Assembly (NCBI GenBank): GCA_963833985.1
Contig: CAWIAD010000001.1
Coordinates: 1,984,001 to 2,048,000, forward strand
DNA from: an uncultured Planctomycetaceae bacterium
GTDB lineage: Bacteria; Planctomycetota; Planctomycetia; Isosphaerales; Isosphaeraceae
Length of the DNA stretch: 64,000 nt
Direction: 5' to 3'
In this document: positions 1 to 64,000 of the stretch, piece after piece
How positions within the stretch are numbered: position 1 is the stretch's first letter
Layout of the letters: every line of letters begins with the position of its first letter
Made by a program: the position numbers and the translations under genes
Notes under the pieces: generated by a model
What the model saw: only the letters and a program-made list of their open reading frames with translations
What the model was told of the DNA's origin: nothing
Database searches by the model: none

Positions 1-227
1 TCAACTTGTTCGCGGCCAACCGGCACTGGATGACCCGCGTTCTGCGCGGCTGCCCCGAAGAAGACTTCCGCCGCGCCGGCGTGCACTCGGTGCGTGGCCG
101 GATGACCCTGGCTGAGCTGCTGAGCGGATACGCGGGCCATCTCGACCACCACCTGAGGTTCCTGTACGGCAAGCGCGCCAACCTGGGCACGGCCGTGCAA
201 CCGCGGTATAGCTATCCCATTTGTTGA
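1..227 (+). CDS. DinB/YfiT-like metal-binding protein, C-terminal part (truncated by window start)
   Basis: Translation ...RAGVHSVRGRMTLAELLSGYAGHLDHHLRF has the DinB-type C-terminal HxxHH helix. Confidence 0.7.
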   Translation, partial: NLFAANRHWMTRVLRGCPEEDFRRAGVHSVRGRMTLAELLSGYAGHLDHHLRFLYGKRANLGTAVQPRYSYPIC

Positions 228-243
228 ACAGGACCCTGCCACG

Positions 244-639
244 GTGACGCGCCTCTTTGCCGGAACTCCCTGGGACCGCCCGCCCACCTGCGAGCGCTGC
301 GGCAAGCCGGAAGCCGAGTGCGACTGCCCGCCGCCGGTCCCCGCGGCGAAGCTCCTGCCTCCGGAAAGTCAGACCGCGCGGCTGAGCCTGGAGAAGCGTC
401 CCAGGGGGAAGGTGGTGACCGTCATCGCGGCACTTGACCCCGCGGGGAACGATCTGCCGGCCCTTGCGGCCCGGCTCAAGTCTCAGTGCGGTACAGGGGG
501 CACGCTCAAGGACGGGCGGATCGAGCTCCAGGGAGACCATCTGCAAGCAGCGGACTCAGCGCTTCAGACGCTCGGGTACAGGACCCGGCGCAGCCTGAGG
601 CTTCGCGCCCGGAACCAGCGAGGAACCGAGAAACGATGA
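244..639 (+). CDS. yciH: Translation initiation factor SUI1/YciH family protein
   Basis: LEKRPRGKVVTVI...LKSQCGTGGTLKDGRIELQGDH motif; N-terminal CxxC...CxC; stop overlaps the cstA start (ATGA). Confidence 0.85.
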   Translation: MTRLFAGTPWDRPPTCERCGKPEAECDCPPPVPAAKLLPPESQTARLSLEKRPRGKVVTVIAALDPAGNDLPALAARLKSQCGTGGTLKDGRIELQGDHLQAADSALQTLGYRTRRSLRLRARNQRGTEKR

Positions 640-2819
640 AGTTGCCTGCCATGCCGTTGATGCTCGGGGTGCTGGCGGTCCTGGCGATCGCCTACCGTTA
701 TTACAGTGCCTTCCTGGCGGCGCGGGTGGCCGTGCTGGATGATACCCGGGAGACCCCGGCGCACCGCTTCCGCGACGGCCAGAACTTCGACCCCACGAAC
801 CGCTGGGTCCTCTTCGGCCATCACTTCGCGGCCATCTCCGGGGCCGGTCCGCTCATCGGTCCGGTGCTGGCCATCCAGTTCGGTTATGTTCCGGGGCTGA
901 TCTGGCTGGTCGTCGGCGTTTGCCTTGCCGGCGCGGTGCAGGACATGATGGTCCTGGCGCTCTCGACCCGCAACGGCGGCCAGAGCCTGGCCAGCCTGGC
1001 GCGGACGGAGATCGGCCGGCCCGCCGGCATCGCCGCCACGGTGGCCATCCTCTACATCATCATCATCGCCCTCGCCGGGCTGGGGATCGTGGTGGTCAAG
1101 GCCCTGGGCGGAGAGGAGGTGCCCCTCAAGGCGGGCACGGTGCTGACCTATCCGCCCCGCGCGGACATCTCCATCCACATGAAGCGGGGCGGTCCCCGCA
1201 TCTATGACATTCCGGCGGAGTCCTCCTACCGGTTCGGCGACACTCCGGAACAGTCGATGGTCGTGCACGAGCCCTTCAAGCTGGCGCTTCCCGCGTCTTC
1301 TAGCATGAAGCTGGACGCTCAGGGCAAGGGGTTCATCCTGCCGGAGAACGCCAGGCGTCTGGTGCCGGGCAGCTCCTGGGGAACCTTCACCATCGCCTGC
1401 ACCATTCCCATCGCGCTCTTCGTCGGCTGGTACATGTACCGCTTGCGCAAGGGAAAAGTGATCGAGGCGTCGATCATCGGCGGCGTGGCCGTGGTGGGGG
1501 CCACGGTGGCAGGCGCCCTGGTGCCCGGCTCGCCCCTGGAGCCGTACTGCTCGCTCTCGCGCGACGGTACGGTCCTCGCCCTGGCGGCCTATGGCTTCAT
1601 CGCGGCCGTGCTGCCGGTGTGGCTGCTGCTCTGCCCGCGTGATTACCTTTCCAGCTTCCTGAAGATCGGCACGATCTTCCTGCTGGTGGCCGGTGTGATC
1701 GTGGCGAACCCGAGACTGGAGGCGCCCACGGTCAGCCCGTTCTTTGCCTGGGGAGGAGGGCCCTATTTCGACGGGCCAATTTTCCCCTACGTTTTCATAT
1801 GCATCATGTGCGGGGCAATTTCCGGCTTCCACTCGCTTGTCTCCTCTGGCACCACGCCCAAGATGGTGAGCAGGGAGAGCGACATCCGGATGATCGGCTA
1901 CGGCGCCATGTTGATGGAGGGCCTGGTGGGAGTGGTGGCGCTCATCGCCGCAGCGGCGCTGCCCAGCTCGATGTACTACGACATCAATATCGACCTGGGC
2001 AAGCGGCCCGCCTTCATGGCGCGCCATCCGGACTTCGCCCGGTTCTTGAAGGCGTCCGAGTTCGACCCCCACGGAGCCCTGGAGCCGGGGCAGGCCGGCA
2101 AGCCAGCGGCCGGCAGCGAGCTGGTGGTGATGGAGCAGGACGTGGGCGAATCTCTGCACGGCCGGACCGGCGGAGCGGTGACGCTGGCGGTGGGCATGGC
2201 CCGCATTTTTTCGAACGCGATCCCGGGTGCGCGCTGGCTCATTGCCTACTGGTACCATTTCGCCATCATGTTCGAGGCGCTGTTCATCCTGACGACGATC
2301 GACGCCGGCACGCGGATCGCGCGGTTCCTGGTGCAGGAGTTCCTGGGCCGGCTGTGGCGGCCGCTGGGCAATCTGGACTGGCTGCCGGCCGCGATGCTCG
2401 CCACCGGGCTGGTCGTGCTGGGCTGGGGCTACTTCATCTGGGCCGGTTCGGTGGAGACCATCTGGCCGATGTTCGGCATGGCCAATCAGCTTCTGGCCGT
2501 GATCGCGCTGGCGGTAGTGACCACGGGGCTGGTGAACGCCGGGCGCCGGCGGTATGCGGCCGTCACCCTGCTGCCGATGCTCTTCGTGGCAACGACGACG
2601 ACGACGACCGGCTATTACGAGATCACGGGCAAGTTCTGGAACATGGTCCAGGCCGGCCAGGCCCTGCGCGGCTGGCTGAACATCGGGCTGACGATCATGC
2701 TGCTGGTCTGCGCCGCGGTCATTCTGGGCACGGCGGCGGTGCGATGGGTCGCCGGGCCGGGGGCGTCGTCCAGGCCTGCCGAGGGAAAGCCGGGCCTGGT
2801 GACCGAAGGCGCTTCATGA
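636..2819 (+). CDS. cstA: Carbon starvation protein A (peptide/pyruvate transporter)
   Basis: LFGHHFAAISGAGPLIGP, CGAISGFHSLVSSGTTPK, RTGGAVTLAVGMA and IWPMFGMANQLLA motifs; many TM segments; ATG at 636. Confidence 0.92.
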   Translation: MKLPAMPLMLGVLAVLAIAYRYYSAFLAARVAVLDDTRETPAHRFRDGQNFDPTNRWVLFGHHFAAISGAGPLIGPVLAIQFGYVPGLIWLVVGVCLAGAVQDMMVLALSTRNGGQSLASLARTEIGRPAGIAATVAILYIIIIALAGLGIVVVKALGGEEVPLKAGTVLTYPPRADISIHMKRGGPRIYDIPAESSYRFGDTPEQSMVVHEPFKLALPASSSMKLDAQGKGFILPENARRLVPGSSWGTFTIACTIPIALFVGWYMYRLRKGKVIEASIIGGVAVVGATVAGALVPGSPLEPYCSLSRDGTVLALAAYGFIAAVLPVWLLLCPRDYLSSFLKIGTIFLLVAGVIVANPRLEAPTVSPFFAWGGGPYFDGPIFPYVFICIMCGAISGFHSLVSSGTTPKMVSRESDIRMIGYGAMLMEGLVGVVALIAAAALPSSMYYDINIDLGKRPAFMARHPDFARFLKASEFDPHGALEPGQAGKPAAGSELVVMEQDVGESLHGRTGGAVTLAVGMARIFSNAIPGARWLIAYWYHFAIMFEALFILTTIDAGTRIARFLVQEFLGRLWRPLGNLDWLPAAMLATGLVVLGWGYFIWAGSVETIWPMFGMANQLLAVIALAVVTTGLVNAGRRRYAAVTLLPMLFVATTTTTTGYYEITGKFWNMVQAGQALRGWLNIGLTIMLLVCAAVILGTAAVRWVAGPGASSRPAEGKPGLVTEGAS

Positions 2820-4703
2820 GCCAGCGCGGGCAAGCCCCGCCGGCCTGCTCGGCTGGCCGTCGAAGGGGTGGACCACCGGGGCGACCAGGGTGGCGTCATG
2901 CACGAGGATGCCGCGCGGGCCGACGAGGAATGACCCCGCCCGGGCCACTTCCAGGTTGTAGACAAGCTGCCTGCGAGCGCGCGAGACCGAGGCCACCTTC
3001 ACGGTGCCGCCCAGCACCCGCAGGCGGTCGCCGGGGCTCAGCTCCCTGGCCATCTTCCAGCCCGCGCCGGCCAGCCAGAAGCGATGGATGTCCGTGGCGC
3101 TGACGGCCTCGCCGGTTTCCAGCTCCAGGCGCAGCACGTCGGCCGGCGGGTTGTGCAGCGTGGCCAGGACCGGTTCAAAGACGAGGTTGCCCGTGGTCGC
3201 GTCCTGCGCAAGCACCTGGTCGCCGATCTTCAGGTCCTCGATCGGGCGCAGGCCGGACCGGGTGTGCACCAGCGTGCCGGCGACGAAGCAGGAGTGGGGG
3301 CCGACCTGCTGGGTCTGGCTGACGTACATCACCGGCGGTGGCGGCGAAGCATAGGGTGCCGAGACTTCCTCCAGGACGACGGGCTTCGGCACGGGCTGGG
3401 AAGACGACACGTGGTAACCAAGCTCTTGGGTCCACCACCGCGTCCACACCTGCTGGTCCGGCCCGAAGGCCTTGCCGGTGAGCTCCTTCAGTGCGTACAG
3501 GACACGGCTATTGGTCACCTTGATGGGAAGGTTGGACTCCTCGATCTGCCGCAGGTCGGCGGCCACGCGCTGGCTCAGCGCGGCCCCGGCACTCTGGGAG
3601 TCCTCGCTACCACTCGAGGGCTGTGCGACGGCGCGCACCTCCTCGTTGAAGAGCGCGTAATGGCCGTTCGACTGCAAGCGCGACACCTGGCCGGAGCGGA
3701 CCAACTGGCCATTTCCGCTGCCGGTTCCCTGCGACGCCGAGCGGGCGGCCGGCACGGCGACGGCGTGGTAATGCCGTTCGATGACCGCCCGGGGATCTTC
3801 AATCTGCACCACGGCCTCGCCACTGGACTGCCCACGCGCGATCACCTGGTATTGCGTGGTTGCCTTGATGCCGTTGATCAGGAGCCCCACGTAGGTGCGC
3901 GGATCGAGCCGGCGCAGGAGGCGGATCGCGGCGTCGCGCGTGCCGGCATCCAGACCGGTCACAGCCAGACGGGCCAGGGCCTGGGCGGACTGGGGTGCGT
4001 CGATCCGCCCCAGCACGTAGACCGCCCAGCGCTGCGACTGGGGCTCACCATCGAACACCAGCGTGACGGGAGCGACGGCCTCCGGCTCATGAATCGCAGA
4101 GAGTTCGCGGATCGCGTCATCGCGGCGGGCCGGATTGACTAGCCAGTTTTTCCAGCGGATGAGCCGTGGCAGCCAGTGCCGATCGGCCTGGCCCTGGCGT
4201 TCCAGGTCGGCCGCCAGGCTGACGATCTCCTCCGGGCTCATCCAGCGGCCGTGATAGAAGCGGCAGCCCAGCCGCCTCCAGGCCGCGGAGTTCTGCGGGT
4301 CTAGCCGGGTCACCTGCGTCAGGTGCGCGATGGACTCCGCCTTCAGGCCATGCGCCTGGCACCAGAGGGCCAGGTCCCAGTGCGCCGGGGCCGTGTCGGG
4401 GATGGACTCTCGGCGTTGCTCGTACTCCGCGCGGAGGGCCGCCTCGTCGCTGTCGGAAAGCACGCGCTGCGACGCGTCCTGCTCCCGCACCCAGCGATCG
4501 CCAAGCTTCACCTGGCCGAGCAGCCCCCGGGCCGTGCTGTTCTCCGGCTCCGCCTCGACGGCAAGCTCCAGCAGGTGTTGCCGTTGGGCGTCCTGTCCGC
4601 GCTCTTCGCAAGCGATGGCCTGCTGGATGAGGTTGCTCGCGTTGGCCTCGGGCGGGGATGACGCCAAACCGAGGCAGACGGCCAGAGCGAAGAAAGCGGG
4701 CAT
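2814..4703 (-). CDS. Secreted HEAT-repeat-like protein with C-terminal Hint (PT-HINT/BIL-type) domain
   Basis: Signal peptide, helical repeats, then SCFVAGTLVHT...IEDLKIGDQV...TDIHRFW...VYNLEV...FLVGPRGILVHD. Confidence 0.8.
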   Translation of the reverse strand: MPAFFALAVCLGLASSPPEANASNLIQQAIACEERGQDAQRQHLLELAVEAEPENSTARGLLGQVKLGDRWVREQDASQRVLSDSDEAALRAEYEQRRESIPDTAPAHWDLALWCQAHGLKAESIAHLTQVTRLDPQNSAAWRRLGCRFYHGRWMSPEEIVSLAADLERQGQADRHWLPRLIRWKNWLVNPARRDDAIRELSAIHEPEAVAPVTLVFDGEPQSQRWAVYVLGRIDAPQSAQALARLAVTGLDAGTRDAAIRLLRRLDPRTYVGLLINGIKATTQYQVIARGQSSGEAVVQIEDPRAVIERHYHAVAVPAARSASQGTGSGNGQLVRSGQVSRLQSNGHYALFNEEVRAVAQPSSGSEDSQSAGAALSQRVAADLRQIEESNLPIKVTNSRVLYALKELTGKAFGPDQQVWTRWWTQELGYHVSSSQPVPKPVVLEEVSAPYASPPPPVMYVSQTQQVGPHSCFVAGTLVHTRSGLRPIEDLKIGDQVLAQDATTGNLVFEPVLATLHNPPADVLRLELETGEAVSATDIHRFWLAGAGWKMARELSPGDRLRVLGGTVKVASVSRARRQLVYNLEVARAGSFLVGPRGILVHDATLVAPVVHPFDGQPSRPAGLARAGS

Positions 4704-4787
4704 GTGCGACCCTCCCAGGAAACCACCAGGAACGTCACCAGTAAGCTCATTCTAGGCGACGGTGCGGCCAGGCCTCAAGCGAGGCAT

Positions 4788-4899
4788 CTTCTAAATAGAT
4801 CCTCGCCTCTTGGAATGTGGGCCAGCCGCCCTCGGCTGGCTCAGGACGGCCGAGGGCGGCCGTTCCACACTTTCCCTCTTACGGGTAGCGATTTAGAAG
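4788..4899. repeat. REP-like doublet (4817-4868) inside a short inverted-repeat shell
   Basis: GTGGGCCAGCCGCCCTCGGCTG ... CGGCCGAGGGCGGCCGTTCCAC inverted pair; flanking CTTCTAAAT (4788-4796) / ATTTAGAAG (4891-4899). Confidence 0.6.
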
Positions 4900-4957
4900 T
4901 CCCGCGTGATCGGCGGAAGTCGGCCTGGCGGCAAGCCCGTCCATACCAGGGCTATGC

Positions 4958-6556
4958 TCACTTTTCGGCACCCGACCCGACGGGCGCAGCCGACAGGTGC
5001 CCGGCCGGAAATCGTGTCCCCAGAACGCTGTGGTGCATCCCGTAGAAGAGATAGATGAGCAGTCCGATGGCCATCCAGACAACAAGCCGGATCCAGGTCT
5101 CACCGGGAAGTGTCGCCATCAGCAGAACCGAGGAGAGTACTCCCATGGGCGCGGTGAAGTAGACAAGAGGGGTCCTGAAGGGCCGCTCCACTTCGGGTTG
5201 AGTGAGCCGCAGGTAGAGGACGCCAGCAGACACGACCGCGAAGGCGAACAGAGTGCCGATGGACGTCAACTCGCCTGCGACGTGAATCGGAATGGTGCCC
5301 GCCGCCGTCATGACGATCAGTCCGGTGATGATCGTGGTGATCCATGGCGTGCGAAACCGCGGGTGGATCTTCGAGACCGTCTTGGGCAGCAATCCGTCCT
5401 TGGCCATGGCGAAGAAGATGCGCGGCTGGCTCAAAAGCATGACCAGGATCACCGACGTCAGCCCGGCGATGGCCCCAATCTTGACGATCGTGGAAAACCA
5501 CTTCAGTCCCATCGCGTCGATGGCGATGCCCACGGGGTCGGGCACGCTCAGAAGCTTGTAGCTGACCACGCCCGTCATGACGATGGCGCCCAGGATGTAG
5601 AGAATCGTACAGATGATCAGTGAGCCGATGATCCCGATGGGCATGTCACGCTGCGGGTTCTTGGCTTCCTGGGCGGTGGTGGAGACGGCGTCAAAGCCGA
5701 TGTACGCGAAGAAGACGACACCCGCTCCCCGGAAGACTCCGCTCCACCCGTAATGGCCGAACACGCCGGTATTGTCGGGGATGAACTTGCCTCCCCAATT
5801 GTCGGTCGTGAAGAAGCGAAAGCCCAGCGCGATGAACAGGATGACGATCACCACCTTGATGACCACGATCACGTTATTCACCCGCGCCGATTCCTGGATG
5901 CCGATGACCAGAAGCGTTGTGACCAGTGCGACGATGATCATGGCCGGAACGTTGATCACCGCGGTGTCAATCGGGAAAGCGGAATAGTCGATGCCGCTAT
6001 CGTGAAGCAACTTGGAGAGGGCATCAGTGAGCGCGGTCCAGCCGTGGCGCATGTGCAACTGGTCGGCCACCGCATCGGGAAGCTCGATCATGCGCGTGCC
6101 GTACGACGAGACGAATCGAGCGGGAAGGTCGATGCCGTAATCGTGCAGGAGGCTGACGACATATCCCGACCAGCCGATCGCGACGCCGGTCGCTCCCACC
6201 ATGTATTCCAGGATCAGGTCCCAGCCGATGAGCCAGGCGACGAATTCACCCATCGTGGCGTAGGCGTAAGTATAAGCCGATCCGGCGATGGGAACCGTCG
6301 AGGCCATCTCGGCGTAGCAGAGGCCGGCGAAGGCACAGGCGATTCCGCCCAGGGCAAAGGAGATGGCCACGGCCGGCCCGGCGTTATTGGCGGCCGCGGT
6401 GCCGGTGTAGACGAAGAAGCCGGCACCGATGATCGCGCCGATGCCCAGCATGACCAGGTTGGTGGCGGTGAGCGTACGTTTCAGACCGTGCTCATGGCTC
6501 TCGGCCGCTTCGGCCTTGAGCGCGGAAATGGACTTGCGAACCCACAGGTTGGCCAT
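4958..6556 (-). CDS. Amino acid permease (APC family, cationic amino acid transporter-like)
   Basis: GAIIGAGFFV, GSAYTYAY, FFAYIGFDAVSTTAQEAKNPQRD motifs; multiple TM helices. Confidence 0.92.
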   Translation of the reverse strand: MANLWVRKSISALKAEAAESHEHGLKRTLTATNLVMLGIGAIIGAGFFVYTGTAAANNAGPAVAISFALGGIACAFAGLCYAEMASTVPIAGSAYTYAYATMGEFVAWLIGWDLILEYMVGATGVAIGWSGYVVSLLHDYGIDLPARFVSSYGTRMIELPDAVADQLHMRHGWTALTDALSKLLHDSGIDYSAFPIDTAVINVPAMIIVALVTTLLVIGIQESARVNNVIVVIKVVIVILFIALGFRFFTTDNWGGKFIPDNTGVFGHYGWSGVFRGAGVVFFAYIGFDAVSTTAQEAKNPQRDMPIGIIGSLIICTILYILGAIVMTGVVSYKLLSVPDPVGIAIDAMGLKWFSTIVKIGAIAGLTSVILVMLLSQPRIFFAMAKDGLLPKTVSKIHPRFRTPWITTIITGLIVMTAAGTIPIHVAGELTSIGTLFAFAVVSAGVLYLRLTQPEVERPFRTPLVYFTAPMGVLSSVLLMATLPGETWIRLVVWMAIGLLIYLFYGMHHSVLGTRFPAGHLSAAPVGSGAEK

Positions 6557-6722
6557 CGTTGCGTATCTCTCGTCGGGTCAGGAAGTGAGGGATTCCGAAG
6601 CGCCGCGGTTCCTGGCTGTGGGCTTGCATCGAGTCGCTCGTGCGGACTCTTGCCCGGACCAGCCGTCACGCGCGGGGAGGGGCGGACGGCTGGAACGGAG
6701 GACTATACCACAAGATCGGTCC

Positions 6723-7350
6723 TCAAGGTAACTCCTGAACCTCGATCTTGCGGATCTCCACCCGGCTCCCCGGATCGTGCTGCTGGAAGGCGAAATGGCC
6801 CTCCTTCCAGGCGTTGCTGTGATCCAGATACTCGTACAGCAGCTTGCCGTTGATGGATATTTTGATGTGCGGGATCGTGCTGCCGCGAAACTCGCGGGTG
6901 ATGCACTCGATCTCATAGGTGAACCAGGTGTCCGGGGGCACGAGCTGATCGTAGAGGTGCACGAAGGTGTAGAGCGAGCCGGTGCGGATCGGGTCGCGGT
7001 GGGTGCTGTCCACCTGGGCCTCGTAGCCCTCGCCGAAGCTGCCGTTCGGCGTCGGGCAGCGGAAGTAGACGCCGGAGTTGCCGTGGTCGTTGATCCTCAG
7101 CTCGGTGCGAAACTTGAAGTTCTTGTAGGTCTTGGGGCTGTAGAGCATGGACGAGTTGCCGGTGCCGACGATGGCGCCGTCCTTCACGTCCCAGCTACTG
7201 TTTTCGCTGCCGGCCTTGGTCCAGCCGGAGAGCGTGCTGCCGTCGAAGAGCGAGACCCACTGGGCCTCCTCGGCGCTTCGAGCAGGTCGTGGACAGGGCC
7301 GTGAGGGCCAGTGCCACAAGACATCCGCAGGTGGTTGGAAAGCGTTTCAT
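6723..7350 (-). CDS. DUF1080 (3-keto-disaccharide hydrolase-like) secreted protein; one frameshift after the signal peptide
   Basis: WVSLFDGSTLSGW, NSGVYFR, GYEAQV, GHFAFQQHDPGSRVEIRKI. ATG at 7350 follows an AAGGA RBS and encodes a signal peptide out of frame with the domain (span 628 nt). Confidence 0.8.
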
Positions 7351-7892
7351 GAAGTGGGATCTTCCTTTCATGGAGAGCGGCTCGTGCCGCGGGGCGGGCC
7401 TGGTACAGAACGCGCCTGGGTGCCGCCCGCTGTGCTCGACGGCCCGGGAAGTCCCCGGCCGTGACCCGCGGAAGGCTCCGGAGCGCCTACGTGATTGCCT
7501 GAACGGCAGCCATGTGTAGCGAGTCTAAGCCATTGGCAGGGGGCGGGCCAGAGCCTACTCAAGTGAGCATGGCGTGGGGCCGAAGCCATGAAAATCACCG
7601 AGTTCGCCGCGGGCGGTTTCGCTGGTCCACAATCCGCGCCTGCCCGCTTCGGCCGTGGAGAGACCAACGGTCCTGGTCTGGGGCCTGTTCATGGCGGAAG
7701 TGCACGTGCATCGCGAGGTCCGCCGGGTTTCCCGAATCCGATGACCTCGCGGCCCACGAGCGGCCGTCTCGCGGTGTGCACCCGGTGCGCCTCTGGCATC
7801 GGCCCTGATGCGGCATTACCATGAGACACGGTCAAACCCGCGACCCTGCTCGTATCGAGCGCGGCTTTCCTGCTCATCCACAGGTGCCAACC

Positions 7893-8630
7893 ATGAGAAA
7901 TTGCAAGATCATCACGCGGCGAGTTCTGTTGATTGGACTGGGGCTCTCGGGCTGCCTCGCGCCCGTGCCGAGGCTGCTCGCACAGGCGCCGGACAGCGTC
8001 ACTCCCGCACCGCGCGAGGGGTGGTGGATGAAGATGCACGAGCAGTTTCTCGAGCAGGCCAAGAAGGGGAACATCGACCTGCTGTTCCTGGGCGACTCGA
8101 TCACCCAGGGATGGAACAACAACGACGTCTGGAGGCGCTATTACGGGCCGCGGCACGCGGCGAACTTCGGAATTGGCGGCGACCAGACGCAGCACGTCCT
8201 CTGGAGGCTCGAGCACGGAGAGGTCGACGGCATTCACCCCAAGGTCGCGGTCCTCATGATCGGCACGAACAACTCGGGGCACAACTCGGCCGACGAGATC
8301 GCCGCGGGCGTCACGGCCATTGTCAAGGACCTGCGCAAGCGGCTGCCCGAGACGAAGATCCTTCTGCTGGGCGTCTTTCCGCGCGGCGCCAAACCTGACG
8401 AGACGCGCGAGAAGCTGGACCAGGTGAACCGCCAGATCGCCCACCTGGACGACGGGTCGAACGTCACCTATCTCGATATCGGCAAGGCGTTCCTGAACCC
8501 CGATGGCACGATTTCACGCGAGATCATGCCCGATTACCTGCATCTGACCGCCCGGGGATACCGGCTCTGGGCCGACGCCATGGAGCCGACGCTCTGGCGA
8601 CTGCTCGATGAGCCCCAGGTGAAGCACTGA
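7893..8630 (+). CDS. SGNH/GDSL hydrolase (PAF acetylhydrolase IB-like), secreted
   Basis: FLGDSIT (block I), NFGIGGD, GTNN and DYLH catalytic motifs; signal peptide. Confidence 0.9.
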   Translation: MRNCKIITRRVLLIGLGLSGCLAPVPRLLAQAPDSVTPAPREGWWMKMHEQFLEQAKKGNIDLLFLGDSITQGWNNNDVWRRYYGPRHAANFGIGGDQTQHVLWRLEHGEVDGIHPKVAVLMIGTNNSGHNSADEIAAGVTAIVKDLRKRLPETKILLLGVFPRGAKPDETREKLDQVNRQIAHLDDGSNVTYLDIGKAFLNPDGTISREIMPDYLHLTARGYRLWADAMEPTLWRLLDEPQVKH

Positions 8631-8654
8631 GCCAGGCACGGGCCTGAAGCCGGA

Positions 8655-9443
8655 TCACGTATCGAAGAGGTCCGAGGCCTTCAGCTTCGGCAGATCGCCC
8701 CAGCTCGCGATCTCGTCGGCGAAGGGATGACCGGTACTCTCACGCTGGCTGCCGGACTGCACGCGCAGGGTGGCCGCGGCCAGCCTGAGATCTTCCTGGG
8801 TCGTCAGCTTGAGGTTCAGGGGCGAGCCCGGCACGATCGCGCAGCGGTGGCCGAGCGCCTCGACAAGCTGGGTGTCGTCGGTGACCTCGGCGCCCGCGGC
8901 TCCGCGCCGGGCGTAGGCCTGCTCGAGCCAGTCGCGGCGGAACGCCTGCGGCGTCTGGGCCAGGTAAAGGTTGCGGCGCGCGACCGTCTCGGTGGTGAAG
9001 CGGTCATCGCCGGCACGCTTGATCGTGTCGCTCACGGGCGTGGCCAGGAGCGCGGCACCATGCTCCCGGGCGGCCGCGAACACGGCGCTGACCATGGCCT
9101 CGGTAAGGCAGGGGCGGGCCGCGTCGTGGATGGCCACGAACTGGCAGAGGGGACGCACTCGTTCGAGCGCTCGGGCGATGGTGTCAGATCGTTCCGCCCC
9201 GCCGTCGATGACGTCGAGGTTCAGGAAGGCGGCCTTGTCGCGGTAGCGCCGCTCGAACAGCTCGCGGTCCTCCGGCGCAATCGCGACGATGATCTGCTCG
9301 ACGTCCCCGTGCGTGAGGAAGGGCTCCAGCGCGCGCAGCCAGACCGCCCGGCCTTCCAGCTCGGTGTAGATCTTCTTCTGCTTCGGGTCCCCGAACCGCG
9401 TGGAACGCCCGGCGGCGGCGAGGATCACGGCGAACTGGCCCAT
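8655..9443 (-). CDS. ispD: 2-C-methyl-D-erythritol 4-phosphate cytidylyltransferase
   Basis: ILAAAGRSTRFG, IHDAARP, QTPQAF, TDD, NLKLTTQEDL motifs. Confidence 0.92.
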   Translation of the reverse strand: MGQFAVILAAAGRSTRFGDPKQKKIYTELEGRAVWLRALEPFLTHGDVEQIIVAIAPEDRELFERRYRDKAAFLNLDVIDGGAERSDTIARALERVRPLCQFVAIHDAARPCLTEAMVSAVFAAAREHGAALLATPVSDTIKRAGDDRFTTETVARRNLYLAQTPQAFRRDWLEQAYARRGAAGAEVTDDTQLVEALGHRCAIVPGSPLNLKLTTQEDLRLAAATLRVQSGSQRESTGHPFADEIASWGDLPKLKASDLFDT

Positions 9444-9749
9444 GGATCTGGCTCCTGGAATCGCGGTGACGTGCGGTGCTGGCCGGCATGCTTTGCCGCT
9501 CTCGGATTCGCCCTGATTGTGCGACCCCGTCAGACGCCAGTCAACTTGCCGCCGGATCAGGAGTTCGGGAATTGCACCGGATCGCGGGGCGAGCCGCGGC
9601 TCGGCCGATTCGGAACCGTCCCGCCGACTCCGGCCTTGATCCGGCTGCGGGCAGTGCTTAGTGTCAGTGGATCGAGCGTCCCCGCGAGTCTGCCGCACGA
9701 GGGCACGTCACAGGCGCGGAGACGCAGGAGCCGAGGAGTCGAACGCGCG

Positions 9750-10577
9750 ATGGAGTGTCTAGGTCCCCAATGTGCCTCGATGCTGCTGGATTGGCTGAAG
9801 GCACGCGCGGCCGGGACGGAGCCGGGCAAGGAGGGCCAGGCGCCCGCCGATGCACCGCGCCAGGGATGGCTCTGGCCCCTGGCTTCCTACAATGAAGACT
9901 CGCCCGTGATCACCTCCCTGGCGGAGTTCACCGCGGCGCTCGAGCACCTGCATTACGCGGTCTTCCGCCGGTTCGAGAACCAGCTCACTCGCGCGGAGCG
10001 CAACCGGCTGGACAACACGATCGAGAACGCGCTCTTCAAGATGGAGCGGTTCCTCGATCGTTGCGAACCCGAGCAGCGACCCACGCACAGCGCGGAGGTT
10101 GCCGGCATCCGCCGCTCGCTCACGGAAGGGCGTGAGCGAGTCGAGAAACAGCGGACCCTGGCGCGGCGGGCCGAGCTCAAGCTCGCCCAGCTCACCGCGC
10201 TGGCTCCCGAGACATTCGAGGACTTCGTGGCCGAGCTTTTCGAAGCCCTGGGTTACGAGGTCGAGCAAACCGGCGGCACGGGCGACGAGGGCGCGGACCT
10301 CCGGCTGCACCGGGGTGATCTGCGTGCGGTCGTCCAGTGCAAGTACCACAAGCGGAGCGTCGTGGGTTCGCCGGAGCTCCAGCGGTTCCTCGGCACCATC
10401 CACCACACCCGCAGCCACAAGGGCTTCTTCGTGACCACCAGCACATTTTCGCTGGCGGCCGAGAGGTTCGTCGCCGATCATCCGATCGAGCTCGTGGACG
10501 GAACCAGGCTCGTCGAGCTGGTCCAGGAGGCGCTTGGTCCCGGCGCACGCCGCGAGCGCGAGCCTGCCTGGTTCTGA
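9750..10577 (+). CDS. Mrr-family (Mrr_cat) restriction endonuclease-like protein with N-terminal helical region
   Basis: FEDFVAELFEALGY...TGGTGDEGADL...VVQCK...GFFVTTSTFS...IELVDG; start 9750 (after GAGGAG) or 9780. Confidence 0.85.
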   Translation: MECLGPQCASMLLDWLKARAAGTEPGKEGQAPADAPRQGWLWPLASYNEDSPVITSLAEFTAALEHLHYAVFRRFENQLTRAERNRLDNTIENALFKMERFLDRCEPEQRPTHSAEVAGIRRSLTEGRERVEKQRTLARRAELKLAQLTALAPETFEDFVAELFEALGYEVEQTGGTGDEGADLRLHRGDLRAVVQCKYHKRSVVGSPELQRFLGTIHHTRSHKGFFVTTSTFSLAAERFVADHPIELVDGTRLVELVQEALGPGARREREPAWF

Positions 10578-10846
10578 CGGCCTGGCGAAGGCGGCAGCCG
10601 GGTCGGCACATGTTCTGCATCGTCAAGATTCCGAGCCTCTCCCGCCTCGTCGGCCCGGTGCGGGCTTTGATCGGTGCGGTGAACTTTTCAGAAAAGTCTC
10701 TCAGCATTGTGAGTATCGGCGTCGTAGAATCAGTGTGAGCCACGGCGACACGGACGGCCGGCGGACATCGATACGCTGACCCCGCAGATTGCCGACCGGG
10801 ATGGACCCGATCACCACTCTGGCCTTCAGGCCAAGGAGGGATTGGT

Positions 10847-11086
10847 ATGTCGGCTCGAGCGCACCGAGGATCACTTCAGTCCCTCGAGCTCCCACCGGAG
10901 TTCGAGGACCTGACGGGGGTTATCCAGAACGACCTCAAGGTCATCGTCTCGATCCTGGCCGATCGCGCCTCGGAGCGGTTGCTGCTGTCGCCGCGACAGT
11001 CGGCACAGCTTCGACGTTCGCTCTGGAACAGCTTGACCGCGACGATCACCGAGACCCTTGAGCCGTTCTCGGTGGAACATCGCTGA
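10847..11086 (+). CDS. Small hypothetical protein
   Basis: Strong RBS (AAGGAGG) before ATG; 79 aa, helical composition. Confidence 0.6.
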   Translation: MSARAHRGSLQSLELPPEFEDLTGVIQNDLKVIVSILADRASERLLLSPRQSAQLRRSLWNSLTATITETLEPFSVEHR

Positions 11087-11169
11087 ACCGCGCCGCGAAT
11101 TGGGGCCGGCAAGCAGGCCTTTGCCAGTCGGCGGCGGGATGGTTCCAGAGGCGTCGCAGGAACACGACC

Positions 11170-11838
11170 ATGGCGCGAATCATCCTTGGAGTGACGGGCT
11201 CGGTGGCGGCCATCCGGACGCCTGAACTCTTCGCGGCGCTGCGAGCCCAGAAACATCTCGTGCGCGTGGTCGCCACCGAGCCGTCGCTTTACTTCTTTGA
11301 TCCCGGCCAGCTTGCCGCCAAGAAGGAAAAGCCGGTGGACGACGAGCCGGCCGACCCCGTCTACCGCGACCGCGATGAATGGCCGGGCCTGCGCTACCGC
11401 CGCGGAGATCCTGTCCTGCACATCGAGTACCGCAACTGGGCCGAGCTGCTGGTCATCGCTCCGCTGGACGCCAACACCCTGGCCAAGCTAGCGCTCGGGC
11501 TGTGCGACAACTTCCTGACCTGCCTGTTCCGCGCCTGGGACTTCTCAAGGCCCGTCATCCTGGCCCCGGCCATGAACACCCTGATGTGGAACAGTCCGCT
11601 CACCGGTCGCCATCTCGGGCAAGTGCTGATGGATCGCGGCGGGCTCGCGGCGCTGCCGGAAAACTGGGACCTGGAATCCGCTCCGGAGCACTTCGCGCGT
11701 CATGCCCCGCGGGTCGTGCTCATCCCTCCCCAGGCCAAGGAACTTGCCTGTGGCGATGTCGGCATGGGTGCCATGGGCGAAGTCTCGACGATCGCCGAGG
11801 TCGTTCGCCGCTGCTTTGAAACGGAGCCAGTCAAGTAA
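11170..11838 (+). CDS. Flavoprotein, phosphopantothenoylcysteine decarboxylase (stand-alone CoaC/HAL3-like)
   Basis: IILGVTGSVAA, VLHIE..NWA, APLDANTLAKLALGLCDN, PAMNTLMW, LACGDVGMGAM. Confidence 0.85.
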   Translation: MARIILGVTGSVAAIRTPELFAALRAQKHLVRVVATEPSLYFFDPGQLAAKKEKPVDDEPADPVYRDRDEWPGLRYRRGDPVLHIEYRNWAELLVIAPLDANTLAKLALGLCDNFLTCLFRAWDFSRPVILAPAMNTLMWNSPLTGRHLGQVLMDRGGLAALPENWDLESAPEHFARHAPRVVLIPPQAKELACGDVGMGAMGEVSTIAEVVRRCFETEPVK

Positions 11839-11956
11839 AGGCTTACCGCCCGCCGCCAGCCAGTTTTTTCCCGCCACTGTTCCTGTCGCCACCCTGCTGG
11901 ACCGGCTGGAAAACCTCACATCCTGCATCGGCACGCACCCGGCTCGCTGCTGAATT

Positions 11957-12096
11957 TGAGCAGATCCGCAGAAGTCTTTTGGCAGGATTGCAGTTCGCTT
12001 GCCCGGGGGCTGAGGGCCCTGCCTGACCGCTCTCCTTGTGGGGTACGATTCCAATCGTGCCATTCCTGGTCCATCAGATAGAAGAAGTGACACCAT
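11957..12096. repeat. Left half of a REP-containing, inverted-repeat-bounded element (family A) interrupted by the group II intron
   Basis: Aligns with 53054-53222; contains GTGGGGTACGATTCCAATCGTGCCA. Confidence 0.85.
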
Positions 12097-12260
12097 GTAG
12101 AGTCGAGGTGTGGCGCGGTGGGCTCGAGTCGATGGCTCGGCTGGGCCTCGTTTCCACACCCCGCTCATCAAACTGGACGGGCGGTTTTCCCGCATCCAGC
12201 TTTCGGACAAGGCTTGTCTCATCGGTTGAGTTCACACGTTCGCTCACGAAACCATCGCGG

Positions 12261-12860
12261 CTAGGTTCGTTGCAGCTGGTAAAGATGCAACTCCTGGTGC
12301 AGGTATCTGTCAGGGTAGCGTCTGAGCCCCTGACCCGGCACCTTGAACTTCGCACACAACCACTGACGTACCCGGTAGCGGACGTGGTGGTTGACTTGGC
12401 GATAGGCTGGGCTCACCGTTCCGATGCGAAAATAGTTGGACCAACCGCGTAACTTGCGATTGATCCGACCAATCTGCATCTCGACGTCCTGTCCAGTGGT
12501 CTGGCGCGTCGTCATCGCACTGATCTCGCTGCACAGCCGAATGATCTTCTTCCGCGATGGGCGTGACCCTATGTAGGATCGGCCCGTTCGTCGGTCGTAG
12601 TTCCGGCCGAGGGTATAACCCAGAAAGTCGAACGTCTCCTCAGGCAGGTGGCACAGCCGCGTCTTGGTCTCGTTCACCGTTAACTTCAGCCTGGACATCA
12701 TCTTCCGCATCACCGTCATGGCCTCTTCGGCCGTGCCGCGACAGCAGATGACGAAGTCGTCCGCATAGTTGACGATTCGCGCGACCAGACGCCGCTCGTG
12801 TCCACCAGTCTTCCATCCCTTCACAAATCGTCGCATGTAGATGTTGGACAACAATGGTGA
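12261..12860 (-). pseudogene. ltrA: Group II intron RT/maturase, C-terminal half (YADD and domain X; no En domain)
   Basis: SPLLSNIYM...IVNYADDFVI...FDFLGY...LRGWSNYF; separated from its N-half by the insertion. Confidence 0.92.
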
Positions 12861-14514
12861 GATCACGCCCCCAACAATGTTGCGAACTACGTTGTTGGGG
12901 GCCTTTCTCAAAAGGGGACGGACTGACCCGATACACGATGCGGACCTCCTGCTCGTCGATCTCGACCTTCTTCACCAAGGCCCGAACCACCTCCCGTCGC
13001 GTGGCCCAGTCCGGCTCTTGCAACCCTTGCGAGACGCGACGTGCGAACTCCTCCAACTGACCGATCACCAGTCGCAATTCCGCCTCTTGGGCGGCCTCGC
13101 CGATTCGTTGTCGATGCTCCTCCGCCAATCTCGAGAGGCGCGTCCTTGCCGCCGAGATCCGGGGCTCGAACTCCGATTTGTCGAGCAACCCGTCGCCGTA
13201 AGCATCGATTAATCGAGAAATCATCTTTTTCACATTATTTATCAATTTGCCGAGATGCTCCACCTCCTGATTCGGCCCGCCCTGGGCACCCTGCAGCCGC
13301 CGCTCGTACTCCTCCCGGACCCGCTCCGGCTCGGACAGGAGACCTCGTAAGTCCTCCCAGACGGCAGCGTCAAGGATATCGGTGCGGATCTGCTTGTTCC
13401 AGCAGAGGCGCTGCCCGCCGAAACGATAGGCGTCAGAGCCCGTGCAACGGTAGTACGCGTAGCGGACCCTACCCTTGCCCTCGAACGCGGCTCGGCTCGT
13501 CGGCTTGCCGTAGCAGCCGTAGCCGCAGCGCTTGCAGACGACCAGGCCCTGGAGCAGATATCGGCCACCGCCGGGCCGGTCGCGACGGCGTTGCCGGTTC
13601 TCTTCAAGCTGGGCCTGGACAGCCAGGAAGAGGTCTTCGCTCACCAGCCCGGGGACTTCAATGAAGATTTGATCTTCCGAGGATGTATCAACCCGTGAGA
13701 CCGGTCGCCGGGAGTGTTCGGGGCGGCCTCGCTGCGGGCGGAGGCGTTGAGGTTTGAACTCACCTGAGCGCGTCTTGCCGAAGGCCGCGGTCCCCTTGTA
13801 GGCAGGGTTCTTGAGGATCAACCAGACCGTCGCGCGATCCCAGGCCGATTTCCCGGTCCGCGTCGGGATACTGTCGCGCCGGAGGCGTCGGCACACCTCG
13901 CCGATCGAGCACCGTTCCTGACCCACCCATTCGAAGATCTTCCGCACGACCCGGGACTCTTCAGCGAGGACCTGATAACGCGCCTCGCCACCTCCCTCGT
14001 GCTTGCCGATGTAACGGTAGCCGTACGGCGCGCCGCTGAGGACGTTGACCGAACCGCGGCGGGCGGCGTGTTGCTTGCCCCTGCGGCAACGCTCCATGAT
14101 CTTGGCGCGCTCGTATTCCGCGATCATTCCCTGGACCTGAAGCAGCAGGTCGGCTTCCGGACTGCGGCCGACGGGGTTGCGCAAGAAGACGACCTCGACA
14201 CCGCACCGGATAAGTTCCTCAAGGATCAAGACCTGATAGGCATACTTGCGTGAAAGTCGATCCGGATCGAGCATATAGAGGCGGTCGATGGCTCCAGCGG
14301 CGGCTTGGTCCCGAAGTCGCTCGAGTGCCGGTCGGGCCAGGATGTAACCGCTGACGCCGTCGTCCACGAAGTGCAGTTCGGGCTCGCATTCCAAGCCATC
14401 AGTGGCGATCCGCTGAGTGACCGCCTCGAGCTGGCTGGCGATCGTGTCCTCCTTCTCCTGCTGCTCCCCCGAAACCCGGGCGTAGAGCGCCACGCGGAGA
14501 TTGTCCGTGATCAT
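12640..14514 (-). CDS. Large serine recombinase (resolvase, recombinase, Zn-ribbon and coiled-coil domains)
   Basis: ALYARVS (catalytic Ser15), DDGVSG, RPALERL, DRLSRK, AEYER, GAPYGY, ILKNPAYKG, LLQGLVVCKRCG...YYRC. The ORF runs past the element end into intron sequence. Confidence 0.95.
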   Translation of the reverse strand: MITDNLRVALYARVSGEQQEKEDTIASQLEAVTQRIATDGLECEPELHFVDDGVSGYILARPALERLRDQAAAGAIDRLYMLDPDRLSRKYAYQVLILEELIRCGVEVVFLRNPVGRSPEADLLLQVQGMIAEYERAKIMERCRRGKQHAARRGSVNVLSGAPYGYRYIGKHEGGGEARYQVLAEESRVVRKIFEWVGQERCSIGEVCRRLRRDSIPTRTGKSAWDRATVWLILKNPAYKGTAAFGKTRSGEFKPQRLRPQRGRPEHSRRPVSRVDTSSEDQIFIEVPGLVSEDLFLAVQAQLEENRQRRRDRPGGGRYLLQGLVVCKRCGYGCYGKPTSRAAFEGKGRVRYAYYRCTGSDAYRFGGQRLCWNKQIRTDILDAAVWEDLRGLLSEPERVREEYERRLQGAQGGPNQEVEHLGKLINNVKKMISRLIDAYGDGLLDKSEFEPRISAARTRLSRLAEEHRQRIGEAAQEAELRLVIGQLEEFARRVSQGLQEPDWATRREVVRALVKKVEIDEQEVRIVYRVSPSPFEKGPQQRSSQHCWGRDLTIVVQHLHATICEGMEDWWTRAASGRANRQLCGRLRHLLSRHGRRGHDGDAEDDVQAEVNGERDQDAAVPPA

Positions 14515-14879
14515 GGTTTGTCAAACCCCCCCGACCTTGGACTGGATAGTGTGGACCACAGTCGCGTGGTTGCGGCTGGGTCGCGGCCGATCCAGGCGCT
14601 GCGAAACGACCGGGATCAAGACCTGATATGCACGCGCGATCAATTGCTCCTGAAGCCGAGTGAACTCGAAGTGGCGGGTGACAGGAGGACTGAACGTGGG
14701 CCTCCGTGGGGACGTGATCATGTCGACTCCTCCTCTCCGAGAGCGCGGCCGCCAGCCTGCCTTGGATCGGGATCGAGTCGGGGCTGCCATCCGTGCCCGT
14801 ACTTCGGTCGAAGCCGCGATCTGGAAATGACAGAGTCAGGAATCAGGGACGATTTTGCAACATTGTTGGGGGCGTGATC
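12861..14879 (-). mobile_element. Minimal large-serine-recombinase element with 23-bp perfect terminal inverted repeats and GATC core
   Basis: GATCACGCCCCCAACAATGTTGC (12861-12883) and GCAACATTGTTGGGGGCGTGATC (14857-14879); removal rejoins the RT in frame. Confidence 0.93.
14521..14721 (-). CDS. Small basic protein upstream of the recombinase (candidate accessory/directionality factor)
   Basis: GGAGGAG RBS before ATG at 14721; 66 aa MITSPRRP...RAYQVLIPVV...; ends 6 nt before the recombinase start. Confidence 0.6.
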   Translation of the reverse strand: MITSPRRPTFSPPVTRHFEFTRLQEQLIARAYQVLIPVVSQRLDRPRPSRNHATVVHTIQSKVGGV

Positions 14880-15574
14880 GGTGCACCTTGCGGTGTACCC
14901 ATCCCCTGGTCTTTATTCCGGGTCGTTCGATGGCGCTGCCCCTTCCCGTCGGTTTCTTCCACCGGTGTTTCCAGCCACATCTTGATCAGCCGCAGGACGC
15001 GACCGTCGCTGATGCGCCGTGACGCCGATTTCATTAACTCGGAATGGGGTATGCTATCGAAATATCCAGATAAGTCCGCGTCCACCACCTCGGTGTGCCC
15101 CGTCTTGAGCAGCCGTTCGACTTCGCGGACGGCGTCCAGGGCGCTGCGCTCCGGGCGGTAGGCGTGTTGTTCCGGCTCCAGGTCGGCCTCGAAGATCGGC
15201 TCCAAGACCAGCACCGCAGCCATCTGCACCACACGATCCTTGATGCAAGGAATGCCCAGCGGCCTTTGCTTGCCGTCCCCTTTGGGGATGTACACGCGCC
15301 GCACCGCCTGGGGTTGATACGTCTCCTTACGAAGTTGTTCCGCCAGTTCGTCCAGCCATCGTTCCTTCCCGGACGCCTCGATGTCGGCGAAACTCTGGCC
15401 GTCGATCCCCGGCGCGCCGCCGTTGGCACGGCAGCGTTCGTAGGCGAATCCCAGAACGTCACGTCGATAAATCTTGTCGTACAGGACGTAGAACCGATAG
15501 TTGGGCGCGTTCTTCGCTTTGGTGTGCAACGCCGTCTGCAACTTCCCGACCTTCAGTGGAGGTGATAGACTCAC
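14876..15574 (-). pseudogene. ltrA: Group II intron RT/maturase, N-terminal half (RT0-RT4)
   Basis: RFYVLYDKI, ANGGAPGIDG, YIPKGDGKQRPLGIP, VVDADLSGYFDSIPH, GTPQGAPI then the element junction. Confidence 0.92.
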
Positions 15575-16105
15575 GCCAATCTCCCGGCTGTCTGCCGCTT
15601 GTTGCGTTGACCTTGAACCAAGGCCCCTTCCCTCGACCGGAGTTACCCGGCGTCGACGGTACTACGGGCCTCTCCGCCACCCCAGGCAGCCCGGCCGGTC
15701 CCTCGCGGGCGTCCGGTTGAGGGTCACGCGCCCTCACCGCTTGGGGTTTCCCGTGTTGTGTTGATCTCCGTGTGCCGACATGCCGTCGTCAATACCCCGG
15801 TGGCCCGCTGGGTTCTGATCGCTCGTGGGGCGGCCTATTCCAACCGTTTCCCTTTCATCCCCAGCGACGGCGGCCTTCCCCATATTCCAGCAAGGTCGGC
15901 GACCACATTGGACTTTTCGAGGCCTGCTCAACGTTCACTCGCGTTACGGCCTGTCGGTTCGCTGCATCGCCAAGCGACACATCTGTCTCGAAGGCTCCGA
16001 CGGTTTCGTCTCCTCCACCGCCGCTCCGATAGCTACCGGCTGGAGCGACCCAGTTGCCGGGTGGGAGTTACACCCACTGAAGACCAACACCTTTCCACGG
16101 CGCAC

Positions 16106-16238
16106 GGGAGTCGTGTCCCACGAGGTGATTGAATTGACACGATTGGGTATCGTGGCCCACAAGGAGCGGCCTGCCGGTCATCCAGGATCGCATCAACCTG
16201 CTGAATGCCTGTCAAAGAACGATTGCGAACCTGCTTAG
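16106..16238. repeat. Right half of the family A element interrupted by the intron
   Basis: Aligns with 53223-53313 (GAGCGGCCT.CCGGTCATCCAGGATCGCATCAACCT...GATTGCGAACCTG); carries two reverse REP units. Confidence 0.85.
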
Positions 16239-16437
16239 ACTTTCTTTCAAGTTGTGCCGATGAGCCGAGTCTCGCCGGAGAAATCGGTAACACCGGCATT
16301 TTCTCTCCAGCCAGCCGAGCCACCGCGCCGATTCAACGGGTGGCATGGAGCGCGAAAGCTTCTCCGTTCCGCGTTTTGCAGGCAGGAACCTGCATGCAAC
16401 CGCGGTCAGAATGAATTCGGGGAGGGCGAGCCTCGCG

Positions 16438-18291
16438 ATGAGAACCATCAGGGTTCTTCGGTACGCCTCGACGTCCGCCGTTCAGATCGCGTGCTTGCTT
16501 GCCTTGCAACCCTGCGCGAACGGCCAGGAGGCTCAGGCCGCGCCACACGAGAATGCACAGCCCCCCGGTGCGGCTCCCTTCCGCGACGACATCAATGATC
16601 GCCTCCGGCGCATGGAGGAAGCGAACAACAAGCTGCTCCGCCAGTTTGACAGGATCCTCAAGCAGAACGATGACCTGTCGCGCGCCAACCACGAGCTTTC
16701 CAGGGAGAACAAGACGCTTTCCACGAAATTCACGGATATGTCCAGAAAGCTGGACGATCTCGAAAAGAAGCAGAAAGAAGCGAAGGAAAAGAAAGAAAAA
16801 GAGGACCAGGAGAAAAAAAACAAGGAAGAGAAGGATAAGTCGGAAAAACAGGGGGGAGGGTCGCAAGATAAGGGCGGCTCAGAATTTGAGGAGGCCGGCC
16901 GAAGATCGGGCGACGCCGAATCAGGTGGGCATGCCCGGGGCGGCGGTCTTGATCGGGGCCGGAACGCGCAGCTTGTCGGCAATCGGAACCTTGGTAAGCT
17001 GCCCTTGACGGTCCGGTACAACTACGAGCACGAAGGTCTGCAATTCACCACCGACGACGACGAGCTTTCGCTGAAGATACGCGTCATGCTGCAGGCCGAC
17101 TGGCGGCAGTACCAGCAGGCGAATTCCGATCCGGTGTCCAGCGGTTTCTTTCTGCCCCGAGCGCGTTTCTATTTCACGGGGCACATCACCCGGCCCATCG
17201 AATACAACATCTCGTTTCAGCGCTCGTACAACACCTTGAACCTGCTCAACGCATTCGTCAATTTTAACTACGACCAGCGAGTCCAGTTCCGCTTTGGACG
17301 CTTCAAGACACCGTTCACCTATGAATTCTTCAAGCTTCACGTCTGGCAGCTCATGGCACCGGAACGCTCTCTCTTCACCGACAATTTCCAGGGCGGCCGG
17401 CAAATTGGCTTCATGGGCACGGGGGACCTGCTTGATCGCCGCCTGGAGTACGCGGCCGGCATCTTCAACGGGCCAAGGCGGTCGTTCACGGACTACAACA
17501 GCTCCAAGGACTTCATGGCACTGCTCAACTTCACGCCCTTCGAAAACCAGGAGAATTCGCCGCTCCGCGGCCTGAATTTCGGCGGGTCGGTCGATTATGG
17601 CAACCAGACCAACCCGCTCACGCCGGTTGCGCTCAGGACGTCGTCCAATCCCTCGGAAGAGACTCTCGACGGCAACACAGCCGTCAATAACGCTGCGGTG
17701 CCTTTCCTGATATTCAACTCCAACGCCCGCGAAGTGGGCCTGCGCGCCCTGTGGGAGCTGCACACCGCCTATTACTACAAGGGGCTGTCGCTCATCGGTG
17801 CATGGGATAGCGGCTTCGACAGCTACGCCCTGAGCAAATCCGCGAGCTCCAGCGGCTTCAGCGGCAGCGCCCTGAGCTCCAGCGCCGGCCCGACCGGCCG
17901 GCCGGTGCGCATCCCCATTAATGGCTGGTTCGCGCAGGCAGGCTACCTGCTCACCGGCGAGACCCTGATCGACCGTACGGTGATCGACCCGCTGCGGCCC
18001 TTTGACCTGCGCCGCGGCCGGGTCGGACCCGGAGCCTGGGAGATCACCGGGCGCTACAGCGCCCTGGCGCTCGGCAGCCAGGTCTTCACCGGCGGATTTG
18101 CCGACCCCAACCTCTGGACGAACCGGGTTCAGATGGTGGACGTCGGCCTCAACTGGTATCTGAACCGATGGATGAAGATCTACTTCGACTGGGAGCACGC
18201 GATGTTCGCCGAGCCGGTCCTCTACAAACCGGGTCCGAACCTGCAACGGACCAGCGACCTGTTCTGGCTGCGCATGCAGATCTACTTCTGA
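16438..18291 (+). CDS. Phosphate-selective porin OprO/OprP family protein with N-terminal coiled coil
   Basis: Signal peptide, K/E-rich coiled coil, FFLPRARFYFTG, GRFKTPF, PERS, GAWEITGRYS, VGLNWYLN, terminal ...RMQIYF. Confidence 0.85.
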   Translation: MRTIRVLRYASTSAVQIACLLALQPCANGQEAQAAPHENAQPPGAAPFRDDINDRLRRMEEANNKLLRQFDRILKQNDDLSRANHELSRENKTLSTKFTDMSRKLDDLEKKQKEAKEKKEKEDQEKKNKEEKDKSEKQGGGSQDKGGSEFEEAGRRSGDAESGGHARGGGLDRGRNAQLVGNRNLGKLPLTVRYNYEHEGLQFTTDDDELSLKIRVMLQADWRQYQQANSDPVSSGFFLPRARFYFTGHITRPIEYNISFQRSYNTLNLLNAFVNFNYDQRVQFRFGRFKTPFTYEFFKLHVWQLMAPERSLFTDNFQGGRQIGFMGTGDLLDRRLEYAAGIFNGPRRSFTDYNSSKDFMALLNFTPFENQENSPLRGLNFGGSVDYGNQTNPLTPVALRTSSNPSEETLDGNTAVNNAAVPFLIFNSNAREVGLRALWELHTAYYYKGLSLIGAWDSGFDSYALSKSASSSGFSGSALSSSAGPTGRPVRIPINGWFAQAGYLLTGETLIDRTVIDPLRPFDLRRGRVGPGAWEITGRYSALALGSQVFTGGFADPNLWTNRVQMVDVGLNWYLNRWMKIYFDWEHAMFAEPVLYKPGPNLQRTSDLFWLRMQIYF

Positions 18292-18339
18292 AAAGAAACT
18301 CTTTTCCGCAGCATCCGAGTACTGTTTTATGACGGCTCT

Positions 18340-19804
18340 CTACCTGTCCCGGTCGCTGACGCTCAGGATGCGGCTCCGGAGCGAGGCAATCCAGTCCTGC
18401 CCCTTGATCGGCGTGCGCGTGGCCAGGGCGGCGTCGACCTGCGCCGTGGAAGGATGGCCGGCACGCTCGCATTCCAGCCCTCTCTCCGCGAGCTTCCGGG
18501 CCTCTCCCTTCCAGTCGCCGCTCGTCAATCCTTCGGCCAGTGCCGAGAGGTACCAGACGCGGGCATCGTTGGCCTGCGCGGCCTGCAAGCGCAGGAAGAC
18601 TTCCCGCGCGGTGGCATACTGGCCGCGTTCCAGCAGACTGATGCCAAGGTCCATTGTCGGGCTCGTGCCGGAGTCAGCTCCCCCGGCCGACCCGCGCCGA
18701 GTCGCCGGGTGGAAGCGTGATGCCCGGCGTTCCTCCACGCGGCGAGCCCTCCTGCACGGCTTCGATGCGTCCGCGGATCGTCTTCAGCTCTTCTTGAAGC
18801 GTCTCCAGCCGGTTGTCGTAGTGGCGGACTCTGGCGGGGAGCGAGGCCAGCTCATCCATCTCCCGGGTCAATTCGCTCATCTTGATCTGGAGGGTGTGCA
18901 GCACCGGGGGCGTCTCATCCTTGGGACGGCTGACTCGGTCGATGCGCTCGCCCAGGCGGTCCACGCGCTGCATCAGGTCCATGATCTGCCGCTTCAGGGT
19001 CTCGGCGTCCTCGGCGGAGGTGAAACCAGGGATCGCCGAAGAGTTCGAGGACTGCGAGTTCGACTCCTTGCCGGACTCCTTGCTCGACCCGCTTCCGGAT
19101 CCCTGCTTCGATTTCGATTGGTTCTTCGAGCCGGACTCGTTCTTGCTCTTGGATTGATCCGAGGAGGAATCGTTCGATTTGGAGCCAAAGAAGTACGAGT
19201 AGCCAACAGCCCCCAGCACGCCAAAGAGGAGCGCGACACCAGCCGTGATCATCAGGTTCTTCATCATCGAGGGCTGCTTGCCCCTGGGCTTGCCGGAGCG
19301 GTCCTCGCGATCTTCCTCGTCCCGGTCATCGCCCTCGTCCCGGCCCTGATCGTTCTTCTTCTTTTTTTCGCCCTGGCTCGCGCCGTGCTTGCCGTTTCCT
19401 TGCTTCGAATGGCCCTTCTGGTCCTGACCCTTGCCACCGCCGGAATCATCCCGCTGATTGCCGCGGCCGCCCTCCCTGTCCTTCTCTTTCCCCCGAGGGC
19501 CCGGCGACCCGGATTCCTCGCCATCCTCTTCATTCGAGGAGTCATCATCCCGGGACCGCTCGCTTCGATGTCCCGGCCGGTCCTCGATCACTACGGCGCG
19601 GACACCCGGCAGATACAGCGGGCTGGTCTCGCTGACCTGCGTGGTCTCCATACGCGTGGTCGTGTCCGGGTGCGTCTTCCAGTCCGACGGATGCTCGACG
19701 GCGGACTGGATCTCAGGATCGAGAGTGGTGATGGTGTGTGGGCCGCCGGATTCCTGCTGCCGCGATGACTTGCCGCTACGTTCCTGGGTTTCTTCGTCGG
19801 CCAT
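18340..19804 (-). CDS. Membrane-anchored low-complexity/coiled-coil protein with C-terminal TPR-like domain; frameshift near 18700-18740
   Basis: ORFs 18674..19804 (charged region, one TM, Ser-rich linker, coiled coil) and 18340..18738 (LERGQYATAREVF...VWYLSALA) overlap in different frames. Confidence 0.6.
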
Positions 19805-19961
19805 CGAACAATGTCCTTCACCTGGTAAGGAACGCTTGCGTTGCCTCTTCAGTCACCGCGCAAGCGACTTCCGCGCAACAACGATGCGATTCCCGACGCG
19901 TCTGCTGGGAGATGTTGTTTTGCGAATTCCGTGCCGAACCAGCACTGCCGGTGAGTCGCGC

Positions 19962-20420
19962 TCAGGCCCGGGTCACCCTCCGGTAGGTCAGCGCGGCGAT
20001 CACACCGCCCGCGAGAGCGGCCGCGACGATGAGCCAGGCGAAACGGCCCGACCACCGGCGCGGTCTGTCCGGCTGATGAACTTGCGGCACCGGTTCAGTC
20101 AAACGGGTTGCGCGGGCCACGGCCTGCGGCTCCCAGGGCCAGCCCAGCTCCGCGATGGCACTCAGCTCGGGAATGGCGAAAGAGAGCGGCGCCGGCGCGC
20201 TCATCTGGCTGGTGAGCAGGCTCCAGCTCGCCTCTGGATGTTGCATCCACTGAGGTTGGTGCGCCGCGATCAGCGTGACGGCCGGGTCGGTCGTCGCCAC
20301 CGACTGGATCATTCTCGGTTCCGCGCCGCCGGGACCAGTCCCACGACCATCACCGCCGGCAGCACCATGCTCCGGCTCCGCGGACGGCCCGGTTCCCTTT
20401 GCCTGTTCGTCATGGTCCAT
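19962..20420 (-). CDS. Hypothetical protein with C-terminal membrane anchor
   Basis: Pro/Ala-rich ORF ending FAWLIVAAALAGGVIAALTYRR; GAGG upstream of ATG. Confidence 0.5.
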   Translation of the reverse strand: MDHDEQAKGTGPSAEPEHGAAGGDGRGTGPGGAEPRMIQSVATTDPAVTLIAAHQPQWMQHPEASWSLLTSQMSAPAPLSFAIPELSAIAELGWPWEPQAVARATRLTEPVPQVHQPDRPRRWSGRFAWLIVAAALAGGVIAALTYRRVTRA

Positions 20421-20719
20421 GAAACGTGACCTCGCTCTCAGGAAAGCCCAGCACATGGCTTGCCGTTGCCGGATGGAAGCGAGAAAGAGCGAATCACGCG
20501 CCAATGCGCGTGGGGTTTGGGACGGCCGCGAACCTGAACGTGTCCCCAGAAACGGGATGTTTCCCGGGACCCTGGCCTGATGCGCGGATGACTTGCAGTC
20601 ATCGCGGCTCTTCTGCCGATAGCTCCCGATGTGCCGGGAAAACCGCGGGCACCGCCTGGCGGCAATTCAGCGGTTTTTCGTGAAATTCCGGCGACGATCG
20701 TGAGTGCGGAGGAGAGAAG

Positions 20720-22471
20720 ATGGGCAAGTTCCCCGGGTTGGTTCGCCAGAGATGGGCGTGGTTGCTGCCGCTCTGGGGATGCGTCGCCGGGACCGCCGTG
20801 CACGCCCAGCCGCCCGGCCGCCCGGCTCTGGAGAGCCCGGCGCTGCCGGGCACCGCAGCGCCGGCCACGGAGCCGCCGGCGGGCACGTCACGCGAGCGGC
20901 CGGGCGTGCTCGGCTCCGCGGTACCGCCTTCACTGCCGCGCTCGCACTCGATCCTGAAATCCGACGCGAACCCGATCGACCTGAACACCGCCCTGCGGCT
21001 TGCCGACGTGCAAAACCCGCAAGTGCTGATCGCGCGGCAACTGGTGCTCGAGGCGGTGGCGCAGAGGCAGCTCGCGGCCGCCCAGTTCATTCCCAGCATC
21101 AACGGCGGCACCAGCTACGACACGCACGCCGGCAACTTGCAGCAATCCAACGGCAACATCCTCTCGGTCAATCGCAGCGCGGTCTACGTGGGGGCAGGCA
21201 GCTTCGCGGTGGCCGCGGGAACCGTGACGATTCCCGGCGTGGTTCTGGCCGGCAATGTGGCCGAGGGCCTGTTTCGATATCTGGTGTCGCGGCAGGTGGT
21301 GCGGCAGGCGGAGTTCGGCAACGTGGCTACCCGGAACCAGGCGTTTCTGCGAGTCTGCGAGGCCTACTGCGATCTGCTCCAGGCCGAGGGCCGGCGGGCC
21401 ATCGCCGAGGAGATTGCCCGGGACGCGCAGGAGGTTGTGAAGATCACGGCCGACTTCGCACGCACCGGGCTGGGCCGGCCGGCGGATGCCGATCGGGCCG
21501 CCACCGAGCTGGCACGGCGCAGGGCCGAGATCCGGCTCCGGGAGGGCGAGATGATCTCGGCCTCGGCCCGGCTCTGCCGGGTCCTGAACCTCGATCCCTC
21601 CGTCCGGCTGCATCCCACCGACGCATTCATCGTGCCCGCGCCCCTGGTTCCCGACCCGATCCCGATGTGCGAGCTGATCGCGCTGGCGCTCACGCACCGG
21701 CCGGAGATGGGCGAACGCAGGGCCGTCGTCAAGCAGGCGCTGCTGGTCCTGCACGGTGCCAGGGCCTTGCCCTTCTCGCCGACCATCTTCCTGGGGTACA
21801 GCGCCGGCGGGTTCGGCGGAGGCAGCAACCTGGTGCGGCCGATCTTCGGCGCCTTCGGCGGCCGGCAAGATTTTGACGCAATTGCTTACTGGACCCTGCA
21901 AAACATGGGAATCGGCAACGTGGCGCTCATTCAGGTAGCCAGGGCCCACCTGGGCGTCACCGAGTTCCAGGAACTGGCGATGCTCGACCACATTCGCGAC
22001 GAGGTGGCCGAGGCCTACGCCAGGACGCATGCGCGTTACGAGCAGATCCTCGAGGAGGAGGAGGCGGTTCGCTCTGGCATTCGAGGCTTTCAGGAAGACC
22101 TGGGCCGTGCCCGCCAGGCGGCCGGATTGCCCATCGAGGTGCTGAATAACCTGAAGCTGAAGGCCGAAGCACAGATGGAGTACCTGGAAGCCATCGTGGA
22201 CTACAATCGTGCCCACTTTGAGCTCTACGTGGCGCTCGGGCAGCCGCCGGCCGCCACGCTGGCCCGGCCGGTCCCCGTCGAGGGAGTGACGCCGGCGTTC
22301 CCCGGTGCCGCGGGCGCGGCTGCCGCCGTGACGGCCCCGCCTGGCAGCGGCCTGGCCCCGCTGGCGTCGCCTCCCGGCAGCAGCCGCGGGAACCCCGTCC
22401 CGCCAGCAGCCGCCCCCAGCGGCGCCGGCTCGCCTTTCTCACCGGCACAACCCGACCGTCCCGGGCGCTGA
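20720..22471 (+). CDS. TolC-family outer membrane efflux protein
   Basis: Signal peptide, PIDLNTALRLADVQNP, ALTHRPE, AIVDYNRAHFELYVALG. Confidence 0.85.
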   Translation: MGKFPGLVRQRWAWLLPLWGCVAGTAVHAQPPGRPALESPALPGTAAPATEPPAGTSRERPGVLGSAVPPSLPRSHSILKSDANPIDLNTALRLADVQNPQVLIARQLVLEAVAQRQLAAAQFIPSINGGTSYDTHAGNLQQSNGNILSVNRSAVYVGAGSFAVAAGTVTIPGVVLAGNVAEGLFRYLVSRQVVRQAEFGNVATRNQAFLRVCEAYCDLLQAEGRRAIAEEIARDAQEVVKITADFARTGLGRPADADRAATELARRRAEIRLREGEMISASARLCRVLNLDPSVRLHPTDAFIVPAPLVPDPIPMCELIALALTHRPEMGERRAVVKQALLVLHGARALPFSPTIFLGYSAGGFGGGSNLVRPIFGAFGGRQDFDAIAYWTLQNMGIGNVALIQVARAHLGVTEFQELAMLDHIRDEVAEAYARTHARYEQILEEEEAVRSGIRGFQEDLGRARQAAGLPIEVLNNLKLKAEAQMEYLEAIVDYNRAHFELYVALGQPPAATLARPVPVEGVTPAFPGAAGAAAAVTAPPGSGLAPLASPPGSSRGNPVPPAAAPSGAGSPFSPAQPDRPGR

Positions 22472-22503
22472 GGGTTCCCCCTGGTCCGGCAGGAGCCGTG
22501 TAG

Positions 22504-24822
22504 ATGACGCGTCGCCCCCAAACTCGGAGCATCCGGCCCGAGCGATCCCACGATCGCTTGGCCCTCCACGTGCTTGCCGCGCTCCTGGCGTGCCCGCTCT
22601 CGGGCTGCATGACGCGGACCTGGCCGCCTCCCCCATCGCCGGCCGGCAACCATTCCGCGATCGCCGCCGGCGGCAAGACCCGGGTCGTGGATGCGGCGAC
22701 CATCCGCGCGTCGGCCGTGGTCGAAGCACCCTCCGCATCGCCGGTTCCGGCCCAGGCCACGAGCCCGGCATCGGCCCTGTCCCCGGAGCCGGCCGGTTCG
22801 CCGGCTGCCGTGCCGGCCGCCAGTGCCAGCAGTGCGCCGGGAGCACCACCGGGCGAGAAACCAGCCGCGTCCCCGCTCGGCTCGCGGCCGGCCGAGTCGA
22901 CACCGGCACCGGCCTCGAACATCTTCGCCGCGGTGATTCCGCCGCCGTCGTCCGAGTATCCCATCGACCTGTCCTCGGCCTTGTTGCTGGCCGAACGTGC
23001 CAATCCCTTCATCGGTGAGGCCCGCGCCCGCATCAGCGAGGCGCTCGCGATCCAGAAGAAGGCGCGCATCGAGCTGGTGCCGTGGCTCAACGCGGGCGTT
23101 GATTACAACGCGCTGAATGGCAACCTTCAGCGATCGGCCGGAAACATCATCAATATCTCCAGGCAGGCGCTCTATTTCGGTGGCGGTTCCGTGACCTCGG
23201 CCCAGGGGACGATCACGGTTCCGGCGGTGAGCATCGTCGAGCAGCTCTCCAATGCGATCTACGACCCGCTGGTGGCGCACCAGCGGCTGCACCAGGCGCG
23301 GTTCGATGCCGCGGCGACGTCCAATTCGGTCCTGCTGGAGGTGACGCATTACTATCTGGAGCTGCTCGGCGCCACGGCGCGGCTGGAAGCCGATCGGCGG
23401 TCCGCGGCGGAGGCGGAAGAGCTGATGCAGATCACGTCGCGGTTCGCCCGCACCGGCGAGGGCGCGCCGGCGGATTTCCATCGGGCCCAGACCGAATGGC
23501 GCCTTCGAAGAGGAGACGTCCGCCGCGCCGAGGAAGATGTCGTGGTGGCCGCGGCCAGGCTTTCCCGGCGGCTGCACATGGATCCCTCGATCCGCATCCG
23601 GCCCACCGCCAACGTGCTGGAAGTCCTGGCACTGGTGGACATGAGCTGTGATCTCGAATCGCTCATCCGGACGGCCGTCCAGCAGAGGCCGGAGGTCAAG
23701 TCGGCGGGCGCGGACCTGGCCGCGAACGAGTTCCAGCTCAAGCAGTCGATCGCCCGGCCCTTCCTGCCCACCTTCTTCCTGGGTGGCAGCGGAGGGGCGT
23801 TCGGCGGTGGCAGCAACATCGTGCCGCCGCTTGTGGGCAAGTTTGGCGGCCGGTCCGATTTCGACGTCGGTGCGTACTGGACGCTCGAGAACTTCGGCAT
23901 CGGCAACTACTTCCAGCAGAAGCGGCGGCGCGCCGAGGTCGGGGCCTCGAGCGGCCGGCAAGCTCATGTGGTCGCCCGCGTCCGCGCCGAAGTCGCCGAT
24001 GCGTACGGTGAGACGCTGGCAAGGCGCGAGCAGGTGGACATCGCCCGGGTCGGCCTGGCGACCTCCATGGACGGCTTTCAGCGCGATCTCGCACGTTCCC
24101 GGCAAGCCGTGCCCGACCAGCTTGGCCGGACCCCGCGTCCCATCGAGGCAATCAACAGCCTCAAGCTGCTCATCGAGGCCAGGCGACGGCTGATCCGGAC
24201 CATCACTGATTACGATCAGTCGCAATTTCGGCTCTTCGTCGCCATGGGGTCGCCACCACCCCTGGAGCAGCATTCGGATCCCTCCGCTCCCGGCGTCTCG
24301 ATCGCCAGTCTCTCCGCGCCATTGCCGCCCTTACGAGCCGGCGATCGTCCGGCCGAATCGGCGCGGGGATCGGCGGGCGCCGAGCAGGCGAAACCGGCGG
24401 CCGCCGAGCAGGTGCTCGCCGAGGCAGCATCCGGACTGGCCGCCTCGCTCGAACGACTGGCGCAGGAGAGCGGCCCGGCAGCCAGGGCGGCCGGCGAGTA
24501 CTCCGCCCTGGCCCAGGCGCATCAGCGGTCGATGACCGCCCTGCTGGAATATGACCGGCTCCAGCAAGAGCTCTTCCGCGCGCTCCAGCGCCCCGTCGGC
24601 AAGCCCGCACCGGATGAGCAAGTCGACCTGCTGCTCAGGCTCGCCCAGGCGCACGGCCAGCTCATGAAATCGAAGTCGGAATACGACGAGACCCTCTGGA
24701 AGCTGGTGCAAACCCTCAGGACAAAGCAGAAGGCCCCAGCGGATCCTCCCCGAGACTCCCGCACCGGCGATCCATCGTTGACCCGCGGAAAGCCGGCCGA
24801 GAACAGCAGCCGGACGCGGTGA
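22504..24822 (+). CDS. TolC-family outer membrane lipoprotein with C-terminal helical extension
   Basis: Lipobox-like LSGC, PIDLSSALLLAERANP, AVQQRPE, DYDQSQFRLFVAMG; paralog of the upstream gene. Confidence 0.85.
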   Translation: MTRRPQTRSIRPERSHDRLALHVLAALLACPLSGCMTRTWPPPPSPAGNHSAIAAGGKTRVVDAATIRASAVVEAPSASPVPAQATSPASALSPEPAGSPAAVPAASASSAPGAPPGEKPAASPLGSRPAESTPAPASNIFAAVIPPPSSEYPIDLSSALLLAERANPFIGEARARISEALAIQKKARIELVPWLNAGVDYNALNGNLQRSAGNIINISRQALYFGGGSVTSAQGTITVPAVSIVEQLSNAIYDPLVAHQRLHQARFDAAATSNSVLLEVTHYYLELLGATARLEADRRSAAEAEELMQITSRFARTGEGAPADFHRAQTEWRLRRGDVRRAEEDVVVAAARLSRRLHMDPSIRIRPTANVLEVLALVDMSCDLESLIRTAVQQRPEVKSAGADLAANEFQLKQSIARPFLPTFFLGGSGGAFGGGSNIVPPLVGKFGGRSDFDVGAYWTLENFGIGNYFQQKRRRAEVGASSGRQAHVVARVRAEVADAYGETLARREQVDIARVGLATSMDGFQRDLARSRQAVPDQLGRTPRPIEAINSLKLLIEARRRLIRTITDYDQSQFRLFVAMGSPPPLEQHSDPSAPGVSIASLSAPLPPLRAGDRPAESARGSAGAEQAKPAAAEQVLAEAASGLAASLERLAQESGPAARAAGEYSALAQAHQRSMTALLEYDRLQQELFRALQRPVGKPAPDEQVDLLLRLAQAHGQLMKSKSEYDETLWKLVQTLRTKQKAPADPPRDSRTGDPSLTRGKPAENSSRTR

Positions 24823-24923
24823 CAACCGTGCCCTTGCGATGGACGCGGCGTACCCGGCCATCGCCGCACTCGTCTGAATCCGGGCTCGACCCCCTCATGC
24901 CGACAGCGAACTCGCCGGCATCG

Positions 24924-25536
24924 TTACGGCTCGTTGGCGCCGAAGCGTAGCCCGTCCATGAGCAGGGCGACCATGCGCCGGGCATGATCGGGACCCACGT
25001 CGTGGGCGGGCGCAGAGGCTGGCGACCGTGCGCAAGAGGTCGTGTGGCTCGACCCCGCCCCGCACCCTGCCCGCGGCGACCGCGGCTTGCAGCAAGGCCT
25101 GGAACGCCGGGAGCAGCCGCTCCTTGAAGTAGCCCGGCAAGGCGTTATAGGCCGGATCGCCCGAGTGCAGGGCCGCGGCAAGTCCGCGCTTCGCGGAGAT
25201 GAAATCCACGTAACGCTGGAGCCACCGAGCCAGCGCCTCGCCAGGCTCATGCTCGGCGGCCAGGATCGATGCGGCGTCGGCGCAGGCGTCGACCTCGCGG
25301 CGTAGGACGCCCACGATCAGGTCCGAGCGCCGCGGGAAGTGCCGGTAGATCGTGCCGAGGCCGAGGCCAGCCCTCTCCGCGATCTCCCGCACCGGGGCGT
25401 CCACGCCCGAGGCGAAGAACACGGCCTTGGCCGCCTCGAGCAGAGCGTCAATGCTGCGCTGGGCATCAGCGCGCAGGCGTCGCTCCGTTTGACCACGCGG
25501 CGCCCGATCGCCTTGCCCTTCTTGCGTCCCGCTCAC
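24924..25536 (-). CDS. TetR/AcrR family regulator; frameshift near 25010
   Basis: LRADAQRS...VREIAERAGLGLGTIYRHFP HTH; the C-terminus HARRMVALLMDGLRFGA is in another frame; GTG start after AAGGGGG. Confidence 0.85.
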
Positions 25537-25546
25537 AGTGTCCCCC

Positions 25547-25591
25547 TTGACAAACGGAACGATGTTCCGAATATTACCGGAACACGGTTCC
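25547..25591. promoter_or_regulatory. Putative TetR operators (two GGAAC-N3-GTTCC palindromes) overlapping a TTGACA promoter
   Basis: TTGACA 25547-25552; CGGAACgatGTTCCG 25555-25569; GGAACacgGTTCC 25579-25591; lies between divergent tetR and SDR genes. Confidence 0.7.
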
Positions 25592-25658
25592 ACCTGGCTT
25601 TGATTCTAGTGCAGCCAGGCGGTGTTGACCATACCGCAAAGCTCGAACGGAGAATCGC

Positions 25659-26411
25659 ATGCCTGATAAACACGTCGCCCTGATCACGGGGGCGAACAAG
25701 GAGATCGGACTTCAGATCGCCAGGGACCTGTCGGCGCACGGGCTCACCGTGCTCGTCGGGTCACGCAACATTGAGAAGGGGAAAGCGGCGGCCCGGAGCA
25801 TCGGGCCTGATGCCTACGCCGTTCAGCTCGACGTCACGGACGCAGCCTCGATCAGCGCCGCGGCGCAGCGCATCAGGAGCGAATTCGGCCGCCTCGACGT
25901 GCTGGTGAACAACGCGGGCATCGCCTATGCGGGAGATCCGGAAGCCCCGTTCGAGGAAGGCATGAAGACGAACGTCCCGAGCATCGGGTCGATCGACAAC
26001 ATGTGCGCCATCTTCGAGACCAACGTGTTCGGCGTCGCGGCCGTCACGCAGGCGATGCTGCCGCTCCTCCGCGAGGCGCCGGCGGGGCGCATCGTCAACG
26101 TGGGCAGTTCCGCCGGCTCGCTGACGAAGGGCTCGGACCCGAACTGGGAGCATCGCCACGTGTTCGGACTGGCGTACAGCCCGTCCAAGGCGGCCCTGAA
26201 CGCCATCACGCTGGCCTTCGCGAACGAGCTGGAGAAGACGAACATCAAGGTCAACGTCGCGTGCCCGGGCTACACCGCGACCGATCTCAACCACCACCGG
26301 GGCACACGCACGGTCGAGCAGGGCGCGCGAGCACCCGTGCGGCTCGCGCTGCTCGGCCCGGACGGCCCGACGGGGACGTACTCGGACGAGGACGGTCCCG
26401 TGCCCTGGTGA
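25659..26411 (+). CDS. Short-chain dehydrogenase/reductase (carbonyl reductase-like)
   Basis: ALITGANKEIG, DVLVNNAG, YSPSK, CPGYTATDLN. Confidence 0.9.
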   Translation: MPDKHVALITGANKEIGLQIARDLSAHGLTVLVGSRNIEKGKAAARSIGPDAYAVQLDVTDAASISAAAQRIRSEFGRLDVLVNNAGIAYAGDPEAPFEEGMKTNVPSIGSIDNMCAIFETNVFGVAAVTQAMLPLLREAPAGRIVNVGSSAGSLTKGSDPNWEHRHVFGLAYSPSKAALNAITLAFANELEKTNIKVNVACPGYTATDLNHHRGTRTVEQGARAPVRLALLGPDGPTGTYSDEDGPVPW

Positions 26412-26673
26412 CATCGCCTCCGGCGACCCTGTCCCTGAGCCTGGATCGAATCGCAGTGCCGGGTCCGCCTCCCGGCCGCTTCCGCTTCGTCGTGCATGGT
26501 CGTGGATTGAACCCGGCCGATTGTGCTCGACGAGGCGGGATCGAGGCCGCGCGGTCCCCGGATCCGCCCTCACGGGTTTGCGGCTGTTGTTCGTGCATCA
26601 TCCGGGTATCATGATTGCGATGATCTTCAACGCGATTCGCGGCTACGGGTGAAACGAGGCGAAGGGCTTGACG

Positions 26674-26922
26674 ATGGCGACTCCCGTGCAGCTTCGCCAA
26701 CGGACAACGGCGCAGCCTTTCCGCCCTTTTCATGTCAGGCTGGCCAGCAGGCAGACTCTCACGGTCAGGCATCCGGAAAACGCCGGATGCGATGAACGAG
26801 GCCTTTCGATGACGGTGTTTGAAGGTGAGGAAATGCATCTGGTCGCCATGTTGCTGGTCGAGGAGCTTGTTCCCATCGCCTCGGAGCAGGCCAGCGCGCC
26901 CACCAGCAGACCGGACGCGTGA
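26674..26922 (+). CDS. Small conserved-looking hypothetical protein
   Basis: AQPFRPFHVRLASRQTLTVRHPE pattern, recalled from small planctomycete proteins. Confidence 0.55.
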   Translation: MATPVQLRQRTTAQPFRPFHVRLASRQTLTVRHPENAGCDERGLSMTVFEGEEMHLVAMLLVEELVPIASEQASAPTSRPDA

Positions 26923-27183
26923 TCGGCGTTTTGACTTCGGGGCCGACGTCAAACGATCGGCAACGCACGTCGATGCCCGCGACGTCGGTTCCTGGGACGC
27001 TCCTGGTCAATGAGTGCTCGATCTTCCTTGTTCACCACGTGAGAAAATAGCCTTGAGCCAGGCAGATCCAGAGCGGCATGGCTCGGCGTTATCCGCTCAC
27101 GACCTGGCCGAGCCGCTGGCGTCGCCAGAATCCGCTCACGCGAGATCCAGCTTGCGCGATCGAGACACGGGTAACCGCACAGT

Positions 27184-28403
27184 GATGCGCGGCGTGCGCG
27201 CATGCGCTCGCTCACGCATCTGGATCTGGCGATTCCTCCTGTGCGCGCTGGCGTTTGCGGTAGTTTATGTTGGTCTACGGACCGTGCGACCTGGGACGAA
27301 GCCACCGGACGAGATCTGGAAACAGGCGGAAGCGGACCTGGAGAGTGGCAAGCTGGGCTCGGTCGATCGAGCGATCGAGCGACTTGGCCGGCTGCGGAAG
27401 CCAGTCCCGCTGGACTGGTTTCTGCGCGGGCAGCTCGCCGTCGTCCGGCATCGTGAGGACGAGGCGATCGAATGTCTCTCACGAGTTCCGGATGGTCACC
27501 GTGCGGCGCCCCGGGCGCGGCTGCTGGCAGGACAGGTCGAGCTGAGGCGCTTGCGCGTCCGGCACGCGGAGGCGTGGCTGCTTGCCGCGATAAAGCTTGA
27601 TCCCCGACTGGTCCAGGCGCACCGCGAGCTGATTTTCATTTACAGCACGCTCCTGCTGCGCCGAGTTGAACGCGGAGTTCACCGCATTATCTCAGCTCTC
27701 TGAACTGACGTTCGACAACGCCATGCACTGGTCGCTGCTTCGTTGTTTCTCCTGGGAGCCGGCCAAGATGGTCGGACCGCTGGAAGAGTTTGTCGCCGCG
27801 GATCCTGAGGACCGCTGGTCGCGGCTGGCGCTCGCGGAGAACTATCGCAGGATGGGCCAGTCGGAAGCAGCCATCGCGGCGCTCACCGGCCTTCCGCGGA
27901 GCCAGCCCGAGGTGATCGACCTGCTGGCCCGCATCGAGCTCGACCGGCAAGAGGTGGACGAGGCCAGGCGGCTGATTGCGGCCGGACCGGTTGACGATCC
28001 GCTCTTGGCGCGGCTGCGCGGCCGGCTGGCGCTGGCGCGGGGCGACGCGAAGGCGGCTCTCGATCAGTTCCGGATCGCGCTCGCCGATGACCCGCTGGCA
28101 CGCGAAACGCTGTTTGGATTGACGGCGGCGCTCCAGCTTGCCGGCGATCCCGGGGCCGCCAGACCTTACGGCCAGACGGCCACCCACCTCGACCGTTTGA
28201 ATTCGCTGGTCCAGCGTGCCCTGATCAGGGGTGGGAGCACTGACCGCGGCCTTGTACGCGAGCTGGGAGAAGTCTGCGCGGCCCTCAAACTGAACGACCT
28301 CGCGCGCGCCTGGTACAAGCTGGCGATCGCCGCCGATCCACTCGATTCCCAGTCGCAGCAGGCGTTGTACAGACTCTCCCAACCGAATCTCAACCATCCG
28401 TAG
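27184..28403 (+). CDS. Membrane-anchored TPR protein; frameshift near 27660
   Basis: N-terminal TM then TPR-like repeats across ORFs 27014..27703 and 27666..28403. Confidence 0.75.
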
Positions 28404-28455
28404 GCCCCGGCGGTGCCCCCGCGACGCCTCTGCTTGACGATGTTGGAGTCTTCCA

Positions 28456-30381
28456 TGCAGTCCGCTACGGGTATCGCGGAGGATCGGGGCGTGGATGCGC
28501 CCGCGGCACGGCTGGCCGCTCCAAGGATCGGGGCGGGCATGGTCCTGTTGATCGCGACCTGGATCGGATTGCTCACCGGCTTCTGTGACGTATGCGTCCT
28601 GGTCATCGACAAGAGATTCATCAGCCGCGACTTCTATCGGGTGGGGCAGGACTTCCCGTGGATCGTCCCCGCGGCCGTCGCGTTTCTTGTACTCGTGCCC
28701 GCGGCGTTGATCGCCTGGCGCGCCCGAATTCGGGGGACGGTGCCGCTGGCTGTTCCCGTGGGACTGCTTTCGCTCATCGGGTTTCTTGAGCTGAGCTCCC
28801 GGCTACGGCTGGAGCTCTGGGCGTCGCTTCTCCTCAGCGCAGGGCTGGCCATCCAGGCGGTACGGCTGCTGCGGCGCCGCGGTCACGTGTTCTTGCGGCT
28901 GGTGCGCTGGACCGTCGGATTCCTCGTCACGCTCTTGCTCGGGACGATGCTCTGGACGATGGGCGGGCGGACCTGGTCGGAGCATCGGCAGCAAGCCGCC
29001 CTGCCGGCGGCCCCGGCCAGGGCGCAGAACGTGGTGTTGATTGTCTGGGACACGGTGCGCGCCGCGAATACCAGCCTGTGCGGGTATCGCCGTGCGACCA
29101 CACCCAATCTCGAGCGGCTGGCGAGTCGTGGAGTACGGTTCGAGCGGGCCTTCTCAGCGTCGTCGTGGACGCTCCCTGCGCACGCGAGCATGTTCACCGG
29201 GCGATGGCCTCATGAGCTGGGTGTCGATTGGAAGTCGCCGATGCGCGACGGTGTACCGACGCTGGCCGAGTACCTGGCCACGAAGGGGTATGACACCGCG
29301 GGGTTCGTGGCGAATTACGATTACTGCTCAGCGGAAAGCGGGGTGGCTCGCGGCTTCGCGCATTACGAGGATTATCCGCTCAGCCTCCTCGAAACCTTCA
29401 CCCGGCACGTCGCCCTGGGGCGGCGGATCGACGTCCCATCGATGGCGTCGGCCATCGAATCGTTCCTGGAAAGGCATACGGGACGCCTGTATGACGTGCT
29501 CCCGCGTTCCAGGGAGCACGCCAGGCGCGCCGATGCGATCAATGACGCCTTCCTGGCATGGCTCGGGAAACGGCCGGCGCAGGGACGGCCGTTCTTCGCG
29601 TTTCTGAACTGGAACGACGCGCATACGCCTTACGATGTTCCAGATCCGTCGATTCCCGGCTTCGGTCTCCGCCCCATGACGGCGTCGCGGAAGCAGTTCC
29701 TGCGCATTCGCCAGTACGGACAAGACGAAACTCTCGGTCGAGGACGTGCAGCTTGCCAGGGATGTTTATGACGATTGCCTGTTATATATGGACCGGCAAC
29801 TGGGGATGCTGATCGACGAGCTCGATCGCCGCGGTGCGCTGGAAGAAACGCTATTCATCGTCACCTCGGACCACGGCGAGCACCTGGGCGATCACGGGCT
29901 CTTTTTTCACGGCGGCAGTTTGTACCGTCAGGCAGTTCAGGTCCCCCTGTTGTTGCTGGGCGCAAGGCGGATTCCAGCGGGGCGGACCGTTGCCCGGCCC
30001 GTGAGCCTGTGCAGTCTCCCGGCAACGATCATTGACCTTCTCGGCCTGGGTTCCGATCACCCGTTCTTGAGTCCATCGTTCGCAAGCGACTGGGAACCGC
30101 AAGGGGAGGAGCGTGGTCCCTCTCTCGCAAGTGCGCTGCTCATGGAGACGACAAAACCAGAGCTGCTCACGAACGGCGGGCGCGAACCCGCCGCCAAGGG
30201 GCCGATGAGCGCGGTGATCGTGGCGGGAATGCATTACATCCAGATGGCCGACGGAACCTGCGAGCTGTTCCACCTGGATGCGGATGTCGAGGAAACGGTC
30301 AACCTTGCGAACCACCCCGATTACGGGCCGACAATCCTTGAGGTGCGGAACCTGCTGGGCGTGATGCGTCGAAGAAGATGA
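28456..30381 (+). CDS. Sulfatase-like hydrolase with N-terminal TM region; frameshift near 29715
   Basis: NVVLIVWDTVRA, TTPNLERLA, SSWTLPAHASMFTG, WNDAHTPY, then YDDCLLYMD, TSDHGE, HGGSLY in the next frame. Confidence 0.85.
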
Positions 30382-30470
30382 ATCATCGCGGCCAGGGGCG
30401 GCATCGACGAGCGCTCGCCCCCACCCGGGAGAGCGGCGGTGTGGGGAGAGCGTGCTCGATGTGAGGCAGG

Positions 30471-30900
30471 TCAGTAAGCGTCCGAGCTGACGACTTCACC
30501 ATTCCCCTTGGTGGCGAGAGCCCAGCACGTGGGACGACTGATGCTGTTCTTGACGAACTGAACGTGGCCATCGACCATGGTCACGTTCACGCCGCCTGGG
30601 TGGGCACTCGTGGCGGGTACCGTCCAGCCTGAATCGGTGTTGCAACCGACACTGCAACTTTGATCCCGGAACCGGCATCCGTTGAAACGGACTCGTTCGG
30701 AGTCTGCACGGCATTGAACATGGTGGCGCCCGGGATGCCAAGGATCCAGCGATAGCCCCGGTAATCCGCGATACTCGCCGGAGCCGCCGTCTGAAACGCG
30801 GTCGCGCAGGTCTGGATATCCGTCACCACCTTGGTCAGGGCGTTTGGTATCGCGCTGATGTCGTACACGTCGCCGCTGACCGGAGCACTCGAGCTGGTGG
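30471..30900 (-). pseudogene. DUF1559 (prepilin/H-X9-DG) gene, C-terminal fragment
   Basis: SAHPGGVNVTMVDGHVQFVKNSI...WALATKGNGEVVSSDAY-stop; internal frameshift. Confidence 0.85.
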
Positions 30901-30957
30901 CCCTACTTTCCGCACATCACACGTTGATTCTCGCTGAATTACCTGAGGCGTGCCCAG

Positions 30958-31300
30958 TCAGCAGTCGTAGCCTCCTCTCAAGCCGAGTAACCTCAGGACC
31001 TTGCGTTGTATGTGAGTCACCCCGGTCGTAAGTACGACAGGCAGATGCCTGCCAAATGGTCAGCGTGTCAGATTTCACGTCGTCAAACAGGTCGATCGGT
31101 CAATGCATGGTCGGACCCCCGGGCAACGACGGCCCTCCGAACCGGGGAGCAAGCTTTCGATCCCACCCTGTTCCAGCGTGCGAGGCAACTCACGCTCCAA
31201 CAGGGAGAGCACTGGCAGCACAAAGAAGGACCCGCAATACGAATGCTGGATTCGACTGATCTCCTTGAGCTGCACTGAGGCCGCCTCGAAGTCCGTCTTC
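30958..31300 (-). pseudogene. IS1634 transposase 3' remnant (second, diverged copy)
   Basis: KTDFEAASVQLKEISRIQ...LLERELPR...IQRKVLRLLGLRGGYDC aligns with the C-terminus of the 33353..35200 transposase. Confidence 0.85.
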
Positions 31301-31325
31301 GACCACACGATCAGCCAGACATCTC

Positions 31326-33230
31326 CTAATTATCGCGGTCGATGTCCGTTGATGATTTCCGTGACTCCTCCTCCACGCTGGATGGCTTGTGGTCGTCCGG
31401 TCCAGCCGGAGTTGGCTTGATCCATTTACCCGCGAGTCCGCCCGATTTCAGTTTGGGCAGCAGTCGTTTGACGCAATCGGCGGGTATTGCCATACAGCCA
31501 TATTGCCCTCGATACATGGTGATACCGACAGCCTCTCCGTTTAGATCGACGACGGGTCCACCACACTGGCTGAGCAACAGGGGCATGTCGTGTTCGAACA
31601 GCGTCGGGTAATCGGCGTAGGGTTTTGAGTATGTCAGCGCCACGGCCCCCAATACAAGTTCCAAATCCTGTCGCTGACCGCCTCGGATGAGACGTACGGG
31701 CACCCGCTCGCCCGCAAGATGGTCTTCAACGCACCTGAAAATGTCTTGATCGTCATGGATATCCTTGCCGGCGATCGAGAGGATCACGTCTTCTTGGAGA
31801 ATACCCGTGTCTGGAACGGCTCTGTCTACCAAGTAGCCCGCCTCCGTTCGCTTGCCGAACACACCAGGCCGTTTGGCATGAATCGTAGGGCGGGTGACGC
31901 GCGTCGGGAAGGGACCTGGCAAATTGCGTTGCGGCACACTCACGACGCCCATGGCCAGGGGCATTTCCGACATCCCTGCGGCGGCCAGGATCGTCCCTGC
32001 AATAGGAGAAGGCTTCTCTGCCCAATTAACCGGCTGAAGGTCATTCGCCGGCACCTTCAACAATGCTAGGTCGAAGGCCGGGTCCATTCCGACCACTTCT
32101 GCGGCGACAATCAGCCCATCCGACAGCCGACATCTCGGTTGAGCCGGAAGCGTGCTGGCCATTGTCACAATCCACCCATTCGCTTCCACAATCGTCCCGT
32201 AGGCGACCTCATGGTCGATCTCGTCGAGGACTGATACGACGCTGGGCCGCGAGTCTCGGATCACATCTTGAAACGCCTTGGCGTTCGCTCGCCCCTGAGT
32301 CCACTGCACTCGGGGCAAGATGTTCTCGTCGTTGTCCCGACGGTAGTGGTCATTTAACTGTTGCCAGGCCATCTCGTCGAACGGTGCAATCTCGCGCCGG
32401 AGCATTACGTCCAGGTGTCGTCGGATGAACCGACTCGTTGTGCTCGAAAAGGGACCAACTCGTGCGAAGTCGGGGCTGTTCAAGGAGCCCTGCAATTTCG
32501 CGGGCACTAGAGAGCTGAGGATGACTCCCACGAGCCGCCCCTCGAGGTCAAAGTACGGGCCACCGGAATCCCCGCCGGTGGTGAAGCAATCGGTAACAAA
32601 GAAATCCCTGTTTTGGAACAACACGCGGCCGAGGCGGACGACCGGCGGGCGGTCTGGACGATACCCGAGGGGATGACCGAGCTTGAGCACCCAGTCACCG
32701 AGCTCGACGCTCATCGAGAGATCGAGCGAAACGTATGAGTAAGGACCCGGCTCGACGAGTCGTAAAAGGGAGAGGTCGAAGGTTTGATCCGCTCCGAGCA
32801 ATTCGGCCTCTTTCTTGCGGCCGTCACTCAAGACGACCATCGTCCGGTCACCAGGCTGGCGAAAGGTGGGAGGTTGCCGACCATCCCAGCCAGGGAATCG
32901 ATGACTGACATGGAATTGCGAGAGTATCAGCCCGTCTGCGGTGATGATCACACCAGAGCCATAAGGATGAAAAACGCGAGGCTTCTCCGCTGCCGACGAT
33001 GTCGAGACTACCCGTGGGAGCTCAATCGCCACAACGGCCGGCACTACCCTCTGGCTCGCCGCCTGGACGCGCTGCTGCAAGGAGCGAAGAGCTTCTCGGT
33101 TGGCGGGCGTGCTTGCACAAGTGTCTGGTGCTCGGTCCCGACTTCGGAGCCACATGGCAAGAACCCAAATGGCCAGGACCGCCACCAGGACCGGCAGCTT
33201 CGGTACCCAAAGACGGTGGCGCGGGGACAT
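31326..33230 (-). CDS. Trypsin-like serine protease with second trypsin-like and PDZ domains
   Basis: N-terminal TM, GSGVII, FHV, DLSLL, GGDSGGP; second degenerate domain DLALLK...QCGGPVV; PDZ segment. Confidence 0.88.
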   Translation of the reverse strand: MSPRHRLWVPKLPVLVAVLAIWVLAMWLRSRDRAPDTCASTPANREALRSLQQRVQAASQRVVPAVVAIELPRVVSTSSAAEKPRVFHPYGSGVIITADGLILSQFHVSHRFPGWDGRQPPTFRQPGDRTMVVLSDGRKKEAELLGADQTFDLSLLRLVEPGPYSYVSLDLSMSVELGDWVLKLGHPLGYRPDRPPVVRLGRVLFQNRDFFVTDCFTTGGDSGGPYFDLEGRLVGVILSSLVPAKLQGSLNSPDFARVGPFSSTTSRFIRRHLDVMLRREIAPFDEMAWQQLNDHYRRDNDENILPRVQWTQGRANAKAFQDVIRDSRPSVVSVLDEIDHEVAYGTIVEANGWIVTMASTLPAQPRCRLSDGLIVAAEVVGMDPAFDLALLKVPANDLQPVNWAEKPSPIAGTILAAAGMSEMPLAMGVVSVPQRNLPGPFPTRVTRPTIHAKRPGVFGKRTEAGYLVDRAVPDTGILQEDVILSIAGKDIHDDQDIFRCVEDHLAGERVPVRLIRGGQRQDLELVLGAVALTYSKPYADYPTLFEHDMPLLLSQCGGPVVDLNGEAVGITMYRGQYGCMAIPADCVKRLLPKLKSGGLAGKWIKPTPAGPDDHKPSSVEEESRKSSTDIDRDN

Positions 33231-33352
33231 GACTGGTGCCTCTTGCGGCCGGTAAAACAAACGCGTTGCCCACTAAGGATTCCGCAAGTGCGGAGTCCTA
33301 CTTTCTGTACATCCTGCGCAGATTCTCTCCAAGTTTCCGACGCCCTACCAGG

Positions 33353-35010
33353 TCAATTGTCGTAGGCCATCCGCATGCCCGGCAACCCCAGGATCCGACG
33401 TTGCAGCCGGGTCAGCTTGGTCGTCAAGACCACCGGAGGTTTCTTCCCGACTACCAAGCGGTGGCGTTGCACGTTCTCGAACAGCTCGATCAGTTGCGGG
33501 GTGGTCGGGTGGCGGCAGGATCGGTCCTCCGGATACAAGGGCAAGCTCTCCACCTGGTGCCGGGTCATCGCTCGCCGCAACTCCCGCTCTAACAACGCCT
33601 GGACCAGCAGCAGCAAGAAATACAGGCACAACAAGGCCTGAATTCGACTCACCTCGTTGAGAAAGAGCGGGGCCACTTCGAACTCCGTCTTCAACTGCTC
33701 GAAGCGCTTCTCGATCACCGGCTGACCCTTGTACGCCAGCAGCAACGCCTGTTCCGAGAGCTTCCGGTCGTTGGTGATCAACGGGAAGACCCCGTCACTC
33801 ACCGCTTCCGCGGCCAACGCCGCGTGGTTCAGCTCGTACCTCAGCTCGAAGCGACTCTTCACCTCCCGCCGATACTTCGTCTGGTCATTGGGTCGGCCCC
33901 GCCGCTCTTGGCGGAAGATCTCCTCCTCGCGCTCATCGATCGTCACCTCAATCCGGTCCGTCGTCCCGCGGGCTTGCAAGATCGTCTCCACCGCCTCGGT
34001 CACCCTGGCTCGTTGGCGGTAACGTGTCCGTGGGGAAGTCAGCTTCTGCTGGAGCTCCGCCAGATCGTTCATGGTCCGTTCGAGTTGCCGCGTTCGGGCC
34101 AGGGCGTCCAGTTCCGCCTTGCGCGTGCTGTGATACCAATCCAGCCGATAGCCCTCGTCACTGGTCGCCGCCGGCTCGCTGACGCGGTACCGCTCGACGA
34201 GTTTTCCCTCCTCGTCGTACCTGTCGTGAACCCATCGCCACCGGACCCGGCCTCCGGACAATGCCTCGAGGCGGTCCTCCGACCGGGTACGGGGCAGGAC
34301 GGTGAGAAACCGCCCACCATGACCGTGCACGTAGGTCATGTTCTCGGTGCTGGCCAGTTTGCAGTCGGCCACGTAGAGGGAATCGCGCCGTCCTGTGAGC
34401 TTGCAGAGCAAGTTCCAGGTGGCGCGATGGGTCCGGTCGTCGACGACGCTACCGCTCTTGGCCTGGAAGTAGACCGGGACCCCACCGTCCTGGGCCACGG
34501 TGAGCAGAAAGAGCAACTGCTTGAGATCGGGCCGGTGGTCCTTGTTATGCCCCCAAGTGATCGCCAGTCGGGTTTGCCCACGGCGTTTGATCTCCTGGGC
34601 CGCGTCCAGGTACGCTCCGGAGAAGGTCACCGTGGTCGAGGCGTTGTGCAGTTCATCCAACTCGACGTCGAATTCCGCGACGGCCTGGGTGGCGACCGCC
34701 AAGGCGAGGGAACCACAGTCACTGCGGAAGAGCTGGTCCAGACAGCGGCCGATACAGTCATCATTGAGGGCGGCGAACTGTTGGGGCGCCAGTCCCAACG
34801 CAGCCGCGTCGCAACGAGTGGGCCACTGAGGGACGCCATAGAGCGGTTCGCGGGAGAGCAGCAAGTTCTTGAGCAGGACCATCAGTCCCTGTGCCGGGGC
34901 AATCCGCGATCGCCGATCCTCCGGGGGCAGATCGTCACGGAGGATCGGTTCCAGTCGCAACCGTGTGAGCAAGCGATTGAGGATGGGCAGCAAGCCGAGG
35001 TGGAGTGGAG
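33353..35010 (-). pseudogene. IS1634-family transposase, probably inactive
   Basis: LNDDCIGRCLD, WGHNKDHRPDLKQ, YVADCKL, IEKRFEQLK. ELHNAST appears where an Asp is expected (HNDST); 5' start unclear. Confidence 0.85.
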
Positions 35011-35533
35011 GGTCCGACAGGCAGCTTGGGCAGTGTCGCCCAGCGGCGGCGTCTTGAGGAGGGGTCGTTTCACGGATCTGACTCCTGGTGGTCTTGCGGG
35101 GTGAGAGCACGACAGATGGGGGGCCACCGCCGCCGGTGCTTCGGGAGCCGGCCCGTAGCAGTTTCCAGGGGCATGATTGCCGGGGACAGGAAGTCGTCAC
35201 GCTGAGAGCAATTATTAAAAATAGTTATCTCGGAAGATCTTGACGTAAATCGGGTACCGCGCGACTTACGTCAAGGGTGCTTGCCGCAAGTCGCGGCGGA
35301 AGACGTCGGGCGCGGTGGCTGGACATTGACAGGGGATAGGACAGGAGCGAAGAGTGCGGCGTCAGAGATACTGAATTGGAGGGAGATTCAGGCCAGGACG
35401 GGGACGGTCGCCGGGCTGGGCGGATTGGCTGGGCGGTCGCCCGCAAGAAGGAGGATTGCCGTTGAACGGCTACCGCCAACCGGCGCGAAAAGAAATTCGG
35501 AGAAAATCGCATCGCGATCTGCGGAAAATAGGG

Positions 35534-35960
35534 GTGGAAGATTGAATGAAGACGAAATTCCCGCGGTATTGCGAGCCGTTACCTCCGTTCGGACCGCTGC
35601 TGTTGTAGCCGTTGCCGCCCCTTCCGGTGAGCGCCTCGGCGAACGCCATGGTATTGCTCGAACCATCGGTGACGCTCTGGAGGCCGTAGGACTTCCAGAT
35701 GGTGAAAAGTCCGGTGGTTTCCGACTGGTGGACATGGAACCCCCCTTGTCGATGACGGATCCAGGTAAGAGCCCACACGTTCGTAGCGAAACTCCACAGG
35801 GCGCATTGCCGATCGTGCCCTGCGTCAGGCTTCCACCTCAGCTTGTGGAAATCACGGTTCGGCCGGAGGGGGCGCCGAACGGTTGCGTGGCTTCCGTGCG
35901 GAAGCATAGCGCCGCCTTTCCGGAGAGCAATCAGGATCCCGGCCGCTATCACGTACACTT
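35534..35960 (-). pseudogene. DUF1559 gene, N-terminal/central fragment (degraded)
   Basis: GLFTIWKSYGLQSVTDGSSNTMAFAEAL; joins the 30900 fragment in frame; no prepilin N-terminus visible. Confidence 0.8.
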
Positions 35961-35985
35961 CACGAACCGAGGTTCGCGCTGAACC

Positions 35986-36208
35986 TCATCTTCGCCGCTG
36001 GGTCACTGGCTCCTTCGTCTGAGCTTTCTTGTGACGGTCCACGTAGTGGCTTTCCACCTTTGACTTCTGCTTCTCAGTGACAGTGCCAGTCTCCTGGATC
36101 ACCGTGCCCTCCGCGGGCCTGGAATCGCACCCGCACGGGCAGCCCAGAGCCGCCGTCAGGAATGCACACGCAAGTAGATATGAGACATCGAAGCAAGCGA
36201 CGCGCACA
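35986..36208 (-). CDS. Small putative lipoprotein
   Basis: Hydrophobic stretch followed by CGCD; such lipoproteins commonly accompany DUF1559 genes; start uncertain. Confidence 0.5.
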
Positions 36209-36813
36209 ATCCACTCCTTTCGAGACGCAGTGAGAGCGCAGAGATCCCTCGATCGTGGCGGCGAGAGCAGCACGGCCTCCACAAATCACGAGGGGTCGGA
36301 ACGGCGTCGCGTGAGAAGCAGAGAGGCAGTCAGTGTATCCTGGATTGAGAAGACAATGAGCAGTGGTTGATGTATGTTCTGCGAACAAAGCGGCCGCAGC
36401 ACGGCCAGTCGAACTGAGAGGACGCCTTCCCGCTCTGGATCCTGCGCAGGCGGAAGTCAGACCACGCGGAACCGCGCACGGCCTCTCGCTCTCCTCTCGG
36501 GTACGGACACCGCCCCCTCCCTGACTCGCGGCGAGCCTGGCCATGCAGGCGGCCGCGCGCGGTCATCACCGACGGTCCTGGACTGCCTCTTCGACTGCTC
36601 ATGCGTACTCGGAATGCCCGTCACAGCGTGATCACACCAGAGGACTTACTGCGACTTTTCCGGTTTGCCGGCGGGATTCCGCGATGGCATTGAACCTGCG
36701 CGGGGTTCGTGGCGACCTTGATGATGGGCGGCGTCCCGCACACTCCGCCGCTCGGGCCGGTGGCCGACATCCGGCCCGGCTCGTCCCGCGGGTGTCAATG
36801 GCGGAATGCGCCC

Positions 36814-37371
36814 ATGGCGGATAGCCCCCAGCAAGCAGAAGAGACCACGCTCGTGCTCCTGGCTCAACAGGGAGACGGCAATGCGTTCCGTGCCCTGGTC
36901 GAGCGGTACGATCGCCGGCTGCTCTACTTCATTCGGCGAATGCTGAACGAAAGTGAGGATGCCTTCGACGTGCTCCAGGGTGTATGGCTGCACGTGCACC
37001 GGAACCTGCGGCGCTTGCAATCACCGCGTGCCTTCCGGGTGTGGCTGTACCGCATCGCCCACGACCAGTCGATCTCGGCCCTGAGGAGCAATCGCCAGTG
37101 GGTCGACCTCGAATCGCTCCCCGAGGACGAACTGACCAACGGCGAAGTGCCGGAATCGGCCTTCGACGCCGCCGACCTGGTGCACTCCGCACTCCGTTTG
37201 CTGTCGGTGGACCAGCGCCGGGTCCTCACGTTGCATTTTCTTGAAGACATGAGCATTGACGACATCGCGCGCGTTCTCGGGTGCAGTCCCGGGACCGTAA
37301 AATCGCGGCTGCACTACGCAAGGGCCGCGCTGCGTCGTCATATCGAACTCGAGGAGCGCGAAGATGGCTGA
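36814..37371 (+). CDS. ECF RNA polymerase sigma factor
   Basis: AQQGDGNAFRALVERY, DVLQGVW, FRVWLYRIA, IARVLGCSPGTVKSRLHYAR. Confidence 0.92.
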   Translation: MADSPQQAEETTLVLLAQQGDGNAFRALVERYDRRLLYFIRRMLNESEDAFDVLQGVWLHVHRNLRRLQSPRAFRVWLYRIAHDQSISALRSNRQWVDLESLPEDELTNGEVPESAFDAADLVHSALRLLSVDQRRVLTLHFLEDMSIDDIARVLGCSPGTVKSRLHYARAALRRHIELEEREDG

Positions 37372-37840
37372 CTCGCTACCACCGGATACTGCTGGATCGA
37401 GGCTGTTAAAGCAGGACGAATGCCTGCACACCCCACGTTACGAGGAGCATCGTATGCAACTGGAACATCGACTGGCACATGCTGAAGCCCGCGAGCTGCT
37501 GGTGAAGCGTGTCGTTGTGGGCGCCCTTCTGGTCGCGGCCGCTGTCTTTCCGGTGCTGGCTTCGCACACCCTCGGGAGCCCCGTCCCGTTCGACAAGGAT
37601 GCGACGGCGTTCTCCATCGCGGCCGGAGCGATCTATACCGCCGCCTGGTTGCTCTTCTTCATCGGCGTGGCATCGTACTACTGGCGATACCTGCCGCGGT
37701 TGCGTCGCACACGCGAGGAACTGCAAGACGAGACGATCCACTCGCTGCGCCAGGAGATCCGCGAGCTGCGCGAGCGTCTGGACAGCCAGCCCCAGGCGCA
37801 GCAGACCCGCCCGGGTGGGCCGGCGAAACACGAGCCGTAA
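37364..37840 (+). CDS. Two-TM membrane protein, candidate anti-sigma factor
   Basis: Overlaps the sigma stop; two hydrophobic helices and a C-terminal coiled coil. Confidence 0.6.
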   Translation: MADSLPPDTAGSRLLKQDECLHTPRYEEHRMQLEHRLAHAEARELLVKRVVVGALLVAAAVFPVLASHTLGSPVPFDKDATAFSIAAGAIYTAAWLLFFIGVASYYWRYLPRLRRTREELQDETIHSLRQEIRELRERLDSQPQAQQTRPGGPAKHEP

Positions 37841-37849
37841 GGCATTGCG

Positions 37850-38205
37850 GCCGCTTGAATGCGTTGTCCCGCCGCGCCAGGAGCCCTGTCCGTGGGGTCC
37901 ACGCGAAGTTGCCCCCTCCCGGAAGATTGCGTGCCTGGCCTTTTCGTATTGCCCGCCCGGGCGATGCGCTCGTACCCGGCAATCAGTGTCCCGTCCGCCG
38001 AGCGGATGCTGGCATGGCTCAGCGGCCCATCGCCCGCCAGGCCCGCGAGCGCGGCGAGAATCAGAACGGCGATGACGACCCAGCCGGCGCGCTGCACGGC
38101 CCACTCGCGGTGCTGGTATTCCAGGTTCTGCCCGAAGTCCGCCACCCTCTGGCCGTTTCCTGAACGTGCCTGAGGATCCTCTGCGGCGGGCGCAGTCATG
38201 AACAC
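37850..38205 (-). pseudogene. Truncated/degraded membrane protein gene downstream of the MFP
   Basis: EYQHREWAVQRAGWVVIAVLILAALAGLAGDGPLS...YERIAR, then loss of protein-like sequence where it collides with the convergent gene. Confidence 0.5.
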
Positions 38206-38214
38206 TCTACCGCC

Positions 38215-39733
38215 TCAGGACCCCTTGCTCTTGCCCTTTTCTTGACTCTTCTCGCGCTGCTGGCCAAGGCCGCCGCCGGAGGCCTTGCTTCCCTGGTCCT
38301 CGCCTCCGACCTCGCCGGCTTCCTCGGCGCGCACTGGCTCGCCGTCCTCGATGGAGCCCGTGTAGGAGATGATGACCCGATCGTCCCTGGACAGGCCGGA
38401 GAGCACCTCGACGCGGATGCCGTCGTCGCGTCCGATACGCACTGGCCGCTTCCGTGCCCTGTCGTCCTCAACGACGTACAGGGACCCGGCACCGGCTTCT
38501 TGCTGATGAAGCGCCTTGGACGGAATGGTCAGGTCGTTGCTCGGCGGCTCCAGCAGGATGGACACCGCCCCGTACATTCCCTGTCGCAGCCGTCCGGAGG
38601 GGTTGGGAAGGTCAATCTCGGTACGCATCGTGCGGTTGGTCGGCAGCTCCTGCTCGGAGAAGCGCGCCACCTTTCCCTTGAATTCCTCACCGCCCAGAGC
38701 GTCGATCCGCACGACTGCCTCATCGCCGCGATCGAGCAAGGGCGTATCGCGATCGGGAACGTAAACGACGACGCGCATCAGGTCCGTACGCGCGATGCGC
38801 AGGATCGGGAGCTCGTTGCTTCGGACGGCGTCGCGGATGAAATCACCATCGTGAAAGTTGGCGCTCCGTCACCACGCCCGTGTAGGGCGACATCAGTCGC
38901 ATGTACTGCGCCAGGATCGTGGCCTGGGCCAGCCGTGCTTCGGCGACGCGCTGCTCGGCGCGTTCGCGCTGGATGTCGGCCTCGGCGGTGATCACCAGGG
39001 CAACGTTGCGCGCGAGCTCGGCCTCGGCCGCCTTGACCGCGGCGCGAGCGCGCTCTTCGGCAGCCTTGGCACCCTCGAAGTCTTCCTGCCGTTCATCGGC
39101 CACGCGCTGGTCCACAGTCTGGAGACGCGCCAGTTGCATGTAGCGCAGGTACTCCTTCTCGCGGAAGCGGCGGATGGCCGCGGTCTGGCTGACCTCGGTC
39201 TGCCGGACCGCGATCGCGGCCTCGGCGGCCGTCACGGCGGCCTCCGCGGAAGTCTTTCTCGCCTGGGCCTGCTGCACCGCCGCCTTGGAGCGTTCGACCT
39301 CGGCGGCGGCGAGCTCGACGGCCTGCTGCCGTTCGGGATCATAGATCTCCGCAAGCACCTGGCCCTTCTCGACGGTATCGCCAATATCCACGACCTGTGC
39401 CCGCAGGTAACCCGAGGCCTTGGCATAGAGGTCCGCGTACTGGAAGGCATGCAGCGTCCCGGGCTGAGTGGTGGTCCGCACCAATCCTCCCTGGTGGGGA
39501 GTGACGTACTTGACCCAGAGCGCGGCCCTGTTCTGGGAGCTGCCTTGCCCCGAGGAGCCCTGGTCTTGCGACGAATCTTGCTGCTGGCTGCTGCTGTACC
39601 ACCAGTAGCCGCCAGCCGCCACGGCCGCGACCACCAGGATCACCAGCGTGATGCTCGTCCAGCTCCAGCCGGAATCCGCCGCTTCCGGAGCATCGCGGTC
39701 GTCCGGCTGGTCGACATCACGCTCGGAATCCAT
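38215..39733 (-). CDS. RND efflux periplasmic adaptor (MFP); frameshift near 38860
   Basis: TM anchor, LYAKASGYL...VDIGDTV, coiled coil, SPYTGVVTER; continues as MRVVVYVP...TMRTEIDLPNPSGRLRQGMYG...VEVLSGL. Confidence 0.88.
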
Positions 39734-40119
39734 GTCTCGCGAGGAACGGCGTTTCGCATTGCTGGCCACGCTGGCAGCCCCTTTTCTGCGACCCACGCGG
39801 GGACCGAGCCTGCGCCTGCTCCGGCAGGTTTGCCGGCGGATGCTCCACGCTCCAGGGTCTCTCCGGTCGCATCAGGTGAGCCGAGCAAATCTTGCGCCCA
39901 GATTCATCGACGAGTCCAGATCCGGAGACATGAAGACACTCTCGAATTCGGGGAAGTCCGGCGCCGTGCCGCGCGGCCAACTTCTTTGGAAATGGCCCAT
40001 CTTTTGCTTCTGCATTTCACCCATCGTTCGTCTCGCCGCATGTGGAGTGTTCGCGGACAGGAAGCCGCGTTCGCCGTGCGCGCCGGGGCTGTTCTGTCGC
40101 GCTGCTGCCGAGGTGAATC

Positions 40120-43100
40120 ATGAGAGGACTGATCCGGGCTTCGATGATGAACCCCTGGGCCGTCACCGTCTTCGCGCTGGCGATCGTCCTGCTGGGCGGC
40201 ATCTCGGTCTCGCTCATCCCGATTGACATCTTGCCGGTCTTCAAGAGCCCGGCGGTGCAGGTGATGACGTTCTACAGCGGAATGCCTCCGCGGAACGTCG
40301 AACGCGACATCACCAACCGGATGGAGCGGTGGACGGACATGGCGGCCGGCCTGCGCCGCCAGGAGTCGCGGTCGATTCTCGGGGTCAGCGTCGTTCGCGA
40401 TTACTTCTACGAGAACATCACCGAAGGCGAGGCCACATCCTCGGTGCTCTCATGGGCGCAGTCGGTGCTGGCGAACCTGCCGCCAGGGACTCTGCCGCCG
40501 GTCGTCATGCCCTTTGACCCGACGAGCACGACGCCCGCCGCCCTGGTGGCACTGAACAGCCCCTCGGCCGACGAGAAGACTCTCTACGATATTGGCCGGT
40601 ACGAGGTCCGGAACCGCATCATGACGATCCGCGGCGCACTCTCGCCGGTGGTCTTCGGCGGCAAGATCCGCGCCGTGCAGGTGTACATGGACCGCGAGCG
40701 GATGCAGGCCCGGAACATGGCGCCCATCGACGTCTTGCGGGCGGTCGAGATGTCCAACATCTTCCTGCCCACCGGAGAGCTGATCGTCGGCGACATGGAC
40801 TACTTTCTCGACAGCAACTCGATGTTCGAGACGGTGCCGAAGATGGTGGAGATTCCACTTCGCACGGAGCACGGCAACCGGGCGTTCGTGGGCGACGTGG
40901 CCGAGCCGACCGACGACGCCATGATCCAGACCACGATCGTTCGCGTCGACGGCCGCAAGCAGGTGTACATTCCGGTCATGCGTCAGAAAGGTGCCAGCAC
41001 GCTGCGCGTCATCGACCAGCTCCGCGCGAAGCTGCCGGAGATCGAGTCGCGCCTCACCCGCGCCTGCCGGCTCGAGGTGATCATGGACCAGTCCGTCTAC
41101 GTGCGGCAGGCGATCTCGAGCCTGGCGACCGAGGGGATCCTTGGCGCCGGGCTGTGCTCGCTGACGATCCTCATGTTCCTGGGCCGCTGGCGAATGACGG
41201 CCATCGCGGTGATGACGATCCCGCTTTCCGTGCTCTCCGCGATCATCTTCCTGAACCTCTCGGGCCAGTCGATCAACGTGATGACGCTCTCGGGGCTGGC
41301 CCTGGCGATCGGGCCGATGGTCGATAGCGCCATCATCTGCCTGGAGAACACCGACAGGCACCTTGAGCAGGGCCTGCCGCCGAACGTCTCGGCGCTGAAG
41401 GGGGCCAGCGAGGTTGCCCTTCCGGAACTGGTCTCCAGCCTGAGCACGCTGCTGGTGCTCTCGCCGCTGGCGATCATGCCGGGGATGAGCTCGTTCCTTT
41501 TCATGCCCATGACCCTGTCGGTCGCGTTCGCCATGACGACGGCCTACATCCTCTCGCGAACGCTGATTCCTACGTGTGCCGCGGCCTGGCTGAAGCCAAA
41601 GCAGGAGCAGGAAGCGCAAACGGGCGGCCGGCGCGGTTTCATCGGCAGAGCGTTCGACCGCTGGCAGCGGCTCATCGATGACTGGATCAAGGAATACGGC
41701 AAGATGCTGGACTGGGTGCTGGATCATCGCTGGATCACGGTGATCGTCGGCTACGGCCTGCTGGCGCTGGTGCTGCTGGGCCTCACCTTGCCGTTGCGCC
41801 GGGAATTCTTCCCCCAGGCCGACGCGGGCGCGTTCGAGATTTACGTCCGGGCCCCCAGCGGCACCCGCCTGGAAGTGACCAACCGGCGCATCGCCCAGGT
41901 GGAAGACTTCATCAAGCAGCAGATCCCGCCCAAGGACCTGAAGATCCTCGTCTCGGAGATCGGCGTCACGCCCGACTTCTCGGCGGCGTACACGCCCAAC
42001 GCCGGCAAGATGGATACGGTCGTCCGCGTGCAGCTCACCGAACAGCGGGAAAAAGGGTCGTACGAGTATGCCGATCAGCTTCGCAAGGCGTTTCCCACAC
42101 AGGAGCAGTTTCACGACCTGGAGTTCGCCTTCAATGCCGGCGGCCTGATCCGCGGCGCGCTCAACCAGGGAAAGACCACTCCCATCAGCATCCGCGTCAC
42201 GGGCAAGAAGCAAGAGATGGCGCACAAGATCGCCGACGCGGTCCGCCGCAAGGTCGCCAATATCGAGGGCGTGGTCGACTGCCGGATCCTCCAGCGGCTC
42301 GATTACCCCGAGTACATCATCGACGTGGACCGGGCCAAGGCGGCCGACCTGGGGCTGACCCAGGAGGAGGTGATGAAGTGCGTCATCGCGGCTTTCAATT
42401 CGAGCATCCAGTACAACAAGCGCAATTTCTGGATCGATAGCGTGAGCGGCAACCAGTACTTCGTGGGCGTGCAGTACCCGCTGGCGAGCGTGCACTCCGT
42501 GGAAACGTTGCTCGACGTGCCGATCACCGGCATCAACCAGAGCAAGCACGACCGCCGGGTGGTGGTGGAGGGCCCGCCCGGCATCGTCCCGGGACTCGAG
42601 CGCAACGCCGATCACGGCAACCCGGCGCCGGTGCTCTTGAGCACGCTCGTGAAGCTGCGCCGCAGCAGCATCCCGACGGAGATCGATCACGTCGACATCT
42701 CGCCGGCCATCGACCTGAATGTCGGCGTCCACGGCCGCGACCTCGGGCATGTGGCCAACGACATTTACGACGCGATCGATGGGCACTTTGGCAAGCTTCA
42801 TCCGCAGGAGTCGTCCCGCGGTGGCCAGGACGCGGGCACGCGGTGGGACGCCTTCGATCCCGACTCGGACGGCCAGCAGACCCTCGAAGGCACCGAGATC
42901 GAGCTCAGCGGCGAGTACTCGGGCATGATGCAGACGTTCCAGAACCTGGGCATCGGCCTCTCGCTGGCCGTGGTCATCATCTATTTCATGATGGTATCGC
43001 TTGATAAGTCATTCCTGGTGCCGCTGTGCGTGCTGATTGCCGTCCCGCTCATCCTCATTGGCGTCTGGCCGGTGCTCTTTCTCACGGGGACGTCGCTCAA

Positions 43101-43572
43101 CGTGCAGTCGCTCATCGGCATCATCTTCAGCGTTGGCATCAAGGTCGCGAACACCGTGCTGATGACCGACGTGGCCCAGGAACAGCGCAAGAAGGAAGGG
43201 CTCTCGCCCATCGAGGCCATTCGCAAGGCGGCCGAGATGCGGGTCCGCCCCATCACCATGACCGCGCTGGCGGCCTTCTTCGCGATGATCCCCACCGCGC
43301 TGGCGTTGGAGAAGGGGAGCGAAGCGAATGCACCGCTGGGCCGGGCCATCCTCGGCGGCCTGATCGCGGGCGAGCCGGCCACGCTCTTCGTCGTTCCCGC
43401 GCTCTACGCACTCATGATTCACGGGAACCCGTCAGAACCGCGTGACCCCGAGGAGGCGGAGAAAGAACTCGACCAGGCCGAAGGCGGAAACGGTGGAGGC
43501 GAGGGCGAGGGCGAGGGCGAGGGCGAGGAAGATGAGAACGGCGAGGAGAATGGCGGGCGGGAGCAGGAATAG
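40120..43572 (+). CDS. RND efflux transporter permease (AcrB/CusA family)
   Basis: IPIDILP, DQSVYV, INVMTLSGLALAIG.MVD, EFFPQAD, RVRPITMT, PLGRAILGG; acidic tail. Confidence 0.93.
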   Translation: MRGLIRASMMNPWAVTVFALAIVLLGGISVSLIPIDILPVFKSPAVQVMTFYSGMPPRNVERDITNRMERWTDMAAGLRRQESRSILGVSVVRDYFYENITEGEATSSVLSWAQSVLANLPPGTLPPVVMPFDPTSTTPAALVALNSPSADEKTLYDIGRYEVRNRIMTIRGALSPVVFGGKIRAVQVYMDRERMQARNMAPIDVLRAVEMSNIFLPTGELIVGDMDYFLDSNSMFETVPKMVEIPLRTEHGNRAFVGDVAEPTDDAMIQTTIVRVDGRKQVYIPVMRQKGASTLRVIDQLRAKLPEIESRLTRACRLEVIMDQSVYVRQAISSLATEGILGAGLCSLTILMFLGRWRMTAIAVMTIPLSVLSAIIFLNLSGQSINVMTLSGLALAIGPMVDSAIICLENTDRHLEQGLPPNVSALKGASEVALPELVSSLSTLLVLSPLAIMPGMSSFLFMPMTLSVAFAMTTAYILSRTLIPTCAAAWLKPKQEQEAQTGGRRGFIGRAFDRWQRLIDDWIKEYGKMLDWVLDHRWITVIVGYGLLALVLLGLTLPLRREFFPQADAGAFEIYVRAPSGTRLEVTNRRIAQVEDFIKQQIPPKDLKILVSEIGVTPDFSAAYTPNAGKMDTVVRVQLTEQREKGSYEYADQLRKAFPTQEQFHDLEFAFNAGGLIRGALNQGKTTPISIRVTGKKQEMAHKIADAVRRKVANIEGVVDCRILQRLDYPEYIIDVDRAKAADLGLTQEEVMKCVIAAFNSSIQYNKRNFWIDSVSGNQYFVGVQYPLASVHSVETLLDVPITGINQSKHDRRVVVEGPPGIVPGLERNADHGNPAPVLLSTLVKLRRSSIPTEIDHVDISPAIDLNVGVHGRDLGHVANDIYDAIDGHFGKLHPQESSRGGQDAGTRWDAFDPDSDGQQTLEGTEIELSGEYSGMMQTFQNLGIGLSLAVVIIYFMMVSLDKSFLVPLCVLIAVPLILIGVWPVLFLTGTSLNVQSLIGIIFSVGIKVANTVLMTDVAQEQRKKEGLSPIEAIRKAAEMRVRPITMTALAAFFAMIPTALALEKGSEANAPLGRAILGGLIAGEPATLFVVPALYALMIHGNPSEPRDPEEAEKELDQAEGGNGGGEGEGEGEGEEDENGEENGGREQE

Positions 43573-43658
43573 GGCACGCCCGACCCACCGGCCAGGACGC
43601 CGCCCTTTTTCCTTCAGTTCGGACGGAGAAGTGAGGTGCGGGGGACCCTTTCGCAGAG

Positions 43659-43901
43659 CTAACCCAGTACCGTTGAAATAGCGATCAGTTGAGTGCAGGC
43701 AGAAGTTTGTCCCTCGTTCCCACGCTCTGCGTGGGAATGCCGTCTGCGACGCTCCGCGTCGATTGGGCCCGGGCCGAGGCTGGGAAATCCATGGGACGCT
43801 GAGCGTCCCGACCGGTGTTCCCACGCAGAGCGTGGGAACAAGTTGTTCACAAATCTCTTGCCTCATTATTGTGAACACGATCTCAACGGTATTAGCGCTA
43901 G
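43659..43901. repeat. REP-like doublet (43713-43842) inside an about 30-bp imperfect inverted-repeat shell
   Basis: CTCGTTCCCACGCTCTGCGTGGGAA ... TTCCCACGCAGAGCGTGGGAACAAG; shell CTAACCCAGTACCGTTGAAATAGCGATCA versus reverse complement CTAGCGCTAATACCGTTGAGATCGTGTTCA. Confidence 0.75.
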
Positions 43902-45316
43902 CCCTTTCCCTTCGCCAGGATCTGGAGGATCTGCTCCACCTTCGATTCAAGGCTCTCCAGCCGCCGGATCACGCTGGCCGGATCAGAGTCCGTCGCCGGC
44001 TGGTTGAGGGCCCTCGATTCCTGGGCGATCCGGCGCTTCAGACGCGCGAGTTCAAGACGGCCTTCCTTGTACTCCTGGATCGCCTGCTCGGTTCCCATCT
44101 TGAGATCGTCAAGCCTCTTGCGGCTTTCCTCGGCGATCTTCTTTCGCTCCTCAGGTGTGACCTGGGGCATACCTCCACCCATACCTCCACCCATCCCTCC
44201 CCCTATTCCTCCATAAAAGGGCGTTTCCCACTGCCTGATCGCCTGGAGCTGACGCTGAACGGCTGCCTTGAGATCCGATGTTTTGATCTCCAGCAGCTCC
44301 GCTTCCACTCTGTGTGTTTCCAGCCGGTCAGCGAGTTGATCGACATCCACAAGTCCATTCTCGAACACCGCCCCCTTGGGCAGGTCATTGAGTGCCTTGT
44401 GAGCGGGATCCGCTGCTCGTTGGCGCTTTTCTCACCGGTCCGCGAAGCGCCATCATCGGCTGCCTTTTTCGCCGTCTGGCTGGCGATGGCGCAGGCCCGT
44501 TCCGGCTGCAAGAAGAACCAGGGCCGAGGCAGACAGCCCCATCAGCACCCATCTGAGCTTGTTCATGAACATGGTGAAGACAACTCCCTGTGCAAGATGG
44601 GAAAGGCGAAGTGAGACACCGTGATCGAGCAAGGCCGCGGTCGAGCGGAGCAGTGCATCGGGCAAGGATGACGGGCCGGAGCGCAGCCGTGCCAGCACGG
44701 AGGGCATGCCGGCGGTCAAGCTCGCCCCGCGCCGGTCCAGCCGGTCGCGAAGCTTGTCGCGGGCCCGGGCCAGCCGCCCGCGCACCGTGCCGATGGGCCA
44801 GCACAGCCGCGCCGCGGCGTCATCGTGCGTGAGTCCTTCGAGGTAGCACAGGACGATCGGCTGCCGGTACTTCTCGGGCAGGCGGTCAATCTCCTGGTGC
44901 AGCAGACAGAGTTCCTCCTGTTCCTGGATGGTGCTGGTGCTGGTGTCTTGCAGGGGATCCGCCAGCATGCGGACCGGCGCGGGCTTGCGGCGGATCGCTG
45001 CGGCGGTGCGGTACGCGACCCCGTACAGCCAGGACGCCAGGCTCCCCGGCCGCTTGATCGTTGCGGCCTTGCGCAGGAACACCAGGAAGGTCGCCTGGAA
45101 GGCGTCGTCCACGTCGTTCGGGTCGCTGAGCAACTGCCGGCAGACGGAGAGCACCAGCGGCCCGTGCCGCTCGAGGATAGCCTCGGCCACCGACCTTTCC
45201 GGGCAGTCCAGGAACCGCGCCAGCAATTGCTCGTCGCTCAGGCCGGTGAGCGTGCCGCATTGCATGAGCACGTCCAGGTCCCTGGCAATCTGCACGCCCC
45301 CGCGTCTTCGTAGCAT
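43898..45316 (-). CDS. ECF sigma factor with TM and long C-terminal extension; two frameshifts (about 44480 and 44380)
   Basis: [51 protein letters not shown]; extension spread over ORFs 44203..44511 and 43898..44368. Confidence 0.85.
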
Positions 45317-45624
45317 GATGCCCCCTCCGCGTCCCGTTTCCCCATTAGTGCCATGTCCGGGCAAAGCGATACAGAAATCTTTTTTTCACGGACCCTGTGA
45401 CCTGGCGTTGCGAGGCGGTCGAGCCCATCACGACACAGCCATGCAGTCAGGCATAACACCATAATTGGTACTGTGGCTGCGGTTTAAGTCGAGATGGCCC
45501 CGGAAAAAAAATGCGCATTTTGGGTAGAAGTGGCTTGACTGGTCACGGTGCAAGCCCTTTACTATTATGAAATCTGATAACTGTTCGTGCGCAGTATCGA
45601 AGAACTACGAATCGGTAGAGATTA

Positions 45625-46579
45625 ATGCAGCTCGAGTCGCTGAAGATATTCTGTGACGTGGTGCGCTGGGCGAGTTTCTCGCGCGGGGCGGCGGAGAACA
45701 ACATCTCCCAATCCTCGGCGAGCCAGGCGGTGCATCAGCTTGAGCTGCGGCTGGGGGTGAAGCTGATTGACCGTTCCAAGCGCCCGCTGGTTCTGACCGG
45801 TCAAGGCAAGGTGTATTACGAAGGCTGCAAGGAGCTGGTCGGGCGTTACATCGAGCTGGAAAACCGCGTGAAAACGTTGGTTGGTGAGCACAAGGTGGTT
45901 GGAACGGTGGGTGTGGCCTCGATCTACTCCGTCGGCATGCACCACATGAGCCAGTACGTCCGGACCTTCGAGGAGAGGTTTCCGGAGGCGAGCGTGCGGC
46001 TGGAGTACTTGCATCCCACGCGCGTGGTCGAGCGCGTGGCGGGCGGAGGGGCCGACCTCGGGCTCATCTCCTACCCGCGGAAGTGGCCGGAGCTGGCGGT
46101 GATTCCCTGGCGTGACGAGGTGATGAGCCTGGCCGTCCACCCCTCGCACCGGTTCGCCGCGCTGGACGCGGTCGATATCCGCGAGCTGGATGGCGAGCCG
46201 TTCGTCGCCTTCGACGGCGAGCTCTCGATCCGCCGCGCCATTGATCGCTCGCTCCGCCACCATGACGTGAACGTTGAAGTCGTGCTCGAATTTGACAATA
46301 TCGAGAACATCAAGCGGGCGGTGGAGATCCCCGCCGGAGTCTCGATCTTGCCCGAGCCTTCCCTGGCCCGCGAGGTGCGCGCGGGCACGCTGGTGGCCGT
46401 TCGAAATCCAGGGGCAGGACCCGAAGTACCAGCTCAATCGCCCGCTGGCGATCATCCACCGCCGCAACGACAACCTCGACGTGACCGCCGCGAGGTTCCT
46501 GGAACTGCTGACCGGTTCCAACCTGGCGGGCTCGGAAGCCGAGGCGGAGCGCCGGTTGCCGGCGGCCCTGCCTCACTGA
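45625..46579 (+). CDS. LysR-family regulator upstream of gltBD; frameshift near 46405
   Basis: SFSRGAAENNISQSSASQAVHQLELRLGVKLIDRS HTH; EFDNIENIKRAVE; C-terminus LNRPLAIIHRR in the alternative frame. Confidence 0.88.
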
Positions 46580-46864
46580 TCCGCGGCCGTCGGGCGTTGC
46601 TCTCTCCCGCCCGGCAGCGGGATCCGCTGACTCGGCACCCGGCCTGGCGGCCGGGTCCGCCAAGACGCCGGCCGGTCCTCGCGAGGCGGGCTGGTCCACC
46701 GGACCGCACGGACCCGACGGCCTCATCCCTGCAACCTGCTCTGCCAGTCATTCCCTGGGTCGGGGAGACCGGCGGCACCATCCGTGATGAATTGCGCAAT
46801 TGTGATGGCCATTCTTTTCTTGTGACAGCCCGCTAGCACGAAGTGTCGTGGAAGGACGCCGATC

Positions 46865-51434
<4,570 letters not shown>

Positions 51435-51442
<8 letters not shown>

Positions 51443-52904
51443 GCCAACCGGATTTATCGAGATTCCACGCGAGCTGCCGAACCGCCGGCCCGTCGAGGAG
51501 CGGGTGCGCGACTACTTCGAGGTCTACCATCCCTTCCCCGAGGACAAGCTCCAGGCGCAAGGCGCGCGTTGCATGGACTGCGGCATCCCCTTCTGCCACC
51601 AGGGCTGCCCGCTGGGGAACCTCATCCCCGACTGGAACGACCTCGTCTACCGCGCGCAGTGGCGGCTGGCCATCGACCGTCTGCACGCCACGAACAACTT
51701 CCCCGAGTTCACCGGCAAGCTCTGCCCCGCCCCGTGCGAAGCCTCGTGCGTGCTGGGAATCAACAACGACCCGGTGACCATCAAGCAGATCGAGGCCAGC
51801 ATCATCGAGCGCGCCTGGGACGAGGGCTGGGTGCTGCCCCAGCCGCCCGCGGTGCGCACCGGCAAGACCGTCGCCGTGGTGGGCTCGGGCCCGGCCGGCC
51901 TCGCCTGTGCCCAGCAACTGGCACGGGCCGGACACGCGGTCACCGTGTTCGAACGCGCCGACCGCATCGGCGGCCTGCTGCGCTACGGGATCCCGGACTT
52001 CAAGATGGAGAAGCGGCATCTCGACCGGCGTCTTCACCAGATGGAAGCCGAGGGGGTGGTCTTCGAGGCCGGCGTGAACATTGGTGTGGATGTCACCGCC
52101 GAGCGGCTGCTGGACCAGTTCGATGCCGTCTGCCTGTGCGGAGGCGCCACCCAGTATCGCGACCTGCCCATCGAGGGCCGCGAGCTGGCAGGCATCTACC
52201 CGGCCATGCAGTTCCTGACCATGCAGAACCGCCGCGTGGCCGGCGATTCCTGCAACGGCGAGTTCATCTCCGCGGCCGACAAGCACGTGATCATCATCGG
52301 CGGCGGCGACACCGGTGCGGACTGCCTGGGCACCGTCCATCGCCACGGCTGCAAGAGCGTGCACCAGTTCGAGATCGTCCCCCGGCCGCCCGACCTGCGG
52401 GCGCCGGTCAATCCCTGGCCGCAATGGTCGAACGTCTTCCGCGTCTCCTCCGCGCACGAGGAAGGCGGCGTCCGCGAGTACTCCATCAACACCCGCCGCT
52501 TCGTCGGCCAGCAGGGCCACGTGCAGGCCCTGGAGACCGTCCAGGTGGAGATGAAGGTTGAGGGCGGCCGCGCCCGCTTCGCCGAGGTCCCGGGCTCCGA
52601 AAAGACCTACGCCGCCGACCTGGTCCTGCTCGCCATGGGATTCGTCGGCCCCGAGAAGAAGGGCATGCTCGAGCAGTTCGGCGTGGACCTTGATGCGGCC
52701 GGCAACGTCAAGGCTGACGCGGACAAGCGCACCAGCGTGGACAAGGTCTTCACGGCCGGCGACATGACCCGCGGCCAGAGCCTCATCGTCTGGGCCATCG
52801 CCGAGGGCCGCCACGCCGCGCGCTCGATCGACGAGTTCCTCATGGGCAGCTCCCAGCTTCCCGCACCACTCCAGTACGGCAACCAGGGCCGGCCGTTCGT
52901 CTAG
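51435..52904 (+). CDS. gltD: Glutamate synthase small subunit
   Basis: [53 protein letters not shown]. Confidence 0.97.
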
Positions 52905-53048
52905 AGCGGTTTTCTGACGCGTTGCGGGCAGTTTCTGTGTTTCGGAAAGGGGGGCAGACATTCCTGTCTGCCAGGACAGGCCTGCTCCGGCAGGCAGGAA
53001 TGCCTGCCCCCCGGTCTCAGTCTGCGATCCGAGTGAAAACCGCTCGAA
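52901..53048. repeat. MITE-like element starting at the gltD stop, containing a REP doublet (52949-53012)
   Basis: CTAGAGCGGTTTTC ... GAAAACCGCTC inverted ends; internal GGGGCAGACATTCCTGTCTGCC / GGCAGGCAGGAATGCCTGCCCC. Confidence 0.75.
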
Positions 53049-53053
53049 ACCAG

Positions 53054-53313
53054 GCAGGTCCGCGGAAGTCCTTGGACAGGATTGCCGTTCGCTTGCCCGG
53101 GGCTGAGAGCCCTGCCTGGCCGCTCTCCTGGCGGGGTACGATTCCCATCGTGCCATTCGATTCTCGTGGGGTACGATTCCGATCGTGCCATTCCTGGTCC
53201 ATCAGATAGAAAAAGTGACGCGAATGGTATCGTGTCCCACGAAGAGCGGCCTCCCGGTCATCCAGGATCGCATCAACCTTATGAATGCCTGTCAAATAAT
53301 GATTGCGAACCTG
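53054..53313. repeat. Uninterrupted copy of the family A element (inverted ends plus three REP units)
   Basis: Colinear with 11960-12096 joined to 16106-16233; ends CAGGTCCGC...GACAGG / CCTGTC...GCGAACCTG. Confidence 0.88.
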
Positions 53314-53436
53314 TTCAGGATCCCCGTTTCGTTCCCGGCGGTATAATAGATTCGTGGGAGACAGCAGATCGTGGAACCGCCGGGTGCCGCGTATCGCCGC
53401 GAGTTCCGGCTGCTAACCTGGGCGGAGGGTGAACCG

Positions 53437-54694
53437 ATGGCTCGCTGGAACCCGAGGATCGGGCGATTCCACCTGCGTATCGCGGGGCTCGCTGTGCTGG
53501 CCGGCCTGGCGGGCACACACCCGTCTTCGGCCCAGCCGCCCGCGACGGAATACCAGGCACTGTTCCGCGATCCGTCCGTGACAACCAATATCACGCTGGC
53601 GGACCTGCCCAACCTCGGGCGGCTGGTCTCCCTCGAAGCAACGTCGATGTACCTGTACGCGCGCTCCGACCTGATGGACAGCCCCCGGTCGTACCTGCTG
53701 CTGAACGCGATCATGCGGCTCTGGAACGCGGCCGACGCCTTCACCGCGGCCGCGGGTTACTATCCCATGGAATATCAACGCATCAGCGCCGCCCTGCTTG
53801 TCTACCCTGACCTGGAGCTGGCTTACTACCAGGTCAGGAACCAGCTCGTGCGGCTGCCGGCCGCCTCCTCGCGCGCCCTGGTGAGCTTCGAGGACATGAG
53901 CCGCGTGATGGCCGTGATTCGCCCCTTGCTGGAGATGGCCTCGCTTCTTACCCCGGCGGGAGCGGGGACCGCGGTGCCCGCAACCCCCACCCTGGCGGAC
54001 CAGGCCCGCTCCCTTTCCAGCAGCATCGCGCCGATCACAACCGCCGTTGCGTCGGCGACACAAAGCCGACAGGACCTCGGGGCATTCGTGCGGCAGGTGG
54101 ACGTGCTCCAGAAGTTGATCCAGGGCTTCGAGCGGATCTCCAGCGACCCGGCCACCGAGCGGGAACTGGTGCTCGCCTTCCGCCCGATCCGCGACCTGGC
54201 CCAGAGCCTCAACCGCGCTGGGCCGCGGCAGGCTCGGCGGTGATGTGCTCCGGCTCTGGCGGTCGGCCCAGGATCAGATCGACGCCCTCGAGGTCGAGTT
54301 CCAGATTCCCCGCGAGCTCGTGCCGCGGCCCGCAACGCCGGCGAAGGAAATCGATCCAGCAGCCGTCGCCGCGTTCGATGCGCCCGTCCGCTCCCTCGAC
54401 ACCCTGGTGGATCGGATCGCCGCGGAGAACCCCCGGCTGCCCCAGCGCGAGCGCACGGCCGCCGACGCGCGCAGGCTCACCACCCGCCTGCTGCTTGTGC
54501 GGCAGCTCCTGCTCGGCAAGGCACCACTCGCGGAGCTGGCAAGTGCCCTGGCCGACGCCGCGATCACCTGGCGACAGCTCGAGAACCGGCTCGTCCACGC
54601 GGCCCGCACCGATCGCCAGGCGCTGGAGACGCTAAGGCAAGAAGTGGGGGCGGTCCTCGAGGCGTCCCGCAAGCCTCTCACCGGCCGGCACTGA
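53437..54694 (+). CDS. Secreted helical hypothetical protein; frameshift near 54240
   Basis: GGAGGG RBS, signal peptide; abutting ORFs 53371..54243 and 54245..54694 of similar composition. Confidence 0.6.
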
Positions 54695-55681
54695 GGTTTC
54701 TCGACTCTCGGCAGCGCACAGGACGAAGAGCTGGCTCATCGCCGCGGGGTCGTCGGTGAACACGCCGGCAACCCCCAGCTCCGCTAGGTGCTCGGCAACG
54801 CCTCCCCGGCGCGTGTCGTTGACGGTGTAGACGAGCACGGGGATCCCCATCGACTGGATCGCCCGGAGGTCACTCACCCAGAGCGACTGCGGCCCGGGGT
54901 TGCGGCGATAGGCGATCGATTCCGCACCCAGGCAGGCCGCGGACAGGTGCAGCGTCTGGCCGCCGATGATCGAACCGAGATAGACTTCCGGGCGGTGCAG
55001 GGGGGTTGCGATGAGTATTCCGCGGGCGACGTCGCGCAGGGAACCCGGCGCTGCGGCGATGGCAGCCGGCACACGGGCGATCTGCCGGTGATCGAACCCC
55101 GAAAGCAAGACGCGCCGGGCTGTCCCCGTCCGGGCGATCACCTCCAGGACCGACTCCATCAGTCCCGAAGGATGCTCCGGAAACGACTTGATCTCCACGT
55201 TCACCAGCCAGTCCAGCCGGGCAGTCAGCGCGAGGGCCTCCTCAAGGGTCGGCACGCGGATCGGCCCGGAGGCACAGGGGGTCAGGTCGCTTGCGGCCGT
55301 GAACCAAGAACCGGCGTCGAGCGTGGCGATCTCGGTCCAGTCGAAATCGGCCAGCAGAAAGCCGCTGCGCTGCCTGGGGTCGCCGGCGAAACGGGCGGCC
55401 GCATCCGTCGTACGAACCAGGGTCTCGTCGTGGAAGACGACCGCGACGCCGTCACGCGAAAGCTGAACGTCCAGCTCCCAGGCCCGGGCGCCGGCGCGGT
55501 AGGCCAGGATGGCCGCTTCGAGCGTATTCTCAGGGGCATGAGCCGAGGCCCCGCGATGCGCGATCACCACCGGCTGTCTCTGCGGGCCGCTCAAAAGTCC
55601 AAGAAAATCGTTGGTCACCTTGGACACTCCGAGAGATCGAGCCGGGACACGGGCGATCCGCGGAGCCAGATTCTGGCTCAT
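54632..55681 (-). CDS. Glycerophosphodiester phosphodiesterase
   Basis: IAHRGASAHAPENTL, ELDVQLSRDG.AVVFHD, NVEIK, YTVN, GVFTDDP; start uncertain. Confidence 0.9.
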   Translation of the reverse strand: MSQNLAPRIARVPARSLGVSKVTNDFLGLLSGPQRQPVVIAHRGASAHAPENTLEAAILAYRAGARAWELDVQLSRDGVAVVFHDETLVRTTDAAARFAGDPRQRSGFLLADFDWTEIATLDAGSWFTAASDLTPCASGPIRVPTLEEALALTARLDWLVNVEIKSFPEHPSGLMESVLEVIARTGTARRVLLSGFDHRQIARVPAAIAAAPGSLRDVARGILIATPLHRPEVYLGSIIGGQTLHLSAACLGAESIAYRRNPGPQSLWVSDLRAIQSMGIPVLVYTVNDTRRGGVAEHLAELGVAGVFTDDPAAMSQLFVLCAAESRETSVPAGERLAGRLEDRPHFLP

Positions 55682-55947
55682 TGATGGCATTCGGCTATCG
55701 ACAATCAAGCGAGTGATCCATCGGCAGCGAGGCCACGGCTCGTCCTGGCATACTTGTTGCCAGATGGTGCGTGCGTCGTGTGAGCCTCTCCTCCTCTGGC
55801 GGTGCGTTGCAGCCCCCCTGACAAAGCTGTAAGTGTCTGCGATACCACGTTTTGTGCTTTTGAACGTGGAAACCTTCAAAAGACAGCCCGAGGGCGAGGA
55901 GTCCGTTGTACCACCAGATGATGCCTCTTTGTTAGAAGGACGTGCCC

Positions 55948-57343
55948 ATGAAGCGCGCAGTGACACCGTTTCTGCTACTGGTTGGGTTGGCCGTTCTGGC
56001 CATGGTCGCGCGACCCGCGCCTCACCCATTGCCGCCAGGGGATGCCATCGAGCTCCGGGGACGTCGCATGGATGCTCACAGCCTCGGGGCTGGTCCTGCT
56101 CATGACGCCCGGGCTCTCATTCTTCTATGGAGGAATGGTCGGCTTCAAGAACGTGGTCTCGACGATGCTGCAAAGCGTGATCGCGCTGGGTGTCATCAGC
56201 TTGCTCTGGGTGTTCGTCGGGTTCGGGCTGGCCTTTGGCGAGGACCTTGGCGGTTGGGGACTCATCGGCAATCCCCTGTCGTTCTTCATGTTTGATAACG
56301 TGAGCGACGCCCCGGTGACGCTGGGAACCGGCGAGGCCGCCCTCAAGCTGACGGTTCCGCTCCTCGTCTTCTCGATGTTCCAGCTCAAGTTCGCGATCAT
56401 CACACCGGCGCTCATCACCGGCTCGTTTGCCGAGCGCGTGCGGTTCTCGGCCTATCTGCTGTTCATGGTGCTCTTCAGCCTGTTTATCTATTGCCCCCTG
56501 GCGCACTGGACCTGGCATCCCCAGGGCATCTTCTTCAAGTGGGGCGTGAAGGACTTTGCCGGCGGGACCGTGGTGCACATGTCGGCGGGTTTTGCGGCGC
56601 TGGCGGGAGCCATCATCCTCGGCCGGCGCCAGAGCCACATCGCCAAAGAAGCGCACGAGGCCTACAACGTGCCCTACGTGCTGCTGGGCACGGGCATGCT
56701 CTGGTTCGGCTGGTTCGGCTTCAACGCCGGCTCGGCGGGCGCCGCCAACGGGTCGGCCGCGCTGGCATTCGCCACCACGAACACGGCCTCGGCCTGTGCC
56801 ATGCTGGGCTGGATGTTCTTCGACTGGATGCGCAGGCGCAAGCCGTCGGCGATGGGCGCCTGCATCGGCGCGGTGGTCGGGCTGGTGGCCATCACGCCGG
56901 CCGCCGGGTTCGTGACGGTGCGCGACAGCATCGTGATCGGCCTGGCCGCCAGCATCATCAGCAACATGGCCGTGCACTACAAGAACAAGTCCACGCTCGA
57001 CGACACGCTCGACGTCTTCCCCTGCCATGGCGTCGGCGGCATCGTCGGCATGATCTGCACGGGCATCTTCGCCAAGGACGTCGGCCTGGTCTACGGTGAG
57101 ACCAGGACGTTCCTCTACCACCTGCTGGCCCTTGGCATCGTGACCGTCTTCGCCTTCGGCGGCTCGCTGCTGCTCTACAAGATCACGGATCTGATCATCC
57201 CCCTGCGGGTGGACGAGAGCCAGGAGCACGAGGGCCTGGACCTCAGCCAGCACGGCGAGACCGCCCTTGCCGTCACGACCCTCAATGGCAACGGCCACAA
57301 GAATGGCATGGCCAGCGAGCCCCTCGTGGGCGTGACTGCCTGA
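55948..57343 (+). CDS. amtB: Ammonium transporter; frameshift after the signal peptide (about 56020-56040)
   Basis: GDVAWML..GLVLLMTPGL, FQLKFAIIT, DFAGGTVVH, WFGWFGFN, DDTLDVFPCHG, GLDLSQHGE. Confidence 0.93.
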
Positions 57344-57658
57344 GCCAAAGGCCGACAAACGACCCGCTCGGATCAACCACCCCGGGTCTCTCTGCGAGGC
57401 GACGCGCGGCTCAGGCGCGTCGCCTCCTCGCTTTTTCGAAACCGCGGAACGCGCGCCGGAGCAGCCGCCGACAGGGCCCAATCCACTGGACAGCACCCTC
57501 CCGCGGCGGTTACGTTTTTTTCTGTGGAGTCGCAGGGAGCGCGAGGCTCCTGCGGGCCCAACACCAGGGGGCAAGGCGGCAGCCTCGCCCGCCGAGTAGG
57601 AATTCTGCCGGCGTTTACGGGGAATCGGGGCCGCACGTCGCTCGCCAGAGGAAAACTT

Positions 57659-58531
57659 GTGACTGACTTTGATTATGCATCACCGCAGTCGCTGGCAGAG
57701 GCCACGGCGCTGCTGGCCGGCTGCAAGGGCCAGGCGCGGGTGCTGGCCGGTGGAACCGATCTGATCGTCCAGCTGCGCGAGCATCTGCGCGCTGCCGACC
57801 TGGTCGTGAACCTCAAGCAGATTCCCGAACTGATGGAGCTTTCCTTCAGCGGTGCGGCGGGCCTGCGCCTGGGAGCGGCAGTGCCCTGCTATCGCATTTA
57901 CGAGCATCCGCAGATCCCGCTGGCCTATCCGGCCCTGGCCGACGCGGCACGGATCGTCGGTGGCTGGCAGATCCAGAGCCGCGCGAGCGTCGGCGGCAAC
58001 CTCTGTAACTCATCGCCGGCCGCCGACACAGTCCCCGCCCTCATCGCCCTCTCGGCGCAGTGCCTGATCGCCGGCCCGGAAGGCCACCGGCAAGTCCCCG
58101 TGGAATCGTTCTGCACGGCCCCGGGCAAGAACGTCCTCCAGCGCGGCGAGATCCTCACCACGATTCTTTTGCCGCCCGCCGCGGCCGGCACGGGTTCGGC
58201 CTACCAGCGCTTCATCCTGCGCAACGAGATGGACATCGCGGTGGCCGGGGCCGCCTCCTGGGTCAAGCTGGCTGACGACGGCAAGACCATTGCCCAGGCA
58301 CGAATCGGGCTGGCGGCTGTGGCCCCCACGCCGCTCGTCGCGGCCGAAGCGATGGCGTTCCTTGCCGGTAAGCCCGCTTCCGAGGCCAACTTCGTGGAGG
58401 CGGGCCGGCTCGCCAGCGCCAGCGCCGCTCCGATCTCGGACATGCGGGGCACGGCCGAGTTCCGCGTTCACCTCGTCGGCGTGCTCACGCGGCGGACCCT
58501 GGCAAAAGCCCTCGAACGCGCCCGGCTCTGA
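57659..58531 (+). CDS. Xanthine dehydrogenase family FAD-binding subunit (CoxM-like)
   Basis: LAGGTDL, QIQSRASVGGNLCNSSPAADT, PISDMRGTAEFR. Confidence 0.92.
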   Translation: MTDFDYASPQSLAEATALLAGCKGQARVLAGGTDLIVQLREHLRAADLVVNLKQIPELMELSFSGAAGLRLGAAVPCYRIYEHPQIPLAYPALADAARIVGGWQIQSRASVGGNLCNSSPAADTVPALIALSAQCLIAGPEGHRQVPVESFCTAPGKNVLQRGEILTTILLPPAAAGTGSAYQRFILRNEMDIAVAGAASWVKLADDGKTIAQARIGLAAVAPTPLVAAEAMAFLAGKPASEANFVEAGRLASASAAPISDMRGTAEFRVHLVGVLTRRTLAKALERARL

Positions 58532-58609
58532 CCTGACCGTTCCACCACGCCGATCGAACCGCGAAACCTGACTCCCACTGTGGCCCTAGCCCTTCAAGGA
58601 ATACTCGCT

Positions 58610-59119
58610 GTGTCCAAAAAGTTACACGTGACCTCCGTGGTGAACCGGGAGCCTGTCGAGTTCCTCTGCGAACCCAGGCAGAGCCTGCTGGAGGTGCTCC
58701 GCGACACCCTCCATCTGACCGGGTCCAAGGAGGGCTGCAACAACGGCAACTGCGGCGCCTGCACGGTGCTGCTGGACGGCCTGCCGGTGAACAGTTGCCT
58801 GGTGCTGGCCGTGGAAGCCGAGGGAGCCGAGATCGAGACCATCGAAGGGCTTGCCCGCCTGGGCCACCTGCATCCCGTCCAGAAGTGCTTTCTCGAGGGC
58901 GCAGCACTCCAGTGCGGCGTGTGCACTCCCGGGTTCCTGGTCGCCGCCAAGGCGCTCCTGGATCGCCACCCGAACCCGACCGAACAGGAAATCCGCTTCA
59001 ACCTGGCAAACAATCTCTGCCGTTGCACCGGCTATGACAAGATCGTCCATGCCGTGCAGGCGGCCGCGGCCGAGCTGCGCTGCACAACCCTGACAAGGCA
59101 ATCGACAGAGGCACATCCC
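58610..59119 (+). CDS. Xanthine dehydrogenase family 2Fe-2S subunit (CoxS-like); reads in frame into the large subunit
   Basis: GSKEGCNNGNCGACTV, QCGVCTPG, NLCRCTGY. Confidence 0.9.
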
Positions 59120-61395
59120 ATGGCGCACACCGATGAGCTTTACCTCGGCAAGACCCAGTACCAGGTGCTCGGCCAGAGGCCCGTGCGGCACGACGGCGCG
59201 GACAAGGTGACCGGCAAGGCCCTCTATGCCGCCGACATCCAGCTTCCCAACATGGCACATGGGAAGATTGTCCGCAGCCCACACGCCCACGCGCGGATTG
59301 TCTCCGTCGATGCGACGGCGGCCCTGAAGATTCCCGGTGTCTTCGCCGTGGTCACCGCGGACGACTTTCCCGCGCTCCAGAGCCACAGCGAGGTCATGGG
59401 CGAGGGCGGCGCAGTCAACCTGGCGCACATGGCGGCCAACTGCCTGGCCACGGAGAAGGTCCTTTATCGGGGCCATGCCGTGGCGGCCGTGGCCGCGGCG
59501 AACCCGCACCTGGCGGAAGAGGCGGCCGGCCAGATCAATGTGGAATACGAGATCTTGCCCAGCGTGACCTGGGTGCTCGACGCCATGAAGGACGACGCCC
59601 CGATCTTGCTGGACGACCTGCGCACGGACTTCCTGGGCAAGAAGGGCGACCGGCCCACGAACGTCGCGCTCCATCTCCAGTTCGAGAAAGGGAACATCGC
59701 CGAGGGTTTCGCCCAGGCCGATGTCGTCATCGAGCGTGAGTTCCGAACGGCCAGCGTGCACCAAGGGTACATCGAGCCACACGCCACCGTGGCCCTCTGG
59801 AACGAGGACAACCGGCTGAAGGTCTGGGCGTCGACCCAGGGTGCATTCAACTGCCGTCAGCAGGTTGCCGATCTTTTGCAGATTCCGGTCTCGCAGTGCC
59901 TTGTCATCCCCTGCGAGATCGGCGGCGGGTTCGGCGGCAAGATCGCCGTTTACCTTGAGCCGGTAGCGGCCCTGCTGAGCCGCAAGTGCGGCCGGCCCGT
60001 GAAGCTCACCATGCAGCGCAACGAGGTCTTCGAAGGGACCGGACCAACCCCCGGCTCGTTTCTCCGCGTCAAGCTCGGCGCCACCAGGGACGGCAAGCTC
60101 ACCGCCGGTGAGGCGTGGCTGGCCTACGACTGCGGCGCCTTCCCCGGCGGCGTCATCGGTCCGGGCTGCATGTGCGTGTTCAGTTGCTACGAACTGCCCC
60201 ATGCCCGGGCGGACGGCTTCGACGTCCTGGACAACAAGCCCAAGACCCAGGCCTACCTGCGCCCGGGGCCACCCAGGCGGCGTTCGCCTGTGAGCAGGTC
60301 GTCGATGAGCTGGCCGCGCGCCTGGGCATCGACCCGCTCGAGTTCCGGCTCAAGAATGCCGCCAAGGAGGGAACCCGGCGCGTCGATGGCCCGGTCTACC
60401 CGCGCGTCGGCCTGGTCGAATGTTTGCAGGCGGCAAAGCAGAGCGAGCACTGGAACACGCCCCTGGAAGGCCCGCATCGCGGCCGCGGCATCGCGGCCGG
60501 GTTCTGGTTCAACATCGGACTGGCATCGAGCTGCTCGGGGAGCGTCAACGGCGACGGCATCGTCACGCTGGTCGAGGGCTCGACCGACATCGGCGGCACC
60601 CGTACCAGCATCGCCATGCAACTGGCCGAGACGCTCGGCATCGGGTCGCAGGACGTGCTGCCGCAGGTGGGCGACACCGACTCGGTCGGCTTCACCTTCC
60701 TGACCGGAGGCAGCCGCACCACCTTCGCCACCGGCCTGGCCGCCTACAAGCTGGCACTCGATCTCCAGGAGCAGATGAAGACTCGCGCGGCCATCCTCTG
60801 GGAATGTGATCCCTCGGCCGTCTCGGTGGAGAACGGCATCTACCGCCAGAACGGCCAGTCGCTCTCGTTCAAGGAACTCGCCGGGAAGATCGCCGAGCTC
60901 GGCCTGGAGCCCGTGGTGGGACGGGCGTCGGTCAATCCCGAGGGATCCACCAACGCCTTCGGCGTGCACATTGCCGACGTCGAAGTGGACCCCGAGACCG
61001 GCAAGGTGACCATCCTCCGTTACACCGCCATCCAGGATGCCGGCAAGGCCGTGCATCCCAGCTACGTGGAAGGCCAGATGCAGGGGGGAGTGGTTCAGGG
61101 AATTGGCTGGGCCCTGAACGAAGAGTACTTCTACGATCACAGGGACCAGATGCGCAACGCCAGCTTTCTGGACTACCGCATGCCCACCTGCCTGGACGTG
61201 CCGCTCATCGAGACGATCATCGTCGAGGTGCCCAATCCCACGCACCCGTTCGGCGTGCGCGGAGTCGGCGAGACGCCGATTGTCGCGCCCCCGGCGACCA
61301 TCGCCAACGCGATCGCCCGTGCCGCGGGCGTGCGCATGACCGAGCTGCCGATCTCGCCTCCGGTCCTCTGGAAAGCCATCTCGACAAACTCCTGA
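59120..61395 (+). CDS. Xanthine dehydrogenase family molybdopterin-binding subunit; frameshift near 60258
   Basis: KVTGKALY, RSPHAHARI, HQGYIEP, GGGFGGK, GGSRTT, EGQMQGG, RGVGE. One missing base interrupts the expected AYRAPG motif. Confidence 0.92.
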
Positions 61396-61409
61396 TACGG
61401 GAGCGATGC

Positions 61410-61685
61410 ATGGCCAGGGTATTCATTCCCGTGCCGCTCCGTGAACTGACGGCCGGCCAGACCGAGGTCGAGGTCCAGGTCGAGCCCGAAGGCACGACCG
61501 TCCGCGCGGTCGTCGATGCGCTCGAGGAGCGGTATCCAGGCATCAAGGCGCGTCTCTGCTCCGGCGACGCGCCGGCGCCCGGCCTTCAGGTCGCGGTCGA
61601 TGACACCATGACCACCCGCGGCCTCCGCGCCACCGTGCAACCCACCAGCGAGGTCCACTTCCTGCCCGCCATCGGCGGCGGCTGA
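61410..61685 (+). CDS. MoaD/ThiS family sulfur carrier (ubiquitin-like)
   Basis: 91 aa ending FLPAIGGG, directly downstream of the molybdoenzyme genes. Confidence 0.88.
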   Translation: MARVFIPVPLRELTAGQTEVEVQVEPEGTTVRAVVDALEERYPGIKARLCSGDAPAPGLQVAVDDTMTTRGLRATVQPTSEVHFLPAIGGG

Positions 61686-61785
61686 AGGCAGAATCACCGA
61701 CCACGGGAAGCCCACCTTCATCGTGGAGGTCACAGGGATCGTGGTCGAAGATCGCGAACCCCGCTGCGCCTGACGCTTTCTCAGT

Positions 61786-62231
61786 TGTGTCGGGTGTGTC
61801 CAGCGCAGCGACGACGCACCGTTTTGCGGCTCGGGCTTCCTCACCGGTCGGGCTCACGCCCGAGGTTGGAGGCTGCGCCCGTGAAAACCACGTACTGACG
61901 CACGTGGCCATGTGCCGCAGAGTGGCATCGTCCCAGAATGGCCTTGGCGCGCCGACCGTAGGGTGGGTCAGCGTAGCGCAACCCACCGGCTGGCAGGGCC
62001 TTGCGTGCGCCGAACCGCACACGCCGTACGACGTCCTGGGACGATGCCCGCAGAGTCCATCACGCCCGCGCACGGTGGCGTGCGTCGCGGGCTCCAGGTG
62101 TGTCGGGTGTGTCCAGCGCAGCGACGACGCACCGTTTTGCGTTCCTGGCTTCCTCACTGGTCGGGCTCACGCCCGAGGTTGGGGGCTGCGCCCGTGAAAA
62201 CCACGTGATCACGCACGTGGCCATGCGCCGC
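61786..62231. repeat. About 130-bp direct repeat pair (about 61786-61919 and 62098-62231) with REP-like heads, flanking a GTAG REP
   Basis: GTGTCGGGTGTGTCCAGCGCAGCGACGACGCACCGTTTTGCG...GCCCGTGAAAACCACGT...CACGTGGCCATG occurs twice; GTAGGGTGGGTCAGCGTAGCGCAACCCACC at 61958. Confidence 0.85.
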
Positions 62232-62644
62232 ATAGTCCGTGGCGCTGGCGCATGTGGCCATCTGCCGCAGAATCCATGGTGCCCGCGCACGTGGCCATGC
62301 GCCCGGGCTCCAGGCGGAGAAGTCATGGTGCGCGCCCCGGCACGCAAGGATTGCGTGCCCTGCGGCGATGCGGATGCGGACGCAGACGCCCCGGCACGCA
62401 AGCATCGCCTGCCGTACGAACACACCTGCCCGACGGCTGGGGGGGAAAATCAAAAATTCCCCCGGATTCCTCCGATTTTTGGCAGTTTCGGTCGGATCCT
62501 CATAGATAGACGGCAGATCCCGGCACATCGGCCGCGGCTCGCCGAGAGGGCCGCTCCCCGCGCCGCTCCTCAGGTGAACCGCCGGCCGGGGCCGCTCTGC
62601 ACACCGCATACACGACCTGCACCAAAAACAAAGAGAGCAACACC

Positions 62645-64000
62645 GTGGCCACCACAGCCCAGATCGCGGCCAATCGCCGCAACGCCGCAAAAAGCACGGG
62701 GCCGAAGAGCGACCAGGGCAAGGCCCGCGCCCGGCTCAACGCGCTGAGGCATGGCGCCAACGCCCGCATCGCCATACCGGTCCTTCCCCAGGAAGATCCG
62801 AAGGAGCTCGCCGAACGGATCTTGCAGTGGACGTTCGAACTCGTGCCGCGCAACGACGTCGAACGCACCCTGGTCGGCCACGCGGCGCGCATCGATTGGC
62901 AGATCGACCGCGCCGAGCGGGCCGAGACGGCTTACCTCGCGGCTCGCGTCCACCGCCAGCGCGACCGCGACGAGGCCGGGCGGCTGAAGCAGGCCCACCT
63001 CCTGGGCCGCAAGCTGCTGGACACCCTCGACCCGCGCGAGCGGTTCGGCAAGGCCGAGTACTACGAGGACATGCCCGCCGTCTTCCTCGCCCGGCTCGAG
63101 CAGCTCCCCGAGGGCTGCCGCTGGCTCCTCGCGCGGTGGTCCGAGTTCCGCAACCTCATCGACGTGCGGGCCGCCTGGAGCGAAACCGACCACTACCGAT
63201 TCCTGCGGCTCATGGGCAAGAGCTTCCTGGAAGGGATGATCGACCCGGCCGCCAACCGCGTATTCCAGGCCGTCGACGCGATCGAGCCGGGTCAGGGCCG
63301 CGAGCTCTGGGAGCTGTTCCGCAACATGAAAGCCAGTTCCGGCCCCTATTTCAGCGGCGCGATGCCGTGGCGGCGCTGTCGCGCCCGCCGGCGAACGCGA
63401 AAGAGGGCTGGGAGGTCCTCAGCTCGATCGTGGACGAGGCGATCCACCGGCTGGAAGCGCGGCTCGCCGAGCACGAGGACCTGGAGCAGATCGAAGCCGA
63501 CGCCGAGCCCGACCGCGCGGTCTTCGCCGCCAGCAAGGCCGTCGCGGTCCTGCGCAGGCACCAGGGCGCGCTGACCCGCGAGCTGCTGCGTACGCTGACC
63601 GCGCTGTCGAAGCTGCAAAAAGCCGAGCTCGGCGCCGACAACAACAACGAAGCCGACCGCCTCCCCATGCCGGTTGTCCATGAGCCACAGATCGGCCCCG
63701 CGCCCCAGCCGGACGCACGTCAACCACACGATGAATCGCGCAACGGCCGGAATGAAGGGGATGGTCCCGGGATGGCGTCGAGCGGGGGCATCCCGCACGT
63801 AAAGGTCTGCAAGCCAGTGGGTTGCGCTGCGCTGACCCACCCTACGGGTGATTCACCACGAGTTTTTCGCAGTATCTTGAACGAAGCCAATGTTTTGGCG
63901 ATGCAAGTGGATAGTGGCAAGGAGGATACAGCCGTTGCAGAGCGCATCCGGCGGCCAGAACGAACCCAATCGCGCACGCGCCTCGGGCAGGATGCGAATG
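62645..64000 (+). CDS. Hypothetical protein of the ANRRNA-STGP-NALRHG family; frameshift near 63380, open to window end
   Basis: MATTAQIAANRRNAAKSTGPKSDQGKARARLNALRHG; continues EGWEVLSSIVDEAIHRLE... in another frame with no stop before 64000. Confidence 0.75.
63808..63847 (-). repeat. GTAG-type REP, inverted partner of the copy at 61956
   Basis: Reverse complement CCGTAGGGTGGGTCAGCGCAGCGCAACCCACTGGCTTGCAG versus CCGTAGGGTGGGTCAGCGTAGCGCAACCCACCGGCTGGCAG. Confidence 0.85.

Follow-up and report, generated by a model that had tools for sequence, protein, structure and literature searches.

Reviews give three target habits of bacterial group II introns, namely homing sites, terminators and attC sites. 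A literature search, which left subscription journals mostly outside its range, returned no paper on introns homing to REPs or TIRs; the closest case was RmInt2 of Sinorhizobium meliloti GR4, found in inverted repeats of an IS. According to the available part of that paper, RmInt2 is present in seven copies, targets the inverted repeats of ISRm17 and forms only four EBS2 pairs (PMC4615759). In a table of PMC1525189, two of the nine group II introns of P. putida are marked as associated with REPs. REPs of the GTAG/GTGG type go with RAYT and GGGGWSAS TIRs with TIRYT in the available text of PMC3733652 and PMC6006769; the word “intron” is absent from the main text of PMC3733652, and the available parts of the Minerva preprint and of a 2010 meeting report do not link introns and REPs. 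For class E/F introns, EBS2 is described as dispensable for splicing in vitro, its role in homing being left open in the available portions of the two studies (PMC3552965, PMC3753933). Table S2 of PMC3552965 gives an IS4 transposase gene as the site of the class F intron Ni.ha.I1 and, for the class F intron D.a.I1, “putative non-coding sequence”.

The window considered here is the whole 64,000-nucleotide stretch of an uncultured Planctomycetaceae genome, and its group II intron runs on the minus strand from 16105 to 12097 (4,009 nt with its cargo, 1,994 nt without it), from a 5' GTGCG to a 3' CTCTAC. Rfam models matched the window at 15939-16079 (RF02003) and 12122-12204 (RF00029). The hallmarks of group II introns are present, i.e. 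GUGYG...AY ends, a domain V with the catalytic triad, and tertiary pairs of domain I; folding of whole domains was uninformative (z 0.19). Domain V, with an AGC triad and a 5-nt loop, lies at 12170-12204, and domain VI with the 3' end at 12097-12169 (both on the minus strand, as are all intron features below). The alpha motif (GUCGCU) is at 16044-16049 and its putative partner alpha' (AGCGAU) at 15818-15823, the position of the latter being taken from an alignment and not from a fitted model. The RT/maturase open reading frame, in domain IV, scores 360 bits against TIGR04416 (cut-off 300) in an element-free copy and is split in the window copy, where the 5' part (14876-15574, residues 1-233) ends in the PQGAPI motif and the 3' part (12261-12860, residues 234-432) carries YADD and the maturase domain. 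No endonuclease family was found in the 432-aa RT when its two pieces were searched with Pfam and an intact copy with NCBIfam.

The preliminary description of this locus had proposed assigning the class of the RT by phylogeny. In a quick tree that included g3 references and no class E references, the RT formed a clade with Ni.ha.I1 (SH-aLRT 93) and with an A. caldus g3 fragment (97); it is 51.6% identical to Ni.ha.I1. Class E had been our first assignment and was given up after the tree and this identity. Two RNA features of class E/F introns are present (a 5-nt loop in domain V and an alpha' that sits terminally in a stem-loop), and the features of class C (IIC) introns, i.e. lack of EBS2, a short IBS1 and insertion after a hairpin, are not those of this intron. 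It is thus classified, from sequence comparison, as an endonuclease-less class F (g3)-like intron; placement in class E is unlikely given the grouping with g3.

The intron interrupts a dispersed composite repeat element (11959-16238, plus strand) of about 270 bp when empty, made of inverted REP units and bounded by an imperfect terminal inverted repeat. On the minus strand, the 5' exon is the 5' part of the target REP (16106-16121), with the GTGG foot, IBS1 at 16106-16111 (ACTCCC, 4/6 pairs) and the IBS2 core GGAC at 16115-16118; the 3' exon is its 3' part (12087-12096), with IBS3 (A) at 12096. Joining of the flanks gives TGACACCAT followed by GGGAGTCGTGTCCCAC, 25 nt without duplication, as in the unbroken target-type unit at 53216-53240 of an empty sister element (53054-53313, plus strand), to which the joined flanks are 78.5% identical over 265 nt (E 1e-58). 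The preliminary description had recognised this join and the match of the surrounding 260 bp or so, and both stand; the joined string was given there with the right length but one C too many, and the insertion, placed in the hairpin loop, falls on the 3' edge of this 4-nt loop and not in its middle. Two empty units flank the target, one of the GTGGGGTAC subtype (12038-12063, plus strand), with IBS1 and without IBS2, and one of the GTGGGCCAC subtype (16135-16160, minus strand). These units were considered as REPs on account of a GT[AG]G foot, a 7-20-bp stem, a 2-5-nt loop, many extragenic copies (170 empty units in the genome) and inverted doublets. No cognate RAYT was found in the genome (0/7 Pfam Y1 transposase matches were REP-flanked); in another genome (G009) the REP flanks a RAYT-like open reading frame scoring 57.8, below the NCBIfam cut-off of 80.

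The genome holds 13 intron copies, 12 of them at one REP register; the remaining copy lies in the flank of this repeat element. REP insertion points make up about 1 per 100,000 genome positions, so this shared register is not due to chance. The 12 copies whose two flanks are on a single contig all lie between genes, as judged from a crude gene call. Homing of an endonuclease-less intron to a multicopy REP family, as previously proposed, is thereby supported, and the intergenic location is the one basis for the proposed term “safe harbour”. Self-splicing and retrohoming are indicated indirectly by the sequences, the 13 copies being 99.9% alike in different flanks. Of 20 public sequencing runs (best share 0.36), the four compared with the locus gave short contigs that do not reach across it and show no splice or excision joint, an outcome that speaks neither for nor against activity.

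Pairing with the exons was assigned to EBS1 (UGGAAU, 15884-15889), EBS2 (AGUCCA with the core GUCC, 15909-15914) and EBS3 (U, 15792), which match ATTCCR, GGAC and A, respectively. IBS1 pairs at 6/6 positions in six sites, at five plus a wobble in four, at 4/6 in two, and at two plus a wobble in an old deleted copy; GGAC is found in 13/13 copies, and IBS3 is A in eight, G in two and T in three. Across 53 intron/site pairs, EBS1 gave 5.02 of 6 pairs, the shuffles 1.93 (at most 2.64 among 2,000), and EBS2 gave 3.74, the shuffles 2.74 (at most 3.21), although these shuffles ignore relatedness and the 53 rows are kin; EBS3 paired in 24 of 30 cases, plus one wobble. Covariation thus confirms the hexamer at 15884-15889 that had been put forward as EBS1, while its noted likeness to the loop of the neighbouring REP concerns the other strand and a subtype in which IBS2 is missing and occupancy is 0/64. 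A second UGGAAU (15837-15842) was ruled out as EBS1 or as a captured REP, since it hardly varies among close relatives whose targets differ.

Close relatives keep the register, with GG[AT]C there in 34/44 sites, and 31/44 sites fit within one mismatch GGGGWSAS, the motif of repeats linked to tyrosine transposases. Across these 44 sites, 23 different EBS1 variants are found, and EBS2 shows a compensatory change (GUC:GAC in 18, GAC:GTC in 14). The targets are multicopy and some flank Y1 transposase genes, such genes lying between target repeats at L131, L132, L238 and G000 L083/L085; among 13 regions picked on a guess, three have a whole Y1 open reading frame, one a broken one and nine none. The test for GAAGGACA-type repeats was clear in one genome (G088, 35 vs 1) and weak in another (G122, 8 vs 4), and one GGGGTC-type genome had a single match. 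The supposition that related introns would lie in REPs holds in part: close ones are found in other repeat families with the register unchanged, and the motif is absent from the sites of more distant ones (0/12).

Taken together, these data make it probable that the intron, with three EBSs able to pair with a single subtype of a genus-restricted REP, retrohomes by ordinary base pairing and not by hairpin shape. The intron RNP would reverse-splice into the strand bearing the REP, probably while this DNA is single-stranded at a replication fork, and a nascent strand would serve as primer, as in RmInt1/RmInt2; from GC skew and gene-strand skew no clear origin emerged against which a leading/lagging bias could be read. 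The RT protein probably reads additional bases outside the EBS pairing (G at -15/-14, T at +2). The lineage would hold EBS2 on the GG[AT]C core common to the TIR and REP repeats linked to tyrosine transposases, and EBS1 would change to suit the repeat family of each host, giving many intergenic landing sites.

The preliminary description had likened the intron to those that read DNA hairpins, a likeness that is not upheld here. Recognition of the REP hairpin as a structure, as by class C introns at terminators and attC, with a minor part for base pairing, would account for the weak IBS1 of three occupied REPs, from which it is clear that EBS pairing is not the whole explanation, and for intergenic matches of the ACTCCC grade, occupied in 2/22 REP sites versus 0/537 non-REP sites (p 0.0015), so that something besides the EBS core favours REPs. 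It does not fit with the covariation of EBS2, nor with the count of occupied and empty units that had been called for: GGAC-bearing REPs are occupied in 12/64 cases and other REPs, with equally good hairpins, in 0/118 (p 2e-6), or 9/32 and 0/86 among REPs with a perfect IBS1 only. This census replaces one based on a loose regular expression, in which the background was high (41 matches in shuffled versus 174 in real sequence on one contig, C1). Within the composite element the occupied and unoccupied REP subtypes are oppositely oriented, which may confound the census. Hairpin energies are the same in occupied and empty units (-5.3 and -5.2 kcal/mol, p 0.96), which also rules out that weaker hairpins favour insertion. 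Moreover, IBS1, IBS2 and IBS3 lie partly within the stem, which would need melting; the single copy outside a hairpin occupies the best combined IBS1 and IBS2 match, and a local hairpin like the REP was absent, as judged by eye, from most target flanks of relatives. We therefore regard hairpin reading as very unlikely, and from the bias towards GGAC-bearing REPs together with the equal hairpin strength, targeting by sequence is likely.

Two other readings concern how the copies accumulated. Any site matching the EBSs might be used, REP occupancy then reflecting the abundance of matching REPs and the loss of genic insertions, with no evolved specialisation. Under a strict pairing rule the difference among intergenic sites is not significant (REP 9/31, non-REP 1/14 occupied, p 0.14), so that survival bias is inseparable from targeting, and 22/35 empty non-REP strict sites are within predicted genes; this reading leaves unexplained, however, why a repeat should be matched by EBS1 and EBS2 at all and why 23 different EBS1s are found at the same repeat register in the clade. 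As the full account it appears unlikely, but it can act alongside base-pairing homing to REPs. Alternatively, after a single insertion the intron could have been copied along passively with the repeat element, through a Y1 transposase or through recombination. Many copies are indeed in the same composite element and variant patterns are incongruent, but introns 99.9% alike have flanks that differ at once in REP sequence, element type and, for one copy, position, which largely refutes this scenario and leaves it extremely improbable.

Separate from the intron, and missed in the preliminary description, a large-serine-recombinase (LSR) element splits the RT gene of the window copy at 12861-14879 (minus strand; 2,019 bp including GATC at both ends). 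Its 26-nt inverted repeats span 12861-12886 and 14854-14879. Its recombinase open reading frame (12640-14514, minus strand; PF00239, PF07508, PF13408) has no stop within the element and extends into the flank, and an 89-aa open reading frame lies upstream (14521-14790, minus strand). It is identified as an LSR element by its domains (resolvase, recombinase, zinc ribbon), its defined ends and the occurrence of both filled and empty sites. The genome has two solo and two inverted copies of the element, and two intron copies are free of it, an element-free intron being at G000:C2:1391320-1393313. Most intron copies here carry a second, predicted mobile element that breaks their own RT gene. After its insertion, the 4-kb composite likely kept retrohoming, the two element-free copies providing RT in trans. 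Indeed, the variant 1245C is found in 7/7 intron copies with a forward element and in 0/4 others, which suggests that these seven likely spread together with the element. Other variants among the intron copies are incongruent and blur the genealogy of the copies. Entry of the element into each copy separately, after the spread of the intron, is somewhat unlikely. In its favour, the family is specific to this RT motif (21/28 related loci), the element is mobile here, as its solo and inverted copies indicate, and position 1245, 15 nt from the crossover, could itself steer orientation; yet orientations are about equal in relatives (eight forward and nine reverse, in our reading), the seven 1245C copies are all forward, a pattern with a probability of about 1 in 64 by chance, and no 1245C copy is element-free. 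Tn4451/TnpX- and Tn5397/TndX-type elements are likewise small, moved by a large serine recombinase and use a 2-bp crossover core. Unlike them, the cargo is about 2 kb with symmetric ends, is found in both orientations and is specific to the PQG motif of intron RT genes.

A broader reading, which we consider speculative and rather doubtful, would see this class F lineage as a standing specialist on HUH/Y1-transposase repeats, with EBS2 locked on the shared core and EBS1 as a swappable six-letter guide tracking each repeat family, including a jump from TIR to GTGG REP here; the endonuclease-less RT may exploit single-stranded DNA or a 3' end that the Y1 enzyme makes at the repeat, and the RT-targeting recombinase element would ride in the intron RNA, most copies being non-autonomous carriers.

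With respect to known systems, Ni.ha.I1 and D.a.I1 (class F/g3) share with the intron an RT-X protein of about 430 aa, a length of about 2.0 kb, the 5-nt domain V loop and alpha' in a terminal loop (available text of PMC3552965 and PMC3753933), and differ in that Table S2 of PMC3552965 lists no REP or TIR target for them. Class C introns at terminators and attC also have palindromic intergenic insertion motifs; in the available text they use an upstream hairpin instead of IBS2 and 3-4 paired bp of IBS1 (PMC4424553, PMC7923331), whereas the window intron has a 6-nt EBS1, a covarying EBS2 and an insertion inside the hairpin. The target shares with REPtrons/TIRtrons the GTGG foot, short hairpin and inverted doublets, and the relatives' targets fit GGGGWSAS, some beside Y1 genes (available parts of PMC3733652 and PMC6006769); unlike for REPtrons, a cognate RAYT was not found in the window's genome. 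IS1397, ISKpn1, IS621, ISPa11 and ISPpu9/10 likewise have a fixed insertion point in REPs, but act through DNA transposases, according to the available part of PMC1525189, whereas this is an RNA-guided retroelement. The census provides natural evidence on the role of EBS2 in class E/F introns, and the data suggest that a 2-kb cargo can be carried along by retrohoming in trans, a point of relevance to delivery in many copies into intergenic repeats of Planctomycetes. RmInt2 is likewise endonuclease-less and homes by EBS1/2/3 into inverted repeats of a mobile element, and this precedent for the mechanism limits the surprise; as described in the available part of its report, it belongs to class D, and its target, in a single strain, is the end of a complete IS (PMC4615759). 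Unlike RmInt2, the window intron is class F/g3-like and targets a REP, and its homing site would be a host repeat family, a whole clade being centred on one repeat core that EBS2 holds while EBS1 is re-tuned in many variants.

The intron, whose domains I and V were recognised by Rfam, was delimited from the sequence at 16105 (GTGCG) to 12097 (CTCTAC) on the minus strand, antisense to both flanking genes, which encode a flavoprotein (PF02441, 11170-11838, plus strand) and a porin O/P family protein (PF07396, 16345-18291, plus strand). As stated in the preliminary description, joining the intron flanks gives a 25-nt unit colinear with 53216-53240 and free of duplication; the joined string printed there carried one C in excess. 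Once joined, the 273 nt of flank align with the empty sister element (53054-53313) at 78.5%. On the intron strand the target consists of foot GTGG, arm GACACGAC, loop TCCC, break and arm ATGGTGTC; insertion into a REP hairpin, as described earlier, was retained, and the exact point was moved to the 3' edge of the loop. The surrounding composite element ends in imperfect, MITE-like terminal inverted repeats (11959-11972 and 16224-16238). Another, different repeat of GGGGGGCAGACATTCCTG type (52951-53015) adjoins the empty sister element and resembles sequence flanking a tyrosine transposase (Y1) gene at C1:1082096.

The target repeat agrees with the definition of REPs in the literature (PMC3733652, PMC6006769), is arranged as inverted doublets and arrays, and is present in 9 of 13 congeners and in none of the 47 other genomes searched. 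In genome G009 it flanks a RAYT-like gene scoring below the family cut-off, and it was found beside none of the seven Y1 hits of the genome under study. Most of these hits (L082-L088) are bordered by repeat families of their own, several of GTAG type and one of TIR type that is targeted by a relative's intron; none of these families is used by the intron studied here.

A census of the genome (10.16 Mb, 2 contigs) recovered 13 intron copies: 11 complete, one old and internally deleted, and one split, taken to be a single intron shared between both contig starts. Since C1:1 and C2:1 both fall inside an intron copy, the assembly breaks at the intron repeat. Twelve of the 13 copies interrupt the REP at the identical base; the remaining one (C2:1011493) is inserted in the same composite repeat, within its non-hairpin arm. 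For 12 copies both flanks are on a single contig, and a crude gene call places every one of these between genes. The deleted copy (L004, C2:4627313-4628477) is an older variant, 87-96% identical, with the same REP register and the same EBS1 and EBS2 as the other copies. Another copy contains an ISAs1 transposase element (NF033564; L242, C2:2147534-2148833) in its 3' part together with an inverted recombinase element, giving four nested layers; two further copies of the ISAs1 element lie on C1.

Guide sites were examined in a domain I alignment (51 distinct sequences out of 74 candidate 5' ends), in which the loop at 15884-15889 varies together with the final six exon bases. Covariation was scored on 53 non-redundant rows, 4 from this genome, after removal of tandem sites and of 8 candidates without motifs. 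EBS1 forms 5.02 of 6 pairs vs 1.93 in shuffles, and EBS2 3.74 vs 2.74; the rows are kin, and the shuffles ignore kinship. For EBS3, 24 of 30 cases pair and a further one forms a wobble. Within the genome, IBS2 GGAC is found at 13/13 sites and IBS1 is perfect or wobble-perfect at 10/13, the window copy's own IBS1 forming 4/6 pairs.

GGAC is present in all 12 occupied REP units and in 52 of the 170 empty ones, being absent from 118 (p 2e-6); among units with a perfect IBS1, 9/32 with GGAC are occupied vs 0/86 without. Hairpin energy is the same in occupied and empty units. Target choice thus likely follows sequence, with site complementarity and exclusion of a REP subtype, and not hairpin shape. 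A model based on EBS pairing alone has results against it: among relaxed matches, two ACTCCC REP sites are used vs 0/537 intergenic non-REP sites, so that determinants beyond EBS pairing (protein contacts or structure) are likely; and under the strict matching rule, REP sites are not significantly preferred over intergenic non-REP sites (9/31 vs 1/14, p 0.14).

Relatives were collected by RT search (75 loci), with more added by further searches. Among close relatives (44 distinct sites, introns 80-95% alike in domain I), GG[AT]C occurs at the same register in 34 sites and GGGGWSAS, with at most one mismatch, in 31 (chance ~0.3% per position); EBS1 comes in 23 variants among these introns, and EBS2 has undergone a compensatory switch. 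In PMC3733652 and PMC6006769, GGGGWSAS is the motif of TIRs surrounding tyrosine transposases. These targets are multicopy, three patterns occurring at 1-17, 4-97 and 1-51 copies (five genomes each) vs 0-2 in controls, and three target families flank Y1 genes. A Y1 hit lies within the flanks of 9/75 relative loci; among 13 regions chosen by guesswork, 9 contained no Y1 gene. In the 12 introns that are more distantly related, the motif is absent from this register; at L018, L019 and L097, by eye, TIR-like repeats are targeted at another register or on the opposite strand. Five loci (L039, L053, L054, L183, L206) hold head-to-tail tandem introns, one 3' end abutting the next 5' end; at L050, L051 and L052 the RT gene houses another RT at residue 268, which groups with the class D reference and likely marks a twintron.

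Identity of the RT is 51.6% with Ni.ha.I1 but 30-37% with references that are g1, g2, D or unclassified; PMC3552965 lists Ni.ha.I1 as g3, class F, located in an IS4 transposase. In a quick tree (51 rows, class E references absent), the RT joins a clade made up mostly of Planctomycete sequences (support 100) and nested in a group with g3 references (support 93), and the 5-nt D5 loop and the alpha' position are consistent with class E/F. In the window the RT gene is interrupted after residue 233, within the PQGAPI|SP motif, by a large-serine-recombinase (LSR) element (12861-14879; 2,019 bp, 26-nt inverted ends), whose ORF has no stop codon within the element. Two of the 13 copies are element-free and encode an intact 432-aa RT/maturase, in which a domain search found no endonuclease match.

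The other copies carry the element forward (7) or inverted (2), or show one end with unreadable orientation (1); the internally deleted copy retains a remnant of a different, 75% identical recombinase at the same RT motif. Variant 1245C occurs in 7/7 forward-element copies and 0/4 others, and one short-read contig matches its forward junction with zero differences. These data are most simply read as a single insertion, after which the loaded intron retrohomed in trans, a process known for ORF-less introns. Separate insertions into individual copies are possible; the other variants among the copies are incongruent. The recombinase occurs in 23 of 121 family genomes, and at 21 of 28 non-own loci (by our own reading) it occupies the same RT motif, the RTs concerned being ~25% to 83% identical to that of this genome; of these loci, 8 are forward and 9 reverse, 3 have rearranged flanks and 1 is unclear. 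The other seven lie elsewhere, four being distant homologues. Solo copies outside introns (C1:1741773-1743789 and C2:5865419-5867434, the latter frameshifted) occupy sites with partial likeness to the motif. In relatives (L041, L044, L048, L066, L071, L081) the RT is split at residue 172/173 by a second insertion (~2.4 kb or more) holding a distant LSR (26-28% identical). At L144, L165 and L168 both LSR flanks are the same half of the RT gene, which suggests recombination between two elements.

For the insertion positions, copy number, complementarity and subtype exclusion demonstrated here, a mechanism may be borrowed from RmInt1/RmInt2: the intron would reverse-splice at the replication fork, could use the nascent strand as primer, and its protein may contact the distal exon. 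We infer that the lineage has specialised on repeats and mobilises its cargo in trans. Our literature searches returned no paper on the recombinase element, nor any in which REPs or TIRtron TIRs serve as homing sites for introns, although figures or supplements of PMC3733652 and PMC6006769 may list the TIRs targeted by the relatives. The insertion of the intron at REPs is real. RmInt2, which homes into ISRm17 inverted repeats, is among the nearest systems (PMC4615759); near parallels are IS elements inserting in REPs (PMC1525189, where a table line gives 2/9 P. putida group II introns as REP-associated), IIC introns and the proposed IIB-attC link (PMC4424553, PMC7923331).

Follow-up and report, generated by a model that had tools for sequence, protein, structure and literature searches.

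A two-gene serine recombinase element of group II introns encodes a conserved recombinase tail in its circular form

Introduction

The directionality of serine integrases is an active question, both for mechanistic studies and for genome engineering. Models of directionality for these enzymes rely on a separate directionality factor (RDF) and, in large serine recombinases (LSRs), RDF action and the control of direction have been located at the junction between DBD2 and the coiled coil, where the RDF of phage LSRs binds (PMC11722253, PMC11795197). The integrase of phage Mx8 (IntP/IntR), and likewise that of Mx9, carries attP within its own gene and has its C-terminus replaced upon integration; for Mx8, 112 residues are exchanged for 13 and the activity changes (PMC6070905, PMC4701971). 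The Mx8 enzyme is a tyrosine recombinase that acts at a fixed chromosomal site and acquires one defined replacement end. The serine integrases of the streptococcal ICEs that target rumA, which are large conjugative elements, also have C-termini that differ between the excised and integrated states, although a functional difference has only been proposed (PMC4701971). The LSR transposons Tn4451 and Tn4453 (TnpX) form a circular intermediate and use 2-bp sites; they carry mobilization and resistance genes, display low target specificity, and have no RDF (PMC5704250).

Here we analyze a window (the whole stretch of DNA under study, 64,000 nucleotides) from an uncultured Planctomycetaceae bacterium. 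It contains an element which, unlike Mx8, encodes a serine recombinase, spans only 2 kb, is found in either orientation, and acquires random replacement ends. In contrast to the rumA ICEs, this element comprises two genes, lacks a transfer module, and targets another mobile element. The location of att within an integrase gene with exchange of the C-terminus is already known from Mx8 and the rumA ICEs; what appears to be new is an intron-targeting family with a circle-only tail under selection. No description of an intron-targeting LSR family was found in the literature searched (subscription papers and ISfinder were outside its scope). The main text of Durrant et al. (PMC10083194) does not mention "reverse transcriptase," and the supplementary files examined contain none of the terms "group II intron," "maturase," "reverse transcriptase," and "LtrA." With an element of 2 kb, the family lends itself to direct tests, a selected tail being present in cis in one DNA state only.

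Results and Discussion

The host of the element is a group II intron (positions 12097 to 16121 of the minus strand; ~2.0 kb without the element), as indicated by the presence of D1 and D5/D6 RNA domains and of a reverse transcriptase (RT)/maturase open reading frame (ORF). Rfam models matched D1-D4-4 at 15939-16079 and D5/D6 at 12122-12204, and the limits of the intron were placed where the copies in the genome diverge. Two element-free introns are present in the same genome. The 5' half of the RT/maturase gene (14879 to 15574, minus strand; RVT_1 and TIGR04416) extends up to the GTPQGAP motif and the 3' half (12261 to 12860, minus strand; RVT_1 and GIIM) starts with (I)SPLLSNIY, the gene being split between GTPQGAP and ISPLL by an insert of 2015 bp. 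Removal of the insert, which yields the empty site, led to an open RT gene of 433 codons. The intron is in turn nested in a dispersed repeat of ~250 bp (11956-12096 and 16122-16260), so that the order of nesting is repeat, intron, and recombinase element. This repeat is also found at 4780-4914, 43658-43904, and 52891-53316 of the window, and 23 of its 57 matches in the genome span the empty insertion point.

The LSR element, including both GATC cores, occupies positions 12861 to 14879 (minus strand) and is present in the genome as 11 full copies with 99.95-100% identity. The cores at 12861 and 14876 define a circle of 2015 bp, with AT as the crossover dinucleotide (14877-14878 and 12862-12863). 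The two ends carry inverted arms of 26 nt each. The attL end (14854-14879, minus strand), recognized by inverted repeat I1 and by an end profile, consists of the core and the P' arm and encodes the first codons of the tail described below. The attR end (12861-12886, minus strand), recognized by the inverted arm and the in silico circle, consists of the P arm and the core and encodes SQHCWGRD, the last eight codons before the crossover. The body of the recombinase gene (12862-14514, minus strand; Resolvase, Recombinase, zinc ribbon, and coiled coil) comprises 551 codons and has no stop codon inside the element. In the integrated state, the ORF (14514-12640, minus strand) encodes 624 residues, 551 specified inside the element and 73 outside by an alternative frame of the 3' half of the RT gene (12640-12861, minus strand). 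In the circle, the same frame continues into a tail of 52 residues plus a stop codon (HAPNN...EEEST; 14718-14876, minus strand), which has no start codon of its own and leads to a recombinase of 603 residues. The tail was identified in the in silico circle, in homologs, and in the natural joined forms L081 and P0022 (see below). Its stop codon (TGA, 14720-14718) overlaps the ATG (14721) of a small conserved ORF of 66 codons (14521-14721, minus strand), a candidate directionality factor gene separated from the recombinase start by a 6-nt spacer (14520-14515). The 2015-bp element holds these two ORFs and has no room for cargo. This anatomy had been predicted from the sequence of the window, and all the figures (551, 624, and 603 residues, the TGA-ATG overlap, the 6-nt spacer, and the 2015-bp circle) were reproduced, as was the encoding of SQHCWGRD by the terminal repeat.

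Based on its domains, fold, catalytic motif, and 2-bp crossover, all deduced from sequence, the recombinase is an LSR. Pfam analysis detected the Resolvase, Recombinase, and zinc-ribbon domains, with an inserted coiled coil, and only serine recombinase domains. The N-terminal catalytic motif of LSRs, Y-x-R-x-S, is present as YARVS at residues 11-15. A Foldseek search with the predicted structure (see below) identified the LSR fold, with SPbeta-type, LI, phiC31, and Bxb1 integrases as the best matches (E values of 1e-13 to 1e-8; 15-19% identity), and the element resembles the SPbeta, LI/A118, phiC31, and Bxb1 systems with respect to domain order, fold, and the short central crossover. Within the recombinase gene, attP follows the final beta-hairpin of the zinc-ribbon domain; to our knowledge, the genes of phage large serine integrases lie wholly outside attP. 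Membership in the CcrB, CcrC, XisF, and IS607 families was ruled out by scores under the curated NCBIfam cutoffs (102.7 versus 900, 85.7 versus 900, 101 versus 375, and 25.9 versus 110).

Comparison of the 11 copies revealed that the integrated end of the recombinase depends upon the insertion site. Seven copies are located in the intron in the orientation of the RT gene, with the 73-residue borrowed end; another two occupy this intron site in inverted orientation (47 residues), and two are off target (22 and 24 residues), one of them with an internal frameshift. Hence, the borrowed end is determined by the target sequence. The 73 RT-derived residues, initially regarded as a functional form of the C-terminus, are thus incidental, and integrated ends ranged from 0 to 372 residues in homologs (median, 30.5; 56 measurable ends). 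Recombinase ORFs annotated in genomes are integrated forms with such arbitrary ends, so that pipelines relying on these annotations would clone the wrong protein. The off-target junctions, which have only 0 to 2 core bases in common, restrict the crossover to the two bases at the center of the core, corresponding at the sequence level to the 2-bp staggered crossover of LSRs. Nine of the 11 resolved full intron copies of the genome are interrupted by the element, which behaves as a parasite of group II introns.

In order to place these features in a family, species genomes were scanned, yielding at least 548 relatives, from which 79 loci were taken. Both ends were placed in 60 loci, the remaining 19 (an end missing or uncertain) being dropped before counting. 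With the window, this set comprised 61 elements (33 after dereplication) from Planctomycetota, Chloroflexota, Acidobacteriota, and Pseudomonadota; the homologs are related, and the counts are not independent. The same dinucleotide was found at both element ends in 39 of the 61 elements, and the cores differed in the other 22, a property that, together with the occurrence of both orientations, distinguishes the element from phage LSRs. The RT motif GxPQG..SPLL was the target of 40 of the 59 elements with sufficient flanking sequence, and the RT frame was restored at 40 of the 59 sites. These 40 insertions were in the same (n = 18) or opposite (n = 22) orientation. Phage-type serine integrases are unidirectional, excision requiring an RDF, and the outer motif of their sites is ~5 bp closer in attB than in attP; the consensus att arms of the present family fit a 5-bp shift on the SPLL arm only. 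Membership in the described systems was excluded for the Mx8 phage integrase family by the presence of serine recombinase domains only in a two-gene element, for the rumA-targeting ICEs and dICEs by the RT-motif target (40 of 59) and the presence of two ORFs in 2015 bp, and for Tn4451/Tn4453, characterized by a Mob relaxase and cat cargo, by the absence of room for cargo and the strong motif preference. The present element resembles Tn4451 in combining an LSR with a circle; the circle junction of Tn4451 and Tn4453 makes a promoter and is not known to provide a protein end. Two relatives (L089 and L094) are inserted in a transposase-like motif, between LPxRW.V and ERTFAWL, rather than in an RT gene. 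We take this target to be an IS5-type transposase; these sites suggest that subfamilies aim at the motifs of different mobile elements.

The phase in which the recombinase frame reached the crossover was identical in 60 of the 61 complete elements, and the last 100 recombinase codons were open in 60 of the 61. Circle tails had a median length of 52 codons (interquartile range, 50-58) and contained at least 28 codons in all elements but one. In L026, a stop codon was found 7 codons past the junction. The tail frame was open over at least 45 codons in 27 of the 33 dereplicated elements, in comparison to 0 and 4 of 33 for the other two frames and to 5.5 expected from shuffles. One element alone is weak evidence, because an open stretch of 45 codons has a chance of ~17% in a single element under base shuffling. 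The original prediction had suggested testing, by in silico circularization of homologs, whether the open frame and the ATGA overlap are conserved; the former was and the latter was not (see below). Random stop positions after the junction, named in advance as the refuting outcome, did not occur. Thus, the C-terminus of the recombinase differs between the integrated and excised states, as anticipated, and does so with a conserved phase and a circle-only tail under selection.

Analysis of 15 disjoint pairs indicated that codons 10-33 of the tail (14778-14849, minus strand), located beyond the att arm, are under purifying selection as protein, with a dN/dS ratio of 0.28 and 31/10/55 changes by codon position. 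The other two frames gave ratios of 0.77 and 2.32. Selection was relaxed at codons 34-49 (0.80) and weaker for the tail outside Planctomycetes (0.54; 5 pairs), the ratio for the recombinase body being 0.16. Synonymous divergence in the tail was half of that in the body (0.18 versus 0.37), indicating that a constraint also acts at the DNA level. The aligned tails share NNVAK-x2-3-EF-x3-I-x-R-x2-LRP-x-YG, the first five residues being set by the att arm, and their similarity is apparent at the protein level across phyla, with in-frame length changes. A profile built from Planctomycete tails ranked the in-frame reading first among the six frames for 19 of the 26 elements from other clades, with scores of 5 bits or more for 16 of these 19, and missed 7 of the 26 distant tails. 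Among six distant plasmid-borne relatives (39-52% identity), hand-picked from 577 matching records, five kept the phase, their tails spanning 30-130 codons and carrying a comparable strand motif, and the sixth was frameshifted close to its end; L090 has such a frameshift in an A-run. Because no start codon is conserved, translation of the tail from a start of its own was rejected, and the tail had no sequence match in the PDB. The RLRP of the tail (14805-14820) resembles a conserved RLRP-x-RG loop of the recombinase domain (13740-13770), a likeness which may be due to chance and led one alignment to misplace tails onto the internal loop.

Circle junctions were also found in natural sequences. 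The metagenome contig L081 (2114 nt) has a 123-nt terminal overlap corresponding to a circle of 1991 bp. It is 99.9% identical to an integrated copy (L034), and its junction is read through in frame into the tail. A recombinase ending with CWGRD-HAPNNVAK...EST is present in the database as protein P0022, encoded by a contig of 1509 nt. Tandem copies could be an alternative source of such junctions; neither the attP pattern nor tandem copies were found in any of 201 related genomes. In metagenomes, the attP pattern had nine matches, L081 and eight unrelated palindromes, and it had no match in viral contigs. The circle junction of the element of this genome was detected neither in its own contigs nor in the 201 related genomes. 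Mapping of four soil metagenome runs revealed sparse contigs of relatives, and none of the joints listed came from a back-joining contig. Of the 114 C-termini listed, 1 combined the recombinase end with the tail, and no further tail-bearing recombinase was found among the 150 matches listed for protein representatives at 50% identity. In two other database proteins (P0023 and P0031), the tail continues in frame into the small ORF, which in a circle amounts to a fusion of the recombinase and the small protein; these may be sequencing frameshifts.

P0022 was modeled with AlphaFold2 (AF2), using an alignment of 40 natural rows in which body and tail sequences were unpaired (pTM of 0.48 and 0.62 for the models obtained). 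The model displayed the canonical LSR fold, and the linker encoded by att was predicted to be disordered (pLDDT <50). The tail core was predicted with moderate confidence to form a short beta-strand (residues 435-438; block pLDDT of 76 and 67). The same strand was obtained with the same confidence in a model without the recombinase domain, indicating that its partner would be the zinc-ribbon/coiled-coil part. Thus, there is moderate support, from modeling, for packing of the tail strand on that part of the protein.

According to our proposal, this minimal LSR transposon of two genes would move through a circle and insert in either orientation into the RT genes of group II introns, by a 2-bp crossover between the GxPQGxx and ISPLL codons. 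Because attP is inside the recombinase gene, an integrated copy would produce the three canonical domains followed by a random host-derived end, and the circle would produce the three-domain recombinase followed by a conserved tail of ~30-50 residues. Since a lone integrated copy makes only the tail-less enzyme, this form must presumably be able to excise the element, perhaps with the product of the small ORF as a directionality factor. In the enzyme born from the circle, a strand of the tail would pack on the zinc-ribbon/coiled-coil part, the region that controls direction in LSRs, and would either favor attP x attB integration or impair excision, generating a self-resetting switch held in the state of the DNA, as in phage Mx8. 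We assign a probability of roughly 0.55 to such a switch, in which the tail-less recombinase excises and the tailed recombinase integrates; the state of the DNA would probably tune whether the enzyme inserts or excises. More tentatively, control of direction may reside in a covalent domain that depends on the DNA state, the tail rebuilt by excision docking at the zinc-ribbon/coiled-coil hinge and converting an excision-competent into an integration-specific enzyme. If the tail does dock at this hinge, recombination would rewrite the enzyme that performs it, in a widespread serine integrase family.

It is also plausible, though less likely, that the tail makes the fold more stable or the enzyme more active in both directions, the integrated enzyme being weak or short-lived and the element quiet; direction would then depend on the small ORF or on att geometry. 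The conservation data fit this explanation equally well, the integrated Mx8 integrase has been described as less active (PMC4701971), and a conserved small ORF of the size of a directionality factor is present in 60 of the 61 elements (dN/dS, 0.21). However, a lone integrated copy must still be excised by a tail-less enzyme, the 11 near-identical copies indicate recent mobility, and the tail strand is modeled with only the direction-controlling domain present.

The product of the small ORF has the motif V-x3-FE-x2-RL...L-x2-AY-x2-L-x-P and, by its size and location, is a candidate directionality factor. Searches revealed no credible Pfam family (seven single-member matches with E values of at least 0.03) and no NCBIfam or PDB match, the only matches being to unnamed atlas clusters below 0.9. 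A longer version of 89 residues was rejected, since its ATG is missing in close relatives. In three larger homologs of 2.24-2.26 kb (L091, L092, and L093), an extra gene is located between the tail and the small ORF; it is annotated as ribbon-helix-helix in L092 and L093.

The ATGA junction at the start of the small ORF was found in 12 of the 33 dereplicated elements (11 by script, plus L006, in which the small ORF is frameshifted). In the remaining 21 elements, the tail overlaps or passes the small-ORF start (n = 11) or stops short of it (n = 9), or the small ORF has no match (n = 1). The carriers occupy three places in the tree (an Isosphaeraceae-type clade, a Pseudomonas/Burkholderiaceae clade, and L028). 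In the window, the small ORF is preceded by its own Shine-Dalgarno-like motif, GAGGAGGAG (14727-14735, minus strand), 5 nt upstream from the ATG. Translational coupling is therefore a clade feature at most, as judged from these sequences. It is accordingly improbable that the main purpose of the tail is to let ribosomes that have completed the recombinase of the circle reinitiate at the small ORF, whose product would be made mainly from circles: the recurrence of ATGA in three places of the tree would fit such a role, but most elements lack it, the small ORF of the window has its own Shine-Dalgarno-like motif, and selection on tail residues 10-33 is left unexplained. About as improbable is the conservation of the left end as DNA or RNA (a promoter or an accessory binding site) with the open frame as a by-product, since the low synonymous divergence of the tail region, the need for a fully coding circle to hide its promoter inside coding sequence, and the encoding of the first eight tail codons by the att arm are outweighed by the third-position bias past that arm, the low dN/dS in the recombinase frame only, the protein-level similarity across phyla despite in-frame length changes, and the absence of a sigma-70-like site in 12500-15100 (scanned in the integrated arrangement).

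Additional observations concern the copies and their surroundings. All seven composites with the intron and the element in the same orientation have one base in common at position 12846, 15 nt from the core, and both element-free introns and both inverted copies carry another base. These same-orientation composites may have spread as one unit, mobilized in trans by an intact RT. Positions 61782-63999 of the window form a multi-copy region, with up to 35 matches in the genome, which contains an ORF of 309 codons (62645-63574) without a Pfam match. In L067 (3620-3645 and 5615-5640), an element with a CG core is located just after an intact RT gene, in a sequence resembling intron domain V, a split domain that Rfam cannot see. 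The elements in L007 and L055 are flanked on either side by one and the same half of the target, in inverted orientation (219 and 76 nt); such flanks point to misassembly or to recombination between copies of opposite orientation. The genome containing the window (G000) also harbors a decayed intron with a diverged (81%) remnant of the element (C2, 4627307-4628497), and contigs C1 and C2 both start at an intron-element junction, which may represent a twelfth copy.

Follow-up and report, generated by a model that had tools for sequence, protein, structure and literature searches.

How did a group II intron in a planctomycete come to carry a serine recombinase gene in the middle of its RT gene, and what kind of DNA put it there? 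The window analysed here, a stretch of 64,000 nucleotides from an uncultured Planctomycetaceae bacterium, contains an intron on the minus strand (12097..16105) with its 5' end, GTGCG, at 16105 and its 3' end at 12097. These boundaries are the points where the 11 copies found in this genome cease to align, and without its insertion the intron measures ~1994 nt. Its ribozyme matches the Rfam models RF02003 (98.9 bits at 15939-16079) and RF00029 (41.2 bits at 12122-12204), and these ribozyme domains together with an RT/maturase ORF in domain IV mark it as a group II intron. The RT gene lies in two pieces, both on the minus strand. The N-terminal half (14880..15574, 233 codons) runs to ..GTPQGAP-I and covers RVT_1 positions 1-127, and the C-terminal half (12261..12860, 199 codons, with SPLLSNIYM.., YADD and GIIM) covers RVT_1 positions 121-205 and the GIIM domain. 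Two natural empty introns in the same genome (~C2:1392549 and ~C2:2153514) encode a continuous RT of 432 aa with QGAPISPLL and YADD. The first 233 residues of both are identical to the N-terminal half in the window, as are the 199 C-terminal residues, which were compared for the copy at ~C2:1392549 alone. These two introns bear out an earlier, sequence-only reading of the locus, which had predicted that deleting the inserted element would give a continuous 432-aa RT/maturase.

The element, as delimited in that reading, is 2019 bp long (12861..14879, minus strand), and all 11 copies stop at exactly these bases. In the strict sense it consists of a 2013-bp body (12864-14876) flanked by the 2-bp core AT at 12862-12863 and 14877-14878. 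Its left and right arms (12861..12883 and 14857..14879, both annotated on the plus strand) form a perfect 23-nt inverted repeat that extends to 26 nt at 96%. The left arm, whose end motif recurs in relatives, lies at the 3' end of the recombinase gene and the right arm at the 5' end of the element operon, and each would serve as one half-site of attP. Joined in silico, the two ends give a perfect 42-bp palindrome with AT at its centre, which is the predicted attP. Within the last recombinase codons the end motif recurs in inverted form further inside the element, which gives a sub-terminal hairpin (12867..12902, plus strand; arms of 14 nt at 93%, loop of 8 nt). The 62-nt end folds with -22.8 kcal/mol, and the hairpin was also found in the relatives L040 and L044.

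The perfect 23-bp inverted ends that had been described earlier were thus recovered, both by direct reading and by repeat detection. The GATC that had been noted at each junction is present as well, but it does not hold as a shared core: at L007, a copy at a non-RT site, the two junctions (..C AT C.. and ..G AT G..) have only AT in common. This agrees with the 2-bp AT crossover that had been proposed. The empty RT sites hold a single copy of the 2-bp core. As only AT is shared at L007, the net insertion would be the 2013-bp body plus one 2-bp core, and the G and C of GATC would reflect agreement between target and element. These junctions suggest an exchange at a 2-bp core without target-site duplication. 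The idea that a DDE-type transposon had duplicated a 4-bp GATC was also rejected, as the element encodes no such transposase and AT alone is shared at L007. With its length of 2019 bp, two genes, no cargo, 23-bp inverted repeats and 11-12 copies, the element has the features of an insertion sequence; as expected from the 66-aa ORF that had been seen beside the recombinase, it holds the recombinase and one small conserved gene alone.

The large serine recombinase occupies 551 codons inside the element (12862..14514, minus strand). Pfam assigns it a Resolvase domain (PF00239, 102 bits, residues 8-155), a Recombinase domain (PF07508, 70 bits) and a Zn_ribbon_recom domain (PF13408, 40 bits), and R13-V14-S15 is invariant in an alignment of 36 relatives. 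Its AF2 model (mean pLDDT 78.7) shows the catalytic, recombinase and zinc domains expected of such an enzyme and a coiled-coil insertion, with long helices (396-495) inserted between the elements of the zinc domain. The features of the large serine recombinase class are therefore all present: a catalytic domain with the serine nucleophile, a recombinase domain, and a zinc ribbon with a coiled coil. Distant matches include phiC31 integrase, YokA and TP901-1 (E = 1e-8 to 1e-6), and TnpX matches the catalytic domain at E = 6.3e-5. The best whole-length NCBIfam matches are CcrB and CcrC of SCCmec and XisF of the cyanobacterial fdxN element, the last of which likewise restores an interrupted gene. 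However, these matches stay far below the NCBIfam equivalog cut-offs (103.4 against 900, 86.4 against 900 and 101.6 against 375 bits, respectively), so that the recombinase belongs to none of the three. The NCBIfam model of the IS607 transposase (NF033518) gave 26.3 bits against a cut-off of 110, and the recombinase is no member of that family either.

The small gene (14524..14721, minus strand) encodes 66 aa, and its stop codon (14521-14523) lies 7 nt before the recombinase ATG. A second reading of the same ORF, extending to 14790, would give 89 aa. An ORF with the same motif occupies this position in 57 of 79 loci of related elements, and in the alignment of the small proteins (A1) Y32 is invariant and R22 and P37 are nearly so. 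No family was found for it in Pfam, NCBIfam or PHROGs. A model of the small protein in complex with the recombinase scored 0.67 (0.66-0.72 in three runs), whereas the best of three controls scored 0.00. Of 157 solved complexes 116 attain this mark, as do 2 of 215 mismatched pairs, a calibration that applies roughly here, as own alignments were used. At least 80% of the contacts agreed between runs, and the pLDDT of the partner was at least 59. The predicted contacts on the recombinase involve the coiled-coil ends and the final strands (residues 376-406 and 490-536). RDFs bind integrase at the DBD2-CC junction, according to passages of PMC12286644. The small protein is thus a candidate recombination directionality factor, predicted from the model to bind the junction of the zinc domain and the coiled coil.

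Taken together, we consider it very probable that this is an IS-sized element that is moved by site-specific recombination rather than by transposase chemistry, and that it prefers the RT motif of group II introns. In the mechanism that we propose, the large serine recombinase would bind two identical half-sites at the ends (CACGCC...), which would be joined in an excised circle to form the palindromic attP. Recombination would then take place at the 2-bp core between attP and an attB that consists of the DNA encoding G-x-P-Q-G-x-x-(I/L/V)-S-P-L-L in group II intron RTs. The cut would fall within the first two bases of the codon that precedes Ser-Pro. Because the AT core and the arms are symmetric, an element with an AT core could enter in either orientation. 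Insertion would split the RT gene, and precise excision would restore it, probably with the help of the small protein as directionality factor.

The 10.16-Mb genome contains 11 full copies of the element (2019-2020 bp, ~100% identity, with at most three internal positions differing) and a twelfth that is truncated by the start of contig C2. A search with the pattern of the element ends gave 23 matches in the genome, and the reversed pattern, used as a control, gave none. Nine of the 11 full copies share one insertion point, an identical codon in the RT gene of the same group II intron, seven in one orientation and two inverted. The other two lie outside introns at non-RT sites, and in their flanks no Pfam family scored above the cut-off, with one HNH_3 match below it. 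A deleted remnant of a relative with 81% identity was found at the same RT site (C2:4627760-4628157), where the adjoining intron DNA is 94-97% identical.

Nine occupied sites do not equal nine integrations, as all seven same-orientation copies share a SNP, a G at window position 12846, 16 bp from the core AT, where both empty introns and both inverted copies have T. One integration may be the origin of these seven copies, which would then have multiplied through gene conversion or as the intron retrohomed with its passenger. Judged from these sequences, only two or three independent RT integrations may have occurred in this genome, and the second orientation could also be obtained by inversion in place. 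This raises the rival explanation that most copies here are hitch-hikers, carried as domain IV cargo during retrohoming of the occupied intron with RT supplied in trans from the two intact copies, or spread by conversion of empty copies through homologous recombination with occupied ones. We give this a substantial chance, though short of an even one. In targetron work, introns accept cargo in domain IV and function with RT supplied in trans, and the two intact RT copies are possible suppliers. Apart from one alignment column, the intron-internal SNPs also fit the seven copies as a clade. However, a SNP in the element (position 1169) and a SNP in the intron (alignment column 389) occur among the copies in all four combinations, which means that the histories of element and intron are not strictly linked. 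The two inverted copies, the two copies outside introns and the 81% relative at the same site argue in the same direction. As the variable sites are few (nine internal to the intron and two internal to the element), neither reading is strongly resolved. The hitch-hiker explanation concerns the number of copies in this genome, and it is compatible with target specificity of the family as a whole.

Contigs from soil and rhizosphere metagenomes were compared over 12600-15150, the best of them containing 0.47 of the sampled words. Contigs of X1 and X3 match parts of the element without differences and bridge its junctions, those of X1 at 12751-12902 and those of X3 at 14732-14980; they may stem from the source sample and do not count as independent support. 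Five joints skip the element, with short sides of 20-37 letters and less than 95% likeness, and we read these as RT genes of other introns. No circle junction and no reliable excision joint was found in the contigs over this region.

An intact RT is retained in only two of about 12 introns in this genome (11 fully assembled and a twelfth cut by the contig end), and the element may therefore limit the spread of its intron. The same observation could be explained by a domesticated switch, in which reversible insertion toggles intron mobility, with host or intron as the beneficiary. In its favour, the RT would be restored exactly by excision, and the predicted partner protein resembles a directionality factor. 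We nevertheless regard such a switch as improbable, since the element is multi-copy and near-identical, occupies non-RT sites as well, occurs in many phyla and has left decayed copies (the recombinase matches at 15 of the 79 loci of relatives contain frameshifts or stops), which is the pattern of selfish DNA. No regulatory input was found for the element either: a sigma-70 scan detected no promoter-like site in it, and its single terminator-like site is matched by shuffled sequence, which gives no fewer.

It is more improbable still that the recombinase merely flips the DNA between the inverted repeats in place, as in invertible segments of the Hin/Gin type. Inverted repeats do surround a serine recombinase gene here, both orientations occur at the same site, and inversion would be mechanistically possible with a symmetric AT core. 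The enzyme, however, has the zinc and coiled-coil domains of a large serine recombinase and is no small invertase, and identical copies are present at 11 places, including non-intron sites, alongside natural empty sites.

The site-specific reading was further examined in relatives of the element, of which 548 were found among species-representative genomes. A phylum-wide search of genomes with the recombinase protein had found a match at E <= 1e-30 in 1 of 400 other genomes, a sample that missed carriers recovered by the wider scan. We analysed 79 loci from Planctomycetota, Chloroflexota, Acidobacteriota, Alpha-, Beta- and Gammaproteobacteria and others. At 50 of these, the element ends adjoin sequence encoding ..PQGxx | SP[LI]L.., compared with 1 of 273 control stretches; 17 were in the same orientation, 17 in the opposite one, 4 were chimeric and 12 showed the motif on one side only. 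Where both junctions are complete (34 pairs), they always lie at the codon that precedes Ser-Pro, in RT genes of differing sequence from several phyla. Among the 120 closest homologues, 105 had analysable read-out tails, and 88 of these fit the RT site (51 in the same and 37 in the opposite orientation), compared with 207 of 20,800 shuffles. The remaining targets, 29 of the 79 loci and 17 of the 105 tails, lack the RT motif; by Pfam the former number is 28, as L077 also lies in an RT gene. One MAG has elements 96-97% identical to that in the window, of which L037 and L058 lie in RT genes that differ from each other and L038 lies in a sulfatase gene. That a broadly targeting recombinase landed in the RT by chance at a GATC is next to negligible: other sites do occur, in 2 of 11 copies here and in the loci and tails just given, including the sulfatase gene, but the enrichment over controls at the loci, the tails against the 1% of shuffles, and the common codon of all 34 complete junctions in RT genes of different sequence stand against it.

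The flanks of homologues, which the sequence-only reading had named as its check, are thus enriched for the RT motif. The outcome that would have refuted that reading, homologues at unrelated GATC sites without RT preference, did not occur. Insertion in either orientation, which it had predicted from the symmetric ends, is matched by ratios of 7:2 in this genome and 17:17 elsewhere. Its proposal that the element is specialised on retroelement genes stands as well, in the form of a strong but not absolute preference. As relatives in many phyla also lie in the group II RT motif, the element is a parasite of another mobile element, a case of hyperparasitism. In a full-text literature search, from whose coverage subscription journals largely fell outside, we found no description of such an element. 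It thus appears to represent a class of bacterial mobile DNA that is very widespread, has so far not been described and preferentially resides in the catalytic motif of another selfish element.

The recombinase gene itself has an unusual arrangement. Its frame has no stop codon inside the element and, in the window copy, continues to 12640 in RT DNA, running 73 codons into the flank to give an ORF of 624 aa. At the 5' end of the element lies an extension of 52 codons (14721..14876, minus strand) whose frame is open across the predicted circle junction, as it is in 24 of 28 members. This extension contains a conserved peptide motif (..SR..LRP.YG.GF..) that recurs across phyla, and over nt 24-108 the extension varies preferentially at third codon positions. 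Its TGA stop (14718-14720) shares bases with the start codon, ATG, of the small gene. This suggests that the last ~36-52 conserved codons of the recombinase are located at the opposite end of the element, and that the full gene would exist solely in the predicted excised circle. If functional, the split gene would be a new way of coupling the form of an enzyme to the integrated or excised state. We can tentatively imagine a switch by topology, in which the enzyme made from the integrated copy would end in a junk tail and favour excision, while the circle would yield the full-length enzyme, a form that favours integration. Reconstitution of the gene, with no regulation from outside, would then decide the direction, and the element would in addition multiply through retrohoming of the intron that it had disabled; we think this combination doubtful.

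Among known systems, the clostridial transposons Tn4451/Tn4453 (TnpX) and Tn5397 (TndX) have a large serine recombinase as their only 'transposase', and in this they resemble the present element. They excise to a circle and re-insert at a 2-bp core without target duplication. However, they are 6-21 kb long, carry resistance or conjugation genes, and have a GA core and looser targets, whereas the element described here is 2 kb long and cargo-free, has palindromic joined ends, a small partner gene and a split gene, and targets one coding motif of another mobile element. With phiC31, SPbeta (SprA/YokA and SprB/YotN) and TP901-1 it shares the domain architecture, the predicted position of the small partner at the junction of DBD2 and the coiled coil, and precise, frame-restoring integration; some phage and island integrases also interrupt a host gene that is restored on excision. 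Unlike these, it has no phage or island cargo and is present in 11-12 copies per genome, its attP loses polarity, being perfectly palindromic around a symmetric core, and its target is a retroelement gene of variable sequence, with AT, CT or GT as core. The IS607 family is similar in being IS-sized, in using a serine recombinase and in lacking target duplication, but passages of PMC4058570 and PMC6188088 describe IS607 TnpA as a small recombinase with another domain order, without terminal inverted repeats and with little target choice. Insertion sequences in REP sequences, IS1202-family elements at dif/xrs and the IS110-family ISPpu9 in REPs likewise choose a conserved, repeated and dispensable target. 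These rely on bridge RNAs or on DDE or DEDD transposases, whereas here a protein-guided large serine recombinase would read the coding motif of an intron.

The core dinucleotides AT, CT and GT vary among members of the family, and the compact palindromic attP, the natural attB variants and a tiny candidate directionality factor, together with these varying cores, are possible tools for genome engineering. Large serine recombinases are sought after for this use. In 11 of the 34 junction pairs the core dinucleotides at the two ends are discordant. This would be unexpected under classical serine-integrase chemistry, and the junction sequences would call for either tolerance of mismatches or later exchange between copies. 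The flanks of four loci are chimeric, an observation that also bears on exchange between copies.

The element occupies window positions 12861–14879 and is bounded by the perfect 23-nt inverted repeat that the sequence-only reading had described, reaching 26 nt at 96%. On the minus strand it encodes a large serine recombinase (start at 14514; domains Resolvase, Recombinase and Zn_ribbon_recom) and, directly upstream, a small ORF that can be read from 14721 (66 aa) or from 14790 (89 aa). The flanks each carry one half of an RT/maturase gene, matching RVT_1 positions 1–127 and RVT_1 positions 121–205 plus GIIM, respectively. The host group II intron runs on the minus strand from 16105 (5′ GTGCG) to 12097, with limits set by where the alignment of 11 copies stops, and its ribozyme parts lie at 15939–16079 (RF02003, 98.9 bits) and 12122–12204 (RF00029, 41.2 bits). 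The intron insertion site is itself repeated sequence (12000–12096 and 16106–16240): the ~95–130 bp that flank the intron on each side recur, intron-free, at 85–96% identity in many places in the genome.

The source genome (10.16 Mb in two contigs, C1 and C2) contains 11 full copies of the element, each with at most three internal differences from the window copy, and a twelfth that is truncated by the start of C2 and whose end is joined to an RT flank. Nine of the 11 occupy the identical RT position, seven in the window orientation and two inverted. The other two (L007 and L011) lie elsewhere, and L011 is decayed, with a 1-nt insertion and one core base different. Two intron copies are empty, and each encodes an uninterrupted 432-aa RT containing ..GTPQGAPISPLLS.. 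and YADD. Residues 1–233 of both equal the N-terminal half in the window, and for the first copy the identity extends to the 199 C-terminal residues, so the intact RT that had been predicted for removal of the element exists naturally. A strict motif scan of the source genome found one further intact site, which is unoccupied, in an unrelated RT gene (C2:4726262) whose ..APQGGVLSPLISN.. motif is intact and whose core is CT; this site offers a possible natural test of core and half-site requirements. In an intron copy with an inverted element (C2:2147541–2148825), a split BLAST match and a divergent alignment block mark a further ~1.3 kb insertion in the intron 3′ part. Both contigs begin within an intron/element copy (C1:1–815, C2:1–1379), so this repeat is probably where the assembly breaks.

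The nine occupied sites overstate the number of integration events. All seven same-orientation copies have a G at window position 12846, 16 bp from the core AT, where the two empty and the two inverted copies have a T. Because of this common G, the seven copies may descend from a single integration. Their later spread could reflect retrohoming of the occupied intron, with the element carried as cargo and RT provided in trans, or gene conversion between introns. Two SNPs, one in the element (position 1169) and one in the intron (alignment column 389), occur in all four combinations, which argues against a strict link; this history is read from only nine intron-internal and two element-internal variable sites. 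The inverted pair could likewise have arisen via inversion in place. Another intron copy contains, at the same RT position, a deleted remnant of an 81%-identical relative in intron DNA that is 94–97% identical; this remnant is an older, separate arrival. We count at least two to three separate arrivals at RT sites: same orientation, inverted and old remnant.

Relatives of the recombinase number thousands (of 8000 candidates that were scored, at least 7999 reach E ≤ 1e-20), and the best 120 are 83–100% identical. Their ORF lengths vary from 538 to 923 aa, because the frame continues past the element end into whatever DNA adjoins it. A scan of species-representative genomes yielded 548 relatives, from which 79 loci were kept, many of them on contigs of ~2–3 kb, in Planctomycetota, Chloroflexota, Acidobacteriota, Alpha-, Beta- and Gammaproteobacteria, Spirochaetales and others. 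These relatives form units of ~1.9–2.0 kb bounded by terminal inverted repeats of the same kind. The refuting condition named in the sequence-only reading, homologous elements at unrelated GATC sites without RT preference, was checked in both sets, and the proposed targeting of the RT motif held up. The motif was found at the expected ends in 50 of the 79 loci (17 same orientation, 17 opposite, 4 chimeric, 12 on one side only), compared with 1 of 273 displaced stretches. The 120 closest homologues gave 105 tails that could be analysed, of which 88 fit the motif (51 same, 37 opposite), compared with 207 of 20,800 shuffles. Every one of the 34 complete junction pairs places the element in the codon that precedes Ser-Pro, and the RT sequences struck vary (GTPQGGVI, GTPQGAPI, GVPQGGNL, GCPQGSPL and others). 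Off-motif cases make up 29 of the 79 loci, including L077, which by Pfam is in an RT gene too, and 17 of the 105 tails. One MAG contains elements 96–97% identical to the window copy in two different RT genes and one sulfatase gene. The preference for the RT motif is strong, not absolute. In a sister clade (L093, L097 and L098; ~51% identical recombinase, ends starting ATGACC..), elements lie in both orientations at an apparent single motif of IS256/Mutator-family transposase genes (Transposase_mut), and the family may have switched its target between two kinds of mobile-element gene. Two further loci adjoin an IS200 Y1 transposase (L070) and an IS3-type integrase gene (L068).

The junctions of the non-RT copy L007 have only AT in common, and on this comparison we take the exchanged core to be AT, with the G and C a chance agreement of element and RT site. 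Of the GATC claimed at each junction, the 2-bp AT core thus stands, but not the whole GATC as a shared unit. The element end ..GGGGGCGTG-AT reads G-G-V-I in the RT frame and resembles the RT-side half-site ..GGnGGnGTG-AT, so that the element half-site mimics its target; the L007 site has CTTGCGG at the same core distance as in the RT site. A non-symmetric core would fix orientation. The joined ends of the element (attP) are perfectly palindromic over 42 bp and, together with an AT core, would leave orientation free, which fits the finding of both orientations (7 versus 2 here, 17 versus 17 among the loci) and agrees with the integration in either orientation suggested earlier. Across the family, core pairs are AT/AT (13), CT/CT (9) and GT/GT (1), and the junctions disagree in 11 of 34, mostly at the first base. 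Textbook serine-integrase chemistry does not account for such discordance: mismatches may be tolerated, or flanks may later have been exchanged between copies. Four loci do have chimeric flanks. The chimeric loci (L043, L048, L050 and L088) have the same RT half on both element sides in inverted order, in L043 as a 275-bp inverted duplication, an arrangement suggestive of inversion or exchange involving copies of the element that reside in different introns.

The recombinase frame is stop-free to the element end in 26 of 28 members, the other two having premature internal stops. When the ends are joined through the core, it stays open for 111–234 nt in 24 members and for 15–21 nt in two. In the window, the post-junction frame runs from 14876 down to 14721 (52 codons) and ends at a TGA that overlaps the small-gene ATG, an ATGA overlap shared by at least nine of 28 members. 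The encoded peptide (..NNVAK...SR..LRP.YG.GF.GAPL) is conserved across phyla, and its conservation continues past the stretch that the inverted repeat dictates. In 12 planctomycete members, 19 of 29 third codon positions over nt 24–108 vary, versus 19 of 56 first and second positions, and this bias is absent from nt 109–156. Based on the open frame, conserved peptide and codon bias, the last ~36–52 recombinase codons appear to be encoded at the far element end and joined to the rest only in a circle. In soil and rhizosphere metagenome contigs we saw neither excision nor a circle nor a new insertion, and we infer the cleavage position and the roles of the extension and the small protein. In the distant members L057 and L064, a terminator-like GC-rich hairpin followed by a T-run, within the last 60 nt of the element, overlaps the terminal repeat at the recombinase 3′ end; its window equivalent (12867–12902) is made from an inner copy of the terminal repeat.

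The systems closest in mechanism are the TnpX/TndX clostridial transposons and the serine integrases of phages and islands with their directionality factors, the partners that switch an integrase to excision. The recombinase distantly matches solved structures of phiC31 integrase, SPbeta YokA, TP901-1 and TnpX (E = 1e-8 to 1e-4); the NCBIfam models for CcrB, XisF, CcrC and IS607 score far under their cut-offs. We found no description of such an element in full-text searches, which covered literature largely outside subscription journals. Unlike all of these systems, the element is IS-sized, without cargo and present in many copies, has palindromic joined ends, targets a retroelement coding motif and has a split recombinase gene.

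By an automatic rule, 57 of the 79 loci have a motif-bearing small ORF whose end lies immediately ahead of the recombinase start; others show this ORF by eye. It has no family in Pfam, NCBIfam or PHROGs. Its core V.V.FEP.RL....L..AY..lvP is kept in 34 aligned members, down to ~17% overall identity, with Y32 invariant. Complex prediction of the small protein with the recombinase from our own alignments scored 0.67 (three runs, 0.66–0.72; best of three controls, 0.00). Of 157 solved complexes, 116 attain that mark, as do 2 of 215 mismatched pairs; with our own alignments these counts are only rough, and a pass can stem from resemblance to complexes already solved. The runs agreed in at least 80% of contacts, with partner pLDDT of at least 59. 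Small-protein residues 9–38 are predicted to contact recombinase residues 376–406 and 490–536, which are the two ends of the coiled-coil insertion together with the zinc domain's final helix and strands (AlphaFold model, mean pLDDT 78.7). According to PMC12286644, directionality factors bind the DBD2–coiled-coil junction, and PMC11722253 agrees in outline. Because the predicted contacts lie at the zinc-domain/coiled-coil junction, the small gene is a candidate directionality factor. A 20-nt direct repeat (95%) within the element (14223–14242 and 14613–14632) encodes the peptide ..YQVLI.. twice, once in the recombinase catalytic domain (residues ~91–97, partly invariant) and once in the small protein's conserved helix; this may be coincidence or may hint at mimicry.
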